Source: an uncultured virus (IMG/VR IMGVR_UViG_3300009826_000018) | Lineage: Duplodnaviria > Heunggongvirae > Uroviricota > Caudoviricetes | Direction: 5' to 3' (one strand) | DNA length: 54,026 nt | IMG/VR virus record: IMGVR_UViG_3300009826_000018 | Span: 62,001 to 116,026 of that record | Shown: in pieces, positions 1-54,026 of the stretch | Layout of the letters: every line of letters starts with the position of its first letter | How positions within the stretch are numbered: position 1 is the first letter of the stretch | Translations under genes and position numbers: made by a program | The notes under the pieces: model-generated | What the model was told of the DNA's origin: nothing | What the model saw: the letters and a program-made list of their open reading frames with translations, nothing else | Database searches by the model: none

Positions 1-3000
1 CCTTCAAACATTATATTTGCTGAATATTCGTCACCTAATTCTGTGTACAAATAATTTGTTGTTACTTCCGGTTTTCTACAAACGAACATTGTTACTTCTC
101 TTTCGTCTTCACCACAAGAATTTTCAACTTTTACGGTAATTGTGAAGTCACCAAACATTGCCCAATCGCTTGGAACACCGGTAATTTCACCTGTTTCAGG
201 ATTCAAACTTAATCCCGGTGGTAAGTCTGTCCATTCTCTCACACCTTTGGTAATTGACCACGTTGCGGGTTTTGTACCAAACGCTTCTAATTGTTGTGAG
301 TTTTCTTCTGCAATAACAAATTCGATATGTGGGGTTATAACGGTTGGTTGAGCACACACAAACATATGAATAGTGTGTTCTACCTCACCACAATAATTTT
401 CTACTTTTACGGTGAACAAGAAGTTACCAAATGTTAATGGTGTCCCACTAACTTCACCTGTAAATTCATCTAACATTAAACCTTCGGGTAATCCATAAAC
501 ATAACCCTCTAATTGTGCCCATTCAGGTAATTCACTATCAACTATTGACCAATAATCGGGTGTTGTACCTTCATATTGAATATTTGCTGAATATTCGTTG
601 TTTAACAAACCATACAAATAATTTGTTGTTACTTCCGGTTTTCTACAAACGAACAATTCTATTTCTTTTTCATCTTCACTACAAGAGTTTTCAACTTTAA
701 CAGTAATTGTGAACTCACCAAACATATTCCAATCAGTTGGAACACCTGTAATTTCACCTGTTTCAGGATTCAAACTTAATCCTGGTGGTAAGTCTGTCCA
801 ACTATTTACACCTTTTGTTATTGTCCATGTACCTTGTGTACCGAAAGATTCCAATTGTTGTGAGTTTTCTTCTGCGATAACAAATTCAACTCCTTCGGTT
901 AATACTTCTGCTTTACCGCAAACGTATATATGTAATCCTATTTCGTGTTCACCACAGTAATTTTCAAGTCTTACTACTACGTCAAAGTCACCAAACTCGG
1001 TTGGTACACCTGTTACCCATCCTGTTTCTTCGTCTAATTCCAAACCTTCCGGTAATTCACCTTCAACGATTGACCAAATTCCGGGTGAACCAAAGAATCT
1101 TAATTCTCTTGGGTGTTCTTCATCCATTACTAATGCCAAACTAGTTGTTTGAACTTCGGGTTTAGCACATATAGAAATATTTATTAATTTTACATCCTCA
1201 CCACAATCATTGACAAATTTTGCTACAAAACTAAATTCACCAAATTCGGTTGGTGTTCCAAATATTACACCTTCGGCGGTAATAAATAAACCGTTAGGTA
1301 AAGAACCTTCGGCGATTGACCAAGTTCCTTCTGAACCTATTACTTCTAATTGAACTTCACTTTCTTCTTCAAGAACAAATTCAATATCTTCGGTTATAAC
1401 GGTTGGTTTTAAACATACAGTAAAATTAACTTCTTTTGTTGCTTCACCACAAGCGTTTTCAACTTGTACGGTGATAGTGAAATCACCCGATTCTGTTGGT
1501 ACGCCACTCATAACACCTGTCTCTTCATCTAATTCCAAACCTTCCGGTAATTCACCTTCAATAACAGTCCATTTTCCTGGTCTGCTACCTGTGAATTGGA
1601 ATTGTTGTATAACGTTATCATCTACTACGTAGAAATTATCTATTTCACCTATAATGTTTGGTAATTGACAAACAAATATTACAACTATTCTTGTTGCTTC
1701 ACCACAACTATTTTCAAGTTTTACTTCAAAATGGAAGTGTCCTGATACAACCGGTGTTCCGCTAACTTCACCTGTTTCGGTATTCAAAGTTAAACCTGTT
1801 GGTAATGCGCCGTTTATAATACTCCATGTTCCTGGTGTACCATCTTGTTCAAATTTTGCTGAACCCGCTTCGTTTAATCTGAAATCCATGTGGTCGTTAG
1901 TGATAATCGGTAATCCACACATAAACATATTGATCACCTGTGTATCTTCACCACAAGGGTTAGTTACTTTTACAGTGAATGTAAAATCACCAAATTCTCT
2001 TGGTCTCCCACTGATTTCACCTGTTAATTCATTCAATCTCAAACCTTCGGGTAATGTACCATCTATAATTTTCCATTCACCTTGTGTTCCGTCATTCGTT
2101 AATTGGAATGATATTCTTCCTTCCATTACAAATTCTAGTTCACTTGCACTTGTAATAGTTGGTGTAGCACACACGGTTATATGCACTTCTTTTGTTGCTA
2201 CGCCGCAATGGTTAGTAAGTTCAACTGTAATAGGGAAGTCACCAAATTCGGTCAATGTTCCGCTGATAACACCTGTATTAGGATTCAATGTGAAATTGTT
2301 TGGTAATGTACCTGCAACAATTTTCCAAGTTCCTGGTGTACCTGTTGATAACAGTTGTTGTTCTGACTGTGTTCCCATTACAAAACCCATATTTTCGGTC
2401 AAAACGTTTGGTAGTCCGCACATAAATATATGTATTGGTTTATATGCTTCACCGCAATAGTTGGTTACTTTTACTATTAAATGGAAGTTACCAAATTCAA
2501 CTGCGATACCACTGATCAAACCTGTTTCAATATCCAATTCCAACCCCACCGGTAGTTCACCCTCATGGATTGACCATGTTCCTGGTGTACCGAAGTGTGT
2601 TAATTGTAGGTTAATTTCATCACCCATAACATAGTCGAAATATCCTGGATTTGTTACTTCCGGTTTTCCGCAAACAAAGATACTAATTTCTTTTTCCGCC
2701 TCACCGCAAGGATTTTTAAGTACCACAGTGAATAAAAATTCACCCATTTCAGTTGCTGTTCCACTAATAACTCCTGATTCACTATCCAATGATAGACCGT
2801 TTGGTAATACACCTTCTGTGATTTCCCAAGTTCCTGGTCTACTTCCTGTGAATTGAAGTTGTTGTGAACTATTTTCGTTTAATATAAAATCAAATTCTTC
2901 GCTTGTAATGTCAGGTAACTTACAGATAAATAGATTTACCTCTTGTGTTGCTTCACCACAAGGATTTGTTATTTGTACAGTGAATTTGAAGTGTCCCCAA

Positions 3001-6000
3001 ACTGTTGGGATACCACTTATTTCACCTGTTTCTTCGTCTAATTCTAAACCTGTTGGTAATGAACTACCGTCAGCAATTGACCACAAACCTTCTGTTCCAA
3101 AGTTTTCCAATTGGATTGAAATTTCATCGTCAAATACGGTTTCAAATGTATTTGGACTTGTAACTACCGGTTTTGCACAGATAAACAAGTCAAATTCTTT
3201 CATATCTTCACCACAAGGGTTTTCTATTTTCACTGTGAAGAAGAAATTACCAAACTCTGTTGGAATACCGCTTATCAAACCTGTTTCGGTGTTTAGTGAT
3301 AATCCGGCTGGTAACAATGAAGGGGTTTCGTCTGAATATGTGATAATACTGTTTTCTACAAGCGACCAAGTTCCTGGTCTGCTTCCTGAAAACAATAATT
3401 GTAATTCGTTATACTCATCCATTACGAAATCTACTTCGGTATCATTCAATATAGCGGGTTTTCCACAAATGAACATATCAATATCTTGGATTGCGTCACC
3501 ACAGGGGTTAGTAACCGACACAGTAAATTTGAAGTTACCAAATACTGTTGGAACACCATAGATTTCACCTGTTTCTTCTTCTAAAAACAATCCGGCTGGT
3601 AATTCACTATCAACTAATGACCATACACCTTCTGTTCCCGAAGATTCTAATTGTGTATAACCTTCTTCACCCATTACAAAATTTGATATACTGTTACCAC
3701 TTGTAACTTCCGGTTTTCCACAAACAAACATATCAATATGTTTAGTATATTCACCGCAAGGATTTTCTATTTTTACATAGAAACTATAATCACCGAATAC
3801 GGTAGGAGTACCGAAAATTTCGCCTGTTTCACCATTCAATTCTAATCCTGCTGGTAACTCACCACACACGATTGTCCAAGTTCCTGGTCTACTTCCTGAG
3901 AACATAAGTTGTTCTGAACTTTCTTCACCCATTACAAACTCCATATACGGGCTACTTACAACCGCAGGTTTTCCACAAATGAACATATCAATATTTTGAA
4001 CTGCTTCACCGCAAGGATTTTCAACTTGAACAGTAAATTTGAAGTTACCAAATACCATTGGGTTTCCATAAACCTCACCTGTTTCAGCGTCTAATACCAA
4101 TCCCATAGGAAGTTCACCCTCTATTACTGACCATACACCTTGTGTTCCGTCAGAAGTGAGTTGTGCTGAACCGTCTTCACCCATTACAAATGACATACTA
4201 CTACCGCTTGTAACACTTGGTTTTCCGCAAGTAAATATAGTAAGTTCTTTTGTAGATTCGCCGCAATGATTTTCTATTTTCACAAAGAAACTAAAATCGC
4301 CAAATTCGGTAGGTGTACCACTAATTTCGCCGGTTGTAGGATTCAATGTTAATCCTGTTGGCAACTCACCACACACGATTGTCCAAGTTCCTGGTCTGCT
4401 TCCTGAGAATGTCATTTGTTCAGAGTGTTGTTCACCCATTACAAATTCCATATCACCACTTGTAACTTCCGGTTTTGCGCATATTTGAATAGAAATTGTT
4501 CTAGCGTCTTCACCACAAGCGTTTTCAATTTTAACGGTTATGGTATATGTACCTGAAACTGTCGGTGTACCACTAATTATTCCTGATTCTCCTTCTAATT
4601 CCAAACCATTAGGTAAATTACCATTCATAATTGTCCACACACCTTGTGTACCCGAAGCAGTTAGTTGTTCTGCACCGTACTCATTCATTACAAAGTTCAA
4701 ATCACTTGTGTTTGTAACAGTTGGTTTGGCGCATACAGTAATATTAACTACTTTTGTATCGTCACCACAAGGGTTAGTTATTTTAACAGTAATTGGGAAT
4801 ACACCATATTCTGAAAGTGTTCCACTGATTACACCTGTTTCACCGTTAAGAGTAAAACCTGTTGGTAATGCACCGTCTATAATTTCCCAAGTTCCTGGTC
4901 TGCTTCCTGAGAACACTAATGTTTGTTCTGATGGTTCACCCATTACAAACCCCATATCACCACTGATGACACTTGGTTTTCCACAAATGAACACGTCTAT
5001 ATCTTGTGTTGCTTCACCACAAGGATTAACAACTTTTACACTAAATTTATAATTACCAAATACGGCTGGTGTACCACTCACAACACCTGTCTCACCATTC
5101 AGTGTCAGACCTTCCGGTAGCGAACCACCTGAAATTGACCAAACACCTTGTGTTCCTGACGAAGTTAGTTGTGCTTCACCTACTTCACCCATTACAAATT
5201 CCATACTACTACCACTTGTAATAGTTGGTTTTGCACAAGTAAATATGGTTATATCTTTTATATCTTCACCGCAAGTATTAGTAATTTTAACAGCAACGTC
5301 AAATATTCCAAATTCAACCGGAGTACCGCTGATCACACCTGTTGCTGTGTTCAGTGATAATCCTGTTGGTAAATTACCTGTTACTGACCAAGTTCCTGGT
5401 CTGCTACCGTCAAACAATAGTTGTTTTGATGCTGCTTCACCCATTACGAACTCCATATCACCACTTGTAACAGTTGGTTTTCCGCAGATAAATATATCCA
5501 ATGTTTGAGTTGCTTCACCACAAGGATTAACAACTTTTACTGTTGCAACAAAGTTACCAAATACGGTAGGAATACCACTAACAAGTCCTGTATCAGCGTT
5601 CAATGTTAGACCTGCTGGTAATTCATCTACTACTGACCAAGTACCTTGTGTTCCGGCTGATGTTAATTGTGCAGAACCTGCTTCACCCATTACGAAACCC
5701 ATACTACTTCCACTTGTAACACTTGGTTTTCCACAAACGAATACGTTTATTTCTTTTGAAGCGTCACCACAAGGGTTAGTTACTTTCGCAGTAAATGCAA
5801 ACTCACCAAATTCGGTAGGTGTTCCTGACACAATACCTGTTTCAGGCTCCATAGTTAATCCGTTAGGTAATGAACCGGCAGTGATTTCCCACATACCTGG
5901 TCTTGTACCTGAATAAACTAATCTTTCCAATCCTACGTTACCCATTACGAACTCCATATCACCGCTTACAACCATTGGTTTTTCGCAAATATGGATAGAT

Positions 6001-9000
6001 ATTGGTTGTGAGTTTTCACCACAAGGGTTAGTTATTTTTATTGTGAAACTATAACTACCTGAAACAACCGGTGTACCATTTACAATACCTGTTTCGGCAT
6101 CCAATGTTAATCCTTCCGGTAATGTTCCGATAATTGACCACAATCCCGCTGTTCCCGAAGACTCTAACTGCGCTGAACCTGCTTCACCTTTTACAAAATT
6201 CATTTCAGCACAACACAAGATTGTTGGTTTTGCACATATATTAATGTTTATTACTTTACTATTTTCACCACAAGCATTTTCAATTTTTGCAGTAAATTCA
6301 AAGTCACCGAATACGGTCGGAGTTCCGATAATAACACCTGTATCAGCGTTGAATGTCAATCCTGTTGGTAATGTACCTTCGATACTCCAAACTCCTGGTC
6401 TACTACCTGAAAACTCTAATTGTTGTACCATAGGATTACCCATTACAAGACCCATATCACCCGTCAAAACGGTTGGTTTAGCACAAATTGCCATAGTTAT
6501 ATTTTTCGTTGCTTCACCACAAGGGTTAGTAATTTTCGCTGTGAAGTTAAATCCACCTGCTACTGTCGGTGTACCACTAATTTCACCTGTATCGGTGTTC
6601 AATGATAAACCTTCCGGTAATGTTCCGCTTGAAATTGACCAAGTTCCTGCTGTTCCCGAAGAAGTTAATATCGCCGAACCGGATTCACCCATTACGAATG
6701 ACATATGATTGTCGCTTGTAACTGTTGGTTTAGAACAAGTATTGATTGTTATATCTTTTACATCCTCACCACAAGGGTTAGTTACTTTTATACTAACAAC
6801 AAACTCACCAAATTCCGCTGTTCTTCCGGTAATTAAACCTTCGTCATTCATTGAAAGACCTGTTGGGAAAGCACCACCATCAAGTGACCAAGTTCCCGGT
6901 CTTGTGCCTGCGAATAACAACTGATGTGAAATTGTATCACCCATTACTATATCCATATCACCACTTATGATTGATGGTTTTGAACAGATATATAATAAGA
7001 TTGTTTTAATTGCTTCACCGCAAGGATTTTTGAATTTCACTGTGAAACTATGTGTTCCTGATACTGTTGGTGTTCCACTAATAACGCCGTCTGCACTTAA
7101 TGACAATCCATTAGGTAACGATCCGTTATCAATTGACCAAGTACCTTCTGTTCCTGTTGCTTCCAACTGAACCGAACCCGCTTCATTCATTACGAAATCA
7201 CCGTGGTCACTTACAATATTAGGTCTTGCACATATTGTTATGTTTATAGTTTTACTTGCTTCACCACAAGGGTTTTTCACTATCAAAATAACGTCAAACT
7301 CGCCAAATTCGGTTGGAGTTCCACTGATAGTTTCATTTTCTGCGCTGAAAACTAAACCTGTTGGTAATGTTCCTTCGATAGACCACTCACCAGGTCTTGT
7401 TCCTGCAAATTGTAATCTATGTGTAGTTGCTTCACCCATTACAAGTGTCATATCGTTAGTTACAACTGATGGTTTTGCACAGATAGAAAGATTGATAGTT
7501 TTGCTAGCGTCACCACAAGAGTTAGTAACTTTCACAACAAAACTGTAATTACCTGATACGGTTGGTGTTCCACTAACCTCACCTGTAACTTCATTCAGAC
7601 TTAAACCTGTTGGTAATGCACCACTTTCGATTGACCAAACACCTTGTGTTCCTGTTTGTTCTAACAGCGAAGAACCTGGTTCGTTTATAACGAAACTCAT
7701 ATCACCGCTCATAATAGCGGGTTTAGAACAAGTGTTCATGTTTATATTTTTGCTTCCAACTCCACAAGGGTTAGTAACTTCTACTGTGAAGTTAAATTCA
7801 CCAAATTCAGGGGTCATACCGCTGATTACACCTGTGTTAGGGTTCAATGCCAATCCCAACGGTAAATTACCTGCTACGATTGCCCAAGTTCCCGGACGAC
7901 TACCTGTGAAACGCAATTGATGTGATACAGGAGTATTTTGTACAAAGTCTAAATCACCTGTTACAACAACCGGTTTTGCACAAACATTAAGGTCCATTGG
8001 TTTGTTTGCTTCACCACAAGGGTTAGTTATTTGAACGGTAAATTTATAACTTCCTGACGCAGTTGTCATTCCACTTATTTCACCGTTAGCACTCAATGTC
8101 AATCCTTCCGGTAACGCACCACTTATGATTGCCCAAGTACCTTCTGTTCCTGTTGCTTCCAATTGGAACGCGAATGGTTCACCAGCCACAAAATCAATAT
8201 TATTACCACTTGTAATAACAGGTTTTGCACAAGAGAACATAGTTATTTCTTTTGTATCCTCACCGCAAGGGTTAGCAACTCTTACTGTAACAGCAAAGTT
8301 ACCAATTTCGGTTGGAGTTCCGCTAACAATACCGTTTGTACTCATAGTAACACCATTCGGGAAACTACCGCTAACGATATTCCAACGACCTGGGCGACTG
8401 CCGCTAAATTCAAGTTGTTTTGACATCGGTACGTTTGCCAAGAACTCTATGTTACTTACAATAACAGTAGGTTCAGCACATACGAATATATTAATACTTT
8501 GAATTGCCTCACCACAAGGATTAACAACTTTTACAGTGATCGCAAAGTTACCCGATTCGGTAGGTACACCGCTGATTAAACCGGTTGAAGGTCTTAAAGT
8601 AACACCGTTTGGTAAATCACCTTCTACTGACCATCTTCCTAATGTACCTGTGTAAGCCAATTGGAATGAAACTTCCTCATCTAATTTAAAGTTTATGTTA
8701 TTAGCACTTGTAATTTGTGGTTTAGCACATACAAATATGTTAAATATTTTTCTTGCAACACCACAAGTGTTTGTCATTCTTATAACAACAGAGAAATCAC
8801 CCGATTCTGTTGCAACACCGCTGATAACGCCGTCAGCACTCAATGTCAAACCAGCAGGTAAAGCACCCGATAATACTACCCAAGTACCCTTTGTTCCTTC
8901 CGATTCTAATTGGTGAGAAACATTATCACCCATTACAAATTCCATATCTTCACTTGTAATAGCAGGTAATCCGCACACATATATAAGCATTTCTTTTGTT

Positions 9001-12000
9001 GCTTCACCACAATCATTTGTAACTTTCACGGTTATATTGAAATCACCGAAAACAGTAGGATTACCACTGATTATACCTGTTGCAGCATCCAATGAAAGAC
9101 CTGCCGGTAGTGTACCACCAACGATTGACCAAGTACCTTGTGTTCCAAATGAAGTTAATTGTTCAGAGTGTTGTTCAGTCATTACAAAGTCGAATTTACC
9201 GCTACTTGTAACTTCCGGTTTAGCACACACGAACATATTTATTTCTTGTTCTTTTTCACCACACTCATTTATTGCTTTAACAGTAAAAGTAAAGTCACCA
9301 AACTCGGTAGCAACTCCGCTTATAACACCTGTTTCGGTGTTCAATTCCAAACCTTCCGGTAATACACCTTCTGAAACTTCCCAAGTTACAGGTTCTGTTC
9401 CAACGAATTGTAATTGAACCGATTTTGCTTCACCCATTACAAATCCCATATCACTTGAACTTGTAATTTCAGGTTTTCCACAAATATCTATTGTTATAGG
9501 TTTATTGACGCTTCCACAAGGATTTGTCATTATAACTGTTATTTTAAATTCACCGAATACGGAAGGTGTTCCACTAATTTCACCTGTTACACTGTTCAAT
9601 GTTAAACCAGCCGGCAAACTACCTTGAACTGACCATACACCTGTTGTGCCTGATGCTTCCAATTGAATAGTTTTTTCTTCACCCATTACGAAATCCATAT
9701 CACCACTCAAAATAGCGGGGAATACGCAAAGTGTAATAACAACGACAACATCTTCGCCGCGTACTTCTACAACACCGTCTTCTATTTCATAACCTGTTTT
9801 TGTTACACTGTATTCGTGTGAACCGTCTGTCAAATGAGTAACATACGTTCCGTCATTATTGTTATTTACGATAAAATCACCAACTTTAACACTTGCATCT
9901 GAAACAGGTGTACCATCTTCCAATTTTATAATAAATGTTGTTTTTTGTGTTTGTTCTGCTTTTACATTAATAACTTTCGTTGCTTCACCACAATAGTTTT
10001 CAACTTTCACTGTTGCACTAAACGAACCGAATTTGGTTGTTGTTCCACTAACAACACCTTTGTTATCCATTTGGATACCCCAAGGGAAGTTACCTTCAAC
10101 AACACTCCATCTTCCCGGTCTGCTACCCGCAAACATAAGTTGTTTTGACATTGGAGTATTTTGTAACACACTAAAATCACCTGTTATGATTTCAGGTTCG
10201 CTACATACGAAAATATTTATGTTTTTACTTGTTTGTCCGCAATCGTTTGTTAATATAAGTTGAACGTTAAAGTTACCTGATTCTGTTGGTTTTCCTGTCA
10301 ATAGACCGTCAGCAGTCAATATCAAACCTTCGGGTAATTCAAATTCACTTGACCAAACACCTTTCGTACCATTAGATTCCAATAAAATGTGAACACCTTC
10401 ATTCAACATTAAATTCATATTTCCGGCGGTAGTGATTTCGGGTTTTCCACAAATTGATACATTAATATCTTTTGTTGCTTCGCTACAATGGTTGGCGACC
10501 TTCAAAGTGAAACTGTAATCACCGAATACTTTCGGAGTTCCACTAATTGTACCGTTTTCGCTATCCAAAGTTAAACCTTTTGGTAATACACCTTCGGAAA
10601 TTGACCAAATTCCTGGTCTACTTCCTTCGTAACGCAGTTCAACTGTTTTTTCTTCGCCCATTACGAAATCCATATCACCACTTCTGATAACAGGTTCAAC
10701 ACAGACAAATATACTCATACACTTTTCTACCTCACCACAAGCGTTTGTGAACTTCAAATTAAATTCAAAATATCCACCGGCAGTTGGAGTTCCGCTGATT
10801 ACACCTGTATTTGGGTCTAAAACTAAACCTGATGGTAAATGACCACCTGTAACTGACCAAACACCCGCTGAACCATGTACTTCATATTGCATTTCAACCG
10901 CTTTACCTCTTACAAATTCAGAGTCACAACCGCTGCAACAAGATATAATGGTTGGTTTCATACAAGCACCCACACCCACTTCTTTAATTGCTTCACCGCA
11001 AGGGTTAGTTACTTTTATTTTAAGGTTGAAATCACCAAACACTCTCGGTGTTCCACTAATAATACCTGTGTCAGCATCTAACGAAAGACCTTTTGGTAGT
11101 TCACCTTCGGCAACCGACCATTTACCTGGTCTTGTTCCCATAAATTGTAATTCGTGTGTCATTGCCTCACCAACTACAACGTTAATGTTTTCAGGAGAAA
11201 CTTCCGGTTTTCCACAAATGTAAACTTTCAAATATTGGAAATCTTCACCACAAGCATTAATCACTCTTATAGTACAGTTGAAGAAACCGAAAATTGTTGG
11301 TGTACCTGTGATAAGACCTTCTTCGTCTAATGATAATCCGCTTGGTAATCTACCTTCGGCAATTGACCAAACTCCGGGATTTCCGTAAGCGGTTAGTTGT
11401 ACTTTTGCTTCTTCACCCATTACAAGTTTTACGTCATCATTACTTGTAATACGTGGTTCAGCACATATTGTTATTTGAATATCTTTTTCTACTTCACCAC
11501 AAGGATTGACCACTTTCAATGTAACGTGGAAATCACCAAATTGTGTTGAAATTCCTGAAAGAACACCTGATTTACCATTCAACGTTACTCCGGTTGGTAA
11601 TTCACCATCTACAACCGACCAAGTTCCGGGACCACTACCTGAAAATTGTAGTTGTTCCATTATTTGTTCGTTATACGGAAGAACAAGATTAGAAGATGTT
11701 GCAATTGTTGGTTTTGCACATACGTACATATTGATTTTTTTAGTCAATTCACCACAAGGGTTAGTTACTTTTACAGTAAAATCATATTTACCGAACTCGG
11801 TGGGTGTTCCACTAATAAGACCATCCGAACCGATTGAAATACCTCTTGGGAAAGTACCCTCAACATACGACCAAACGCCCGGTTTACTTCCAACAAAGGT
11901 TAGTTGTTCAGATATTTCTTCATTCATTATAGATTTAATATCTTTGCTAGAAATTTTACTTGGGGGTTCACACAATTGTACTGCCACATCTACGTCAGAT

Positions 12001-12323
12001 ACGGTTACAGTTACGTTTCCACCTTGAGAAATCATTCCAGGTCTACTAACATTAAATTGATATTCACCCGGAATAACATTCATTGCCTTGTAGGAACCGT
12101 CAAAATGGTTTACTATCTTTATTTTGCTTGATAGAATTGAAATAGTGGCATCCGTTATTGGATTACCATCTAAATCAGATACGTAAAATGTTATTACGAA
12201 ATCTATGTCGTTAATACTTTGAGCAGAATTGGCGACAACAACAGGCGCATTATCGCTCACAACGCGAGAAAGCACACTGTATTTTTGTGTCGCATGACGA
12301 TTAACAGAAAATTTTGATGCCAT
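1..12323 (-). CDS. Giant (>4100 aa, 3' end outside window) tandem Ig-like (He_PIG-type) repeat protein with two PEGA/carboxypeptidase-regulatory-like domains; probable virion fibre or decoration protein
   Basis: ATG at 12323 (MASKFSVNRHATQKY...). Manual translation at the start, around 9700-10000 and at the left edge (...TNYLYTELGDEYSANIMFEG) stays in one frame. About 46 repeats of ~83 aa with consensus QL-x-GSRPG/GTQG-xWSIxxGxLPxGLxLxxxTGxISGTPTxxGxFxFTVKVxNPCGExxKxIxIxVCxKP. Not every codon was checked for stops. Confidence 0.9.
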   Translation of the reverse strand, partial: MASKFSVNRHATQKYSVLSRVVSDNAPVVVANSAQSINDIDFVITFYVSDLDGNPITDATISILSSKIKIVNHFDGSYKAMNVIPGEYQFNVSRPGMISQGGNVTVTVSDVDVAVQLCEPPSKISSKDIKSIMNEEISEQLTFVGSKPGVWSYVEGTFPRGISIGSDGLISGTPTEFGKYDFTVKVTNPCGELTKKINMYVCAKPTIATSSNLVLPYNEQIMEQLQFSGSGPGTWSVVDGELPTGVTLNGKSGVLSGISTQFGDFHVTLKVVNPCGEVEKDIQITICAEPRITSNDDVKLVMGEEAKVQLTAYGNPGVWSIAEGRLPSGLSLDEEGLITGTPTIFGFFNCTIRVINACGEDFQYLKVYICGKPEVSPENINVVVGEAMTHELQFMGTRPGKWSVAEGELPKGLSLDADTGIISGTPRVFGDFNLKIKVTNPCGEAIKEVGVGACMKPTIISCCSGCDSEFVRGKAVEMQYEVHGSAGVWSVTGGHLPSGLVLDPNTGVISGTPTAGGYFEFNLKFTNACGEVEKCMSIFVCVEPVIRSGDMDFVMGEEKTVELRYEGSRPGIWSISEGVLPKGLTLDSENGTISGTPKVFGDYSFTLKVANHCSEATKDINVSICGKPEITTAGNMNLMLNEGVHILLESNGTKGVWSSEFELPEGLILTADGLLTGKPTESGNFNVQLILTNDCGQTSKNINIFVCSEPEIITGDFSVLQNTPMSKQLMFAGSRPGRWSVVEGNFPWGIQMDNKGVVSGTTTKFGSFSATVKVENYCGEATKVINVKAEQTQKTTFIIKLEDGTPVSDASVKVGDFIVNNNNDGTYVTHLTDGSHEYSVTKTGYEIEDGVVEVRGEDVVVVITLCVFPAILSGDMDFVMGEEKTIQLEASGTTGVWSVQGSLPAGLTLNSVTGEISGTPSVFGEFKITVIMTNPCGSVNKPITIDICGKPEITSSSDMGFVMGEAKSVQLQFVGTEPVTWEVSEGVLPEGLELNTETGVISGVATEFGDFTFTVKAINECGEKEQEINMFVCAKPEVTSSGKFDFVMTEQHSEQLTSFGTQGTWSIVGGTLPAGLSLDAATGIISGNPTVFGDFNITVKVTNDCGEATKEMLIYVCGLPAITSEDMEFVMGDNVSHQLESEGTKGTWVVLSGALPAGLTLSADGVISGVATESGDFSVVIRMTNTCGVARKIFNIFVCAKPQITSANNINFKLDEEVSFQLAYTGTLGRWSVEGDLPNGVTLRPSTGLISGVPTESGNFAITVKVVNPCGEAIQSINIFVCAEPTVIVSNIEFLANVPMSKQLEFSGSRPGRWNIVSGSFPNGVTMSTNGIVSGTPTEIGNFAVTVRVANPCGEDTKEITMFSCAKPVITSGNNIDFVAGEPFAFQLEATGTEGTWAIISGALPEGLTLSANGEISGMTTASGSYKFTVQITNPCGEANKPMDLNVCAKPVVVTGDLDFVQNTPVSHQLRFTGSRPGTWAIVAGNLPLGLALNPNTGVISGMTPEFGEFNFTVEVTNPCGVGSKNINMNTCSKPAIMSGDMSFVINEPGSSLLEQTGTQGVWSIESGALPTGLSLNEVTGEVSGTPTVSGNYSFVVKVTNSCGDASKTINLSICAKPSVVTNDMTLVMGEATTHRLQFAGTRPGEWSIEGTLPTGLVFSAENETISGTPTEFGEFDVILIVKNPCGEASKTINITICARPNIVSDHGDFVMNEAGSVQLEATGTEGTWSIDNGSLPNGLSLSADGVISGTPTVSGTHSFTVKFKNPCGEAIKTILLYICSKPSIISGDMDIVMGDTISHQLLFAGTRPGTWSLDGGAFPTGLSMNDEGLITGRTAEFGEFVVSIKVTNPCGEDVKDITINTCSKPTVTSDNHMSFVMGESGSAILTSSGTAGTWSISSGTLPEGLSLNTDTGEISGTPTVAGGFNFTAKITNPCGEATKNITMAICAKPTVLTGDMGLVMGNPMVQQLEFSGSRPGVWSIEGTLPTGLTFNADTGVIIGTPTVFGDFEFTAKIENACGENSKVININICAKPTILCCAEMNFVKGEAGSAQLESSGTAGLWSIIGTLPEGLTLDAETGIVNGTPVVSGSYSFTIKITNPCGENSQPISIHICEKPMVVSGDMEFVMGNVGLERLVYSGTRPGMWEITAGSLPNGLTMEPETGIVSGTPTEFGEFAFTAKVTNPCGDASKEINVFVCGKPSVTSGSSMGFVMGEAGSAQLTSAGTQGTWSVVDELPAGLTLNADTGLVSGIPTVFGNFVATVKVVNPCGEATQTLDIFICGKPTVTSGDMEFVMGEAASKQLLFDGSRPGTWSVTGNLPTGLSLNTATGVISGTPVEFGIFDVAVKITNTCGEDIKDITIFTCAKPTITSGSSMEFVMGEVGEAQLTSSGTQGVWSISGGSLPEGLTLNGETGVVSGTPAVFGNYKFSVKVVNPCGEATQDIDVFICGKPSVISGDMGFVMGEPSEQTLVFSGSRPGTWEIIDGALPTGFTLNGETGVISGTLSEYGVFPITVKITNPCGDDTKVVNITVCAKPTVTNTSDLNFVMNEYGAEQLTASGTQGVWTIMNGNLPNGLELEGESGIISGTPTVSGTYTITVKIENACGEDARTISIQICAKPEVTSGDMEFVMGEQHSEQMTFSGSRPGTWTIVCGELPTGLTLNPTTGEISGTPTEFGDFSFFVKIENHCGESTKELTIFTCGKPSVTSGSSMSFVMGEDGSAQLTSDGTQGVWSVIEGELPMGLVLDAETGEVYGNPMVFGNFKFTVQVENPCGEAVQNIDMFICGKPAVVSSPYMEFVMGEESSEQLMFSGSRPGTWTIVCGELPAGLELNGETGEIFGTPTVFGDYSFYVKIENPCGEYTKHIDMFVCGKPEVTSGNSISNFVMGEEGYTQLESSGTEGVWSLVDSELPAGLFLEEETGEIYGVPTVFGNFKFTVSVTNPCGDAIQDIDMFICGKPAILNDTEVDFVMDEYNELQLLFSGSRPGTWSLVENSIITYSDETPSLLPAGLSLNTETGLISGIPTEFGNFFFTVKIENPCGEDMKEFDLFICAKPVVTSPNTFETVFDDEISIQLENFGTEGLWSIADGSSLPTGLELDEETGEISGIPTVWGHFKFTVQITNPCGEATQEVNLFICKLPDITSEEFDFILNENSSQQLQFTGSRPGTWEITEGVLPNGLSLDSESGVISGTATEMGEFLFTVVLKNPCGEAEKEISIFVCGKPEVTNPGYFDYVMGDEINLQLTHFGTPGTWSIHEGELPVGLELDIETGLISGIAVEFGNFHLIVKVTNYCGEAYKPIHIFMCGLPNVLTENMGFVMGTQSEQQLLSTGTPGTWKIVAGTLPNNFTLNPNTGVISGTLTEFGDFPITVELTNHCGVATKEVHITVCATPTITSASELEFVMEGRISFQLTNDGTQGEWKIIDGTLPEGLRLNELTGEISGRPREFGDFTFTVKVTNPCGEDTQVINMFMCGLPIITNDHMDFRLNEAGSAKFEQDGTPGTWSIINGALPTGLTLNTETGEVSGTPVVSGHFHFEVKLENSCGEATRIVVIFVCQLPNIIGEIDNFYVVDDNVIQQFQFTGSRPGKWTVIEGELPEGLELDEETGVMSGVPTESGDFTITVQVENACGEATKEVNFTVCLKPTVITEDIEFVLEEESEVQLEVIGSEGTWSIAEGSLPNGLFITAEGVIFGTPTEFGEFSFVAKFVNDCGEDVKLINISICAKPEVQTTSLALVMDEEHPRELRFFGSPGIWSIVEGELPEGLELDEETGWVTGVPTEFGDFDVVVRLENYCGEHEIGLHIYVCGKAEVLTEGVEFVIAEENSQQLESFGTQGTWTITKGVNSWTDLPPGLSLNPETGEITGVPTDWNMFGEFTITVKVENSCSEDEKEIELFVCRKPEVTTNYLYGLLNNEYSANIQYEGTTPDYWSIVDSELPEWAQLEGYVYGLPEGLMLDEFTGEVSGTPLTFGNFLFTVKVENYCGEVEHTIHMFVCAQPTVITPHIEFVIAEENSQQLEAFGTKPATWSITKGVREWTDLPPGLSLNPETGEITGVPSDWAMFGDFTITVKVENSCGEDEREVTMFVCRKPEVTTNYLYTELGDEYSANIMFE
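100..11970 (-). repeat. Coding tandem repeat, ~250 bp unit (~46 copies), with ~500 bp A/B superperiod between about 2830 and 8400
   Basis: 'tcaccacaagg'-like NxC(G/S) codons recur about every 250 bp from ~115 to ~11755: 8 units before the second PEGA domain and 38 after it. Confidence 0.9.
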
Positions 12324-12369
12324 AGTTATTATTATTTTTTTAGCCTATTAGGAACTATTATTTTTATTT

Positions 12370-12383
12370 TATAAATAAATAGT
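12370..12383 (-). promoter_or_regulatory. Putative late promoter (ACTATTTAT) for the giant Ig protein
   Basis: Plus-strand tataaataaatagt about 50 nt upstream of ATG 12323; the same motif precedes every minus-strand unit. Confidence 0.6.
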
Positions 12384-12447
12384 ATTGATTTATATTTTGA
12401 ATGACATTAAAATCACAGTCACATTTTTAAAAATAACGGAAATAAAG

Positions 12448-12456
12448 TATATTTAC
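12448..12456 (+). promoter_or_regulatory. Putative early/middle promoter TATATTTAC (variant of the Bacteroidota -7 element)
   Basis: About 24 nt upstream of the helicase ATG; an identical 9-mer lies upstream of dnaJ. Confidence 0.45.
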
Positions 12457-12479
12457 GATAAGAATAATAAAATAATAAT

Positions 12480-13958
12480 ATGCAATCACTTACCAATCAG
12501 GGGGTTAATACACCAAAGAGTAAAAAACCGGCTACGAAACCGGAAAGGGGTCTTTACGATGACGAATTTCAAAAAAGACTAATCAAAATTTTAATCGAAG
12601 AAAGAGATAAGTTCAAGAACGATATGCAGTATATCAATCAGAACGCTTTCACAAACACATCATATAAATTAATATCAGGAACAATCAAAGATTATGTCTT
12701 TGAATATGATTATGTTCCTTCGTATGATTTACTAAACTCACTACTATCCTCTAAAATATCTGATGATATTGATTTGGAATTAACATTAGAATCACTCAAA
12801 GAAATAAGAGAACTCGACAGTGAGGGTTTGGTGTGGGTTAGAAAAGAAGCAATAGATTTCTTCAAGCGACAGGAATTAGTCAAGTTTTTCAATATGCAAT
12901 TGGAAGATTTGAAAAATGGTATTGACATAACATCGAGAGATTTACAAGGGGATATTGGAAAGATACAATCAATTGGAACACATGATACAATTTTCAGCGG
13001 GGTATATGATGATTTAGAAGAAACTTTTGAACCACAAAGCATAGTCCGTATTCCAACCACTTGTAAAGAAATAGATGAGTATCTTCAAGGCGGAATTATA
13101 AAACCAAATCTTGTTGTTGTGGCGGCTGGTAGTGGTGTTGGTAAAACAACAATATCTAGTGCACTTGCTCATGGTGCAGCCATTTCCGATTTTAAGGTGT
13201 TACAGGTGTTCTTCGAGGATAAAGTACCCGCTATTAAACGAAAAATCTTTGGTGCAATAACCGAAATTGAAGCACGACTTATCAATACGGAAGAATATTC
13301 GGAAAGAGCAAAACAACTTGCTCTCAATTACGAACACAAAGACCTTGTTAAGAAAAACATAAAATTAGCTAAATTTAGAAATGGTGAAGTAACACCAAAT
13401 ATGCTTAAACAATATGTGTTGGGGTTGATAAATAGTGGGTTTAAACCCGATATGATTATAATAGACTATTTTGAATGTATGGCGAATCCTATTGATAGAA
13501 CCATACAAAATGAATGGAAGTTGGAAACCAAAAAAATGAGGGAAATAGAAAACCTATGTACCGATTTTGACTGTGCTATTGTTGTTACAACACAAGGAAC
13601 AAAGGATAGTATGGAAGGTATGTTATTAACTATGAATAAAATTGGTGGTTCGGCAGGTAAAGTTCAAGTCGGACACATGGTAATAACCCTAAACAGAACA
13701 CAAAAAGACGCTGACGAAAATAGAGCAGAACTTTTTATCCCCAAAAATCGAGAAGGAAAAGCAGGTAGAATATTTAGTCTACATCTTAATAATGGTATAC
13801 CAAAATTGGTAGTAGATAGTACCTTTGAAAGCATTGAAGTACTTAAAGCAAAACAAAAACAAGATGCTCACGATATGCCGCCGCCCGAAGTTGAATATAC
13901 AAAAAGGGCAATTGATAGAATAAATAAAAAATACGATAAAACCAACGAATATGATTGA
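12480..13958 (+). CDS. dnaB: DnaB/T4 gp41-like replicative helicase
   Basis: Walker A AAGSGVGKTT, FFED, Walker B IIIDY, TTQ and KNREG motifs. Confidence 0.9.
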   Translation: MQSLTNQGVNTPKSKKPATKPERGLYDDEFQKRLIKILIEERDKFKNDMQYINQNAFTNTSYKLISGTIKDYVFEYDYVPSYDLLNSLLSSKISDDIDLELTLESLKEIRELDSEGLVWVRKEAIDFFKRQELVKFFNMQLEDLKNGIDITSRDLQGDIGKIQSIGTHDTIFSGVYDDLEETFEPQSIVRIPTTCKEIDEYLQGGIIKPNLVVVAAGSGVGKTTISSALAHGAAISDFKVLQVFFEDKVPAIKRKIFGAITEIEARLINTEEYSERAKQLALNYEHKDLVKKNIKLAKFRNGEVTPNMLKQYVLGLINSGFKPDMIIIDYFECMANPIDRTIQNEWKLETKKMREIENLCTDFDCAIVVTTQGTKDSMEGMLLTMNKIGGSAGKVQVGHMVITLNRTQKDADENRAELFIPKNREGKAGRIFSLHLNNGIPKLVVDSTFESIEVLKAKQKQDAHDMPPPEVEYTKRAIDRINKKYDKTNEYD

Positions 13959-16656
13959 TAAAGTAGACATTTCAAGACAATCGAAAATTAAGGTGGTGTG
14001 GAACACATATTCACACCTATACACAAAGGACATTGAAAAGCAAATCATAAATGCTTTCAGTAAAAAATATAATATTCCGAAAACATCTATAAAGGTTGAA
14101 CCAAAAGTTAAAGTTGTTGACGAACAAGGAAACGAAATATCTGTAAAAACAGAAGTTATTGATAATATCCACGACCCGAACTTCCAAAAGAAATTATTTC
14201 AAGAGTTTATCAGGATAAACAATATCGAAAACATAGATTTCAACCAAATAAATATTATTGATGATGAAATTAATGAGAGTATTGACTATAATCAATACGC
14301 TAAATTCAATAAAATCACCGTCAAATGGATAGAAGTTAAGAACTTTTTATCGTTTGGACCCGAATTAACACGTTTGGATTTAACCGAATTAAGTGGATTA
14401 GTTCTTATTGCCGGTGAACCCGCAAACCAAGCAGGAAAATCAGTATTAACCGGTGATGCTATTCGATATTTACTATATGGTAAAACCAATAGAACAAATT
14501 CCCAAGACACCATATTCAATAGATTTCTTAAACAAGAAACAGAAGTTATTGTGCGTGGTTGTATCGCCATTAATGGGGAAGAATTTGTTATAGAAAGGAA
14601 ATTAACAAGGGCAAAAAAGAGAACAAAAACCTCAAAAGCAAGTGGTACAGTTCAATACTTTAAAGTTATTGATAAGTTTTGGGACCCCGAAAAACCGTTG
14701 GAAGATTACGATCCTGATACATTTGATAATAAATCGGGTGACGTTAGAAACACTAATAAGGTTATCAAAGAATCTCTTATGAAAGAAGATGATTTTAACC
14801 TTATTACAACAGCAAACGCTAAAACGTTAGACGGTCTAATTGATACCGGTGAAGCAGGATTATCCAAATTGTTCTCACGTTGGATTGGTTTATCCGTTGT
14901 CGAAGATAAAGAAGTTATTGCGAAAAGTTTGTTTAAGGAAAAAAGTAAAAACTTCTTATCCAACCAACATTCAACCGACCAACTTCAACAAACTAATATT
15001 GAACTCAACGATAATATTACAAATGGTCGTGAAATGTTAGTTAAATTTAATGAAAATCTCACTTCACAAAATAAAGCGATAGTTGATTTAACAAAAGCAA
15101 AGGAAGCGTTGATAGCAAGTAAGGGTGTGGTTGATGAAAAAATTGTTAAACTTGATTTTGAAACACAGGAAAAACGTAAAGCGGAAATCGTTGAACAAGG
15201 TAAAAATCTTCGTCTCCAAGAAAAAGAATTTTCGGATAAAGTTACCGAATTGAAAGATGTTATTATTACGGTAGATAAAAATGTTATTGAAAAGAATAGA
15301 CAAAATATAACACAAACTAATGATCAACATAATAAGTTAATTAGTGAAACCAAAGACTATCATAATAAACTCATCACTAACATTAAAGAAGGGCATAGTT
15401 CAAACATTGCAAATATAAAAGAAAAAGCAAATAATCAAATATTACCATTAGTCAGTGATATTGCAACCATAAAAGCAACTCACGCAGCATTAAAAGAAGA
15501 AAATGTGAAGTTAGACGGTAGTAGGGTTTGCCCAACTTGTAAGCGTTCTTATGATGCCGATGTTTTGAAAAATATTAATGATACCATAAAATCAAATTCC
15601 GAAAAAATGGAAAAATTGAAACAAGAAGGTATTGTTAAAAATAAAAACAAAGAAATAATCGAAAAAGAATGTACTGATACAATTGCGAAGGCTGAGTTGG
15701 AAATAAAAACAAGACTTGAAAAAGCGGAGACTGATATGAAAAATATTATTCTTCAAATGGAAAAGGAACAAAAAGATACCATTGATAAACTCACAAAAGA
15801 AAATCAAGAGTTAATTGATAAGTTGGAGTTGGAAACAAAACAGATTGACGAGCGCAACAGGTGGGAATTGAAACTATCCCAAACAAGAGTTGAAATTCAA
15901 AAATCTCTGAACGATTACAATGAAGTTGATAAATTACTCAAAGAATATGTCGCTAACAAAGAAACCATACAGAAAAATATGGAACTCGACATACAAGTTG
16001 GTAATATGAATATCCGAATTAAAACCGAAGAGGAAATCAAAGAAAATATTATAAAAGAAATATCCAAAGTACAGAATAATATTGATATTTGTGAAAAACA
16101 AGTTAAGGTGAACACCGAATTGATTGGTAAATTATATATAGAAAATGAATATATAAAACACCATCAATTATTGATTTCCCTACTATCGAAAGACGGTATT
16201 AAAAAACTTGTGCTGCGCAATATAATTCCATTAATCAATAGTAATCTGAATAATCTTCTGAATGACCTTACAGATTTTAGTGTGGAAATTATAATAGATG
16301 AAAAGAATAATGTGAATTTTAATATTATAAAAGAAGATGATAATGGGGAAATTGAAAGCGGCAACCTAAAAAGCGCAAGTGGATTTGAACGTACTATGAG
16401 TTCATTGGCATTGCGCTCTACATTAGTGAAATATGGTGCAATACCTCTTATTGATTTTTGTGTTCTTGACGAAATTACGGCGTGTGTTTCCCCACATAAT
16501 TATCATTTACTATATGAATTATTTCAAAGGTTTAATGATAACTATTCAACTGTTTTTGTTATTTCACATTCAGACGATTTCAATAGTTTCTTTGAAAAAA
16601 TGATAACAGTTAAAAAAGAAAAAAATGTTAGTAGAATAATAAAGAATAAAATATAA
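13951..16656 (+). CDS. sbcC: SbcC/Rad50/gp46-like SMC ATPase with N-terminal extension
   Basis: KNFLSFG, Walker A GEPANQAGKS, long coiled coil with CPTC zinc hook, signature SASGFE, Walker B VLDE, H-loop ISH. Confidence 0.9.
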   Translation: MIDKVDISRQSKIKVVWNTYSHLYTKDIEKQIINAFSKKYNIPKTSIKVEPKVKVVDEQGNEISVKTEVIDNIHDPNFQKKLFQEFIRINNIENIDFNQINIIDDEINESIDYNQYAKFNKITVKWIEVKNFLSFGPELTRLDLTELSGLVLIAGEPANQAGKSVLTGDAIRYLLYGKTNRTNSQDTIFNRFLKQETEVIVRGCIAINGEEFVIERKLTRAKKRTKTSKASGTVQYFKVIDKFWDPEKPLEDYDPDTFDNKSGDVRNTNKVIKESLMKEDDFNLITTANAKTLDGLIDTGEAGLSKLFSRWIGLSVVEDKEVIAKSLFKEKSKNFLSNQHSTDQLQQTNIELNDNITNGREMLVKFNENLTSQNKAIVDLTKAKEALIASKGVVDEKIVKLDFETQEKRKAEIVEQGKNLRLQEKEFSDKVTELKDVIITVDKNVIEKNRQNITQTNDQHNKLISETKDYHNKLITNIKEGHSSNIANIKEKANNQILPLVSDIATIKATHAALKEENVKLDGSRVCPTCKRSYDADVLKNINDTIKSNSEKMEKLKQEGIVKNKNKEIIEKECTDTIAKAELEIKTRLEKAETDMKNIILQMEKEQKDTIDKLTKENQELIDKLELETKQIDERNRWELKLSQTRVEIQKSLNDYNEVDKLLKEYVANKETIQKNMELDIQVGNMNIRIKTEEEIKENIIKEISKVQNNIDICEKQVKVNTELIGKLYIENEYIKHHQLLISLLSKDGIKKLVLRNIIPLINSNLNNLLNDLTDFSVEIIIDEKNNVNFNIIKEDDNGEIESGNLKSASGFERTMSSLALRSTLVKYGAIPLIDFCVLDEITACVSPHNYHLLYELFQRFNDNYSTVFVISHSDDFNSFFEKMITVKKEKNVSRIIKNKI

Positions 16657-16661
16657 AAAGT

Positions 16662-16973
16662 ATGTATATAACAGTAGATATAAATAATTATGCGTGTATA
16701 TTACTCCTAATTCTATTTAGTGGGTATATTCTATATAAAATTTTTCAAAAAAAGAAAACAAAGTTGTTATCTTATGAAATGGAAGATTTGTTGATAAATT
16801 CGTGGATTTTGAAAGTAGAAGAATCTTATTTCTTCGGAATGATTAAGATAACAAAAAAATTCAGATTTAAAATTCCGATAAATTCTGATATTGATGATTA
16901 TTTAAGGCATTGGGATCAGATAATTGAAGGTAAATATCAAATAGGTTTAACAAATAGCGAAGAAGTAAAATGA
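16662..16973 (+). CDS. Small hypothetical membrane protein
   Basis: N-terminal hydrophobic helix followed by a lysine run; tight operon spacing. Confidence 0.6.
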   Translation: MYITVDINNYACILLLILFSGYILYKIFQKKKTKLLSYEMEDLLINSWILKVEESYFFGMIKITKKFRFKIPINSDIDDYLRHWDQIIEGKYQIGLTNSEEVK

Positions 16974-17383
16974 AAAAAGTAGTTAGATTTAGTGTTTTTG
17001 AAACAAATAGTAGTAGTTCGCACAGTTTCACTGTTGGTCCCCTAATAATAGCAGAAGGTTTTGAACAAAAAGCGTGTTATTTATTGGGTTCTTTATTTGC
17101 TTGGGTGGAAATGGATATGGAAGAAACAGAAATATTCAAACTTATACAACGGTTAAAACCGGATTTTGAATATGACCCAAATATCTTTGACAATAGAGCG
17201 GAAGATTTTGATTGTGCATTAAATAACGATTTTTTATATAAAAGGTTTAGACCATCATATAGTTTTCCTAATGATAAACTTGAAGCAACAATAATTGCTT
17301 GTAGTGATTGGAAAATAAATGAAAACGTTAAAGAATATTTAAGAGATGATTCTGTAATTTATTCAGATGGATTTGGAAGATAA
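16970..17383 (+). CDS. Hypothetical protein with N-terminal FETNSSSSHS motif
   Basis: ATGA overlap with the upstream gene; the motif is one I recall from other large-phage hypotheticals. Confidence 0.7.
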   Translation: MKKVVRFSVFETNSSSSHSFTVGPLIIAEGFEQKACYLLGSLFAWVEMDMEETEIFKLIQRLKPDFEYDPNIFDNRAEDFDCALNNDFLYKRFRPSYSFPNDKLEATIIACSDWKINENVKEYLRDDSVIYSDGFGR

Positions 17384-17398
17384 TAATAACATAACAAT

Positions 17399-18280
17399 AT
17401 GGTAAAGAAAATAATAATGATAGCGGACATACATATCAAATGTAACCGCTTACACGAAGAATATCAAGAGGTTTTAACAAACTTCATAGAAGATATTAAA
17501 CCAATATGTGATGAAGAAACATTGATATTGGTGGCGGGTGATATTGTGGATAATTTCGTTAATATTTCTAACGAATTGGAAATAATTGTATCATGGTTCC
17601 TCAAAGAATTGGATAAAATATGTCCTACTATTGTAATAGCAGGTAATCACGATTGCACACGCGGTAATTTAACCAAGACTGACACATTAACACCAATATT
17701 CAAAATGGTGGATTTCCGTCAGACACGGTTTTTAGACATGGAATTAGAATATAAATCAGGTATCATTGAATACGATAATAAGTTTTCTTTTGCTGTTTAT
17801 AGTCTTTTTGATGGGTATAGAGAACCCGATATAAAAACATATAAGAAAAACAACCCCGATAAGGTTGTAATTGGATTATTTCACGGTGCACTTGTAGGAA
17901 GTAAAACCCCAATCGGTTTCACAATGGAAAAGGGGAGTAATTCAAACATATTCGGAGATTGCGACTTGGTATTGGCGGGGGATATTCACATGCCCCAAAC
18001 AATAATATTAAAGAATAATACTGAAACTATATTGAGACAAGAAAAACAATTCCCATTAAAGTTTCATTATTCGGGAAGTCTTATTCCCCAAAATTACGGT
18101 GAAAAAATTGATGGTCATGGGTACTCAATAATAACACCAATTTGGTATCTAAATGGCGATAGAGTACCGGAGTTTAAAATAGAACACGTAGAAGTGGAAA
18201 ACCCATACAAACTATATTCTTTTGAAGTAAACAGTTTGGAAGATATAGAAAATAATTTGGAATCATTAACCAATAAATGA
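17399..18280 (+). CDS. sbcD: SbcD/Mre11/gp47-like metallophosphoesterase nuclease
   Basis: ADIH, AGDIVD, AGNHD, FHG, AGDIH and YSGS motifs. Confidence 0.9.
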   Translation: MVKKIIMIADIHIKCNRLHEEYQEVLTNFIEDIKPICDEETLILVAGDIVDNFVNISNELEIIVSWFLKELDKICPTIVIAGNHDCTRGNLTKTDTLTPIFKMVDFRQTRFLDMELEYKSGIIEYDNKFSFAVYSLFDGYREPDIKTYKKNNPDKVVIGLFHGALVGSKTPIGFTMEKGSNSNIFGDCDLVLAGDIHMPQTIILKNNTETILRQEKQFPLKFHYSGSLIPQNYGEKIDGHGYSIITPIWYLNGDRVPEFKIEHVEVENPYKLYSFEVNSLEDIENNLESLTNK

Positions 18281-18816
18281 CAAAGATAAATGATTATAAA
18301 GAAGATTTTAAATTCGCAAATAACCCAATAACTCAAAAACAATTAGATCAAGTATATAAAGAAGTCTTTTTTCCAACATTAAAAGAAATAGAACTTATTG
18401 AAGATAAAAAAAGACAGTTTGAATTAGGTATAGATAAAATAATACACTTTGATTGTAATAATTATATTACGTTAGAAGAAAAAATGCGTAGAAGCGCATA
18501 TAACGATATATTAATCGAAAGATACCATATTGATAACAATGGTAAGAAAACAGCAGGTTGGTTATATAAAACCCGATGTGATATTCTTTCCTACTCAATA
18601 TGCCCAAACGATATACTTGAAACACTATATTTAATACCATTTGTTTCATTGAGAATGGCATGGGAAAATAATCGGAAAGAGTGGGAAACCAAGTTTCAAA
18701 TAAAAGGTGCTAATAATCGCACCCACATTACATATAACACCCCAATACCGATTAATGTCCTAACAAAAGAAATTCGAGATTTGAAAGTTTGGAAAAAAAA
18801 TGTAGGTTTGTTATAA
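18277..18816 (+). CDS. Putative PD-(D/E)xK nuclease-like protein
   Basis: GID...LEEK.R...DILIE...GWL...CD pattern typical of phage restriction-endonuclease-like folds. Confidence 0.55.
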   Translation: MTKINDYKEDFKFANNPITQKQLDQVYKEVFFPTLKEIELIEDKKRQFELGIDKIIHFDCNNYITLEEKMRRSAYNDILIERYHIDNNGKKTAGWLYKTRCDILSYSICPNDILETLYLIPFVSLRMAWENNRKEWETKFQIKGANNRTHITYNTPIPINVLTKEIRDLKVWKKNVGLL

Positions 18817-18842
18817 ATAACATAATAATAAAAATAATAATC

Positions 18843-19133
18843 ATGGTATTAGAATTAAAAACCAAAGAAGCAAAAATCGAATATGAAATATATAGACGTT
18901 TGTTTGCTGCATCAACACCACCAGGTGATTTTGACGAATTGGTTGCCAACGCAACAATAGACGAAAAGGGACAACGCCACATACCATTTATGGATTATGA
19001 AATAAGTCATAATGATATGGATGCTATTATTGACGCTGTTATGAAAGAATACAAAGTCAAGAAAAGTATGCGAGGTGTGTACAAAACAAGAGTTTATTTG
19101 GGTTGTTCACCAAAAAGTAAAGTCGAAAAATAA
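18843..19133 (+). CDS. Hypothetical protein
   Basis: ORF in operon; start re-assigned to ATG 18843 after an AT-rich leader. Confidence 0.65.
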   Translation: MVLELKTKEAKIEYEIYRRLFAASTPPGDFDELVANATIDEKGQRHIPFMDYEISHNDMDAIIDAVMKEYKVKKSMRGVYKTRVYLGCSPKSKVEK

Positions 19134-19152
19134 TCTAAAAAAAAATTGATAT

Positions 19153-20004
19153 ATGCCTATAAAACCATCCAACCACGACAGGTCGGGGTATGAATATTAC
19201 ACCAAAGAAGAAACAGTTAGAAAAATAATTTATCATTATGATTATCATTTCCGTAAAAGTGATATAATATGGTTGCCATTTAACAGTGAAGATAAACCCA
19301 TATTTAAAATAATGTCGGAAAGATACCCAAATAAACGGGTGATAACCAACCCCCACAAAAAAGAGTGGTACAACGAAAATATTGGTTGTTATGACTTTTG
19401 GGAATGGGTGGATGACGCGGAGTTTAGAACTATGATTCTGAATAATAGGGTAATGGTATTTGATAATCCACCATTTAAAGGTGCTACGAATGTGATGCGA
19501 AATCTATTAATAGCGAGAGAACGTAATAAAAACCTTAATTTCATTCTATTTAGTGACGCAATGACCGGTATGAATAAGGTTACTTCGCTCAATAAGAATG
19601 GTGCTATTGCTTATCACATATTGGGTAATGTTGAATTTGATAACACCCAAGATAAAGATAAACGTATCAGTATTGCATTATTTTCTAATCTATTCGAGGA
19701 AATAAAATTTGTATATGGTATCGGCATTGATCAACGTGATAGAAATGGTATTCAACATTGGTCTGAAAGGTGTAATCTTCATAAATACAGAGACGAGCGT
19801 GGTGGACAGATTAGTTCTGCTGAATTAATTAACGTTTGTGCCAGGGGTACACCCGAATTAGGTGGTTATGAATTTAAGTTAAATAGATTTGATTTCACCC
19901 AAAAGTGTGTGAAGTTTGGGGGTTGTGCAATATACAACTTTGAAACCGATGAGGAAATGGAAAAACTTAACCAAAAGTTAGGTTTAGAAAACAGATATGG
20001 GTAA
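19153..20004 (+). CDS. Putative adenine DNA methyltransferase (EcoRI-methylase-like family)
   Basis: N-terminal EYYT, IWLPFN SAM-binding variant and catalytic DNPPF. Confidence 0.65.
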   Translation: MPIKPSNHDRSGYEYYTKEETVRKIIYHYDYHFRKSDIIWLPFNSEDKPIFKIMSERYPNKRVITNPHKKEWYNENIGCYDFWEWVDDAEFRTMILNNRVMVFDNPPFKGATNVMRNLLIARERNKNLNFILFSDAMTGMNKVTSLNKNGAIAYHILGNVEFDNTQDKDKRISIALFSNLFEEIKFVYGIGIDQRDRNGIQHWSERCNLHKYRDERGGQISSAELINVCARGTPELGGYEFKLNRFDFTQKCVKFGGCAIYNFETDEEMEKLNQKLGLENRYG

Positions 20005-20221
20005 ACAAGTATATATAACAGAAAAACAAATTGGTGTAATTGTCAAAGTTCTTTATACACTTGAAAATGTAACAGCGGTCGAACCGTTTGGAGAAGAGGC
20101 TGACGAAGCAACAATAGCAGCATATCATCAGGATATTGAAGATAGAGACGAAATGCGAAAATTACTTGTAAAGTATTACGGTAAAGCAATACCCACCCTT
20201 CTTAAATATTTTGATGATTAA
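19997..20221 (+). CDS. Hypothetical protein (N-terminus KQVYITEKQ)
   Basis: ORF overlapping both neighbours by a few nt. Confidence 0.6.
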   Translation: MGKQVYITEKQIGVIVKVLYTLENVTAVEPFGEEADEATIAAYHQDIEDRDEMRKLLVKYYGKAIPTLLKYFDD

Positions 20222-22167
20222 TAACCTTGTTTAAATGGGTTATATGTGTGATAATTTGAACCACAATTTACCGGAGCAGCATAAAAATTCCGTTTTTCTT
20301 TTTCTCTGTTTACCGTAGCGGTTCTTAAAAACCCAACAGGTTTTCTTTTTTCAGGAACAACTTCTTGTGTGTTTTGATTAGTTTTATTATCTACTAATGT
20401 TTTCGACCAATCCCTTGCAAATAACCCCAATGTTAGTTTAGTTTTGTTTTTTTGTGTTTCACCCTTTACAATATAATGTTCAAACACATATACACCCATT
20501 GCTAATGCCATTAAGGTATCGTCATGACAACCGTTGGCGTGATCAACCTTACCATTCTTTATAATCCACGTTTCCGCTTCTGCGATAGTCCTCACACTTC
20601 TAATTCGGAGTGTATTGTGAGTTAACATTTCGATAAATTTGGAAATCATAAATGTACGCTGACCCTTTATGTGCATACCAGGTATTTTTTCAGACTGTGG
20701 TGTTTCAAATTCCTTCTTACTATCATCTTTAAGATACTCCTTATTAACATTTATACCATAATATATGTTGGGATATTTCCTTGCAACCAACGCTAAACTC
20801 ACTATTTCACCATAACCATTTGTATTATCTGTGATTATGAGTGCTTCATTATATATCAAACCATATTTATATGCTATATCGGCGACAATATCACCGGTCA
20901 TTCTACCTTCAAATTCCGCCACTTGTTCAATGTATTTATCCCCCGTATCTTCATCAATAGCATCTACGTCTATAATTTCAATAGCAGAATTATCACCCGC
21001 ATCACCACGTGATAGGTCGGCGGTGAGAATATACCTGTGTCCTGGAATAGGATATTTCCATATTCTCATTTCAGGATAAAGTGGGTCTGTTTTATAGTTT
21101 TCCGAAACGTTTTTATTACGCTGCATTTCTATAACTTCGGGTTTGATTGCTGTGTTACCTGAACCTAAAAACGAACATTCTAACTCCTGTGCTATTTTAA
21201 CGGCATCGTTGTTTGAAGCATTACATTCACTAATATACCACGGTGATATTGCTCTCCAACCATCAGATTCCATTCTTTTCCAACGCTCCGGATCATACTT
21301 AACGTCACCCCCCTTATTAATTATTGTGTCTTCATCCCAAATCTTTGTAACAATTTCTTCCCCCTTTTTATTGATACCGGGTACTTCTTTCCACCATTTG
21401 AGGTATTTGTTAAATCGTGGGTCATGATACCACTTCAAATAAGTAATCTTATAGTTATTTTTACCTAATTCTGCATTATGATATGTCTGATAATATAACT
21501 TATCTTTAAGATTAGGTGTGGATATCATTATAATACGTTTATCCTTCACAGTACCAGCTGTTCTGATTACAGAAGCAGCAACCTCATCACCACGTTCAAT
21601 AAACGCAGCCTCATCAAGCATAATAATTGAAGCAGCAGATATACCACGAGCGGCGTTAGGACCCGAACTTCTTGCATAAACTTTACAACTATTGAATAAT
21701 TCTAACTCTTCTTGTGTGTTTTTGAGAAAAATATCTTTTTTATTTACTAACTCACCCTCTTCATTTACATAATCTTTATCGGGGTGATAATAATCTTCAC
21801 CAAAAAACCAACGTGGGGTTTGTTCAATAAAGGCTTTTACTTTACTTAAATCATCCTTTGACATACCCAATTTGTTAGTAACAATTACCGCTGTTTCCAT
21901 TTTACCGGTAGGACATAATACCAAACTAGCAGCAATCCACGCACAGGTAACAGTTGAATAACCCGATTGTCGGGGTTTTAATACAATTGAATTTTGATTA
22001 TTAGCAATATTATATAAAAACTCTTTCTGTTTTGGAAAGAGTTTAAACTGTACACTCCGCTCTTGGGTGGCATCATACGTTGTTAAAAAATTTTCAATAA
22101 AATATATTCTACTTTTATCTTGAAAACATTTAACATATTCTTCTATTTGTTGTTCTTGTGTTATCAT
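20218..22167 (-). CDS. terL: Terminase large subunit (T4 gp17-like)
   Basis: LFPKQ Q-motif, KPRQSGYST Walker A variant, IMLDEAAF Walker B, ISTP, RNase H-like TADLSRG and HDDTLMALA. Confidence 0.92.
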   Translation of the reverse strand: MITQEQQIEEYVKCFQDKSRIYFIENFLTTYDATQERSVQFKLFPKQKEFLYNIANNQNSIVLKPRQSGYSTVTCAWIAASLVLCPTGKMETAVIVTNKLGMSKDDLSKVKAFIEQTPRWFFGEDYYHPDKDYVNEEGELVNKKDIFLKNTQEELELFNSCKVYARSSGPNAARGISAASIIMLDEAAFIERGDEVAASVIRTAGTVKDKRIIMISTPNLKDKLYYQTYHNAELGKNNYKITYLKWYHDPRFNKYLKWWKEVPGINKKGEEIVTKIWDEDTIINKGGDVKYDPERWKRMESDGWRAISPWYISECNASNNDAVKIAQELECSFLGSGNTAIKPEVIEMQRNKNVSENYKTDPLYPEMRIWKYPIPGHRYILTADLSRGDAGDNSAIEIIDVDAIDEDTGDKYIEQVAEFEGRMTGDIVADIAYKYGLIYNEALIITDNTNGYGEIVSLALVARKYPNIYYGINVNKEYLKDDSKKEFETPQSEKIPGMHIKGQRTFMISKFIEMLTHNTLRIRSVRTIAEAETWIIKNGKVDHANGCHDDTLMALAMGVYVFEHYIVKGETQKNKTKLTLGLFARDWSKTLVDNKTNQNTQEVVPEKRKPVGFLRTATVNREKEKRNFYAAPVNCGSNYHTYNPFKQGY

Positions 22168-22240
22168 AATCGTATTTCATAATTTTGTTTTTATAAAATA
22201 AAATTATTCTATTACATTCAAACTATTATTCTTTATTTTT

Positions 22241-24853
22241 TTAAGAATTTCGTGAAATATAATCATCAAGTTCTGCCGACGTATCACGGATTGTGGGTGC
22301 TTCACCTTCACCATCCCAATCATTATCAGGGTGATTTTCTTCCGCTTCATTACTTCTAAGTGTTGCTTTTATTGCATTTTCCACTCTTTTAACAGTTTTA
22401 ACATCTAATGGTTTAGTATCACTACCACCACACCAAGCAGTTGAAAGACCTTCTATGTAATCATAATCAAGTGTATCATTCGGGTCTAATTCGTCAAGAA
22501 TGTCGCGTAATGATGTTGTTGTCATTGCTACCGCAGGTTTTGTTGGTGCAGTTGATTGAACATTTTGACCGAACAACTCCTTTCTTATCAACATATCCAA
22601 TTTGTCAGAAGACATAATAGCCAATTTTGGGTTATTTAACCATTTAAAAATTTTCTCTGTTGGTAATTGTTCGTGCGAAAATTCGTCTTTTTGAATTTGT
22701 GTAATTCTATTTATTATTCGTTTTCTATCTTTTTCTAAAAGCGGTGATTGCAACATTTGTGATTTAATTTCTAATTTCAAGTGCATCATATCAGTAAAAT
22801 CCGACACACTTAAAGATAACCATTTTTTAATTTGGTTTCTTAATGCTCTTTCACCATCATTTGCACCACCCCTTGAAGTATTTGTTTTGATCAAATTACC
22901 ACGTGAATCATATGCAAAAAGTCTATTAGAATTTTTATCGAGAGTGTTTGTTGTTAAATCCCCATCATCTTTTAAACTATCATAATCATATAGTTGTTCA
23001 CCTTTCTTCGCTTTACGTGTTGGACCAGAAGATAAATCAACATTGGGTATAAATTCTTTTTCTTCGTCTTCGTTTAGTTTTTTACGTTTTAGAGATTCTT
23101 GTATATCACCACCAAACATTTCAGATACTATTCTTTTTAATGTTGAATTATCAACCTTATATTTTTTCATTATAATATCAGCATATGTTTCATCAGTAAG
23201 TATGTTTTTAATATAACTTCTTATTTCTGTACTTTCTTCGGGTGTATTATCACGTTTTGTTGATTTCTTTTCTTCATAAAACCACTCACCAATTCTTGCG
23301 TGAATATAAACCATAGCGTTCTTCATTGCTGCTTTTTCAATAAGTTCTTCCTGCGCATCAGGCGACATTTTTGTCCAACCCGCGCCAAATATACCATATT
23401 CTTCCCCACCAGGATTATAAACCTGTGCTTCGCGGTCGTAATTTTTACTTCCTTTGAATTTAACATAGTAACCATCTTTAAACTCCATATGATGTAGGGT
23501 TTTTAAGTGTGTAATTAAACTCTCAAAACTTTTTTTATCATTTTCATCTAAACTTTCAATTTGTTCTTGGTTTGTACCAACAATTTTATCAATAAACCTA
23601 TTAAGTGCGGGTGAAGAATCATATGCTCTCGTTATTCTTCTATCAGGATTAAATGGGAGAGAAGGTAATATATCTTTTCTATCCATAATATCATCACGCA
23701 TTTCCTTATCAGATTGTCCACCTAAAAGGTGTTCTTTCATTTTTAATTCATTTTCCGCTTCATAATCTTCTATTGCAAACTGAATTTCCATATCTATTGC
23801 TTCGGCAACAGTAGTGTATTCTGATAAATCATCCTCTATTTTCTTTATTTCACCCTTATCTTCCCAATTAGGGTGTTTGCGTTTAAATGCATCAACGTCA
23901 TTATTTGGTATATCATACTCTTTTCCTGTTCCGTGAACCACAAACTGATACCTTGTTTCTGCTGCCGAAGGATCACCATCTTCATCCTCATATTTAATAT
24001 ACATTGTATCAAACTTACTAGTATCGAAACCGTCTTTGGTGGTAAAATCATTTCCTCTAAAAACATCTCTTACTTTTCCAACATATGTTTCATTTCCTTC
24101 CACATTCTTATTCGATCTATCTCGTTTGTCAGGTGTTTCTTTATAAACCCTATCTATAATTCTATTTAAAATAGATGTTACGACCTGTGTGTCTTCATTA
24201 GTTTCTACTTTAATACCCTTTTCGGAAAGACGTTTCATTATATATGCCGAAAACGCACTTGCTTGGTTATGTTGAATTGTTTTTTCGGGTGCAACATTGG
24301 GGTCTTCATCATCACCCATTGCTTCTTGCGCCGCCCTTTTTATCACGTCTTGTTCCAATTGTTGTGCCATTATATTTTTAGCGCGCTTGTTGGTATCACT
24401 TTGTTTACCCGCATCATTTCTTTGATCAGTGGTTCGTCTTGATAACCATATTGGTTCTTTGGTTGGTGTACCATCTTCTCTTGTAAATTCTATTTCAATA
24501 GGATTACAATCCGCATCAACATAATATTGACTTCCTCTACCACCCCTTTCACAATCACTACCAACTATTTGGGCAACATAAACATTGTCGTTACCAAAAT
24601 GGGGTTTCATTATTGTTGTTTTTCCTGTTTTTGAATTATTTTTTATTTTTTGTGCAGGTCTCAACATACCACCAAATACTTCCCCCTTTTCCCCATATCT
24701 TGGAACTTTAAACGATATGGGCATGTCAGTTCTAGGTAAACTATAAGGGACACCATTTGATTCACCTCTTGACGGTGCTTCCTCATCAGTTGTTTTACGG
24801 TTTGCTTCGTTTATCGGATTTTTTTGGACTTTAATCCATTCATTTGTTATCAT
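22241..24853 (-). CDS. Large charged hypothetical protein, probably late/virion-associated
   Basis: 870-aa ORF preceded by the late motif and upstream of terL; contains PINEA, IQES and KLNED motifs. Confidence 0.7.
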   Translation of the reverse strand: MITNEWIKVQKNPINEANRKTTDEEAPSRGESNGVPYSLPRTDMPISFKVPRYGEKGEVFGGMLRPAQKIKNNSKTGKTTIMKPHFGNDNVYVAQIVGSDCERGGRGSQYYVDADCNPIEIEFTREDGTPTKEPIWLSRRTTDQRNDAGKQSDTNKRAKNIMAQQLEQDVIKRAAQEAMGDDEDPNVAPEKTIQHNQASAFSAYIMKRLSEKGIKVETNEDTQVVTSILNRIIDRVYKETPDKRDRSNKNVEGNETYVGKVRDVFRGNDFTTKDGFDTSKFDTMYIKYEDEDGDPSAAETRYQFVVHGTGKEYDIPNNDVDAFKRKHPNWEDKGEIKKIEDDLSEYTTVAEAIDMEIQFAIEDYEAENELKMKEHLLGGQSDKEMRDDIMDRKDILPSLPFNPDRRITRAYDSSPALNRFIDKIVGTNQEQIESLDENDKKSFESLITHLKTLHHMEFKDGYYVKFKGSKNYDREAQVYNPGGEEYGIFGAGWTKMSPDAQEELIEKAAMKNAMVYIHARIGEWFYEEKKSTKRDNTPEESTEIRSYIKNILTDETYADIIMKKYKVDNSTLKRIVSEMFGGDIQESLKRKKLNEDEEKEFIPNVDLSSGPTRKAKKGEQLYDYDSLKDDGDLTTNTLDKNSNRLFAYDSRGNLIKTNTSRGGANDGERALRNQIKKWLSLSVSDFTDMMHLKLEIKSQMLQSPLLEKDRKRIINRITQIQKDEFSHEQLPTEKIFKWLNNPKLAIMSSDKLDMLIRKELFGQNVQSTAPTKPAVAMTTTSLRDILDELDPNDTLDYDYIEGLSTAWCGGSDTKPLDVKTVKRVENAIKATLRSNEAEENHPDNDWDGEGEAPTIRDTSAELDDYISRNS

Positions 24854-24871
24854 ATCAAATATTATTTTTTT

Positions 24872-24881
24872 TATAAATAGT
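24872..24881 (-). promoter_or_regulatory. Putative late promoter ACTATTTATA
   Basis: About 18 nt upstream of ATG 24853. Confidence 0.65.
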
Positions 24882-24942
24882 ATTTTATATGTAATTTTAT
24901 AGGGATAGTATTAAAATCTCATAAACTAAATAATATACCGAT

Positions 24943-25128
24943 ATGCAAGTAGTAACTATTAGTATCAATGTAATGCACGAACTTATACAGAAAGCAGCAC
25001 TTATGGGTATTGAAAAAGCACTTAAAGTAAATGTTAGGGGTCACAGCACCCTTCCCGAAAGAAATATTGAACGTGCAAATAATATTGCAAACAAAATTAT
25101 GGTTGATAACTTTCTATTACTCCCATAG
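24943..25128 (+). CDS. Small hypothetical protein
   Basis: 61-aa ORF with ATG after an AT-rich leader. Confidence 0.5.
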   Translation: MQVVTISINVMHELIQKAALMGIEKALKVNVRGHSTLPERNIERANNIANKIMVDNFLLLP

Positions 25129-25182
25129 GATCGGATTATTATTTTGTTCTTTTATTCGCTGTAAATTTAAAAATTGAAATTT

Positions 25183-25473
25183 ATGTTTTGTAAAGGAATG
25201 AGAACAGATATGGGAGATTTCCCAATTAGTCCATTGAACCCACTCATAGTAACGCGGGTTGTTGATGGTAAAATATTTCAGCGCGCATACACATTTAGTG
25301 CGAAGGCGGAGCTCGAAGCATTTGTTGAAGACAATTTGGTCTTTGATGATGGAAGAACACTGATAGGGGTGTGGAAGGGTGAATGGCGAAGTGATGTGTT
25401 TGAGTTGGATTTCAACACAATTATTCCAAAAGTAATTGCATTTGGTAGAAATTATAAAACGTTTAAATATTAA
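25183..25473 (+). CDS. Hypothetical protein
   Basis: ORF containing GVWKGEWRSDVF; start uncertain (25183, 25198 or 25210). Confidence 0.6.
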   Translation: MFCKGMRTDMGDFPISPLNPLIVTRVVDGKIFQRAYTFSAKAELEAFVEDNLVFDDGRTLIGVWKGEWRSDVFELDFNTIIPKVIAFGRNYKTFKY

Positions 25474-25479
25474 ATAATT

Positions 25480-25725
25480 ATGGTTGATTTTGTAGTAAAA
25501 TCCCCTGAGGGAAGAATAGCAGTAGTTGCTTCACGGCAAAAATTTAAGTATATTAAAGCCGGATACGTTGACTTCGGTCAACTCGATTTATCAAACACCG
25601 ATGTAAAACACCTCTTACATAAAGGTTATACCAAAGAAGAGATTTTTGCAATGGGTGTTCAAAAACATGTCAAACTAGAAAAAAGAATTAAAAATGGCAA
25701 AGAACATTTTTTCACAGTCAAGTAA
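25480..25725 (+). CDS. Hypothetical protein
   Basis: 81-aa ORF overlapping the ligase start. Confidence 0.6.
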   Translation: MVDFVVKSPEGRIAVVASRQKFKYIKAGYVDFGQLDLSNTDVKHLLHKGYTKEEIFAMGVQKHVKLEKRIKNGKEHFFTVK

Positions 25726-27103
25726 GTATAATCCTAACTACGCAACGCGGGTTATTAGGATTGATAACATTAGAAATCACCCCAACGCCGATAAACTCGA
25801 TATTATCACTGTAACAGGCGACAATATTATAGTTGCAAGGGATAGTGTGAAAGTTGGTGATTTAATGGTGTTTTGTGGGGTTGAATCTGCTCTGAATTTG
25901 GATTTTTTACGTGTAAATAACCAATTTCGTGATAAGGAAGCAAACGCAAATACCACAGAAACCGGTTTCTTTGAAGATAAAGGTCGTGTAAAAGCAATCA
26001 AACTTCGTAATGAAATCTCAACAGGATTTTTGTTTCCCATATCTTGGTTAAATGTGTGGCAACCCGAATTAAATCTAAATAAAATTGAGGATTATATTGG
26101 GATAGGATTTGACGAAGTCGGCGGACAACTCTTTTCAAAGAAATATGTTGTTTATAAACGCGAACCAGGTATGTCAGGTGGTGGTAAAAACAGACGTAAC
26201 AACAAACTGAAACAGTTTGATAAACTCATTGAAAATCAGTTTTCGTTTCATTACGATACCGCAAGAGTTGTTGATAATATGTACAAAATAGCACCTGATG
26301 ATGTTATTGCGATAACAAGTAAATTTCATGGTAGTAGTGTCATTGCCGGATATGTTTTGACAAATAAACAATTGTCTTGGTTTGAAAAACTCTTATTAAG
26401 ATTGGGTGTAAAAATTGAAACAAAACAATACGACTATGTTTATTCAAGTCGTGGTGTTATCAAAAATCGCTATATCAACAAAGATGTTGGAAGTGGTTTC
26501 TATGCAACCGATATTTGGACATTCGCAGGGGAAGAATTGAAACCATTCTTACACAAAGGACAAACCGTTTATGCTGAACTTTGTGGATATGAACCCGGAA
26601 CGAAGAAGTTCATTCAAAAAGACCACGATTATTTCAACAATGAGGGTGAAATGTCAATCCACATTTATCGTATCACTTCGACCAATGAGGATGGTGTTGT
26701 TCACGAATGGACAGTAAAACAAATTCAAGGTTGGTGTCAAAAAATGGGATTAATAATTCCACATTTGGAATTAACTGCGATTACTCCTGCAAAAACCCGA
26801 ATTATGCCGGTGAAAGAATTGTACTACGGCAAAGCAAAGGATGTGTTTCCCGAATTAGCGGTTGAAGAACATTGGCACAGAAATTTTGCTGATATGTTAT
26901 CAAAAGATACTGAAAGATTCTCTATGGAGTTAAATTCTCCCGACTGTCGCAATCGTGTTCCTCATGAGGGTGTGTGTATTCGTAATGAAAGTAAGGGTTA
27001 TCCTGCTCTGAAAATGAAAACCAAAGCACACTTCCTAATGGAAACCCAAAACATGGATAAAGGTGAAGTGGATATTGAAAGTGTAGAATCCGAAGAAGTT
27101 TAA
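25694..27103 (+). CDS. ATP-dependent RNA ligase, DRB0094/Rnl5-like, with N-terminal OB domain
   Basis: HPNADKL N-terminus, motif I TSKFHGSS, YAELCG, HEGVCIR and KMK. Confidence 0.8.
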   Translation: MAKNIFSQSSKYNPNYATRVIRIDNIRNHPNADKLDIITVTGDNIIVARDSVKVGDLMVFCGVESALNLDFLRVNNQFRDKEANANTTETGFFEDKGRVKAIKLRNEISTGFLFPISWLNVWQPELNLNKIEDYIGIGFDEVGGQLFSKKYVVYKREPGMSGGGKNRRNNKLKQFDKLIENQFSFHYDTARVVDNMYKIAPDDVIAITSKFHGSSVIAGYVLTNKQLSWFEKLLLRLGVKIETKQYDYVYSSRGVIKNRYINKDVGSGFYATDIWTFAGEELKPFLHKGQTVYAELCGYEPGTKKFIQKDHDYFNNEGEMSIHIYRITSTNEDGVVHEWTVKQIQGWCQKMGLIIPHLELTAITPAKTRIMPVKELYYGKAKDVFPELAVEEHWHRNFADMLSKDTERFSMELNSPDCRNRVPHEGVCIRNESKGYPALKMKTKAHFLMETQNMDKGEVDIESVESEEV

Positions 27104-27109
27104 TTTAAT

Positions 27110-27150
27110 AAAACTACCCATATTACGGTGTGGGTAGTTTTATTTTTTTT
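27110..27150 (+). terminator. Intrinsic terminator
   Basis: AAAACTACCCATA-ttacgg-TGTGGGTAGTTTT hairpin followed by a T tract. Confidence 0.8.
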
Positions 27151-27165
27151 TGTATATTTGTACAA
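27150..27165 (+). promoter_or_regulatory. Bacteroidota-type promoter TAnnTTTG (TTGTATATTTGTACAA) abutting the polymerase start
   Basis: TATATTTG at 27153-27160; 15/16 identical to the element at 40093-40108. Confidence 0.65.
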
Positions 27166-30100
27166 TGATAGATAATGATAAAATAAATGTTTTTCTTAAT
27201 GGTCGTGATCCACAACAACGCATATCAAATATTGAGTGTGGATATAACGATAAAAGTGTAAAAGTATATTCACGTAATGACAAAAATAGAGTAGTATGTC
27301 ATTCGGAAGACTTACTTCCTTTTGTGTGGGCTACCGCCGCTGTTTCAAGAATGATGTTTGGTGGTGATAGACCCAAACTCATAGAAGAAATGAAAAAAAC
27401 CGGTATTAAATGTAAGGGGTTACAAACAAAAGGTGAAAATGGTTTTGAACCCGATAGAATGGTTAATGGGTACTGCGTGTTATTTCAAGCAAGTAAACCC
27501 ATGTCATACTCCGCATTTGAAAAATTCTTTGCGAAAGCCTTGGGTTGGGGTAAAAGGGGATCATTATTTTATGGTGAAATTGAGGGTAAAAGACATTTTT
27601 TAGTGGTTAATCCGATAGAAATGTTTCTCATTCACACAGGAAAACGTTTTTTTAAGGGTTATGATGATTATGACGATTTATTACGCCTCACTTGGGACAT
27701 TGAAACAACAGGATTAGACCCCGACTACCATCAAATCACACAAATTGGTATAAGAACCAATAGGGACTATGAAAAAATCATTCATGTTAATGAAAGAACT
27801 TCGGAATTAAAGGCAATAGAATATTTTTTATATTACGTTGGTCAATTAAACCCCGATTGTGTTGCAGGTCATAATAGCGAAAACTTCGATTGGCATTTTA
27901 TTTTAACACGTTGTAAAATTCTGTCAGTTGATTTTGATTGGGAAGAGTGGTGTCGCAAAACTAAACACATACCAAATCTTAATCAAAGAATAGAAGAAAT
28001 ATGTGCACAACACAAAACCCTGAATTTTAATAATGATTGGTTTGCTGCAATGGCGTTGTTATATACAGGTGATAAAATATACAAAAAAACAAAACAGAAA
28101 GTACTTAAACTTGGTGGGGAAATGGAATTTTATTTTCCCACGATTTTTCCTTCTCATACTGTCATAGATTCACTTCACGCAGTTAGACGCGCACAAGCAA
28201 TTGACAGTAATTTCAAATCAGGTAGTTTAAAATATGCTGCCGAATATGCTAAAGTTAAACGCCCAAACAGAGTGTATATTCCGGGTGACCAAATTGCAGA
28301 AATATATAAAGACAAAGAATGTCATTATTTATTAAATGAAGAAAACGGGGAATGGTATTTGCAAACAGAGGTGGAAGATAATGATGTTGATATTAATGAA
28401 TATCCCCGAAAATTGGTTAGTGGCGAATATCTTGCGGACAGATACCTTTTAGACGACTTGTATGAGGGTGATAGGGTAGAATATACCTACAATTCACCAA
28501 ACTTCTTTCTATGTAAATTATTACCCATTATTTATCAGAAAGCAACCACAATGGGGACATCTGCTGGTTGGAAGTATATGTTATTAGCATTTTCTTATGA
28601 AAATAATATTGCAATTCCAATTACCGATAGACTTTATCCGTTCACAGGGGGATTATCCCGGCTATGGAGAACAGGTTTTGTTAAAGACGTTGTAAAATAT
28701 GATTTCAATTCTCTTTATCCTGCTATTACACTAACATGGGATATATTTCCACAATTAGATATTAGCGGCGTATTTAAGGCGTTACTTGGACATATTCTTT
28801 CAGAACGTGAAAAATATAAGGGATTAAAGAAAGACGCAGGAAAAACAGTTGGAAAATTAAAATCTGACAATGCAGATTCAGACGAAATAAGAAAATGGGA
28901 AGCATTAGAAAATAAATATGATAAGTTACAGTTGCCAATGAAGATATTCGGAAACGGTTTCTTCGGGTCCTATGGCGCAGCAAACATTTTCAATTGGGGG
29001 TCTGTTCCACATGCTGAACAAATTACTTGTACCGCTCGAATGTGTTTACGTTTGTTGATAAAATGGATGATGGATCGTGGATTTCAACCTATCGTCGGCG
29101 ATACCGATGGTGTTAATTTCACTTATTCACAGGTAGATAAGGAATATACTTACACTGAAAAGGGTTTAAATCGCAACACAAAAGAGGGTAGAGAATCGAA
29201 AGGTATTCACGCATATTGTGCTGAATTTAATGATTTGTTTATGCGGGACAAAATGGGACTTGGATTGGATGAAATTGTTCCTGCAAGTATATATTTCAGT
29301 CGTAAAAACTATGCCGACTTACTTGAAAACGGTAAGATAAAACTTGTGGGTAACTCAATTAAGAGTAAGAAAATGCCCAAGTTTATAGAATCGTTTATTG
29401 ACACTAATCTCCCACTATTATTAAAAGAAGATGGGCAACAATTTTTGGAAAATTATTATGCTTATATTGGAAAAATATTTAATAGACAGATACCATTAAG
29501 ACAAATTGCTTCTATTGGTAAAGTTAAAATTTCTTTGAGTCAATACAAAGAAAAAATGGAAGAAAAAAACAAACTCGGTAACAGTAAAGCGAAACAAGCT
29601 TGGTATGAACTTGCCATTAGAGAAAACTTAAATGTTTTACCGGGTGATACGATTTATTATATCAACACAGGATTAAAAAAGGGAACAGGTGATGTTGTAA
29701 AAACCCCTGTTTATGAGTTGGATAATGAGGGTAAACCGGTAATGGTGGATAGAGTTGATAAAGCAGGTAATATTGTTTATAGTAAGAGAAAACCGACCAA
29801 GAAAAACCCAAATCCTGAACCGGTTGCACTTCAAGATAAGAAAATATCGCATTATGATTATGTTTTAAATTGTGTAAGAATTGACGAAAAAATATTAGAA
29901 ACAGATATAGAATATTATGGAAACGAAGATATTTTTGGTGACGATGGTTTAAAGTACAACATTCCGAAGTACATTGAACAGTTTAATAAGCGTATTACAG
30001 GTTTATTGACTTGTTTCCACCCTGATATTCGGAATCAAATTTTAATAACAAACCCAAAAGATAGGCAATATTGGGATAAATCCAAGACACAATTGGTATC

Positions 30101-30581
30101 AGGTATGCCCAAAAAACCAACTGATGAGGACACAATAAAGGAGTTGTTTACAATGGAAGATAAGGAAATTAGATTTTGGATTTCCGTACCCGAAGTTTTA
30201 GAAACTCTTCCTGACAAAGTACCGCCGTTTTTAAATACAAGTGAGTTGAGTGGTGCAATGGGTGATTGGGAAGCAATCAAGAAGGAATATCTTGATAGAC
30301 AGGAAATCTTAAAACAAGATATTATTAAAGCGGAAGTTGATTTATATAACACAATATTGACTTCGGATACTGACGGTGAAGCAGTATTAAACAAACTTAT
30401 TGAGGTTTTCCAATTAAAAGACAATTATTTATATTCAAAAAACTATGACGTTAAAATTGGTAGTGTTGCTGATTTATTCGGAATATCTGATAAATATGCT
30501 CTTGAAACGGTTGATGAAGACGTTGCCGAAAACACATTGGAAAAACCAATAGTAATTAAAGACGAAGATTTTCCATTTTAA
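27165..30581 (+). CDS. polB: Family B DNA polymerase
   Basis: ExoI WDIETTG, ExoII GHNSENFD, ExoIII YLLDD, motif A YDFNSLYP, motif B KIFGNGFFG, motif C GDTDG, KNYA. Confidence 0.95.
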   Translation: MIDNDKINVFLNGRDPQQRISNIECGYNDKSVKVYSRNDKNRVVCHSEDLLPFVWATAAVSRMMFGGDRPKLIEEMKKTGIKCKGLQTKGENGFEPDRMVNGYCVLFQASKPMSYSAFEKFFAKALGWGKRGSLFYGEIEGKRHFLVVNPIEMFLIHTGKRFFKGYDDYDDLLRLTWDIETTGLDPDYHQITQIGIRTNRDYEKIIHVNERTSELKAIEYFLYYVGQLNPDCVAGHNSENFDWHFILTRCKILSVDFDWEEWCRKTKHIPNLNQRIEEICAQHKTLNFNNDWFAAMALLYTGDKIYKKTKQKVLKLGGEMEFYFPTIFPSHTVIDSLHAVRRAQAIDSNFKSGSLKYAAEYAKVKRPNRVYIPGDQIAEIYKDKECHYLLNEENGEWYLQTEVEDNDVDINEYPRKLVSGEYLADRYLLDDLYEGDRVEYTYNSPNFFLCKLLPIIYQKATTMGTSAGWKYMLLAFSYENNIAIPITDRLYPFTGGLSRLWRTGFVKDVVKYDFNSLYPAITLTWDIFPQLDISGVFKALLGHILSEREKYKGLKKDAGKTVGKLKSDNADSDEIRKWEALENKYDKLQLPMKIFGNGFFGSYGAANIFNWGSVPHAEQITCTARMCLRLLIKWMMDRGFQPIVGDTDGVNFTYSQVDKEYTYTEKGLNRNTKEGRESKGIHAYCAEFNDLFMRDKMGLGLDEIVPASIYFSRKNYADLLENGKIKLVGNSIKSKKMPKFIESFIDTNLPLLLKEDGQQFLENYYAYIGKIFNRQIPLRQIASIGKVKISLSQYKEKMEEKNKLGNSKAKQAWYELAIRENLNVLPGDTIYYINTGLKKGTGDVVKTPVYELDNEGKPVMVDRVDKAGNIVYSKRKPTKKNPNPEPVALQDKKISHYDYVLNCVRIDEKILETDIEYYGNEDIFGDDGLKYNIPKYIEQFNKRITGLLTCFHPDIRNQILITNPKDRQYWDKSKTQLVSGMPKKPTDEDTIKELFTMEDKEIRFWISVPEVLETLPDKVPPFLNTSELSGAMGDWEAIKKEYLDRQEILKQDIIKAEVDLYNTILTSDTDGEAVLNKLIEVFQLKDNYLYSKNYDVKIGSVADLFGISDKYALETVDEDVAENTLEKPIVIKDEDFPF

Positions 30582-30592
30582 AATAATTGAAT

Positions 30593-31642
30593 ATGAATAC
30601 ACAACAAAAAATATTTCTTAAAGAATATTTAAGAGACTTTAATCGTTTAATTGGTAATACACAATTATTAAACGAAGAATTACATATAGCAGATGGGGTT
30701 AAAGAACTAACAACTTATATAGAACACCGTTTATCAAAATATAAAAACCCAAAGGGGGATAATTTTAATTTTTCCATAACGAAAAAAGAATATATTTTGT
30801 ATTTACATAGTCTTGGTTATTCCAATAGTGTTTGTGAAAATCTTGCTTTTTTTGAAAATTTACAAATACAGGGGCGTATTAGTAACTATACTCACCCCCA
30901 TTTAATGAGTGGTAAAACGGGGTTCGGGGAACTTAATAAAAACCCTAAAATGAATTTTACAACACCACCAAATGTAAAAAAACATAGAGCAGATATTAAA
31001 ATAGATAACCCAAATATTGCATTATATTTGGGAAAATTACATGGAGAACCATATGCGCCACGATATTATGAGGTTATACAACACGAAGTATCTCATTTAT
31101 ATAACGCGATAAAAAAATTCCACAATAAAAATTATGGGTATTCAAAAAATTTTACCAAATTATCTAATATGTATAACAAAAGTAAAGAGAATCTAAATAA
31201 TTCTAATGATATTGTAAAGTTGTTTGCGGAAATATATTATTATCTTTGTAGAAATGAACAATCTGCTTTTGCTAATGGTTTATATAGACGCTTAATATCT
31301 GAAAAACCAAACTTTGAAACCCCCGAAAATGTAGAAAACTATTTACATAATACTGTACAATATCAACAACTTCTCATATTCAAAGACGTTTTAAGTGATA
31401 TTGATAATTTTGTTGTAGATGAAGAGTGGAATGAAGCAAAAGAATTGTTTTTTGGTCGGTCGGTAAGTAATGAACAAGTCAAAAAAACAATCAAATTATT
31501 TTTATATAGGGAAATACCAAATTTTCAAAAAAAACTATCGGGGATTGTAATGAAATATAAAAAAGATTTACCACAAATTACAAACAGTAAAAACAATTTT
31601 ATAAATTTAATGAATGGCACTCCACATAGCACGGGAAGTTAA
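30593..31642 (+). CDS. HExxH (zincin-like) protein, paralog 1
   Basis: IQHEVSHLY plus downstream EQSAFANGLY. Confidence 0.65.
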   Translation: MNTQQKIFLKEYLRDFNRLIGNTQLLNEELHIADGVKELTTYIEHRLSKYKNPKGDNFNFSITKKEYILYLHSLGYSNSVCENLAFFENLQIQGRISNYTHPHLMSGKTGFGELNKNPKMNFTTPPNVKKHRADIKIDNPNIALYLGKLHGEPYAPRYYEVIQHEVSHLYNAIKKFHNKNYGYSKNFTKLSNMYNKSKENLNNSNDIVKLFAEIYYYLCRNEQSAFANGLYRRLISEKPNFETPENVENYLHNTVQYQQLLIFKDVLSDIDNFVVDEEWNEAKELFFGRSVSNEQVKKTIKLFLYREIPNFQKKLSGIVMKYKKDLPQITNSKNNFINLMNGTPHSTGS

Positions 31643-32537
31643 AACATTAACAGATTATATAGAATATTGTTTAATGGAATACAACAACCCATTTTATGAT
31701 TTTTTTGATTTTTCCATAACAAAAGACGAATATTTATCCTTTTTAGAAGAAATTGGTGAATGTAAATCGTTAGCGTTTTTTGATGTTGTAAAAGTAAGGG
31801 GTGAATTGATAAATTTTGATTCTCTCGATTCAATAGAAAATGCGCGTGTTGGTTATGGGGAAACATATTATATTGTAAGATTAATTGATAAAGTAGAACA
31901 TAAAATTAAGAACACATACGTAGCAGAAACTCACATAATAGACCCTGTTATAGATTTGAATTTGGTTAAGGTGTGTGGTGATCCATACAATAGAAGATAT
32001 GAAGAAATAATACAACATGAAGTGGCACATTTTTATAAAGCAATAAAAAGATACCATAAAAGAGTAAAAAACATAGATACACGTAATTATAGAGAGTTAT
32101 CAAGATTACGTGAAATTGCTTGTAAAAATTGTTATAATGAAAATCTAACTATTAGATTTATTGCTGAAATGTATTATTTTCTTAATAGAGAAGAACAATC
32201 AGCATTTGCTAATGGTTTATATAAACGTTTGGTTATTGAAAATCCAATGGATGTATATGCGTGTATTGCTGATACAAGAGAGTTTAAATATCTAAAAGGG
32301 TTTAAAAGGGTTTTACAAGATATTGACCGTTATATAGAAGATGAAGATTGGTTTGAAGCCAAAAAATTATTTTACGGTGAAACCGTGAGTAGTGCTCACG
32401 CTAAAAAAATGATAAAAACCTTTCTACGTAGAGAAGTACCCAAATTTCAGAAAAAAATATCCGGTGTTATTACAAAATATTTAGAAGAAGAAATAATGAG
32501 GGGATATCATAAAAGAGAATACCGTTTCAGATATTAA
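31614..32537 (+). CDS. HExxH (zincin-like) protein, paralog 2
   Basis: IQHEVAHFY plus EQSAFANGLY; collinear with paralog 1. Confidence 0.65.
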   Translation: MALHIAREVKTLTDYIEYCLMEYNNPFYDFFDFSITKDEYLSFLEEIGECKSLAFFDVVKVRGELINFDSLDSIENARVGYGETYYIVRLIDKVEHKIKNTYVAETHIIDPVIDLNLVKVCGDPYNRRYEEIIQHEVAHFYKAIKRYHKRVKNIDTRNYRELSRLREIACKNCYNENLTIRFIAEMYYFLNREEQSAFANGLYKRLVIENPMDVYACIADTREFKYLKGFKRVLQDIDRYIEDEDWFEAKKLFYGETVSSAHAKKMIKTFLRREVPKFQKKISGVITKYLEEEIMRGYHKREYRFRY

Positions 32538-32585
32538 ACTTTTAAATGTATTTTTACCGTAAATAAAACAAATAAAATTTAACAT

Positions 32586-32909
32586 ATGCCTGAATTTGAT
32601 AAATTACAAGAAGTAAATGCCCTTATGGGTGAAAAACCATTAGTAGAAAATTTCGGAATAAACCTTAACGAAGCGTTGGGTGAAACCCAAGCAGAAGAGG
32701 TAAAAGAAGAAAGAAAGTGTGCTGTATGTGGTAGTACAGATATATACAAATATACCACAAGACCGTTGTGTGCAAAATGCGCTGGTATGGTTGAAAAACC
32801 AAAGCGTGTACCTTATGTGAGAGCAGAAAAGAAACTTGGGCGAAATGATATTTGTTCATGTGGTAGTGGTAAAAAGTTCAAAAAATGTTGTTATGGCAGT
32901 AATATATAA
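32586..32909 (+). CDS. SEC-C motif protein with an additional zinc ribbon
   Basis: C-terminal [24 protein letters not shown]...CAKC. Confidence 0.85.
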
Positions 32910-33453
32910 AACAAAAACCGATGTTGTAGAAGAAATATGGTATGAATCAAGTAATATACATTATACAAAGGTTGATATTAGTAAGTTACGACACAAAATA
33001 TTAAAACTTGCAGAGGGAATTGTTCCCACTCCAACAACAGAAGAAAAAACTGTAATAGATTTTACTGTACCAATACTTGATGTTACAGTAGTATTTAATC
33101 GTGGTGCACAATATATATACAAAGATGTTGAAATACACGATTATCAATCTTTTGTTGAAATTCTAAATAGAGAAGCACCCGACTCACATGGGAAAGCCTT
33201 CAACAGATTTATCAAAACATATCCGTTTGAAAAACTTGACGATGTTGATATTGATGAATTAAAAATCAAACGCTTGAAATATGAAGACGCTGAAAGAATT
33301 TCCAAAATGGAATATGAAGAAAAGGTGGGTGAGTGTTTGAATAATATGATTAACGGTAACGTAACCAATGAATATCTAATTGAAAAATTTGGTGTGGAAG
33401 TCGTAACCGAAGCGTGTGATAAAGAAGCAAGATACCTTGAAAAACTATGTTAG
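32893..33453 (+). CDS. KTSC-domain protein
   Basis: ESSNI...[14 protein letters not shown]...Y..F...[11 protein letters not shown]. Confidence 0.7.
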
Positions 33454-33454
33454 T

Positions 33455-33685
33455 ATGACAGTAGAATGGACAAGAGCAGCACGTTGTGAAGATTGTTATT
33501 TTTGTGGATATTACCGCCCACGAAGAAAAGACGGTACAACATGTTCTAAGAGAAGACACAAATGCGCACTTAAAAAGATACACGTTACCCTTAAACAACC
33601 GGTTTGTTCTGATTGGCAAATGTCAGATTCGGGTGAACCAAGTTATATTGGACATATTGAAATAGGTGTTTTATTTAGAGAATGA
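33455..33685 (+). CDS. Small Cys-rich hypothetical protein
   Basis: CEDCYFC...C...C...C pattern. Confidence 0.6.
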   Translation: MTVEWTRAARCEDCYFCGYYRPRRKDGTTCSKRRHKCALKKIHVTLKQPVCSDWQMSDSGEPSYIGHIEIGVLFRE

Positions 33686-33686
33686 A

Positions 33687-34460
33687 ATGGAATATACTTG
33701 GAATAACATTTATAATGTTGATTGTTTGATTGGAATGAAGGAATTATCAAACAACTGTGTAGATTTGGTTGTCACTTCACCACCCTATGATGATTTACGA
33801 AATTATAATGGTTATTCATTCAATTTTGAAGAAATTGCTAAAGAATTATTCCGAACACTAAAACAAGGTGGCGTAATGGTGTGGGTTGTCGGCGACAAAA
33901 TCAAAAACGGTAATAAGAGTTTGACAAGTTTTCGACAAGGAATCACGTTTCAAGAAATAGGATTCAACGTTCATGACGTAATGATATACCAAAAGAAAAA
34001 CACCCCATTTATGCGCTCTAATGCTTACACAAATTGTTTTGAATTTATGTTTGTGTTATCAAAAGGAAAACCAAAAACCTTCAACCCACTCAAAACACGT
34101 ACTGTTCGACACGGTGTTGAAAAATTGGTAGCAAATAAAAAAGCAGATGGTGTAAATAATAAGGTCGTTGCTGAATTAAAAAAGGAAAAAACCTTAAACA
34201 ATATATGGGAATATGCCGTTGGATCGGGTGGTTCTACCAAAGATAAAATTGCATTTCAACACACCGCAATTTTCCCCGAAAAACTTGCACAAGACCACAT
34301 ATTATCGTGGTCAAACGTAGGTGATTTGGTTTTTGATCCAATGTGTGGGTCGGGAACCACTTGTAAAATGGCAAAACTTAACAAACGTAATTATTTGGGT
34401 ATGGAAATATCACCTGAATATACGGAATTATCAATAAAACGTGTAAATTTAATAAAATGA
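33687..34460 (+). CDS. N4-cytosine/N6-adenine DNA methyltransferase (beta class)
   Basis: VTSPPY precedes DPMCGSGTT; HTAIFP. Confidence 0.9.
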   Translation: MEYTWNNIYNVDCLIGMKELSNNCVDLVVTSPPYDDLRNYNGYSFNFEEIAKELFRTLKQGGVMVWVVGDKIKNGNKSLTSFRQGITFQEIGFNVHDVMIYQKKNTPFMRSNAYTNCFEFMFVLSKGKPKTFNPLKTRTVRHGVEKLVANKKADGVNNKVVAELKKEKTLNNIWEYAVGSGGSTKDKIAFQHTAIFPEKLAQDHILSWSNVGDLVFDPMCGSGTTCKMAKLNKRNYLGMEISPEYTELSIKRVNLIK

Positions 34461-35155
34461 ACAAAATGAGTAAAATGGAAAGAGTGTTAAATGATATGGA
34501 CTCAAAAATGATTGACAGATTTTTTGAAAAATATGTTAAGGATCGTGGTGTACAACACACAGACATATCATTTATGTCTATGCTTGATATATATTATAAG
34601 GTATATGGGCGCGAACAATTCGGTGAAGTAGAATATTGGGAAGAAAGAAAAGAGAGGTGGTTCAAACATGTTGAAAGTAAACACCAAGACGAACACAAAG
34701 AGTGGGTAGAAGACGAATTAAAAAAATATAATCTTTGGTTAGAATACAATGCAGAACATAATAGTAATTATAGGGTAATTACATGGTATCATTGTATATT
34801 TGATACAATGGGTTTTGATACACTCGAAGAAGCGGAAGCATATATTAAAGAACTCGGTGAAAGAGAATGTCAATCTTTCAGTGTTGGTGGAAATTGGAGG
34901 TTTATGGTTGAATGTATTATTAACAAAAACAATATTATTGTTTCAACAAACCCCGATTGGTCTTATGAAAAACATGTTATACCAACGGAACAAAAAATAC
35001 GTTCAGGGGTTGGTGATATTTACCCATTTGGTACTTATAAGGGTATGAATTGGGTTCCACTTATTTATATGGTGGAAAAACAAATAAAAGTAGATAAGTT
35101 AAAAGAAGAAGGGGGAGAAGAAGATTTTTATGAATTAAAAGAAGAAAATGATTAG
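34457..35155 (+). CDS. Hypothetical protein
   Basis: 232-aa ORF with ATGA overlap. Confidence 0.7.
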   Translation: MNKMSKMERVLNDMDSKMIDRFFEKYVKDRGVQHTDISFMSMLDIYYKVYGREQFGEVEYWEERKERWFKHVESKHQDEHKEWVEDELKKYNLWLEYNAEHNSNYRVITWYHCIFDTMGFDTLEEAEAYIKELGERECQSFSVGGNWRFMVECIINKNNIIVSTNPDWSYEKHVIPTEQKIRSGVGDIYPFGTYKGMNWVPLIYMVEKQIKVDKLKEEGGEEDFYELKEEND

Positions 35156-35756
35156 AAAGTTAGGAAATATTGTTGCACAAAAATCTGATTTGCGTTTAAT
35201 GAATAAAGTCAGTTTTATTCATTACACAGAGGTTATGACGGATATTATAAATGATATTCCAACTCTTATTATTGGTTGGAATAACGTAAAACGACTATAT
35301 CCCGACACCCCATTGTCAATTCTAAAAGAAAAAATTGATAATAAAACATGGTGGTGTTTTAGCCCACAGGAAAAAAACACAAAACATATTGAATGTGTAT
35401 CAGAATTTTATCAAACTATAATTGAAATAATCAAAGAGAAAATACCATATCATTTCATTAATATTTTTGAATTAACACTATCGGAAACAAAAGAAATTAT
35501 ATCCACATTAAATTCTAATACACGTGTGGTATGTTATGTGCATTATAATTTTATGTATGTTTACATTAACAATGAAGTGTTGGGGTTTAATCTTGAAGAT
35601 ATTGAATATTTGGGGATTCCGAAAAATAAAATACTCAAATATTTTTATAATAATACGAATAACAGTATATTTTACAAAGCGGATTTTCTTCAAGAAGAAG
35701 TAATGCAAATAATACAAAACAATTTATACTTAATACCCATTTTTTATGAAGGATAA
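35148..35756 (+). CDS. Hypothetical protein
   Basis: 202-aa ORF (PTLIIGW motif) overlapping neighbours. Confidence 0.7.
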   Translation: MIRKLGNIVAQKSDLRLMNKVSFIHYTEVMTDIINDIPTLIIGWNNVKRLYPDTPLSILKEKIDNKTWWCFSPQEKNTKHIECVSEFYQTIIEIIKEKIPYHFINIFELTLSETKEIISTLNSNTRVVCYVHYNFMYVYINNEVLGFNLEDIEYLGIPKNKILKYFYNNTNNSIFYKADFLQEEVMQIIQNNLYLIPIFYEG

Positions 35757-36576
35757 AAAGATTAATTCTAGTTTAAGATCATTTGGTGGTAAATCAAATA
35801 TGCTTAATAGTCTGTATGAATATTTTCCACCTGCCGACCAATATGGTGGATACGTAGAACCATTTATGGGGTCGTTGGTTGTGGGGTTAAACCTACCACA
35901 CGACAAATGTTCTTTAATAGTTAATGATTTGAATAAAAATATTTATTCATTCTTTAAGGTTGTACAAGATAAAGATATGTTTGCGAAGTTGAAAGCAAAA
36001 CTTGATATTGTTTTTTATTCGGAAGACATTTTTTGGGAGTCTTTGGAATGGATAAAAGAAGTGGGACAAAAGGATGGTTATTCAATTGAAGATAGAGCAT
36101 ACCATTTTTTCATTGTAAATAGAATGTCTTATTCGGGAAACAATCAAAGTTTCGGAAAAAATATGGTTATCAGAAGAGGTGTTTCCAAGTCGGTATCAGA
36201 TACGTTTAGCACAATAGACGGAATGACCGAAACACACCAAAGAATACAACATTTTGTTATATTAAACAGAGACGCTCTCGAAATAATAGATAATTACAAC
36301 AAATCCAATTACTTTTTCTATATGGACCCACCGTATCACCACAGCACACGCACCGCTGCAAGATATCCGGTAGATATGAGTGATGCTCAACAGGAACAAT
36401 TTGTTAATTTAATCGTAAATGGGGATGCAAAATACTTGGTGTCAGGATATAGGTGTGAATTATATGACGATGTTTTCTTATCCAATGGTTGGAAAAGGGT
36501 TGATTTCAACATAAACACAGTCACAGGGCAGAATAAACCCAAAGAAAAAACAGAATCATTATACATGAATTATTAA
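35746..36576 (+). CDS. dam: Dam-family (D12 class) DNA adenine methyltransferase
   Basis: GGKS, YVEPFMGS, VNDLN, YMDPPY. Confidence 0.88.
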   Translation: MKDKKINSSLRSFGGKSNMLNSLYEYFPPADQYGGYVEPFMGSLVVGLNLPHDKCSLIVNDLNKNIYSFFKVVQDKDMFAKLKAKLDIVFYSEDIFWESLEWIKEVGQKDGYSIEDRAYHFFIVNRMSYSGNNQSFGKNMVIRRGVSKSVSDTFSTIDGMTETHQRIQHFVILNRDALEIIDNYNKSNYFFYMDPPYHHSTRTAARYPVDMSDAQQEQFVNLIVNGDAKYLVSGYRCELYDDVFLSNGWKRVDFNINTVTGQNKPKEKTESLYMNY

Positions 36577-36588
36577 AATAGTTATAAT

Positions 36589-37074
36589 ATGTTATCAATA
36601 GTAGTCGCAGTAGATCAAAATCTTGGAATTGGTGTAAAAAACAAATTATTATGCCATTTACCCAATGATTTAAAAAACTTCAAAAACATAACAACAGGTG
36701 GAACAATAATAATGGGTCGAAAAACATACGATTCACTACCAATAAAACCACTACCAAACAGACAAAATATTGTAGTCAGTAGAACAATCGAAAATCTATT
36801 GGGGAGTTCAGTTGTTTCCAATTTACAAGAAATTAAAGATTGGAGATTTCATGAAGAAGAATATTTTGTTATTGGTGGTGCGGAAATTTATCGTGAATTA
36901 TTACCATTTGCGGATAAAATGTATATGACCGTAATCCAACATGTATTTGACGAAGCGGATACATTTTTTCCCGATTTATGTTCAAATGAATGGCGTTTAA
37001 TATCCGGTGAAATGTGTCGTAAAGACGAAAAACACGCATACGATTATAAATTTGAAGTGTGGGAGAGGTGTTAA
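36589..37074 (+). CDS. folA: Dihydrofolate reductase
   Basis: IVVAVD..GIG, LPNDLKNFK, IMGRKT, PLPNRQN, VIGGAEIY, DTFFP. Confidence 0.95.
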   Translation: MLSIVVAVDQNLGIGVKNKLLCHLPNDLKNFKNITTGGTIIMGRKTYDSLPIKPLPNRQNIVVSRTIENLLGSSVVSNLQEIKDWRFHEEEYFVIGGAEIYRELLPFADKMYMTVIQHVFDEADTFFPDLCSNEWRLISGEMCRKDEKHAYDYKFEVWERC

Positions 37075-37259
37075 ATGTTTTGGGTAAACATAATTTGTCT
37101 TCTATAGAGATAAATGATTTTCCAACTCACACCCTTGGTTATGGTAATTTCATAATCGGTAGTAGGGAGTTTGTGGATTCATTAAATATGTTTGCGGAAG
37201 CATGTAATAATAACACAAAAATCGAAAAAATAAGTAAGAAAAATTCTAATAAAAAATAA
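37059..37259 (+). CDS. Small hypothetical protein
   Basis: Fills the gap between folA and thyA; GTG start. Confidence 0.4.
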   Translation: MGEVLNVLGKHNLSSIEINDFPTHTLGYGNFIIGSREFVDSLNMFAEACNNNTKIEKISKKNSNKK

Positions 37260-37264
37260 ATAAA

Positions 37265-38200
37265 ATGGAAAGACAATATTTAGATATTATGCAGGAAATC
37301 CTCGATAAGGGGGATTATAAACCAGCGGCAAGGGAAAACCTACCAGGAACAAAAGAGTTGTTTGTACGCACAATCAGACACAACCTACAAGAAGGTTTTC
37401 CGCTGCTAACAACACGTAAGATTTATTTACGCGGAACATTTGAAGAACTAAAATGGTTTCTAAAAGGTAGTACAAATGTGGGTGAACTTATTCGTGCAAA
37501 CTGTAATTTTTGGAATGAAGATGTTTATAAATTCAATCGAAAATTATATGGGTTACACAATGTACCCGAATATGATACGTGGTTGGAGGAAGTAAAAGGT
37601 GGCGATGATCGTTTTGCGGATGGTGGTACGTTATATGGTTCATTGTGGCGAAATTTCAACGGACAAACCGACCAAATTTGTAACTTAATCAATATGATAT
37701 TGAAAACACCAAACTCACGTTATTCAATAGTATCCGCATGGCATCCAACTGTTATTACGAATGGCGAAAACGCATTACCCGCTTGTCATATGATTTGGCA
37801 AACCAATGTTAGAGAAGGAAAATATTTGGATTTGTATATTGATCAAAGAAGTTGTGATTTTCCTATCGGTGTACCTGTGAATATTGCGTCATACGCATTG
37901 TTAATACACATTTTGTGTTTGTTGTTACCATACGAACCAGGTGAATTGATATGGACAGGAAATAGCGTACATATCTACGAAAATCAATTTGAAACCTGTC
38001 AAGAACAGTTGAGCAGAGAACCAAGAGAATTACCCAAATTGAATATTTTGGTAAATAAAACCATTAAAAATGAGTGGACTTCTTATGAATTAACATGGTT
38101 TTTTAATTCTTTGGAATTTAATAATTTAGAATTATCTAACTATAATCCACATCCGAAGTTGGATTATGTCTTTTCTTCGGGATTAGTAAAAAAGAAATAA
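37265..38200 (+). CDS. thyA: Thymidylate synthase
   Basis: GFPLLTT, EELKWFLKG, SAW, ALPACH, QRSCD...GVPVNIASY, HIYENQ. Confidence 0.95.
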   Translation: MERQYLDIMQEILDKGDYKPAARENLPGTKELFVRTIRHNLQEGFPLLTTRKIYLRGTFEELKWFLKGSTNVGELIRANCNFWNEDVYKFNRKLYGLHNVPEYDTWLEEVKGGDDRFADGGTLYGSLWRNFNGQTDQICNLINMILKTPNSRYSIVSAWHPTVITNGENALPACHMIWQTNVREGKYLDLYIDQRSCDFPIGVPVNIASYALLIHILCLLLPYEPGELIWTGNSVHIYENQFETCQEQLSREPRELPKLNILVNKTIKNEWTSYELTWFFNSLEFNNLELSNYNPHPKLDYVFSSGLVKKK

Positions 38201-38361
38201 TGGTAACAAAATTCTATTGTTTAGATTGTAAAAACATAACCGAAACTGTTCGTTGGATTATGGAACGCGCTGAAAAAGCGGGTATGAAACTCAAATGTAG
38301 AACGTGTGGTAGTACAACGCTTTCGGAGATTGATGAAAAAGGTAAAAAAGTAGTATGTTAA
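38200..38361 (+). CDS. Small zinc-ribbon protein (53 aa, not in the ORF track)
   Basis: MVTKFYCLDCKNITETVRWIMERAEKAGMKLKCRTCGSTTLSEIDEKGKKVVC; TAATG overlap with thyA. Confidence 0.7.
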   Translation: MVTKFYCLDCKNITETVRWIMERAEKAGMKLKCRTCGSTTLSEIDEKGKKVVC

Positions 38362-38618
38362 TACAGATAATTATAACAATTTGTGGGATTTCTTCAATTT
38401 GGTTAGTTGGAAGAAAAGAGAATTGGCGTAAATACGGATATGTGATAGGTTTGGTAGCACAACCATTTTGGTTTATATGGGCATATCAAACAGAATCTTG
38501 GGGGATTTTGATAATGTCAATATTCTACGCATACTCTTGGGCGCAGGGGGTTTATAACCACTTTGAAGAATTTAAAAAACGTATCCACAAAGTTTTCGAC
38601 ATACCTTCGGGTCAATAA
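38355..38618 (+). CDS. Small 3-TM membrane protein, PnuC/SWEET-half-like
   Basis: Three hydrophobic segments; WRKYG...QPFW...WG...G.YN pattern. Confidence 0.55.
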   Translation: MLIQIIITICGISSIWLVGRKENWRKYGYVIGLVAQPFWFIWAYQTESWGILIMSIFYAYSWAQGVYNHFEEFKKRIHKVFDIPSGQ

Positions 38619-38621
38619 TCA

Positions 38622-39212
38622 TCATTTTTTAGACACTGTTTTTAGTGTCGAAGGGGTAAGTACAAATGCTTGTGTATTATTAATCACAAACAATATTTGC
38701 CCCTTTTTATTTTGTACAATTTTACCGGAATATGATTTACCTTCTATTACTAATGATAATTGTTTCGGTGTATCTTCAACAATTTCATAGTTTTCCGCCA
38801 TATATTGTCTTTGTTGTGGTTGTTGGTATTGTGGTTGTGGCGACATACTATTAGCAACTGCTTCTAATATACTTCCCGACCCAGCACCAGCTGCCACGGG
38901 TGGTGTTTTAACAAGGTTGTTGAAATAACTTTCCCCAAGCATACCTCTCAAAACGTCATTATTTACATTTTGTGTACCACCCGGTTGGTGATGTATTCTT
39001 GGTATTTTATGTCCACCCTGTACAGATTCATTAGATAGTTGAACAGGTGGAAGCGGCGCATTACCGGCGGCTACCATACCGACCCCACCTCTATTATTTT
39101 GTTTGGTTTTATCAACGCTTTTATTAAGTACTTCATTGAATAAAGCACTTGGGTTATCTGTTTGAAACAGGTGTTGCATTAAGTTTTCACTTGGTATATT
39201 ATTATCCATCAT
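38622..39212 (-). CDS. Hypothetical protein (late unit)
   Basis: 196-aa ORF with a low-complexity Q/P/G middle, downstream of the WYL-like gene. Confidence 0.7.
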   Translation of the reverse strand: MMDNNIPSENLMQHLFQTDNPSALFNEVLNKSVDKTKQNNRGGVGMVAAGNAPLPPVQLSNESVQGGHKIPRIHHQPGGTQNVNNDVLRGMLGESYFNNLVKTPPVAAGAGSGSILEAVANSMSPQPQYQQPQQRQYMAENYEIVEDTPKQLSLVIEGKSYSGKIVQNKKGQILFVINNTQAFVLTPSTLKTVSKK

Positions 39213-39262
39213 AACATCTTTTTTAATTAATATAATAGTATGAGAATATTATTCAACTGTTA

Positions 39263-40060
39263 TTAGATTTTTAGTTTATCTTTTATCTTTTTTTCAGACG
39301 AAGTTTTCTTTTTATTCGGTATTGATATGTTTTGACTACCACTTTCTGTTCTATATATACCCCAATATTTGTTAGTGAGTGTTTGGGATTTAGTAAATAA
39401 CTCTTTTGTTCTCTGCAACATTGCTTCGAGAGTTTTCTTTCGGAATGGTTTGATTTTTTTACCCGCTTGTTCGTCTTTCAACAACTTATTGTACATATTA
39501 TTAACACTTGTATATGTACCTTTCAAGTCATTTGTTGTTTTTCTTAAATCATCATATTTCTTTTTAACCGATTGTGTTGGTAATTGAAGGTCTTGTTTAA
39601 CATCTTTTTCACTTTCGGTTTCGTCACCCGGTAATGCGCTACCACCAACTACGATTGGTTTTCCTGGTTCGTTGAAATTTGCTATAATTCGTTCTCTGTC
39701 TGACCTAAACCACCTATCATCTTCGGGATTAAATTGGGGTGGTGGGTTTGTTACGGTGTTAGTTAAGACATTAAATTCCACAATATCTTTCAAATATAAT
39801 ACTTTATACAATGACCCCTGCGGTGGTTTTTGAGTTTGTCCCCACGAAGCGTTTTTTGGTTTGATTTGATAAAAACGAATGGCGGGTTGGTCTTGATAGC
39901 GACCTGTACCCAAACACAAAACAACACCGTACCGTGTACTTGGTACGCTGCCATATCCTGGGACCTGCGAATTGTATGTTGTTACAGCACAAAGGCGATT
40001 ACCTTTCAATGCTCTCAAAATATCATTTCGGTTTGCAGATTCATTGATTATTCTTAACAT
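39263..40060 (-). CDS. WYL-like domain protein with C-terminal basic helical extension
   Basis: Y...R...CLG...AIRFYQ...YKVLYLKDI...FNPEDD resembles phage WYL-type domains. Confidence 0.5.
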   Translation of the reverse strand: MLRIINESANRNDILRALKGNRLCAVTTYNSQVPGYGSVPSTRYGVVLCLGTGRYQDQPAIRFYQIKPKNASWGQTQKPPQGSLYKVLYLKDIVEFNVLTNTVTNPPPQFNPEDDRWFRSDRERIIANFNEPGKPIVVGGSALPGDETESEKDVKQDLQLPTQSVKKKYDDLRKTTNDLKGTYTSVNNMYNKLLKDEQAGKKIKPFRKKTLEAMLQRTKELFTKSQTLTNKYWGIYRTESGSQNISIPNKKKTSSEKKIKDKLKI

Positions 40061-40063
40061 ATG

Positions 40064-40073
40064 TATAAATAGT
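40064..40073 (-). promoter_or_regulatory. Putative late promoter ACTATTTATA
   Basis: Only 3 nt upstream of ATG 40060. Confidence 0.6.
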
Positions 40074-40092
40074 TTAAAAGTTCTAATTTATA

Positions 40093-40108
40093 TTGTATGT
40101 TTGTACAA
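40093..40108 (+). promoter_or_regulatory. Bacteroidota-type promoter TAnnTTTG (TTGTATGTTTGTACAA)
   Basis: TATGTTTG at 40096-40103; near-identical to the polB element; heads the phosphatase-mgsA-sigma-parB run. Confidence 0.65.
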
Positions 40109-40120
40109 AAATACGTTTAT

Positions 40121-40711
40121 ATGAATATAAATACTCAAAAGATTTCGTTAAGGGAAAAGTTCACCATACACGTAATGGGTATGTTGGAATTTCACCAACT
40201 AATGACAAAAAGTGATTTCAATGATTCTAATATTGAAGACCAAACCAAATTGGCGATTATATCAATAACAGGTGGTGAACCTTCGGATAAACATTATTTC
40301 AAAAGAAGTCATGCAAACGTTTTGAATATATCTTTCTACGATATTGACGAAGCGGTTGAAATAAGTGGTGTAAAACATGAACCAATTACTGTTGAACAAG
40401 CACGAAGAATAATTGATTTCATTGAAGTAAATCAAAATAAAAATTATATTATTCATTGTGTGGCTGGTGTTTCACGGTCGGGGGCTGTTGCACAATTTAT
40501 AACTGATTTCTATGGGTGGGCGGACAAATCTACATTCAATTATCAGTATGGAAAGAAGATTATTCCTAACACTATCGTTAGAAAAAGGTTAAAAGAGGAG
40601 TGGATCGGAAAACACTCTAAATTGGATATTAACGAATATCAAGAAATGTTAAAACAAAATGAAGTACAAACACTAGAAGTAAAAGAAAAAGAAGATGGAG
40701 AAAATACTTAA
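40121..40711 (+). CDS. Cys-based protein-tyrosine/dual-specificity phosphatase
   Basis: HCVAGVSRS (CX5R) P-loop, AIISI, FYDI, PN. Confidence 0.85.
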   Translation: MNINTQKISLREKFTIHVMGMLEFHQLMTKSDFNDSNIEDQTKLAIISITGGEPSDKHYFKRSHANVLNISFYDIDEAVEISGVKHEPITVEQARRIIDFIEVNQNKNYIIHCVAGVSRSGAVAQFITDFYGWADKSTFNYQYGKKIIPNTIVRKRLKEEWIGKHSKLDINEYQEMLKQNEVQTLEVKEKEDGENT

Positions 40712-41144
40712 CATAGCAATCGTATCCCACGATAGGCGAAAAGAGGATATGATAGAGTGGGCAAGACACAACGTTGAGTTTTTGTGCAAACATAATTTAT
40801 ATTGCACAGGAACAACCGGTGGTTTAGTGAAAAAAATGTTTCAAGAAGAAAACTGTTCCGGTAGAAATGTTACGTGTTATAAATCGGGTCCGGTTGGCGG
40901 CGACTTGGAAATTGGTGCAATGGTTGTGAACGGAAATATTAATTTCTGTATATTTTTGATTGACGACCTCAATCCAAACCCGCACGAATCTGATATTCAG
41001 GCGTTGTTGCGACAGTGTCGTATTCACAATGTTCCTGTTGCATGTAACAGACACAGTGCTGACTTAATGATAACAAGTACATTGTGGGATGAAGATTATA
41101 AACCCACAAAACCAAAATACGCCAACTTCAAAAGAGAGGGGTAA
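40695..41144 (+). CDS. mgsA: Methylglyoxal synthase
   Basis: IAIVSHDRRK, TGTTG, SGPVGGD, IFLIDDL, PHESDIQALLR, PVACN. Confidence 0.93.
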   Translation: MEKILNIAIVSHDRRKEDMIEWARHNVEFLCKHNLYCTGTTGGLVKKMFQEENCSGRNVTCYKSGPVGGDLEIGAMVVNGNINFCIFLIDDLNPNPHESDIQALLRQCRIHNVPVACNRHSADLMITSTLWDEDYKPTKPKYANFKREG

Positions 41145-41186
41145 ACATCGGATTAATTTTTAATCTTTTTATTGACCAATTGTCGT

Positions 41187-41645
41187 ATGACACATCGGGA
41201 ATTATGCAAAGCCGGAGCATCATTTATGAAACGGTACGGTATTGCAAAGTGGGAAAAACCCACATATGTAGTATGCGAATTAGAACGTTGCGGAGAATCC
41301 CCTGATGTATTTGGTTTCGGTGGTGCGCGCACACAATTAATTGAGGTCAAAACATCACGTGCAGATTTTCTTGCCGACAAAAAGAAACTTTGGCGAATAA
41401 ATCCCGAAATGGGTTTGGGTGAATTGCGGTCCTTTCTTTGTATGGAAGGTCTTATTTTAGAAGGAGAGTTGCCGCTGAATTGGGGTCTATTATATTGTGA
41501 CAACAAACAGAGGATCGGATTAATTCGCGAACCATATATTCAAGCAGCGTGTTCGTATCAAGAAATGAATCTTGCTGCGTCAGTGTTGAGAAGAGAGGGG
41601 GTAAAGTCAAAAATTTTTTCATATAAAAAATATAAAAATGAATAG
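41187..41645 (+). CDS. MmcB-like PD-(D/E)xK nuclease-family protein
   Basis: ESPDVFG...LIEVKTSRADFLADKKK...ELP..WGL. Confidence 0.75.
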   Translation: MTHRELCKAGASFMKRYGIAKWEKPTYVVCELERCGESPDVFGFGGARTQLIEVKTSRADFLADKKKLWRINPEMGLGELRSFLCMEGLILEGELPLNWGLLYCDNKQRIGLIREPYIQAACSYQEMNLAASVLRREGVKSKIFSYKKYKNE

Positions 41646-41856
41646 TACAGATAAAAAGGACTTGCAGATAGAAAATCTGACAAGAGAGGTAGAGAGAATA
41701 GAGATGTGGTTAGGACAACATCTCGAAAACAACCTCAATAAAAACGGTGGTACAATTGCCGTAGTCGAAATTCCTGTAGTGGAAATTCTTGACATATATA
41801 GATTGATTTCCGATACGTTGGAAAAAATCTATGAAACCGATGAAACCGAAGATTAG
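41638..41856 (+). CDS. Hypothetical protein
   Basis: 72-aa ORF overlapping the upstream gene. Confidence 0.6.
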   Translation: MNSTDKKDLQIENLTREVERIEMWLGQHLENNLNKNGGTIAVVEIPVVEILDIYRLISDTLEKIYETDETED

Positions 41857-41885
41857 TAACCAAAAACAATAATAATAAATAAAAC

Positions 41886-42995
41886 ATGAGAAGTAGTCTT
41901 AATACGAAGAAAGTTGGTTTTTTTACGGAAGCAAATGATGTTGTGAGTGCTTATTACAAGGATATACGCGACACAATGACATTATTACCCGAAGAAGAAG
42001 TGGCATTGTTCAGAGCATATAAAGAAAATGGTGATGAAAAGGCGCGGATTAAATTAATCGAAGCAAATCAAAAATTTGTGGTTTCTGTTGCCAAAAAATA
42101 CATCAACAATACCAACCAATCAATTTTATCCGACCTAATCAATGAGGGAAACATTGGGTTGATGACCGCATTAGAAAATTTTAATATGGAGAGGGGTTTC
42201 AAATTCATAACATATGCTGTGTGGTATATCAAAAGAGAAATCCAAAACTTCATAATTGATAACAAATTGGTTGCTCAAACAAATTTGCAAAAAACAATAT
42301 TCCATGTTGATAAAATTAAGGAGAAATTCCGAAACATTAATGGAAGGGAAATGGATGTTGATGAATTAATGGAAGAGTTGGAACAACAACACAACGTAAA
42401 AATAATTGATAAAAGTGATTTGTATGTTTTATCCTTTGATTCGATTGACACACCGGCGACACCAAAAACAGAGCAAGACGAATTTTCTCCAACCGAAAGT
42501 GAGTTCAATAATATGTTTTACACACAAAACACCATTATTGACATAATCGATGACGAGGATAATAAAATATTAGCCAAAGAATATTTGACAATATTATTAC
42601 CACGTGAGCGGGAAATCGTTGAATTATATTACGGTATAAATACATTTGCTGAATATACTTTGGATGATATTGCTGATAACTATGGTTTCACTACCGAAAG
42701 AATTAGACAAATCATTAAAAATGCGATTGACATAATGAAAATACGTCATAAAGTTAGTAGAATTGACGAAATAAAACAATATGTAACGCTATTATCAAGA
42801 GTAGAGGTGTATTTATTAAACTTACATCTAATGCAAAAATTTACACCACAGGATATTTCCGAGAGATCGGATTTTACCGCCGAAAGTATTCAACAGGCGT
42901 TGTGTGGTGCGATAGAAATAGTTTATAACTTTTATAAATTTAGATTAAATGAAAATAGATACGAGGTTAAAGTCAAAAATCTTTCAGCGGAGTGA
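41886..42995 (+). CDS. Sigma70-family RNA polymerase sigma factor 1 (extra C-terminal region-4-like module)
   Basis: Region 1.2 YYKDI...EEE, region 2 ANQKFVVSVAKKY...DLINEGNIGLMTA...GFKFITYAVWYI, region 4 LPRERE...TLDDIA...TERIRQI. Confidence 0.92.
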   Translation: MRSSLNTKKVGFFTEANDVVSAYYKDIRDTMTLLPEEEVALFRAYKENGDEKARIKLIEANQKFVVSVAKKYINNTNQSILSDLINEGNIGLMTALENFNMERGFKFITYAVWYIKREIQNFIIDNKLVAQTNLQKTIFHVDKIKEKFRNINGREMDVDELMEELEQQHNVKIIDKSDLYVLSFDSIDTPATPKTEQDEFSPTESEFNNMFYTQNTIIDIIDDEDNKILAKEYLTILLPREREIVELYYGINTFAEYTLDDIADNYGFTTERIRQIIKNAIDIMKIRHKVSRIDEIKQYVTLLSRVEVYLLNLHLMQKFTPQDISERSDFTAESIQQALCGAIEIVYNFYKFRLNENRYEVKVKNLSAE

Positions 42996-43863
42996 CTCAT
43001 TACAAAAATTCTACACCGACATTGCCAAATACCCTATTTTGGGGGTTGATGAGGAAGTAGAACTCTTTCACTCTTATAGAAATGACGGCGACATAAGGGC
43101 TAGGGATAAAATAATCCAAAGCAACCAACGCTTCGTAGTGTCGGTTGCCAAAAAATACGCCAAAACAGAAATCGAATTAATGGATATGATTTCAGAAGGA
43201 AACATTGGGTTGATGAAGGCGGCTGAAAAATTTGATACCACCTATGGATTCAAGTTTATAAGTTATGCAGTACATTGGATATATTCTTACATTTCAACAT
43301 ATTTGAATAAGAGGGAATTAATCAAGAAAAACGTTGATTATCAACTCCGAAAGAAAGTTGAAGAGATAAGGAAAGAACTCAATAAAGAGGGGTGGGATGT
43401 AAATATCAGTACAATAGCATCTATATTAAAGGATAGACATAATATCCACGTAAGCGAAGAAGAGTTATGTGCAATATCCACCATTTCTATTGATATTCCA
43501 ATAGACGACACAGATTATGTTTCCGGTCTAACAGATTTCAATGAGTTTTACTGTTCTCACAATGAGGTTACAGATGCCATTGATGACGACCATAACAAGT
43601 TTCTTGTGGAAACATATTTGAGTTATCTAACAGCCAAAGAACAAGAAGTCATCAAACTTTACTTCGGGATTGATGGTGAAGAAGCGTTAGGAACATTTGC
43701 AATGGTCGCCCAAAGATTGGAAATACCCAATCACCGCGCTGCTGGTCTTTTTCACAGAGGATTACGTAAAATGCAAATAGAATTTCGGAGAACAAAAAAA
43801 CGAAGATCGGATTATTTTAGTAAAAATATATTAAGTGATAGTTATAAATTTTTAAATTCATAA
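42949..43863 (+). CDS. Sigma70-family RNA polymerase sigma factor 2
   Basis: SNQRFVVSVAKKY...DMISEGNIGLMKAAEKFD..GFKFISYAVHWI; region 4 LTAKEQEVIKLYFG. Confidence 0.92.
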   Translation: MKIDTRLKSKIFQRSDSLQKFYTDIAKYPILGVDEEVELFHSYRNDGDIRARDKIIQSNQRFVVSVAKKYAKTEIELMDMISEGNIGLMKAAEKFDTTYGFKFISYAVHWIYSYISTYLNKRELIKKNVDYQLRKKVEEIRKELNKEGWDVNISTIASILKDRHNIHVSEEELCAISTISIDIPIDDTDYVSGLTDFNEFYCSHNEVTDAIDDDHNKFLVETYLSYLTAKEQEVIKLYFGIDGEEALGTFAMVAQRLEIPNHRAAGLFHRGLRKMQIEFRRTKKRRSDYFSKNILSDSYKFLNS

Positions 43864-43868
43864 AACAA

Positions 43869-44858
43869 ATGGAAAATATAAATATGAAAGTCGTTAAAAG
43901 CGACGAGGAAATTTTAGGTAGTGTGAGTGGTGGTGATGTGAACAAAACCGTAAGAAAAGACGTTTTTCAAATTGACCCAAAAACGTTGACGGTGGATGCG
44001 GAACACAATGTTCGTAATTTTACAGACAAGGTTGTTCTCGAACACATTGAATCGTTGGCAGCAAATATTGCTGAAAACGGTGTTTTAACGCCGCTGACGT
44101 GCCGCAGGGAATCTATTGGAAAAGACCCCAACACCGGCGAACCCATTTACAAGTACATTATTGTTGACGGCGAATGTCGCTATCGTGCAACACTATTACT
44201 TGAAAGTAGAGGTACACCTGTTTGCCGAGTTCCTGCAATTTTGGAAAGGTCAACCAACAACGAGGCGAACCGAGTTTTGGATATGTTAAACGCCAATGAG
44301 AGTTTGCGTTTTGCGCCGATTGAACTCGCTGCTGCGTATAATAAGTTCTTGAACTTCGGTTGGACAGAAGAAGAAATTGCCAAAAAATTGGGTAAGAGTT
44401 TAAACCACGTAAAAGAAACGGTTGCATTGTTAGCGCATGACGAAAGTGTTATTGCAGCACTTAAAAGTAACAAAGTTACCGCCAACAATGTGCGCCAACT
44501 TGATAAAAAAATCAAGGAAGAAGGTGTAATGAACGATTACACCCGGAAAAAAGAGGTGAGTGAAAGACTTGAAAAGGCTATCAAACTTGCCGAAACGGAA
44601 GAGGGTGGTGTTGCGAAAAGTGGAAAACTGAATATCACAAAGTTTTTGGGTATCAGTCAAACGGAAAGTGAACGCATTATCAGCGCAATCGAATTAATAA
44701 CCGATACGTTGAGAAACAGGGATTTCACACGGGCAAACCTACTCGACTTGGCGGAAGATTTACGTGCCGGACAATCAATCCAAAACGCTGTCAATCATGT
44801 GTTTGGATTATCACTTATCGAAGATACGGAAGTGGAAGTATCTGCGAATGACGAATAA
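43869..44858 (+). CDS. ParB/Srx-domain protein with HTH
   Basis: NVR...LAANIAENGVLTPL, IVDGECRYRA, GWTEEEIAKKLGKS. Confidence 0.85.
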   Translation: MENINMKVVKSDEEILGSVSGGDVNKTVRKDVFQIDPKTLTVDAEHNVRNFTDKVVLEHIESLAANIAENGVLTPLTCRRESIGKDPNTGEPIYKYIIVDGECRYRATLLLESRGTPVCRVPAILERSTNNEANRVLDMLNANESLRFAPIELAAAYNKFLNFGWTEEEIAKKLGKSLNHVKETVALLAHDESVIAALKSNKVTANNVRQLDKKIKEEGVMNDYTRKKEVSERLEKAIKLAETEEGGVAKSGKLNITKFLGISQTESERIISAIELITDTLRNRDFTRANLLDLAEDLRAGQSIQNAVNHVFGLSLIEDTEVEVSANDE

Positions 44859-44875
44859 TACTTTTTTTCTGCTGT

Positions 44876-44909
44876 GGGGTGATTAGCGATAATCACCCCT
44901 TTTGTTTTT
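44876..44909 (+). terminator. Intrinsic terminator
   Basis: GGGGTGATTA-GCGA-TAATCACCCC perfect 10-bp stem with a GNRA loop, followed by TTTTGTTTTT. Confidence 0.85.
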
Positions 44910-44923
44910 CATAAAAATAACTA

Positions 44924-44932
44924 TATATTTAC
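44924..44932 (+). promoter_or_regulatory. Putative promoter TATATTTAC
   Basis: Directly after the terminator, about 24 nt before the dnaJ ATG; same 9-mer and spacing as upstream of the helicase. Confidence 0.5.
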
Positions 44933-44955
44933 AGAAAATTTTAAAGTAATTAAAA

Positions 44956-46050
44956 ATGAATTTATACGATAGATTAGGTATAACCGCCGAAGAGAAGAAA
45001 TTACAGGGAAAACCTTTTGAAGATGTTGTTAAACGTCAGTATAGAGCGTATGCTACACAGCATCACCCCGATAAATTTCAAGACCCAAAAGAAAAAGAAG
45101 AAGCAACGACTAAATTTCAAGGTATTGCCGAAGCAAAAGATGTTTTATCAGATTCACAAAAGAGGATGCAATATGATATGACAGGAAGTACTTCGGGATT
45201 TAACTTCCAAAATTTTAATTCGCGTGCCGATATTGATGATATATTACAATCATTCTTTCATGGTGGGGGTCATTGGGGGTTTAGACAACAACATCAACCC
45301 CAACAACAAATAATAAAGGGTCAAGACGTTGTAATACGCATAACCCTCGACATAAAAGACGTGTACAAAGGCACGGAAAAGAAATATAAATTCAAACGCG
45401 GTATCACTTGTTCACATTGCGAAGGTGTAAATCTTCAAACTTGTTATACTTGTAAGGGGAGTGGTATGGTAACAACCTCACAACAAATGGGTGGCACAAT
45501 GTTCTTCCAACAAACAAACATATGTCCACACTGTCAAGGAACAGGAAAAACAGTTCAACAAAATTCAAAACAATGTAGTTATTGTAAAAACATTGGTGTA
45601 ATTGAAAAAGAAGAAATTGTTACATTACAAATACCACGTGGAATTACCAAGGGTGTAACCCTATCACGTGAAGGTATGGGACACCAACTCCCAAAAGGTT
45701 ATAGTGGAGTAAGTGGTGATTTGAAAATTGTAATTGGTAATATCACAAGCGATTTATACCAAGTTGATAACTATAATCTTGTAAGATATTTGGATGTTCC
45801 TATCCTGGATATTATTACGGGTACTAGTGTTGATATTACAACACCGGTTGGTGAAAAAATAAAGGTGGATATACCCCAAAATTTCACTAATACAGGTTCG
45901 TTAATGTTGGGTGGATACGGAATACCACATGGTAATCAAAAATCCGCTGGTGATATTTATTTAGTGATTAAACACAAGTTTCCGACTATATTAGATAGTT
46001 CGGATAAAAAGAAAATCGAAGAATTGAAGAAATCTAAAAATTTTAAATAA
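44956..46050 (+). CDS. dnaJ: DnaJ co-chaperone (J domain, G/F region, zinc finger, C-terminal domains)
   Basis: HHPDK; four CxxC (CSHC, CYTCKGSG, CPHCQGTG, CSYC); GDL and GDI C-terminal motifs. Confidence 0.92.
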   Translation: MNLYDRLGITAEEKKLQGKPFEDVVKRQYRAYATQHHPDKFQDPKEKEEATTKFQGIAEAKDVLSDSQKRMQYDMTGSTSGFNFQNFNSRADIDDILQSFFHGGGHWGFRQQHQPQQQIIKGQDVVIRITLDIKDVYKGTEKKYKFKRGITCSHCEGVNLQTCYTCKGSGMVTTSQQMGGTMFFQQTNICPHCQGTGKTVQQNSKQCSYCKNIGVIEKEEIVTLQIPRGITKGVTLSREGMGHQLPKGYSGVSGDLKIVIGNITSDLYQVDNYNLVRYLDVPILDIITGTSVDITTPVGEKIKVDIPQNFTNTGSLMLGGYGIPHGNQKSAGDIYLVIKHKFPTILDSSDKKKIEELKKSKNFK

Positions 46051-46051
46051 T

Positions 46052-46588
46052 ATGACACTTTTTGCATGGTTTTTAATAATTGGGATTACAGCAACATGGT
46101 TTGCGTTTTACTATTTTGGTCCCGAAGACACTTATGATAGTTATTGGTTTTGGTGGTTTGTTCGTAAATACATTTTTATAATGGTGATTTTATTTATAGT
46201 TATGTATATAGCAAACGGATTTGATAATGAGGAAAGGTTTCAAATAGTAGAAACAAAGGAAACCATTCACACATTAGTTTCGTTAGGTGCACGAGCATCA
46301 CTTGAAGGAAAATTCTTTTTAGGTACAGGAAAAGTGGGTGAAAACCCACGTTACTACTTTATGAGAGAAGAAGTGGGTGGTTATCGTATGGCTTGTGTAA
46401 CAACACATAATACATTAGTTATTGAAGATAATAATGAAACACCAAGAGTAGAGAAGGTGCGGGTTGTAAATAAAGCAATCAAACCACGTTTCTTTAAGTA
46501 TGACGAAAACAAACACACTAGTTACCGGATTTATATACCCGAAAACTCGATTACAAGGGATTTTAAAATTGATGTAAATAACCTTTAA
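46052..46588 (+). CDS. Membrane-anchored hypothetical protein
   Basis: Two N-terminal TM helices; GKFFLGTG...YY motif. Confidence 0.7.
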   Translation: MTLFAWFLIIGITATWFAFYYFGPEDTYDSYWFWWFVRKYIFIMVILFIVMYIANGFDNEERFQIVETKETIHTLVSLGARASLEGKFFLGTGKVGENPRYYFMREEVGGYRMACVTTHNTLVIEDNNETPRVEKVRVVNKAIKPRFFKYDENKHTSYRIYIPENSITRDFKIDVNNL

Positions 46589-46642
46589 CTATTCGGAAAA
46601 TCACAAATAACCTTATATTTATAGATATAAAAAAGGTGTATT

Positions 46643-47152
46643 GTGGATTACAGTAGTGGAATAATTTTGTATAGAAACAGAACCCCCAAAGAACGCGAAT
46701 TTTTCTTGGTACACCCCGGCGGAGTATTCTATAGAACGGTTGAAAAAGGGGGTTTTTGGGGGTTTCCAAAAGGTAAAATAGAAAACTTTGATTGGTTCAG
46801 ATTTCCTTATTCAATAACAGGAAAACCCGAAAGAGATGCTGCCCTATTTACAGCAATACGAGAATATCACGAAGAAACAGGTGATAAGAAAGATTTTAAC
46901 CCCCTTCTCAATATTATAGAATATATGGGGCGTGTACTACAAAGAAAAAATAAAGTAGTATATGTGTTCGCAATGGAATGTACTTGGGAACTAAACGCCG
47001 AAGAATGTTATTCAAATACTATTGACGTTGTAGTTGATAATAAAAGTCATAAAATACCGGAAAATGACGGTTTCATGTGGGCAACATACGGTGAGTTAGA
47101 GAAACTTGTACATCCAAAACACCTTCATTTTTATCAGAAACTAGTGATATAA
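46643..47152 (+). CDS. Nudix hydrolase
   Basis: LVHPGG, WGFPKG, AIREYHEETG; insertion inside the Nudix box; TATATTTAT at 46614 upstream. Confidence 0.85.
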   Translation: MDYSSGIILYRNRTPKEREFFLVHPGGVFYRTVEKGGFWGFPKGKIENFDWFRFPYSITGKPERDAALFTAIREYHEETGDKKDFNPLLNIIEYMGRVLQRKNKVVYVFAMECTWELNAEECYSNTIDVVVDNKSHKIPENDGFMWATYGELEKLVHPKHLHFYQKLVI

Positions 47153-48405
47153 GTGTCACTATCACTTATTATATCTCTCTTTTTTTCTAAATCAGAGTGA
47201 AAATTATCTTGGTCAATCTTATACCTAATACCATCTATCATAGATTGTAATTCAATTTTACCTTGTCTTGTGTTAGCAAATATGTTTTGCATAAAAGTAT
47301 TAAACTCATCAGTTGGTTTGGATACTATCATATAGAATATATATGGTATTATATCAGTATATTCTATATCACCAAGTTTTTCTTCCAATTTCATCCACAT
47401 TCCCATTCCGAAACGTAAATCCCAATAAGCGGCATAACGAAAATCCGCCTTTTTCAAAACATATTTCATTTTATCGGGGTCATTCGGTAATCCATTAACC
47501 GAAATCAAATCCAACATTGCTCTCACAGATTCATGAAGCAACGCTATAAAGTTTTTACCCTTAACAGTAATAGAGGATTTACTATTACTTCTTACAGTAA
47601 TATCAGACGTACTACCAAACGTTACATTATCTTCGTCAACCTTATTAGCGTTTGACATAAAATTAACATATTCGTTTAATAATATGATGCGCTTATATAA
47701 CCCTAATAATTTATCATTCAATAGGAATATATCCTTTATATAAAATTCGTACAAATGAATGAAATGATTAGAAATACCCTGCATTAAACAATTTACTATA
47801 CGCCTTTTATAAACATCATCATTAATACCCTTAAAGTCGTCAATACCTTCAAACTCAATATCGTCAGTTGCTTCGGGTAGTAATGACATTTTAATATCAT
47901 CTGCTGTTATTTTATCTACCATTTCGATAGTAAGATCAACATCTTCTTTTGATACACCAAACACCTTTTTGATTATGTTCATTACCAACACCTCCAACTG
48001 TGCTTTTATTGGTTTTTCAATTTCTTGACACTCTTTTAGAAGTTTAGATAGTTCATTTTTACATTCATTTACATTATCCATATCTAAATCCGGGTACATA
48101 CCACTTAAATCGGAAGTTATGACTCTAAATGGATATAATAATAACTTTTCTTCAAACTTAACTTCATCCTCCGGTGGAAACGCTGGGTTATCACCCAAAG
48201 AGGTTTTACCCGCTAATATTTGTTTTACCATTTCTTTCGGTAACGATTCTGCGGGTGTGTGTAAATTTCCGATCTTGAAAAAATCCCAACCTTTTCCTTG
48301 TGCGTACATATCTACTGCTTGTACAACATAATCAGGTGGGTTATCTTCATTTAACAAAGATAACATTTTTGCTTGCCTTTCGGATATAATTATTTTTTTT
48401 GGCAT
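47134..48405 (-). CDS. Hypothetical late/virion protein
   Basis: 423 aa; starts MPKKIIISERQAKMLSLLNED. Confidence 0.75.
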   Translation of the reverse strand: MPKKIIISERQAKMLSLLNEDNPPDYVVQAVDMYAQGKGWDFFKIGNLHTPAESLPKEMVKQILAGKTSLGDNPAFPPEDEVKFEEKLLLYPFRVITSDLSGMYPDLDMDNVNECKNELSKLLKECQEIEKPIKAQLEVLVMNIIKKVFGVSKEDVDLTIEMVDKITADDIKMSLLPEATDDIEFEGIDDFKGINDDVYKRRIVNCLMQGISNHFIHLYEFYIKDIFLLNDKLLGLYKRIILLNEYVNFMSNANKVDEDNVTFGSTSDITVRSNSKSSITVKGKNFIALLHESVRAMLDLISVNGLPNDPDKMKYVLKKADFRYAAYWDLRFGMGMWMKLEEKLGDIEYTDIIPYIFYMIVSKPTDEFNTFMQNIFANTRQGKIELQSMIDGIRYKIDQDNFHSDLEKKRDIISDSDTYITSF

Positions 48406-48417
48406 AGTGCAAATATA

Positions 48418-48732
48418 TTATTTTTTACTGAATAATTTGGATAAAAATGATTTGGGTTCTTCAAGGTCTGCTCTTGGATATGGGTTTCGTTCTTCCCATT
48501 CCAATTGTTCAGGTGTCTTTACATATCCTTTATTTGTAATTGGTGTTTTACCAACAGCCTTTTCTCTGTCTTTCCACCACTTGTTGCGGGCTTTTCTCTG
48601 TCTTTCTTCTGCGGCATATTTCTTTTCCATTTCTTTTTTACCCAAATTACGATAGGTTGAGTAAGCACCACCCAACAAACTTTCAACTAATATTTGCAAC
48701 TGACCTTCGGATATGATAATTTTTTTACCCAT
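48418..48732 (-). CDS. Small basic hypothetical late/virion protein
   Basis: Starts MGKKIIISEGQLQILVES. Confidence 0.7.
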   Translation of the reverse strand: MGKKIIISEGQLQILVESLLGGAYSTYRNLGKKEMEKKYAAEERQRKARNKWWKDREKAVGKTPITNKGYVKTPEQLEWEERNPYPRADLEEPKSFLSKLFSKK

Positions 48733-48738
48733 TGTGTT

Positions 48739-50085
48739 TTACTTTTTAAATTCGTCAAGTAAGTCTTGTTTTGTTACTATTTTATAGTACTCAATACCTT
48801 CTTTAACAAAGTAATCGTTCAATCTTTGGTCTTCAGCAACCTCTTCGCTTTTGTCAACTATCAATTCTTTTTTAGCGGCGTTCTTTATCACGAGATTTTT
48901 GTCTTTTGGCGCATTTTCACTCAATCTTAATAGAGATAACATTTGCGCTTGTCTTTCAGAAATAATAATAGTTCTACCCATGGTTTTATGTTCTAATTTA
49001 GGTTTTATTTTCTTTGGTTTTGGTATAATTCGAGCGGCGATCAAAATATTTTTAATTTCATCCATTCCTTCGCCATCAACTAATTTTGCTAATATGGTTC
49101 CAAGTTTAGGTGCAAACTTACCCTTTACTCTTTTCTGTTCAAGTGGATCAACTTCTTGTCCTTCCGCCTCAATTGCTGTGTGTACAAGACCACTATCTTT
49201 GATTAACACTGCGTATAATATTAGTAAATTAACAGGAATATAATCTTTAGGATCGGTATCGTCACCCCTATTTTTTATCTTGGTTTTAGTATCACTTTGT
49301 TTTGCTAATGAATTAACAATCTCTTTTTTAATACCCAAATCAGGACTACCCCCGTCAAGAATTTTGTTTATTTCTTTCTTCAACAATGCCCCAATAAAGT
49401 TTTGGTTTTCGGGTAATCCCATCATATTTCCTATTGCTTCCGCTTTAGAATCTATACCCGACATTTTATTGTGATAATTCACAAGATTTGGGTCCATTGT
49501 TCTTTCAAGTTTTTTCTTTTTGTTTAAACCCTTATCCATAGCGGTAGTGGATAACAACGTATCAAACTCCCTCAACCTTATTTTCATATCTTCGGGTAGT
49601 GGTGAACGTCTTGCTAAAGCATTTTTCAATATAACTCCAAGTCCACCCAACGCTTGCTGTGTAAGAAAATCGGGGTCTTGATAAACTTCTTCAATAATAT
49701 CAAAATCCTTATCGGTAAATGGAACATTTGCTGCAAGATCAAATATATCTTTTTGTAAATACACCGTTCTTAACCAATTATTGTCTTTCACACCTTTTGT
49801 AAACACATCTACCCAAGTGTGGTAACGTTGTGCTGTTGAAGTTTTATATTCATTCAAAGTTGAAGCGTTATCCCTTTCACGCCAAGCATATAGTGTTGTT
49901 GAAGTATTTGGTTGCCCTGAAACTGTTATGTTATTATCATCACCCAATGTTTCAACCGCATTATCAACTTGGGTTTTTACATCTTCGTCTTTATCTTTGT
50001 CAATCACAATTTCTACCTTTCCCTTGTCATCCTCATTCAACGTAATTTCTTTGAGTTCACCAATTATTTTCGGTATAATTTTCAT
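48739..50085 (-). CDS. Hypothetical late/virion protein
   Basis: 448 aa; TLNED, TLNEY and internal MGRTIIISERQAQMLSLLRLSEN. Confidence 0.75.
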   Translation of the reverse strand: MKIIPKIIGELKEITLNEDDKGKVEIVIDKDKDEDVKTQVDNAVETLGDDNNITVSGQPNTSTTLYAWRERDNASTLNEYKTSTAQRYHTWVDVFTKGVKDNNWLRTVYLQKDIFDLAANVPFTDKDFDIIEEVYQDPDFLTQQALGGLGVILKNALARRSPLPEDMKIRLREFDTLLSTTAMDKGLNKKKKLERTMDPNLVNYHNKMSGIDSKAEAIGNMMGLPENQNFIGALLKKEINKILDGGSPDLGIKKEIVNSLAKQSDTKTKIKNRGDDTDPKDYIPVNLLILYAVLIKDSGLVHTAIEAEGQEVDPLEQKRVKGKFAPKLGTILAKLVDGEGMDEIKNILIAARIIPKPKKIKPKLEHKTMGRTIIISERQAQMLSLLRLSENAPKDKNLVIKNAAKKELIVDKSEEVAEDQRLNDYFVKEGIEYYKIVTKQDLLDEFKK

Positions 50086-50100
50086 GTTAATTTATTTTTA

Positions 50101-50126
50101 TATAAATAGCATTGAAACTATTTATA
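50101..50126. promoter_or_regulatory. Divergent pair of late promoters (inverted CTATTTATA x2)
   Basis: TATAAATAG-cattgaaa-CTATTTATA between the divergent genes at 50085(-) and 50145(+). Confidence 0.7.
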
Positions 50127-50144
50127 ATAAAATAAATATTGTCA

Positions 50145-51299
50145 ATGATAACGAATGAACAGAAAAGTCTTTTTGAGTATGTGAGAATGAACATGGGTGC
50201 GCCCCTAGTCATTGTCCCCATTACAGACGACCAACTCTGTGTTCTTATGGATTTCTGTGTTAATGAATACCAAAAACACATGAATCAGTTTTTGATAACC
50301 CAAAACTTTGCGCAAGTATATGGTAAGAATATTCTGAATGAAAATGATTTAGCATGGAAACTAACATTCCGAAACTTTGATTATGCAAAACAATTCAGTT
50401 ATTTCTTTTCAAAGGAAAAGGGGTTACAAGCACAAGGACCATACGAACTAAAAAAGGATTACTTTTTGGTGGAAAAGGGTAAACAGAGTTATGTGATACC
50501 GGCTGGTAGGGCGATCAATAGTGTATTATATGTAACACCAAACACAACAGACCCAGCATTAATGAGTGGAGTAGGTGGTTTTGGTGGTGCAGAAGGACAA
50601 ATATCGGGTTTTGGTGGTATTGGTGCAGGTGCTTATGGTATAAGTGGTTCATTCGGTATGCCCGGAATGGGTGCTTCTACATACAGTGGTGCGGGTGTTG
50701 GTGGTGCTTTTATGATGCCAGCCTATGATTTCACCCTTTTGGCAGCAGATATGAATATGAAACAAAAATTAACCGGAAGAGAATTGGTGTATAAAATTAC
50801 AGCAATGGAAAGTGGTGAACATATTATCCACATTTACGGTGATAAATTTTGGCAAAGCCCCCATTTCTTCGGTAGGGGAAGACAATGTGCTGTGTGGTAC
50901 ACTTATTATGATAGTACTGATCCGGATGAGTGTGCGAGAGTAAATTCCGAAGTTATGTTGTCACCCGATCAATATCCCATATCTTCAAGAAAATATGAAT
51001 TTATGAACGCCAACGCCAAACAAACCATTCAAGCATTGTTAGCAGCAAAAGCAAAACAAGTGGTTGGTTATACAAAAGGTTATGCAAGTGGTGAAATAAA
51101 GATTGATGACGCAGTAATGAAATTAGATTACACTATGTTTATCAATGACGGAAAAGCGGAATGGGAAAAAGAAATACAAGCGTTGGATACTTGGTTAGAA
51201 ACTCTATTACCACACCACTTGTTAGCTAAACAAAAAGAAATGATTGAAAGTATGCGCGCAATTATGAGTGGTACACCATTGCAAATATATGTGTATTAA
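50145..51299 (+). CDS. Neck/head-completion protein (T4 gp13-like) with Gly-rich insertion
   Basis: LFEYVRMNMGAPLVIVPITDDQL N-terminus; A.AK..VG..KG...LDY...GK.E C-terminus ending PLQIYVY. Confidence 0.7.
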   Translation: MITNEQKSLFEYVRMNMGAPLVIVPITDDQLCVLMDFCVNEYQKHMNQFLITQNFAQVYGKNILNENDLAWKLTFRNFDYAKQFSYFFSKEKGLQAQGPYELKKDYFLVEKGKQSYVIPAGRAINSVLYVTPNTTDPALMSGVGGFGGAEGQISGFGGIGAGAYGISGSFGMPGMGASTYSGAGVGGAFMMPAYDFTLLAADMNMKQKLTGRELVYKITAMESGEHIIHIYGDKFWQSPHFFGRGRQCAVWYTYYDSTDPDECARVNSEVMLSPDQYPISSRKYEFMNANAKQTIQALLAAKAKQVVGYTKGYASGEIKIDDAVMKLDYTMFINDGKAEWEKEIQALDTWLETLLPHHLLAKQKEMIESMRAIMSGTPLQIYVY

Positions 51300-51323
51300 T
51301 AAAAATAATGTAAATTAGAAATT

Positions 51324-53030
51324 ATGTTAAAGATAAAAACATTCGCAAATAAATCGTCAACCATAGTATTCGATAGCAATAATAACTTCGGAGCCAATCC
51401 GATTCTATCCGCTTTCTATGGTCGTGGTGGGTTTAGTCGCATATTAATACAATTCAAACTTGATTATATTCGCCAATTTGTACAAGATAAAACCTTTCCC
51501 GATTTATGTAAAATGAAACACACGTTGAAAATGTGGAATTGTGGAAATATGGATTTCCGCAGTTATACTTCCCCATGTCCAACGATTAACTTACAAACAG
51601 CAGCCCGCGCACAAAGTTTTGAACTTATTATGTTCAAAATTCCACAATATTGGGATAACGGTCGAGGATATGATGCCGATAACATTAACCATGTCAGCAC
51701 AACATTATGTGGAACCAACCTATTCGACCAACATATCAGTTGTGACGGTGTAACTTGGCATCAAGCAAGAACAGAATGGCAATGGGGTGTGGGTATTTTG
51801 GGGCACTATGACCACCTTTTATTCAAACCGGAACGAGAATATTTTAGATTAGACGAAGAAAATAGAAGTAGTAATTTAGACGAATTAAATCTTATTCAAC
51901 TTAATTATATTTACGATAAATACGGAAACGTTTTATACCCAATAGAAGAATCATTTCCTTACGAAGGAGTTTCAAAAGGAATTTATTCAGAAAAATTTCT
52001 TGAAGAACAATATTTTAGATTTAATAATAACCAATCAAGTGTTATTTTAAGGTCAAAACATTTTGAATATGGTAACGAAAACCTTACGTGGGACATATCA
52101 GACATAATTACCGATTGGTTAATTAGAGAAAACCCATATAATTTAGTAAATCACAGATTCGCAATATGTTTTGCACCCGAATATAATAAAATAATGTGTG
52201 ATATTCCACAGTGTATCAACTTCTTCGGACATAATTGTAGTAATTTCTTTGAACCCTATATTGAAACCTCTTATGAGGATACCATTTTAGATGATAGACA
52301 AAATTTTCATTTAGATATTCCGAATAGACTTTACTTTTATTTTAATCGTATGGGTCATGGTATTAATTTGAATTGGAAAAAGTCTGAAAAACCTGTGTGT
52401 ACAATAACAGGAACATTGGAAGATGGTAGTGAATATGTGGAAACACCCGAAGTTCACCAAGCAACAAAGGGGGTTTATTATGTGGATGTTGAATTATCAG
52501 AAGGTGATACAAGTGCCAATCGTATGTTTTATGACGAATGGTCCAATCTTTCATATTACGATTGTAAGAAAGATAAAAACATAAATGTCGCAGATAAAAC
52601 ATTAGAATTTACCACAAGAGACCCTGACGAATTATATTCATACGGTGATAATGATTCTATGCCGAAAAAATATTCGGTAACTTGTAGTGGGATAAGTTAT
52701 AATGAAAAGGTAAGAAGAGATGATGGTATTCGCAAACTTATGTTTGAATTTGCGTTACAATACACATATAATCAAGTAGCACTTATTGACGAAGCAAAGT
52801 GTATGCTTTTTATAAAAGACGGATATAACAAAATTATTGATGTGTGGGAAGATTGGCAACCAATCAACCGAACATTCAATTCAAATTATATTCTATTTGA
52901 TTGTCAATCTTATCTTCCAAACAAATATTATTTAGATGTTATTACGACCTCGAATGGTGAGGTAAAACGACACGTAGAGGTTTTAAGTTTTGATATTATT
53001 TCAAATGAAACGGGAGGGCATTATGTATAA
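51324..53030 (+). CDS. Probable virion structural protein (DNRLRE-like N-terminal domain plus beta-sandwich domains)
   Basis: NFG..IL...SRILIQF...W..G...TW...W...DISDIITDW...P.IE..Y pattern; follows the neck gene. Confidence 0.55.
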   Translation: MLKIKTFANKSSTIVFDSNNNFGANPILSAFYGRGGFSRILIQFKLDYIRQFVQDKTFPDLCKMKHTLKMWNCGNMDFRSYTSPCPTINLQTAARAQSFELIMFKIPQYWDNGRGYDADNINHVSTTLCGTNLFDQHISCDGVTWHQARTEWQWGVGILGHYDHLLFKPEREYFRLDEENRSSNLDELNLIQLNYIYDKYGNVLYPIEESFPYEGVSKGIYSEKFLEEQYFRFNNNQSSVILRSKHFEYGNENLTWDISDIITDWLIRENPYNLVNHRFAICFAPEYNKIMCDIPQCINFFGHNCSNFFEPYIETSYEDTILDDRQNFHLDIPNRLYFYFNRMGHGINLNWKKSEKPVCTITGTLEDGSEYVETPEVHQATKGVYYVDVELSEGDTSANRMFYDEWSNLSYYDCKKDKNINVADKTLEFTTRDPDELYSYGDNDSMPKKYSVTCSGISYNEKVRRDDGIRKLMFEFALQYTYNQVALIDEAKCMLFIKDGYNKIIDVWEDWQPINRTFNSNYILFDCQSYLPNKYYLDVITTSNGEVKRHVEVLSFDIISNETGGHYV

Positions 53031-53427
53031 TGGCACTGATTATCTAAAACGATTTAACGAATTATCTGCTTACAACCGCCAAAGAGGTGTAATAAAAGAA
53101 GAGCGGAATCAGTTGGATATGGTAAAAAAAATTGTGAAATTTTTAAATGATAATTATACTCCCGGTGAAACCACCACAGTAACTATTGATGGACGCGTTA
53201 CCAAAAAAAAGGTTATCGGTATACGAGCAAATGATAGTAAAAACATAAATTTAATGGTTGCACAAATCTCACCATTAGATGTTTTCTTTCGTGTTGAAGA
53301 AGAATTTAAAGGTGATATTGAAAAATCCAAAAAGCGGGATATATTTTTGAAGAACGTGATAATTGATTGGTTCAATGGGTTCGATGGTTTAAAAAATGGT
53401 ATCCTTTCAAAAAATTTATCATACTAA
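53023..53427 (+). CDS. Hypothetical protein
   Basis: ORF overlapping the upstream stop; leader RFNELSAY...VIKEE. Confidence 0.7.
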   Translation: MYNGTDYLKRFNELSAYNRQRGVIKEERNQLDMVKKIVKFLNDNYTPGETTTVTIDGRVTKKKVIGIRANDSKNINLMVAQISPLDVFFRVEEEFKGDIEKSKKRDIFLKNVIIDWFNGFDGLKNGILSKNLSY

Positions 53428-53505
53428 ATGGTAATTCCTGTTGTTTTATTGCAACAAAAACAGTTTTTTTGTAGAAAATAATAATAATAATTTAATTGTT
53501 ATATA

Positions 53506-54026
53506 ATGGATAATAATGAAATGGTAACTCCTCATGTAAATGAAAATGTGAGTGTTCTTGAGGAAACGATAAAGTACTTCAATGGTGATAAAAATGTCGC
53601 AAACATTTTTTCAGAAAAATACTCCTTTAATAAATCTGAAACACCACGTCAAGTCTATTTAAGAGAAGCAAATGAACTCGCTAAAATCGAATATAGATAT
53701 GAAAAAAACATAACAAAAGAAATATGGGATAAATTAACCCCATACGGCAAACACCGATATCGTTATATAGGTGATAACGATAATACTGATCGTAAGGAAA
53801 TGTGGAGTAAAATTTTTGATCTATTATATGGTCAAGAAATTTGTTCGGGTGGTTCAGTGACTTCAACAGTAGGAACCGGCGAATTATCTTCTATATCCAA
53901 CTGTACGGTTATAGAATCACCACACGATTCCCTTATTGGTCTCAATAGAAGTGCAATGGAAATGCAACTTTTAGCAAAAAGACGTTGTGGTGTTGGTATG
54001 GATATATCAACTATCAGACCCGAAGG
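53506..54026 (+). CDS. nrdJ: Ribonucleotide reductase large subunit, probably class II (adenosylcobalamin-dependent); 5' partial
   Basis: Manual translation MDNNE...YFNGDKNVANIFSEKY...ETP...SSISNCTVIESPHDS...KRRCGVGMDISTIRPE; runs off the window. Confidence 0.8.
   Translation, partial: MDNNEMVTPHVNENVSVLEETIKYFNGDKNVANIFSEKYSFNKSETPRQVYLREANELAKIEYRYEKNITKEIWDKLTPYGKHRYRYIGDNDNTDRKEMWSKIFDLLYGQEICSGGSVTSTVGTGELSSISNCTVIESPHDSLIGLNRSAMEMQLLAKRRCGVGMDISTIRPE

Follow-up and report, generated by a model that had tools for sequence, protein, structure and literature searches.

In the stem of SraP from Staphylococcus aureus, one Ca2+ is bound by Asp573, Lys575, Asp601, Asn602 and Asp645 at 2.2-2.6 Å, and the excerpted report states that Ca2+ stiffens this stem (PMC4047093). 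The partial text of the GhpA preprint describes intramolecular disulfides between nearby domains and credits them with a straight, rigid stem (bioRxiv 10.1101/2024.01.29.577165); disulfides between neighbouring Ig-like repeats are thus already known. In Cpe0147 and Spy0128, an ester and an isopeptide bond, respectively, join the first strand of a domain to its last and are reported to let force bypass the domain (PMC8382745, in extract), and a Mobiluncus adhesin is described as having intradomain cross-links in a chain of 51 repeats (PMC10619420, in extract). Disulfides in tailed-phage virions are documented, in the extracts of both papers, for Milano (PMC10811340) and 7-7-1 (PMC12796354).

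Here we describe a phage gene encoding a chain of He_PIG domains in which a pair of cysteines recurs. The window (the whole stretch of DNA that was analysed, 54,026 nucleotides, G000:C1:62001-116026) holds most of this gene. Our preferred reading, to which we assign a probability of about 0.8, is that the junction Cys of one domain pairs with the turn Cys of the next domain, as the sequence pattern, a predicted structure and the analogy to SraP suggest. The chain would then probably be a He_PIG stalk with a disulfide in place of the calcium clamp and a covalent load path. A literature search that reached a minority of subscription journals and main texts only found no report of such a Cys pair in arrays of He_PIG domains or in phage Ig arrays.

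Layout of the giant gene

The giant He_PIG protein is 5,195 aa long in the genome and is encoded on the minus strand, starting at window position 12323 and open at window base 1. From its N-terminus it consists of a leader, a CarboxypepD_reg-like domain, 8 He_PIG repeats, a second CarboxypepD_reg-like domain, 41 repeats, three more CarboxypepD_reg-like domains and a C-terminal part without a domain match, giving 49 He_PIG repeats and five CarboxypepD_reg-like domains. He_PIG (PF05345) scored 231.5 bits on the first 1,000 aa, above the gathering threshold (cut-off 24). No hydrophobic leader or signal peptide was seen at the N-terminus when judged by eye, and no T9SS sorting domain was among the Pfam matches of the last 1,054 aa. 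The features of the gene in the window are:

1..12323, minus strand: giant He_PIG repeat protein, first 4,107 of 5,195 aa, continuing past window base 1 (whole gene at G000:C1:58736-74323)
11973..12323, minus strand: N-terminal leader of ~40 aa and first CarboxypepD_reg (PEGA-like) domain (PF13620 33.7 bits, cut-off 32.3)
11970..11972, minus strand: junction Cys118 in VQLCEPP, at the end of the PEGA-like domain and the start of repeat 1
9957..11972, minus strand: repeat block 1, He_PIG repeats 1-8, each with an N-terminal junction Cys and an N-x-C turn Cys
10926..10940, minus strand: extra CCSGC in strand A of repeat 5, kept in the relative P0003
9990..9992, minus strand: turn Cys778 (NYCG) of repeat 8, with no junction Cys after it
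9729..9956, minus strand: second CarboxypepD_reg (PEGA-like) domain, without a turn Cys (PF13620 E 9e-4, below cut-off)
9726..9728, minus strand: junction Cys866 in ITLCVFP, at the start of repeat 9
1..9728, minus strand: repeat block 2, from repeat 9 through 46 and into the start of 47, running on to repeat 49 outside the window
6210..6215, minus strand: extra CC in strand A of repeat 23

The first-pass annotation had described two PEGA domains that lack N-x-C-G and end in a junction Cys. The cysteines are as described (Cys118 and Cys866), but the label is better replaced: PF13620 was the best-scoring family for these PEGA-like domains, and PEGA (PF08308) reached 19.4 bits in the C-terminal part, below its cut-off of 20.8 and below CarboxypepD_reg. 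In most successive repeats (window 1-11972, minus strand) the B-C loops alternate between a G-S-R-P-G and a G-T-x-G type, a sequence pattern that suggests duplication of a two-repeat unit. Acidic content climbs from ~10% to 17% toward repeat 45.

Genome, host and neighbouring genes

The giant gene is also present on G001, a viral record of 367,155 bases that carries direct terminal repeats, and a single-protein search of viral contigs found only this 367-kb record. Between the database copy of the protein (P0002) and the protein of the window genome, 1 of the 5,195 residues differs. Capsid Gp23, a tail sheath, a terminase and a B-family polymerase identify the genome as that of a jumbo myophage. 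A Bacteroidota host is likely on sequence grounds: 79 of the 80 loci kept in the comparison place the phage DnaK nearest to this group. No close named phage was found, the best terminase matches being ~25%, and the terminase of one relative is 80% identical. Phage record MT837546 was dropped, as its one repeat lacks the Cys pair and its ORF resembles a bacterial surface protein. The giant protein matched a PHROG tail family (E 2e-19) and, at 28-33% identity, annotated tail proteins, a weak indication of virion placement; we consider it most likely that a Bacteroidota jumbo phage displays the stalk on its virion.

Downstream of the giant gene (L003:7413-18703, minus strand) are genes for a 1,653-aa protein without a Pfam match and a 2,098-aa BspA-type LRR_5 protein, such that LRR_5 surface-type proteins adjoin a phage fibre gene; in the relative, similar genes follow the giant gene in the same order. 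The tail sheath (L003:2069-6016, plus strand) is 1,316 aa long, and its central insert (~545-690) matches several unrelated virion-protein PHROGs. Elsewhere, across L002:14465-19963 (plus strand), L010:8741-9118, and L011:1194-1955 and 7529-9442, the phage carries an NAD salvage cluster (NAMPT-like, NAD synthase and isochorismatase-family genes) together with genes for SiaC, DnaK, a histidine kinase and a response regulator. In the window, two adjacent sigma-70 family genes are followed by a ParB-like gene and DnaJ (41886-44858, plus strand).

Cysteine pattern along the chain

All 49 repeats start with a Cys and have a turn Cys, the latter in an N-x-C motif in 48 repeats and in RSVCC in one. 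The earlier description of two cysteines per repeat thus held for the pair itself and omitted extra cysteines such as CCSGC in repeat 5. These are few: only 10 cysteines in 4,151 repeat residues lie outside the junction/turn pair. A second Cys follows the turn Cys exactly 12 residues on in 47 of the 49 repeats, and the exceptions, repeats 8 and 49 (the latter outside the window), both precede a CarboxypepD_reg-like domain. Repeat 8 keeps NYCG and then reads VINVKAEQ without a junction Cys, at the place the first-pass annotation had given. Conversely, both CarboxypepD_reg-like domains that stand before a repeat end in Cys (2/2), and the other three do not (0/3).

The proposal that a junction Cys is present only where a repeat with a turn Cys comes next proved correct at all 54 domain ends. 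Random placement of the five Cys-less ends would produce this match with a chance of 1/C(54,5) = 3e-7, which is no true p-value because the repeats are duplicates of one another. On this sequence pattern, junctions from a repeat to a PEGA-like domain would stay unclamped. Extra CC motifs are kept across phages, with CCSGC in repeat 5 and a CC turn variant in P0002, P0003 and P0149; those of repeat 5 and of repeat 48 (outside the window) could form bonds to partner proteins.

Strand G ends with the junction Cys, and that residue also opens the next unit, so whether a bond to it is called interdomain or intradomain is partly a matter of definition, and cysteine bookkeeping alone cannot tell the two apart. 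The same bond might be a plain intradomain stabiliser that ties the N-terminus of a domain to its own F-G hairpin, adds little interdomain rigidity and belongs to a duplication unit that begins at the Cys. All 49 units can indeed be cut with both cysteines inside one unit. We regard this reading as possible, at somewhat less than even odds; it is compatible with our preferred reading in that it invokes the same bond and differs only in mechanical consequence.

Predicted structure and the SraP calcium site

An AlphaFold2 model of repeats 1-3, built from an alignment of 42 rows from the window, reached a pLDDT of 96 and a pTM of 0.74. Its strands form a seven-strand Ig-like sandwich, as in solved He_PIG members. 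In such a sandwich the F-G hairpin lies at the domain's N-terminal end, adjoining the preceding junction. In the model, turn Cys81 occupies the hairpin that connects strands 69-79 and 82-93, and the second of these strands has Cys93 at its far end. Twelve residues in one extended strand span ~4 nm, and Cys81 and Cys93 would therefore be unable to pair. A bond between the two cysteines 12 residues apart in one domain is ruled out in the model, in which they occupy opposite ends of strand G. The structure prediction proposed by the first-pass annotation as a check thus separates the turn Cys from the Cys 12 residues on, and the interdomain bond is supported by the topology of the fold rather than by a modelled bond.

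One repeat superimposed on a Bacteroides fragilis He_PIG domain (4OGZ) with a Z of 14.1 and an rmsd of 1.2 Å over 84 residues, and on SraP (4M03) with a Z of 11.8, the latter also giving a profile match at E 4e-10. Counting along sequence alignments, the junction Cys falls between SraP Asp573 and Lys575, and the Asn of N-x-C aligns with Asp645 of SraP's following domain. The SraP ligands are missing from the phage repeats at the positions scored: Asp occurs at 0 of 49 positions one before the junction Cys and at 0 of 49 positions two before the turn Cys, and DN in 0 of 48 B-C loops. That both cysteines occupy a compact metal site whose metal ligands are gone is the strongest structural argument for the bond, although one drawn from aligned positions.

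The model also bears on the intradomain stabiliser. It assigns the junction Cys to strand G of the preceding domain, which leaves the linker without free residues, and the equivalent site in SraP is reported to stiffen the stem (PMC4047093, in extract); both points argue against a bond of purely local effect, while the tri-domain pTM of just 0.74 is in its favor. The cysteines might instead cross-link neighbouring chains of a parallel bundle, with junction n bonded to turn n+1 of another chain in a multi-stranded fibre. In-register packing would satisfy the same bookkeeping, three phage proteins keep the extra CC motifs, and the GhpA stem is described as heptameric (bioRxiv 10.1101/2024.01.29.577165, in extract). 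However, the SraP site joins both positions within one chain (PMC4047093) and the GhpA disulfides are intramolecular (bioRxiv 10.1101/2024.01.29.577165) in the excerpted accounts, and we consider such a bundle very improbable.

Under our preferred reading, in which the bond links consecutive domains of one chain, the giant protein would be a stalk in which 49 He_PIG (SraP-type cadherin-like) domains are strung like beads. The junction Cys that ends strand G of one domain would bond to the F-G hairpin Cys of the domain after it, with the disulfide occupying SraP's Ca2+ site. Such a bond would hold a zero-length linker at two points, presumably stiffening it to some extent; by analogy to SraP and GhpA, a rigid rod is plausible. 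The load path would run along strand G, through the disulfide and into the next strand G, leaving strands A-F unloaded, if Cpe0147 and Spy0128 are a guide. Tension would then be borne by ~13 of the ~85 residues per repeat, and the rest of the domain would be bypassed. If this bypass holds, the bond would be a redox-cleavable counterpart of the isopeptide and ester locks.

Cellular He_PIG homologues

Homologues were taken as the best 120 of 437 proteins, of which 118 remained besides the two phage proteins. Among these 118, 27 had at least 40 Cys; three were moved to the Cys-poor set, having their Cys off the repeat positions. This left a Cys-rich set of 24 cellular proteins with 657 anchored repeats, the upstream anchor being one residue before a conserved Trp. 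Agreement of the turn Cys was 643/657 repeats for the junction before it and 570/657 for the one after it. Where the two junctions differ, 90 repeats follow the preceding one and 13 the following one (24 cellular proteins plus P0002 and P0003). The 14 discordant cellular repeats comprise four with an insertion after strand A, two with an insertion in the F-G loop, two with a longer strand A, one in P0113, and five in P0078 that are real exceptions with a turn Cys and no junction Cys. The 24 proteins form one single-linkage cluster and are for this reason not independent. In a second set, 10 of 120 new proteins had at least 3 turn Cys (238 repeats); agreement was 222/238 with the preceding versus 209/238 with the following junction, and informative repeats divided 21 versus 8.

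Measured from the anchor, the turn Cys is at +20 or +22 in the cellular proteins and at +18 in the phage. The cellular sites, 2-4 residues later, are analogous rather than identical. Among the 94 Cys-poor proteins, 2,783 of 2,833 repeats have none of the three Cys; most He_PIG arrays examined lack such cysteines, which implies that the fold does not need the bond. Named members among the cellular homologues are Verrucomicrobia, and most Cys-rich proteins have N-termini that look like signal peptides by eye. Taken with the topology and the SraP site, co-occurrence in these homologues lends good support to the staple from junction Cys(n) to turn Cys(n+1) that the first-pass annotation had proposed, its wording as a bond between domains being partly definitional.

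The junction rule is not followed by P0202 and P0153. In P0202 every repeat carries a single Cys, placed either where strand A ends or in the turn (+18) of the repeat after it, and the two placements alternate 10 times. We read this alternation as a bond that is strictly interdomain and uses the same turn position, which would represent a second stapling scheme in the family. The C-terminus of P0202 is presumably T9SS-like (its database matches are weak).

A second phage and its split repeat

The relative P0003 is 5,796 aa long and 63% identical to the giant protein, with a nearly identical leader. A positional test found a Cys at the preceding junction for 57 of its 58 repeats; a long insertion breaks up the remaining repeat, whose junction Cys lies 335 residues upstream. 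Among the proteins compared, five domains interrupted by insertions have the junction Cys and strand A on the upstream side of the insert and the turn Cys on the downstream side, as would be expected were the bond an intradomain stabiliser. In P0003, the second C-terminal-type PEGA-like domain twice precedes a repeat and ends in Cys both times (2/2); the equivalent domain in P0002 and in the relative's next ORF has no repeat after it and no Cys. Junctions without Pro at +3 tend to precede turns without Asn (4 with both and 3 with one, among 102 junctions in three proteins), a small hint from sequence that junction and turn segments touch. A propeller-like repeat block lies inside one He_PIG repeat, after strand A (P0003 residues ~5200-5500; L030:2-5827).

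The relative's giant gene stops within a repeat, after the junction Cys, strand A and strand B. A new ORF begins 48 bases on, starts at strand C and carries the turn Cys, the arrangement being the same in both records examined:

L030:5700-8664 (G002) and L032:1440-1800 (G003): the relative's split repeat, with a stop, an AT-rich spacer and a new start in the B-C loop

Since the junction Cys and the turn Cys are on different ORFs here, any bond between them would join two chains.

A profile search of G001 gave 51 repeat matches, 49 in the giant gene and two elsewhere:

L010:7097-7384, minus strand: 95-aa circularly permuted single He_PIG repeat
L011:3266-3952, minus strand: 229-aa ORF with a repeat lacking strand A, then a domain without assignment

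The 95-aa ORF encodes strands B-G with the turn Cys, then the junction Cys, strand A and an acidic tail. It scored 29.5 bits on He_PIG (PF05345, cut-off 24) and is 41-48% identical to repeats of the giant protein. Against its best-scoring repeat, third codon positions were more diverged than second positions (34 versus 56 of 80). A homologue, P0128, is 76% identical and shares the permutation. In the monomer model, B-G are folded and strand A is unpaired, and a two-copy complex prediction (residues 1-84) scored 0.26 against a mark of 0.42 in a run whose controls did not fold. The 229-aa ORF was considered as a conserved fibre cap, which was not supported: only the protein itself was found among proteins of 125-401 aa. 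Codons upstream of this ORF resemble the start of a repeat that has decayed.

The permuted and split repeats suggest strand complementation between chains. It is conceivable, if doubtful, that the 95-aa repeat polymerises head to tail by donating strand A and forming the same disulfide, with the split repeat rejoined likewise. Were this true, the product would be a chaperone-free, covalent, pilus-like filament, and together with the 49-bond chain it would constitute a modular, air-cured, force-bypassing fibre system with a disulfide for the calcium clamp. As natural strand-complementation pairs, permuted and split repeats could serve as covalent, reversible protein connectors.

Oxidation of the chain

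The chain would be made reduced in the cytoplasm and would oxidise without a phage enzyme, probably after lysis. The search for a dedicated oxidase prompted by the first-pass annotation came back empty for the five families searched: the complete genome G001 gave no thiol oxidase match to PF04777, PF01323, PF02600, PF00462 or PF07884. These cover DsbA, DsbB, glutaredoxin, VKOR and Erv1, of which the Erv1 negative is weak, its control having matched 0 of 14 genomes. With no dedicated oxidase found, passive oxidation after lysis is the default. With a cytoplasm-made protein that has no known oxidase, the question of how phage virion disulfides arise could be tested on a small soluble tri-domain.

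The two cysteines might instead bind a metal such as Zn at the old calcium site and stay reduced. Synthesis in a reducing cytoplasm and the failure to find an oxidase gene in G001 among the families searched are consistent with this, as is the metal bound at the SraP site (PMC4047093, in extract). We nevertheless judge it a highly unlikely reading, given that no His, Asp or Glu is among the invariant or near-invariant columns, that the acidic ligands of SraP are gone, and that similar Cys pairs occur in apparently secreted proteins.

G001 encodes one CPPC thioredoxin, and a phage ribonucleotide reductase is present. Thioredoxin is a reductant of ribonucleotide reductase, and the phage thioredoxin is more simply explained as the reductant of the phage's own enzyme. 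This bears on the suggestion of a redox-switching fibre, limp while reduced in the cell or in anoxic niches and stiff when oxidised outside. Cytoplasmic synthesis does imply a change from reduced to oxidised at some point, and disulfides of Milano are reported to need reduction for tail contraction in vitro (PMC10811340, in extract). Against this stand the simpler role of the lone thioredoxin and the lack of DsbA, DsbB, VKOR, glutaredoxin or Erv1 matches in G001 (weak for Erv1). We found no support for a redox-switchable fibre and consider it unlikely.

Comparison with known systems

GhpA was absent among the sequence and fold matches listed for the phage repeats, and other disulfide-linked filaments were absent among the listed fold matches. 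GhpA of Aureispira resembles the phage chain in having ~50 Ig-like repeats in one chain, but it is a T9SS-secreted heptamer, and the bond cited in the partial text spans 152 residues versus ~70-85 in the phage (bioRxiv 10.1101/2024.01.29.577165). T9SS filaments of the GhpA/SprB type carry a signal peptide and a sorting domain, whereas the phage protein has neither, judging its leader by eye and its C-terminus by Pfam. Milano and 7-7-1 are described in the extracts as cross-linked between subunits of capsid, sheath and baseplate; here, the Cys pair recurs within one chain, and the phage's own capsid (4 Cys in 667 aa) and sheath (1.06% Cys) are not Cys-rich. The bonds of Cpe0147 and Spy0128 are autocatalytic, buried, redox-insensitive and set in another Ig subtype (PMC8382745, in extract), and a bypass in the phage would be comparable in effect only. 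Donor-strand-complemented pilins combine an incomplete Ig fold with a terminal strand that cannot fold back; in the 95-aa protein, strands B-G come before the junction Cys and strand A, and strand A is unpaired in the monomer model, making it at most a candidate for this group. The B. fragilis alpha-galactosidase (4OGZ, 4NZJ) shares the He_PIG fold of the phage repeats and has no turn Cys in the aligned part.

A close parallel is SraP CDHL-1/2 (4M00, 4M02, 4M03), which has a homologous fold and, like the phage protein, a tandem stalk; in the excerpted report its clamp links the residues at the junction to the next domain's F-G turn and makes the stem stiffer (PMC4047093). SraP uses one Ca2+ per junction with Asp/Asn ligands in two modules (PMC4047093, in extract), whereas the phage has a Cys pair in 49 repeats. 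What is new here is the conserved permuted one-repeat gene and the relative's repeat split across two genes. The comparison points to a third way of bracing an SraP-type junction, with a disulfide for calcium, in a common and little-studied domain family.
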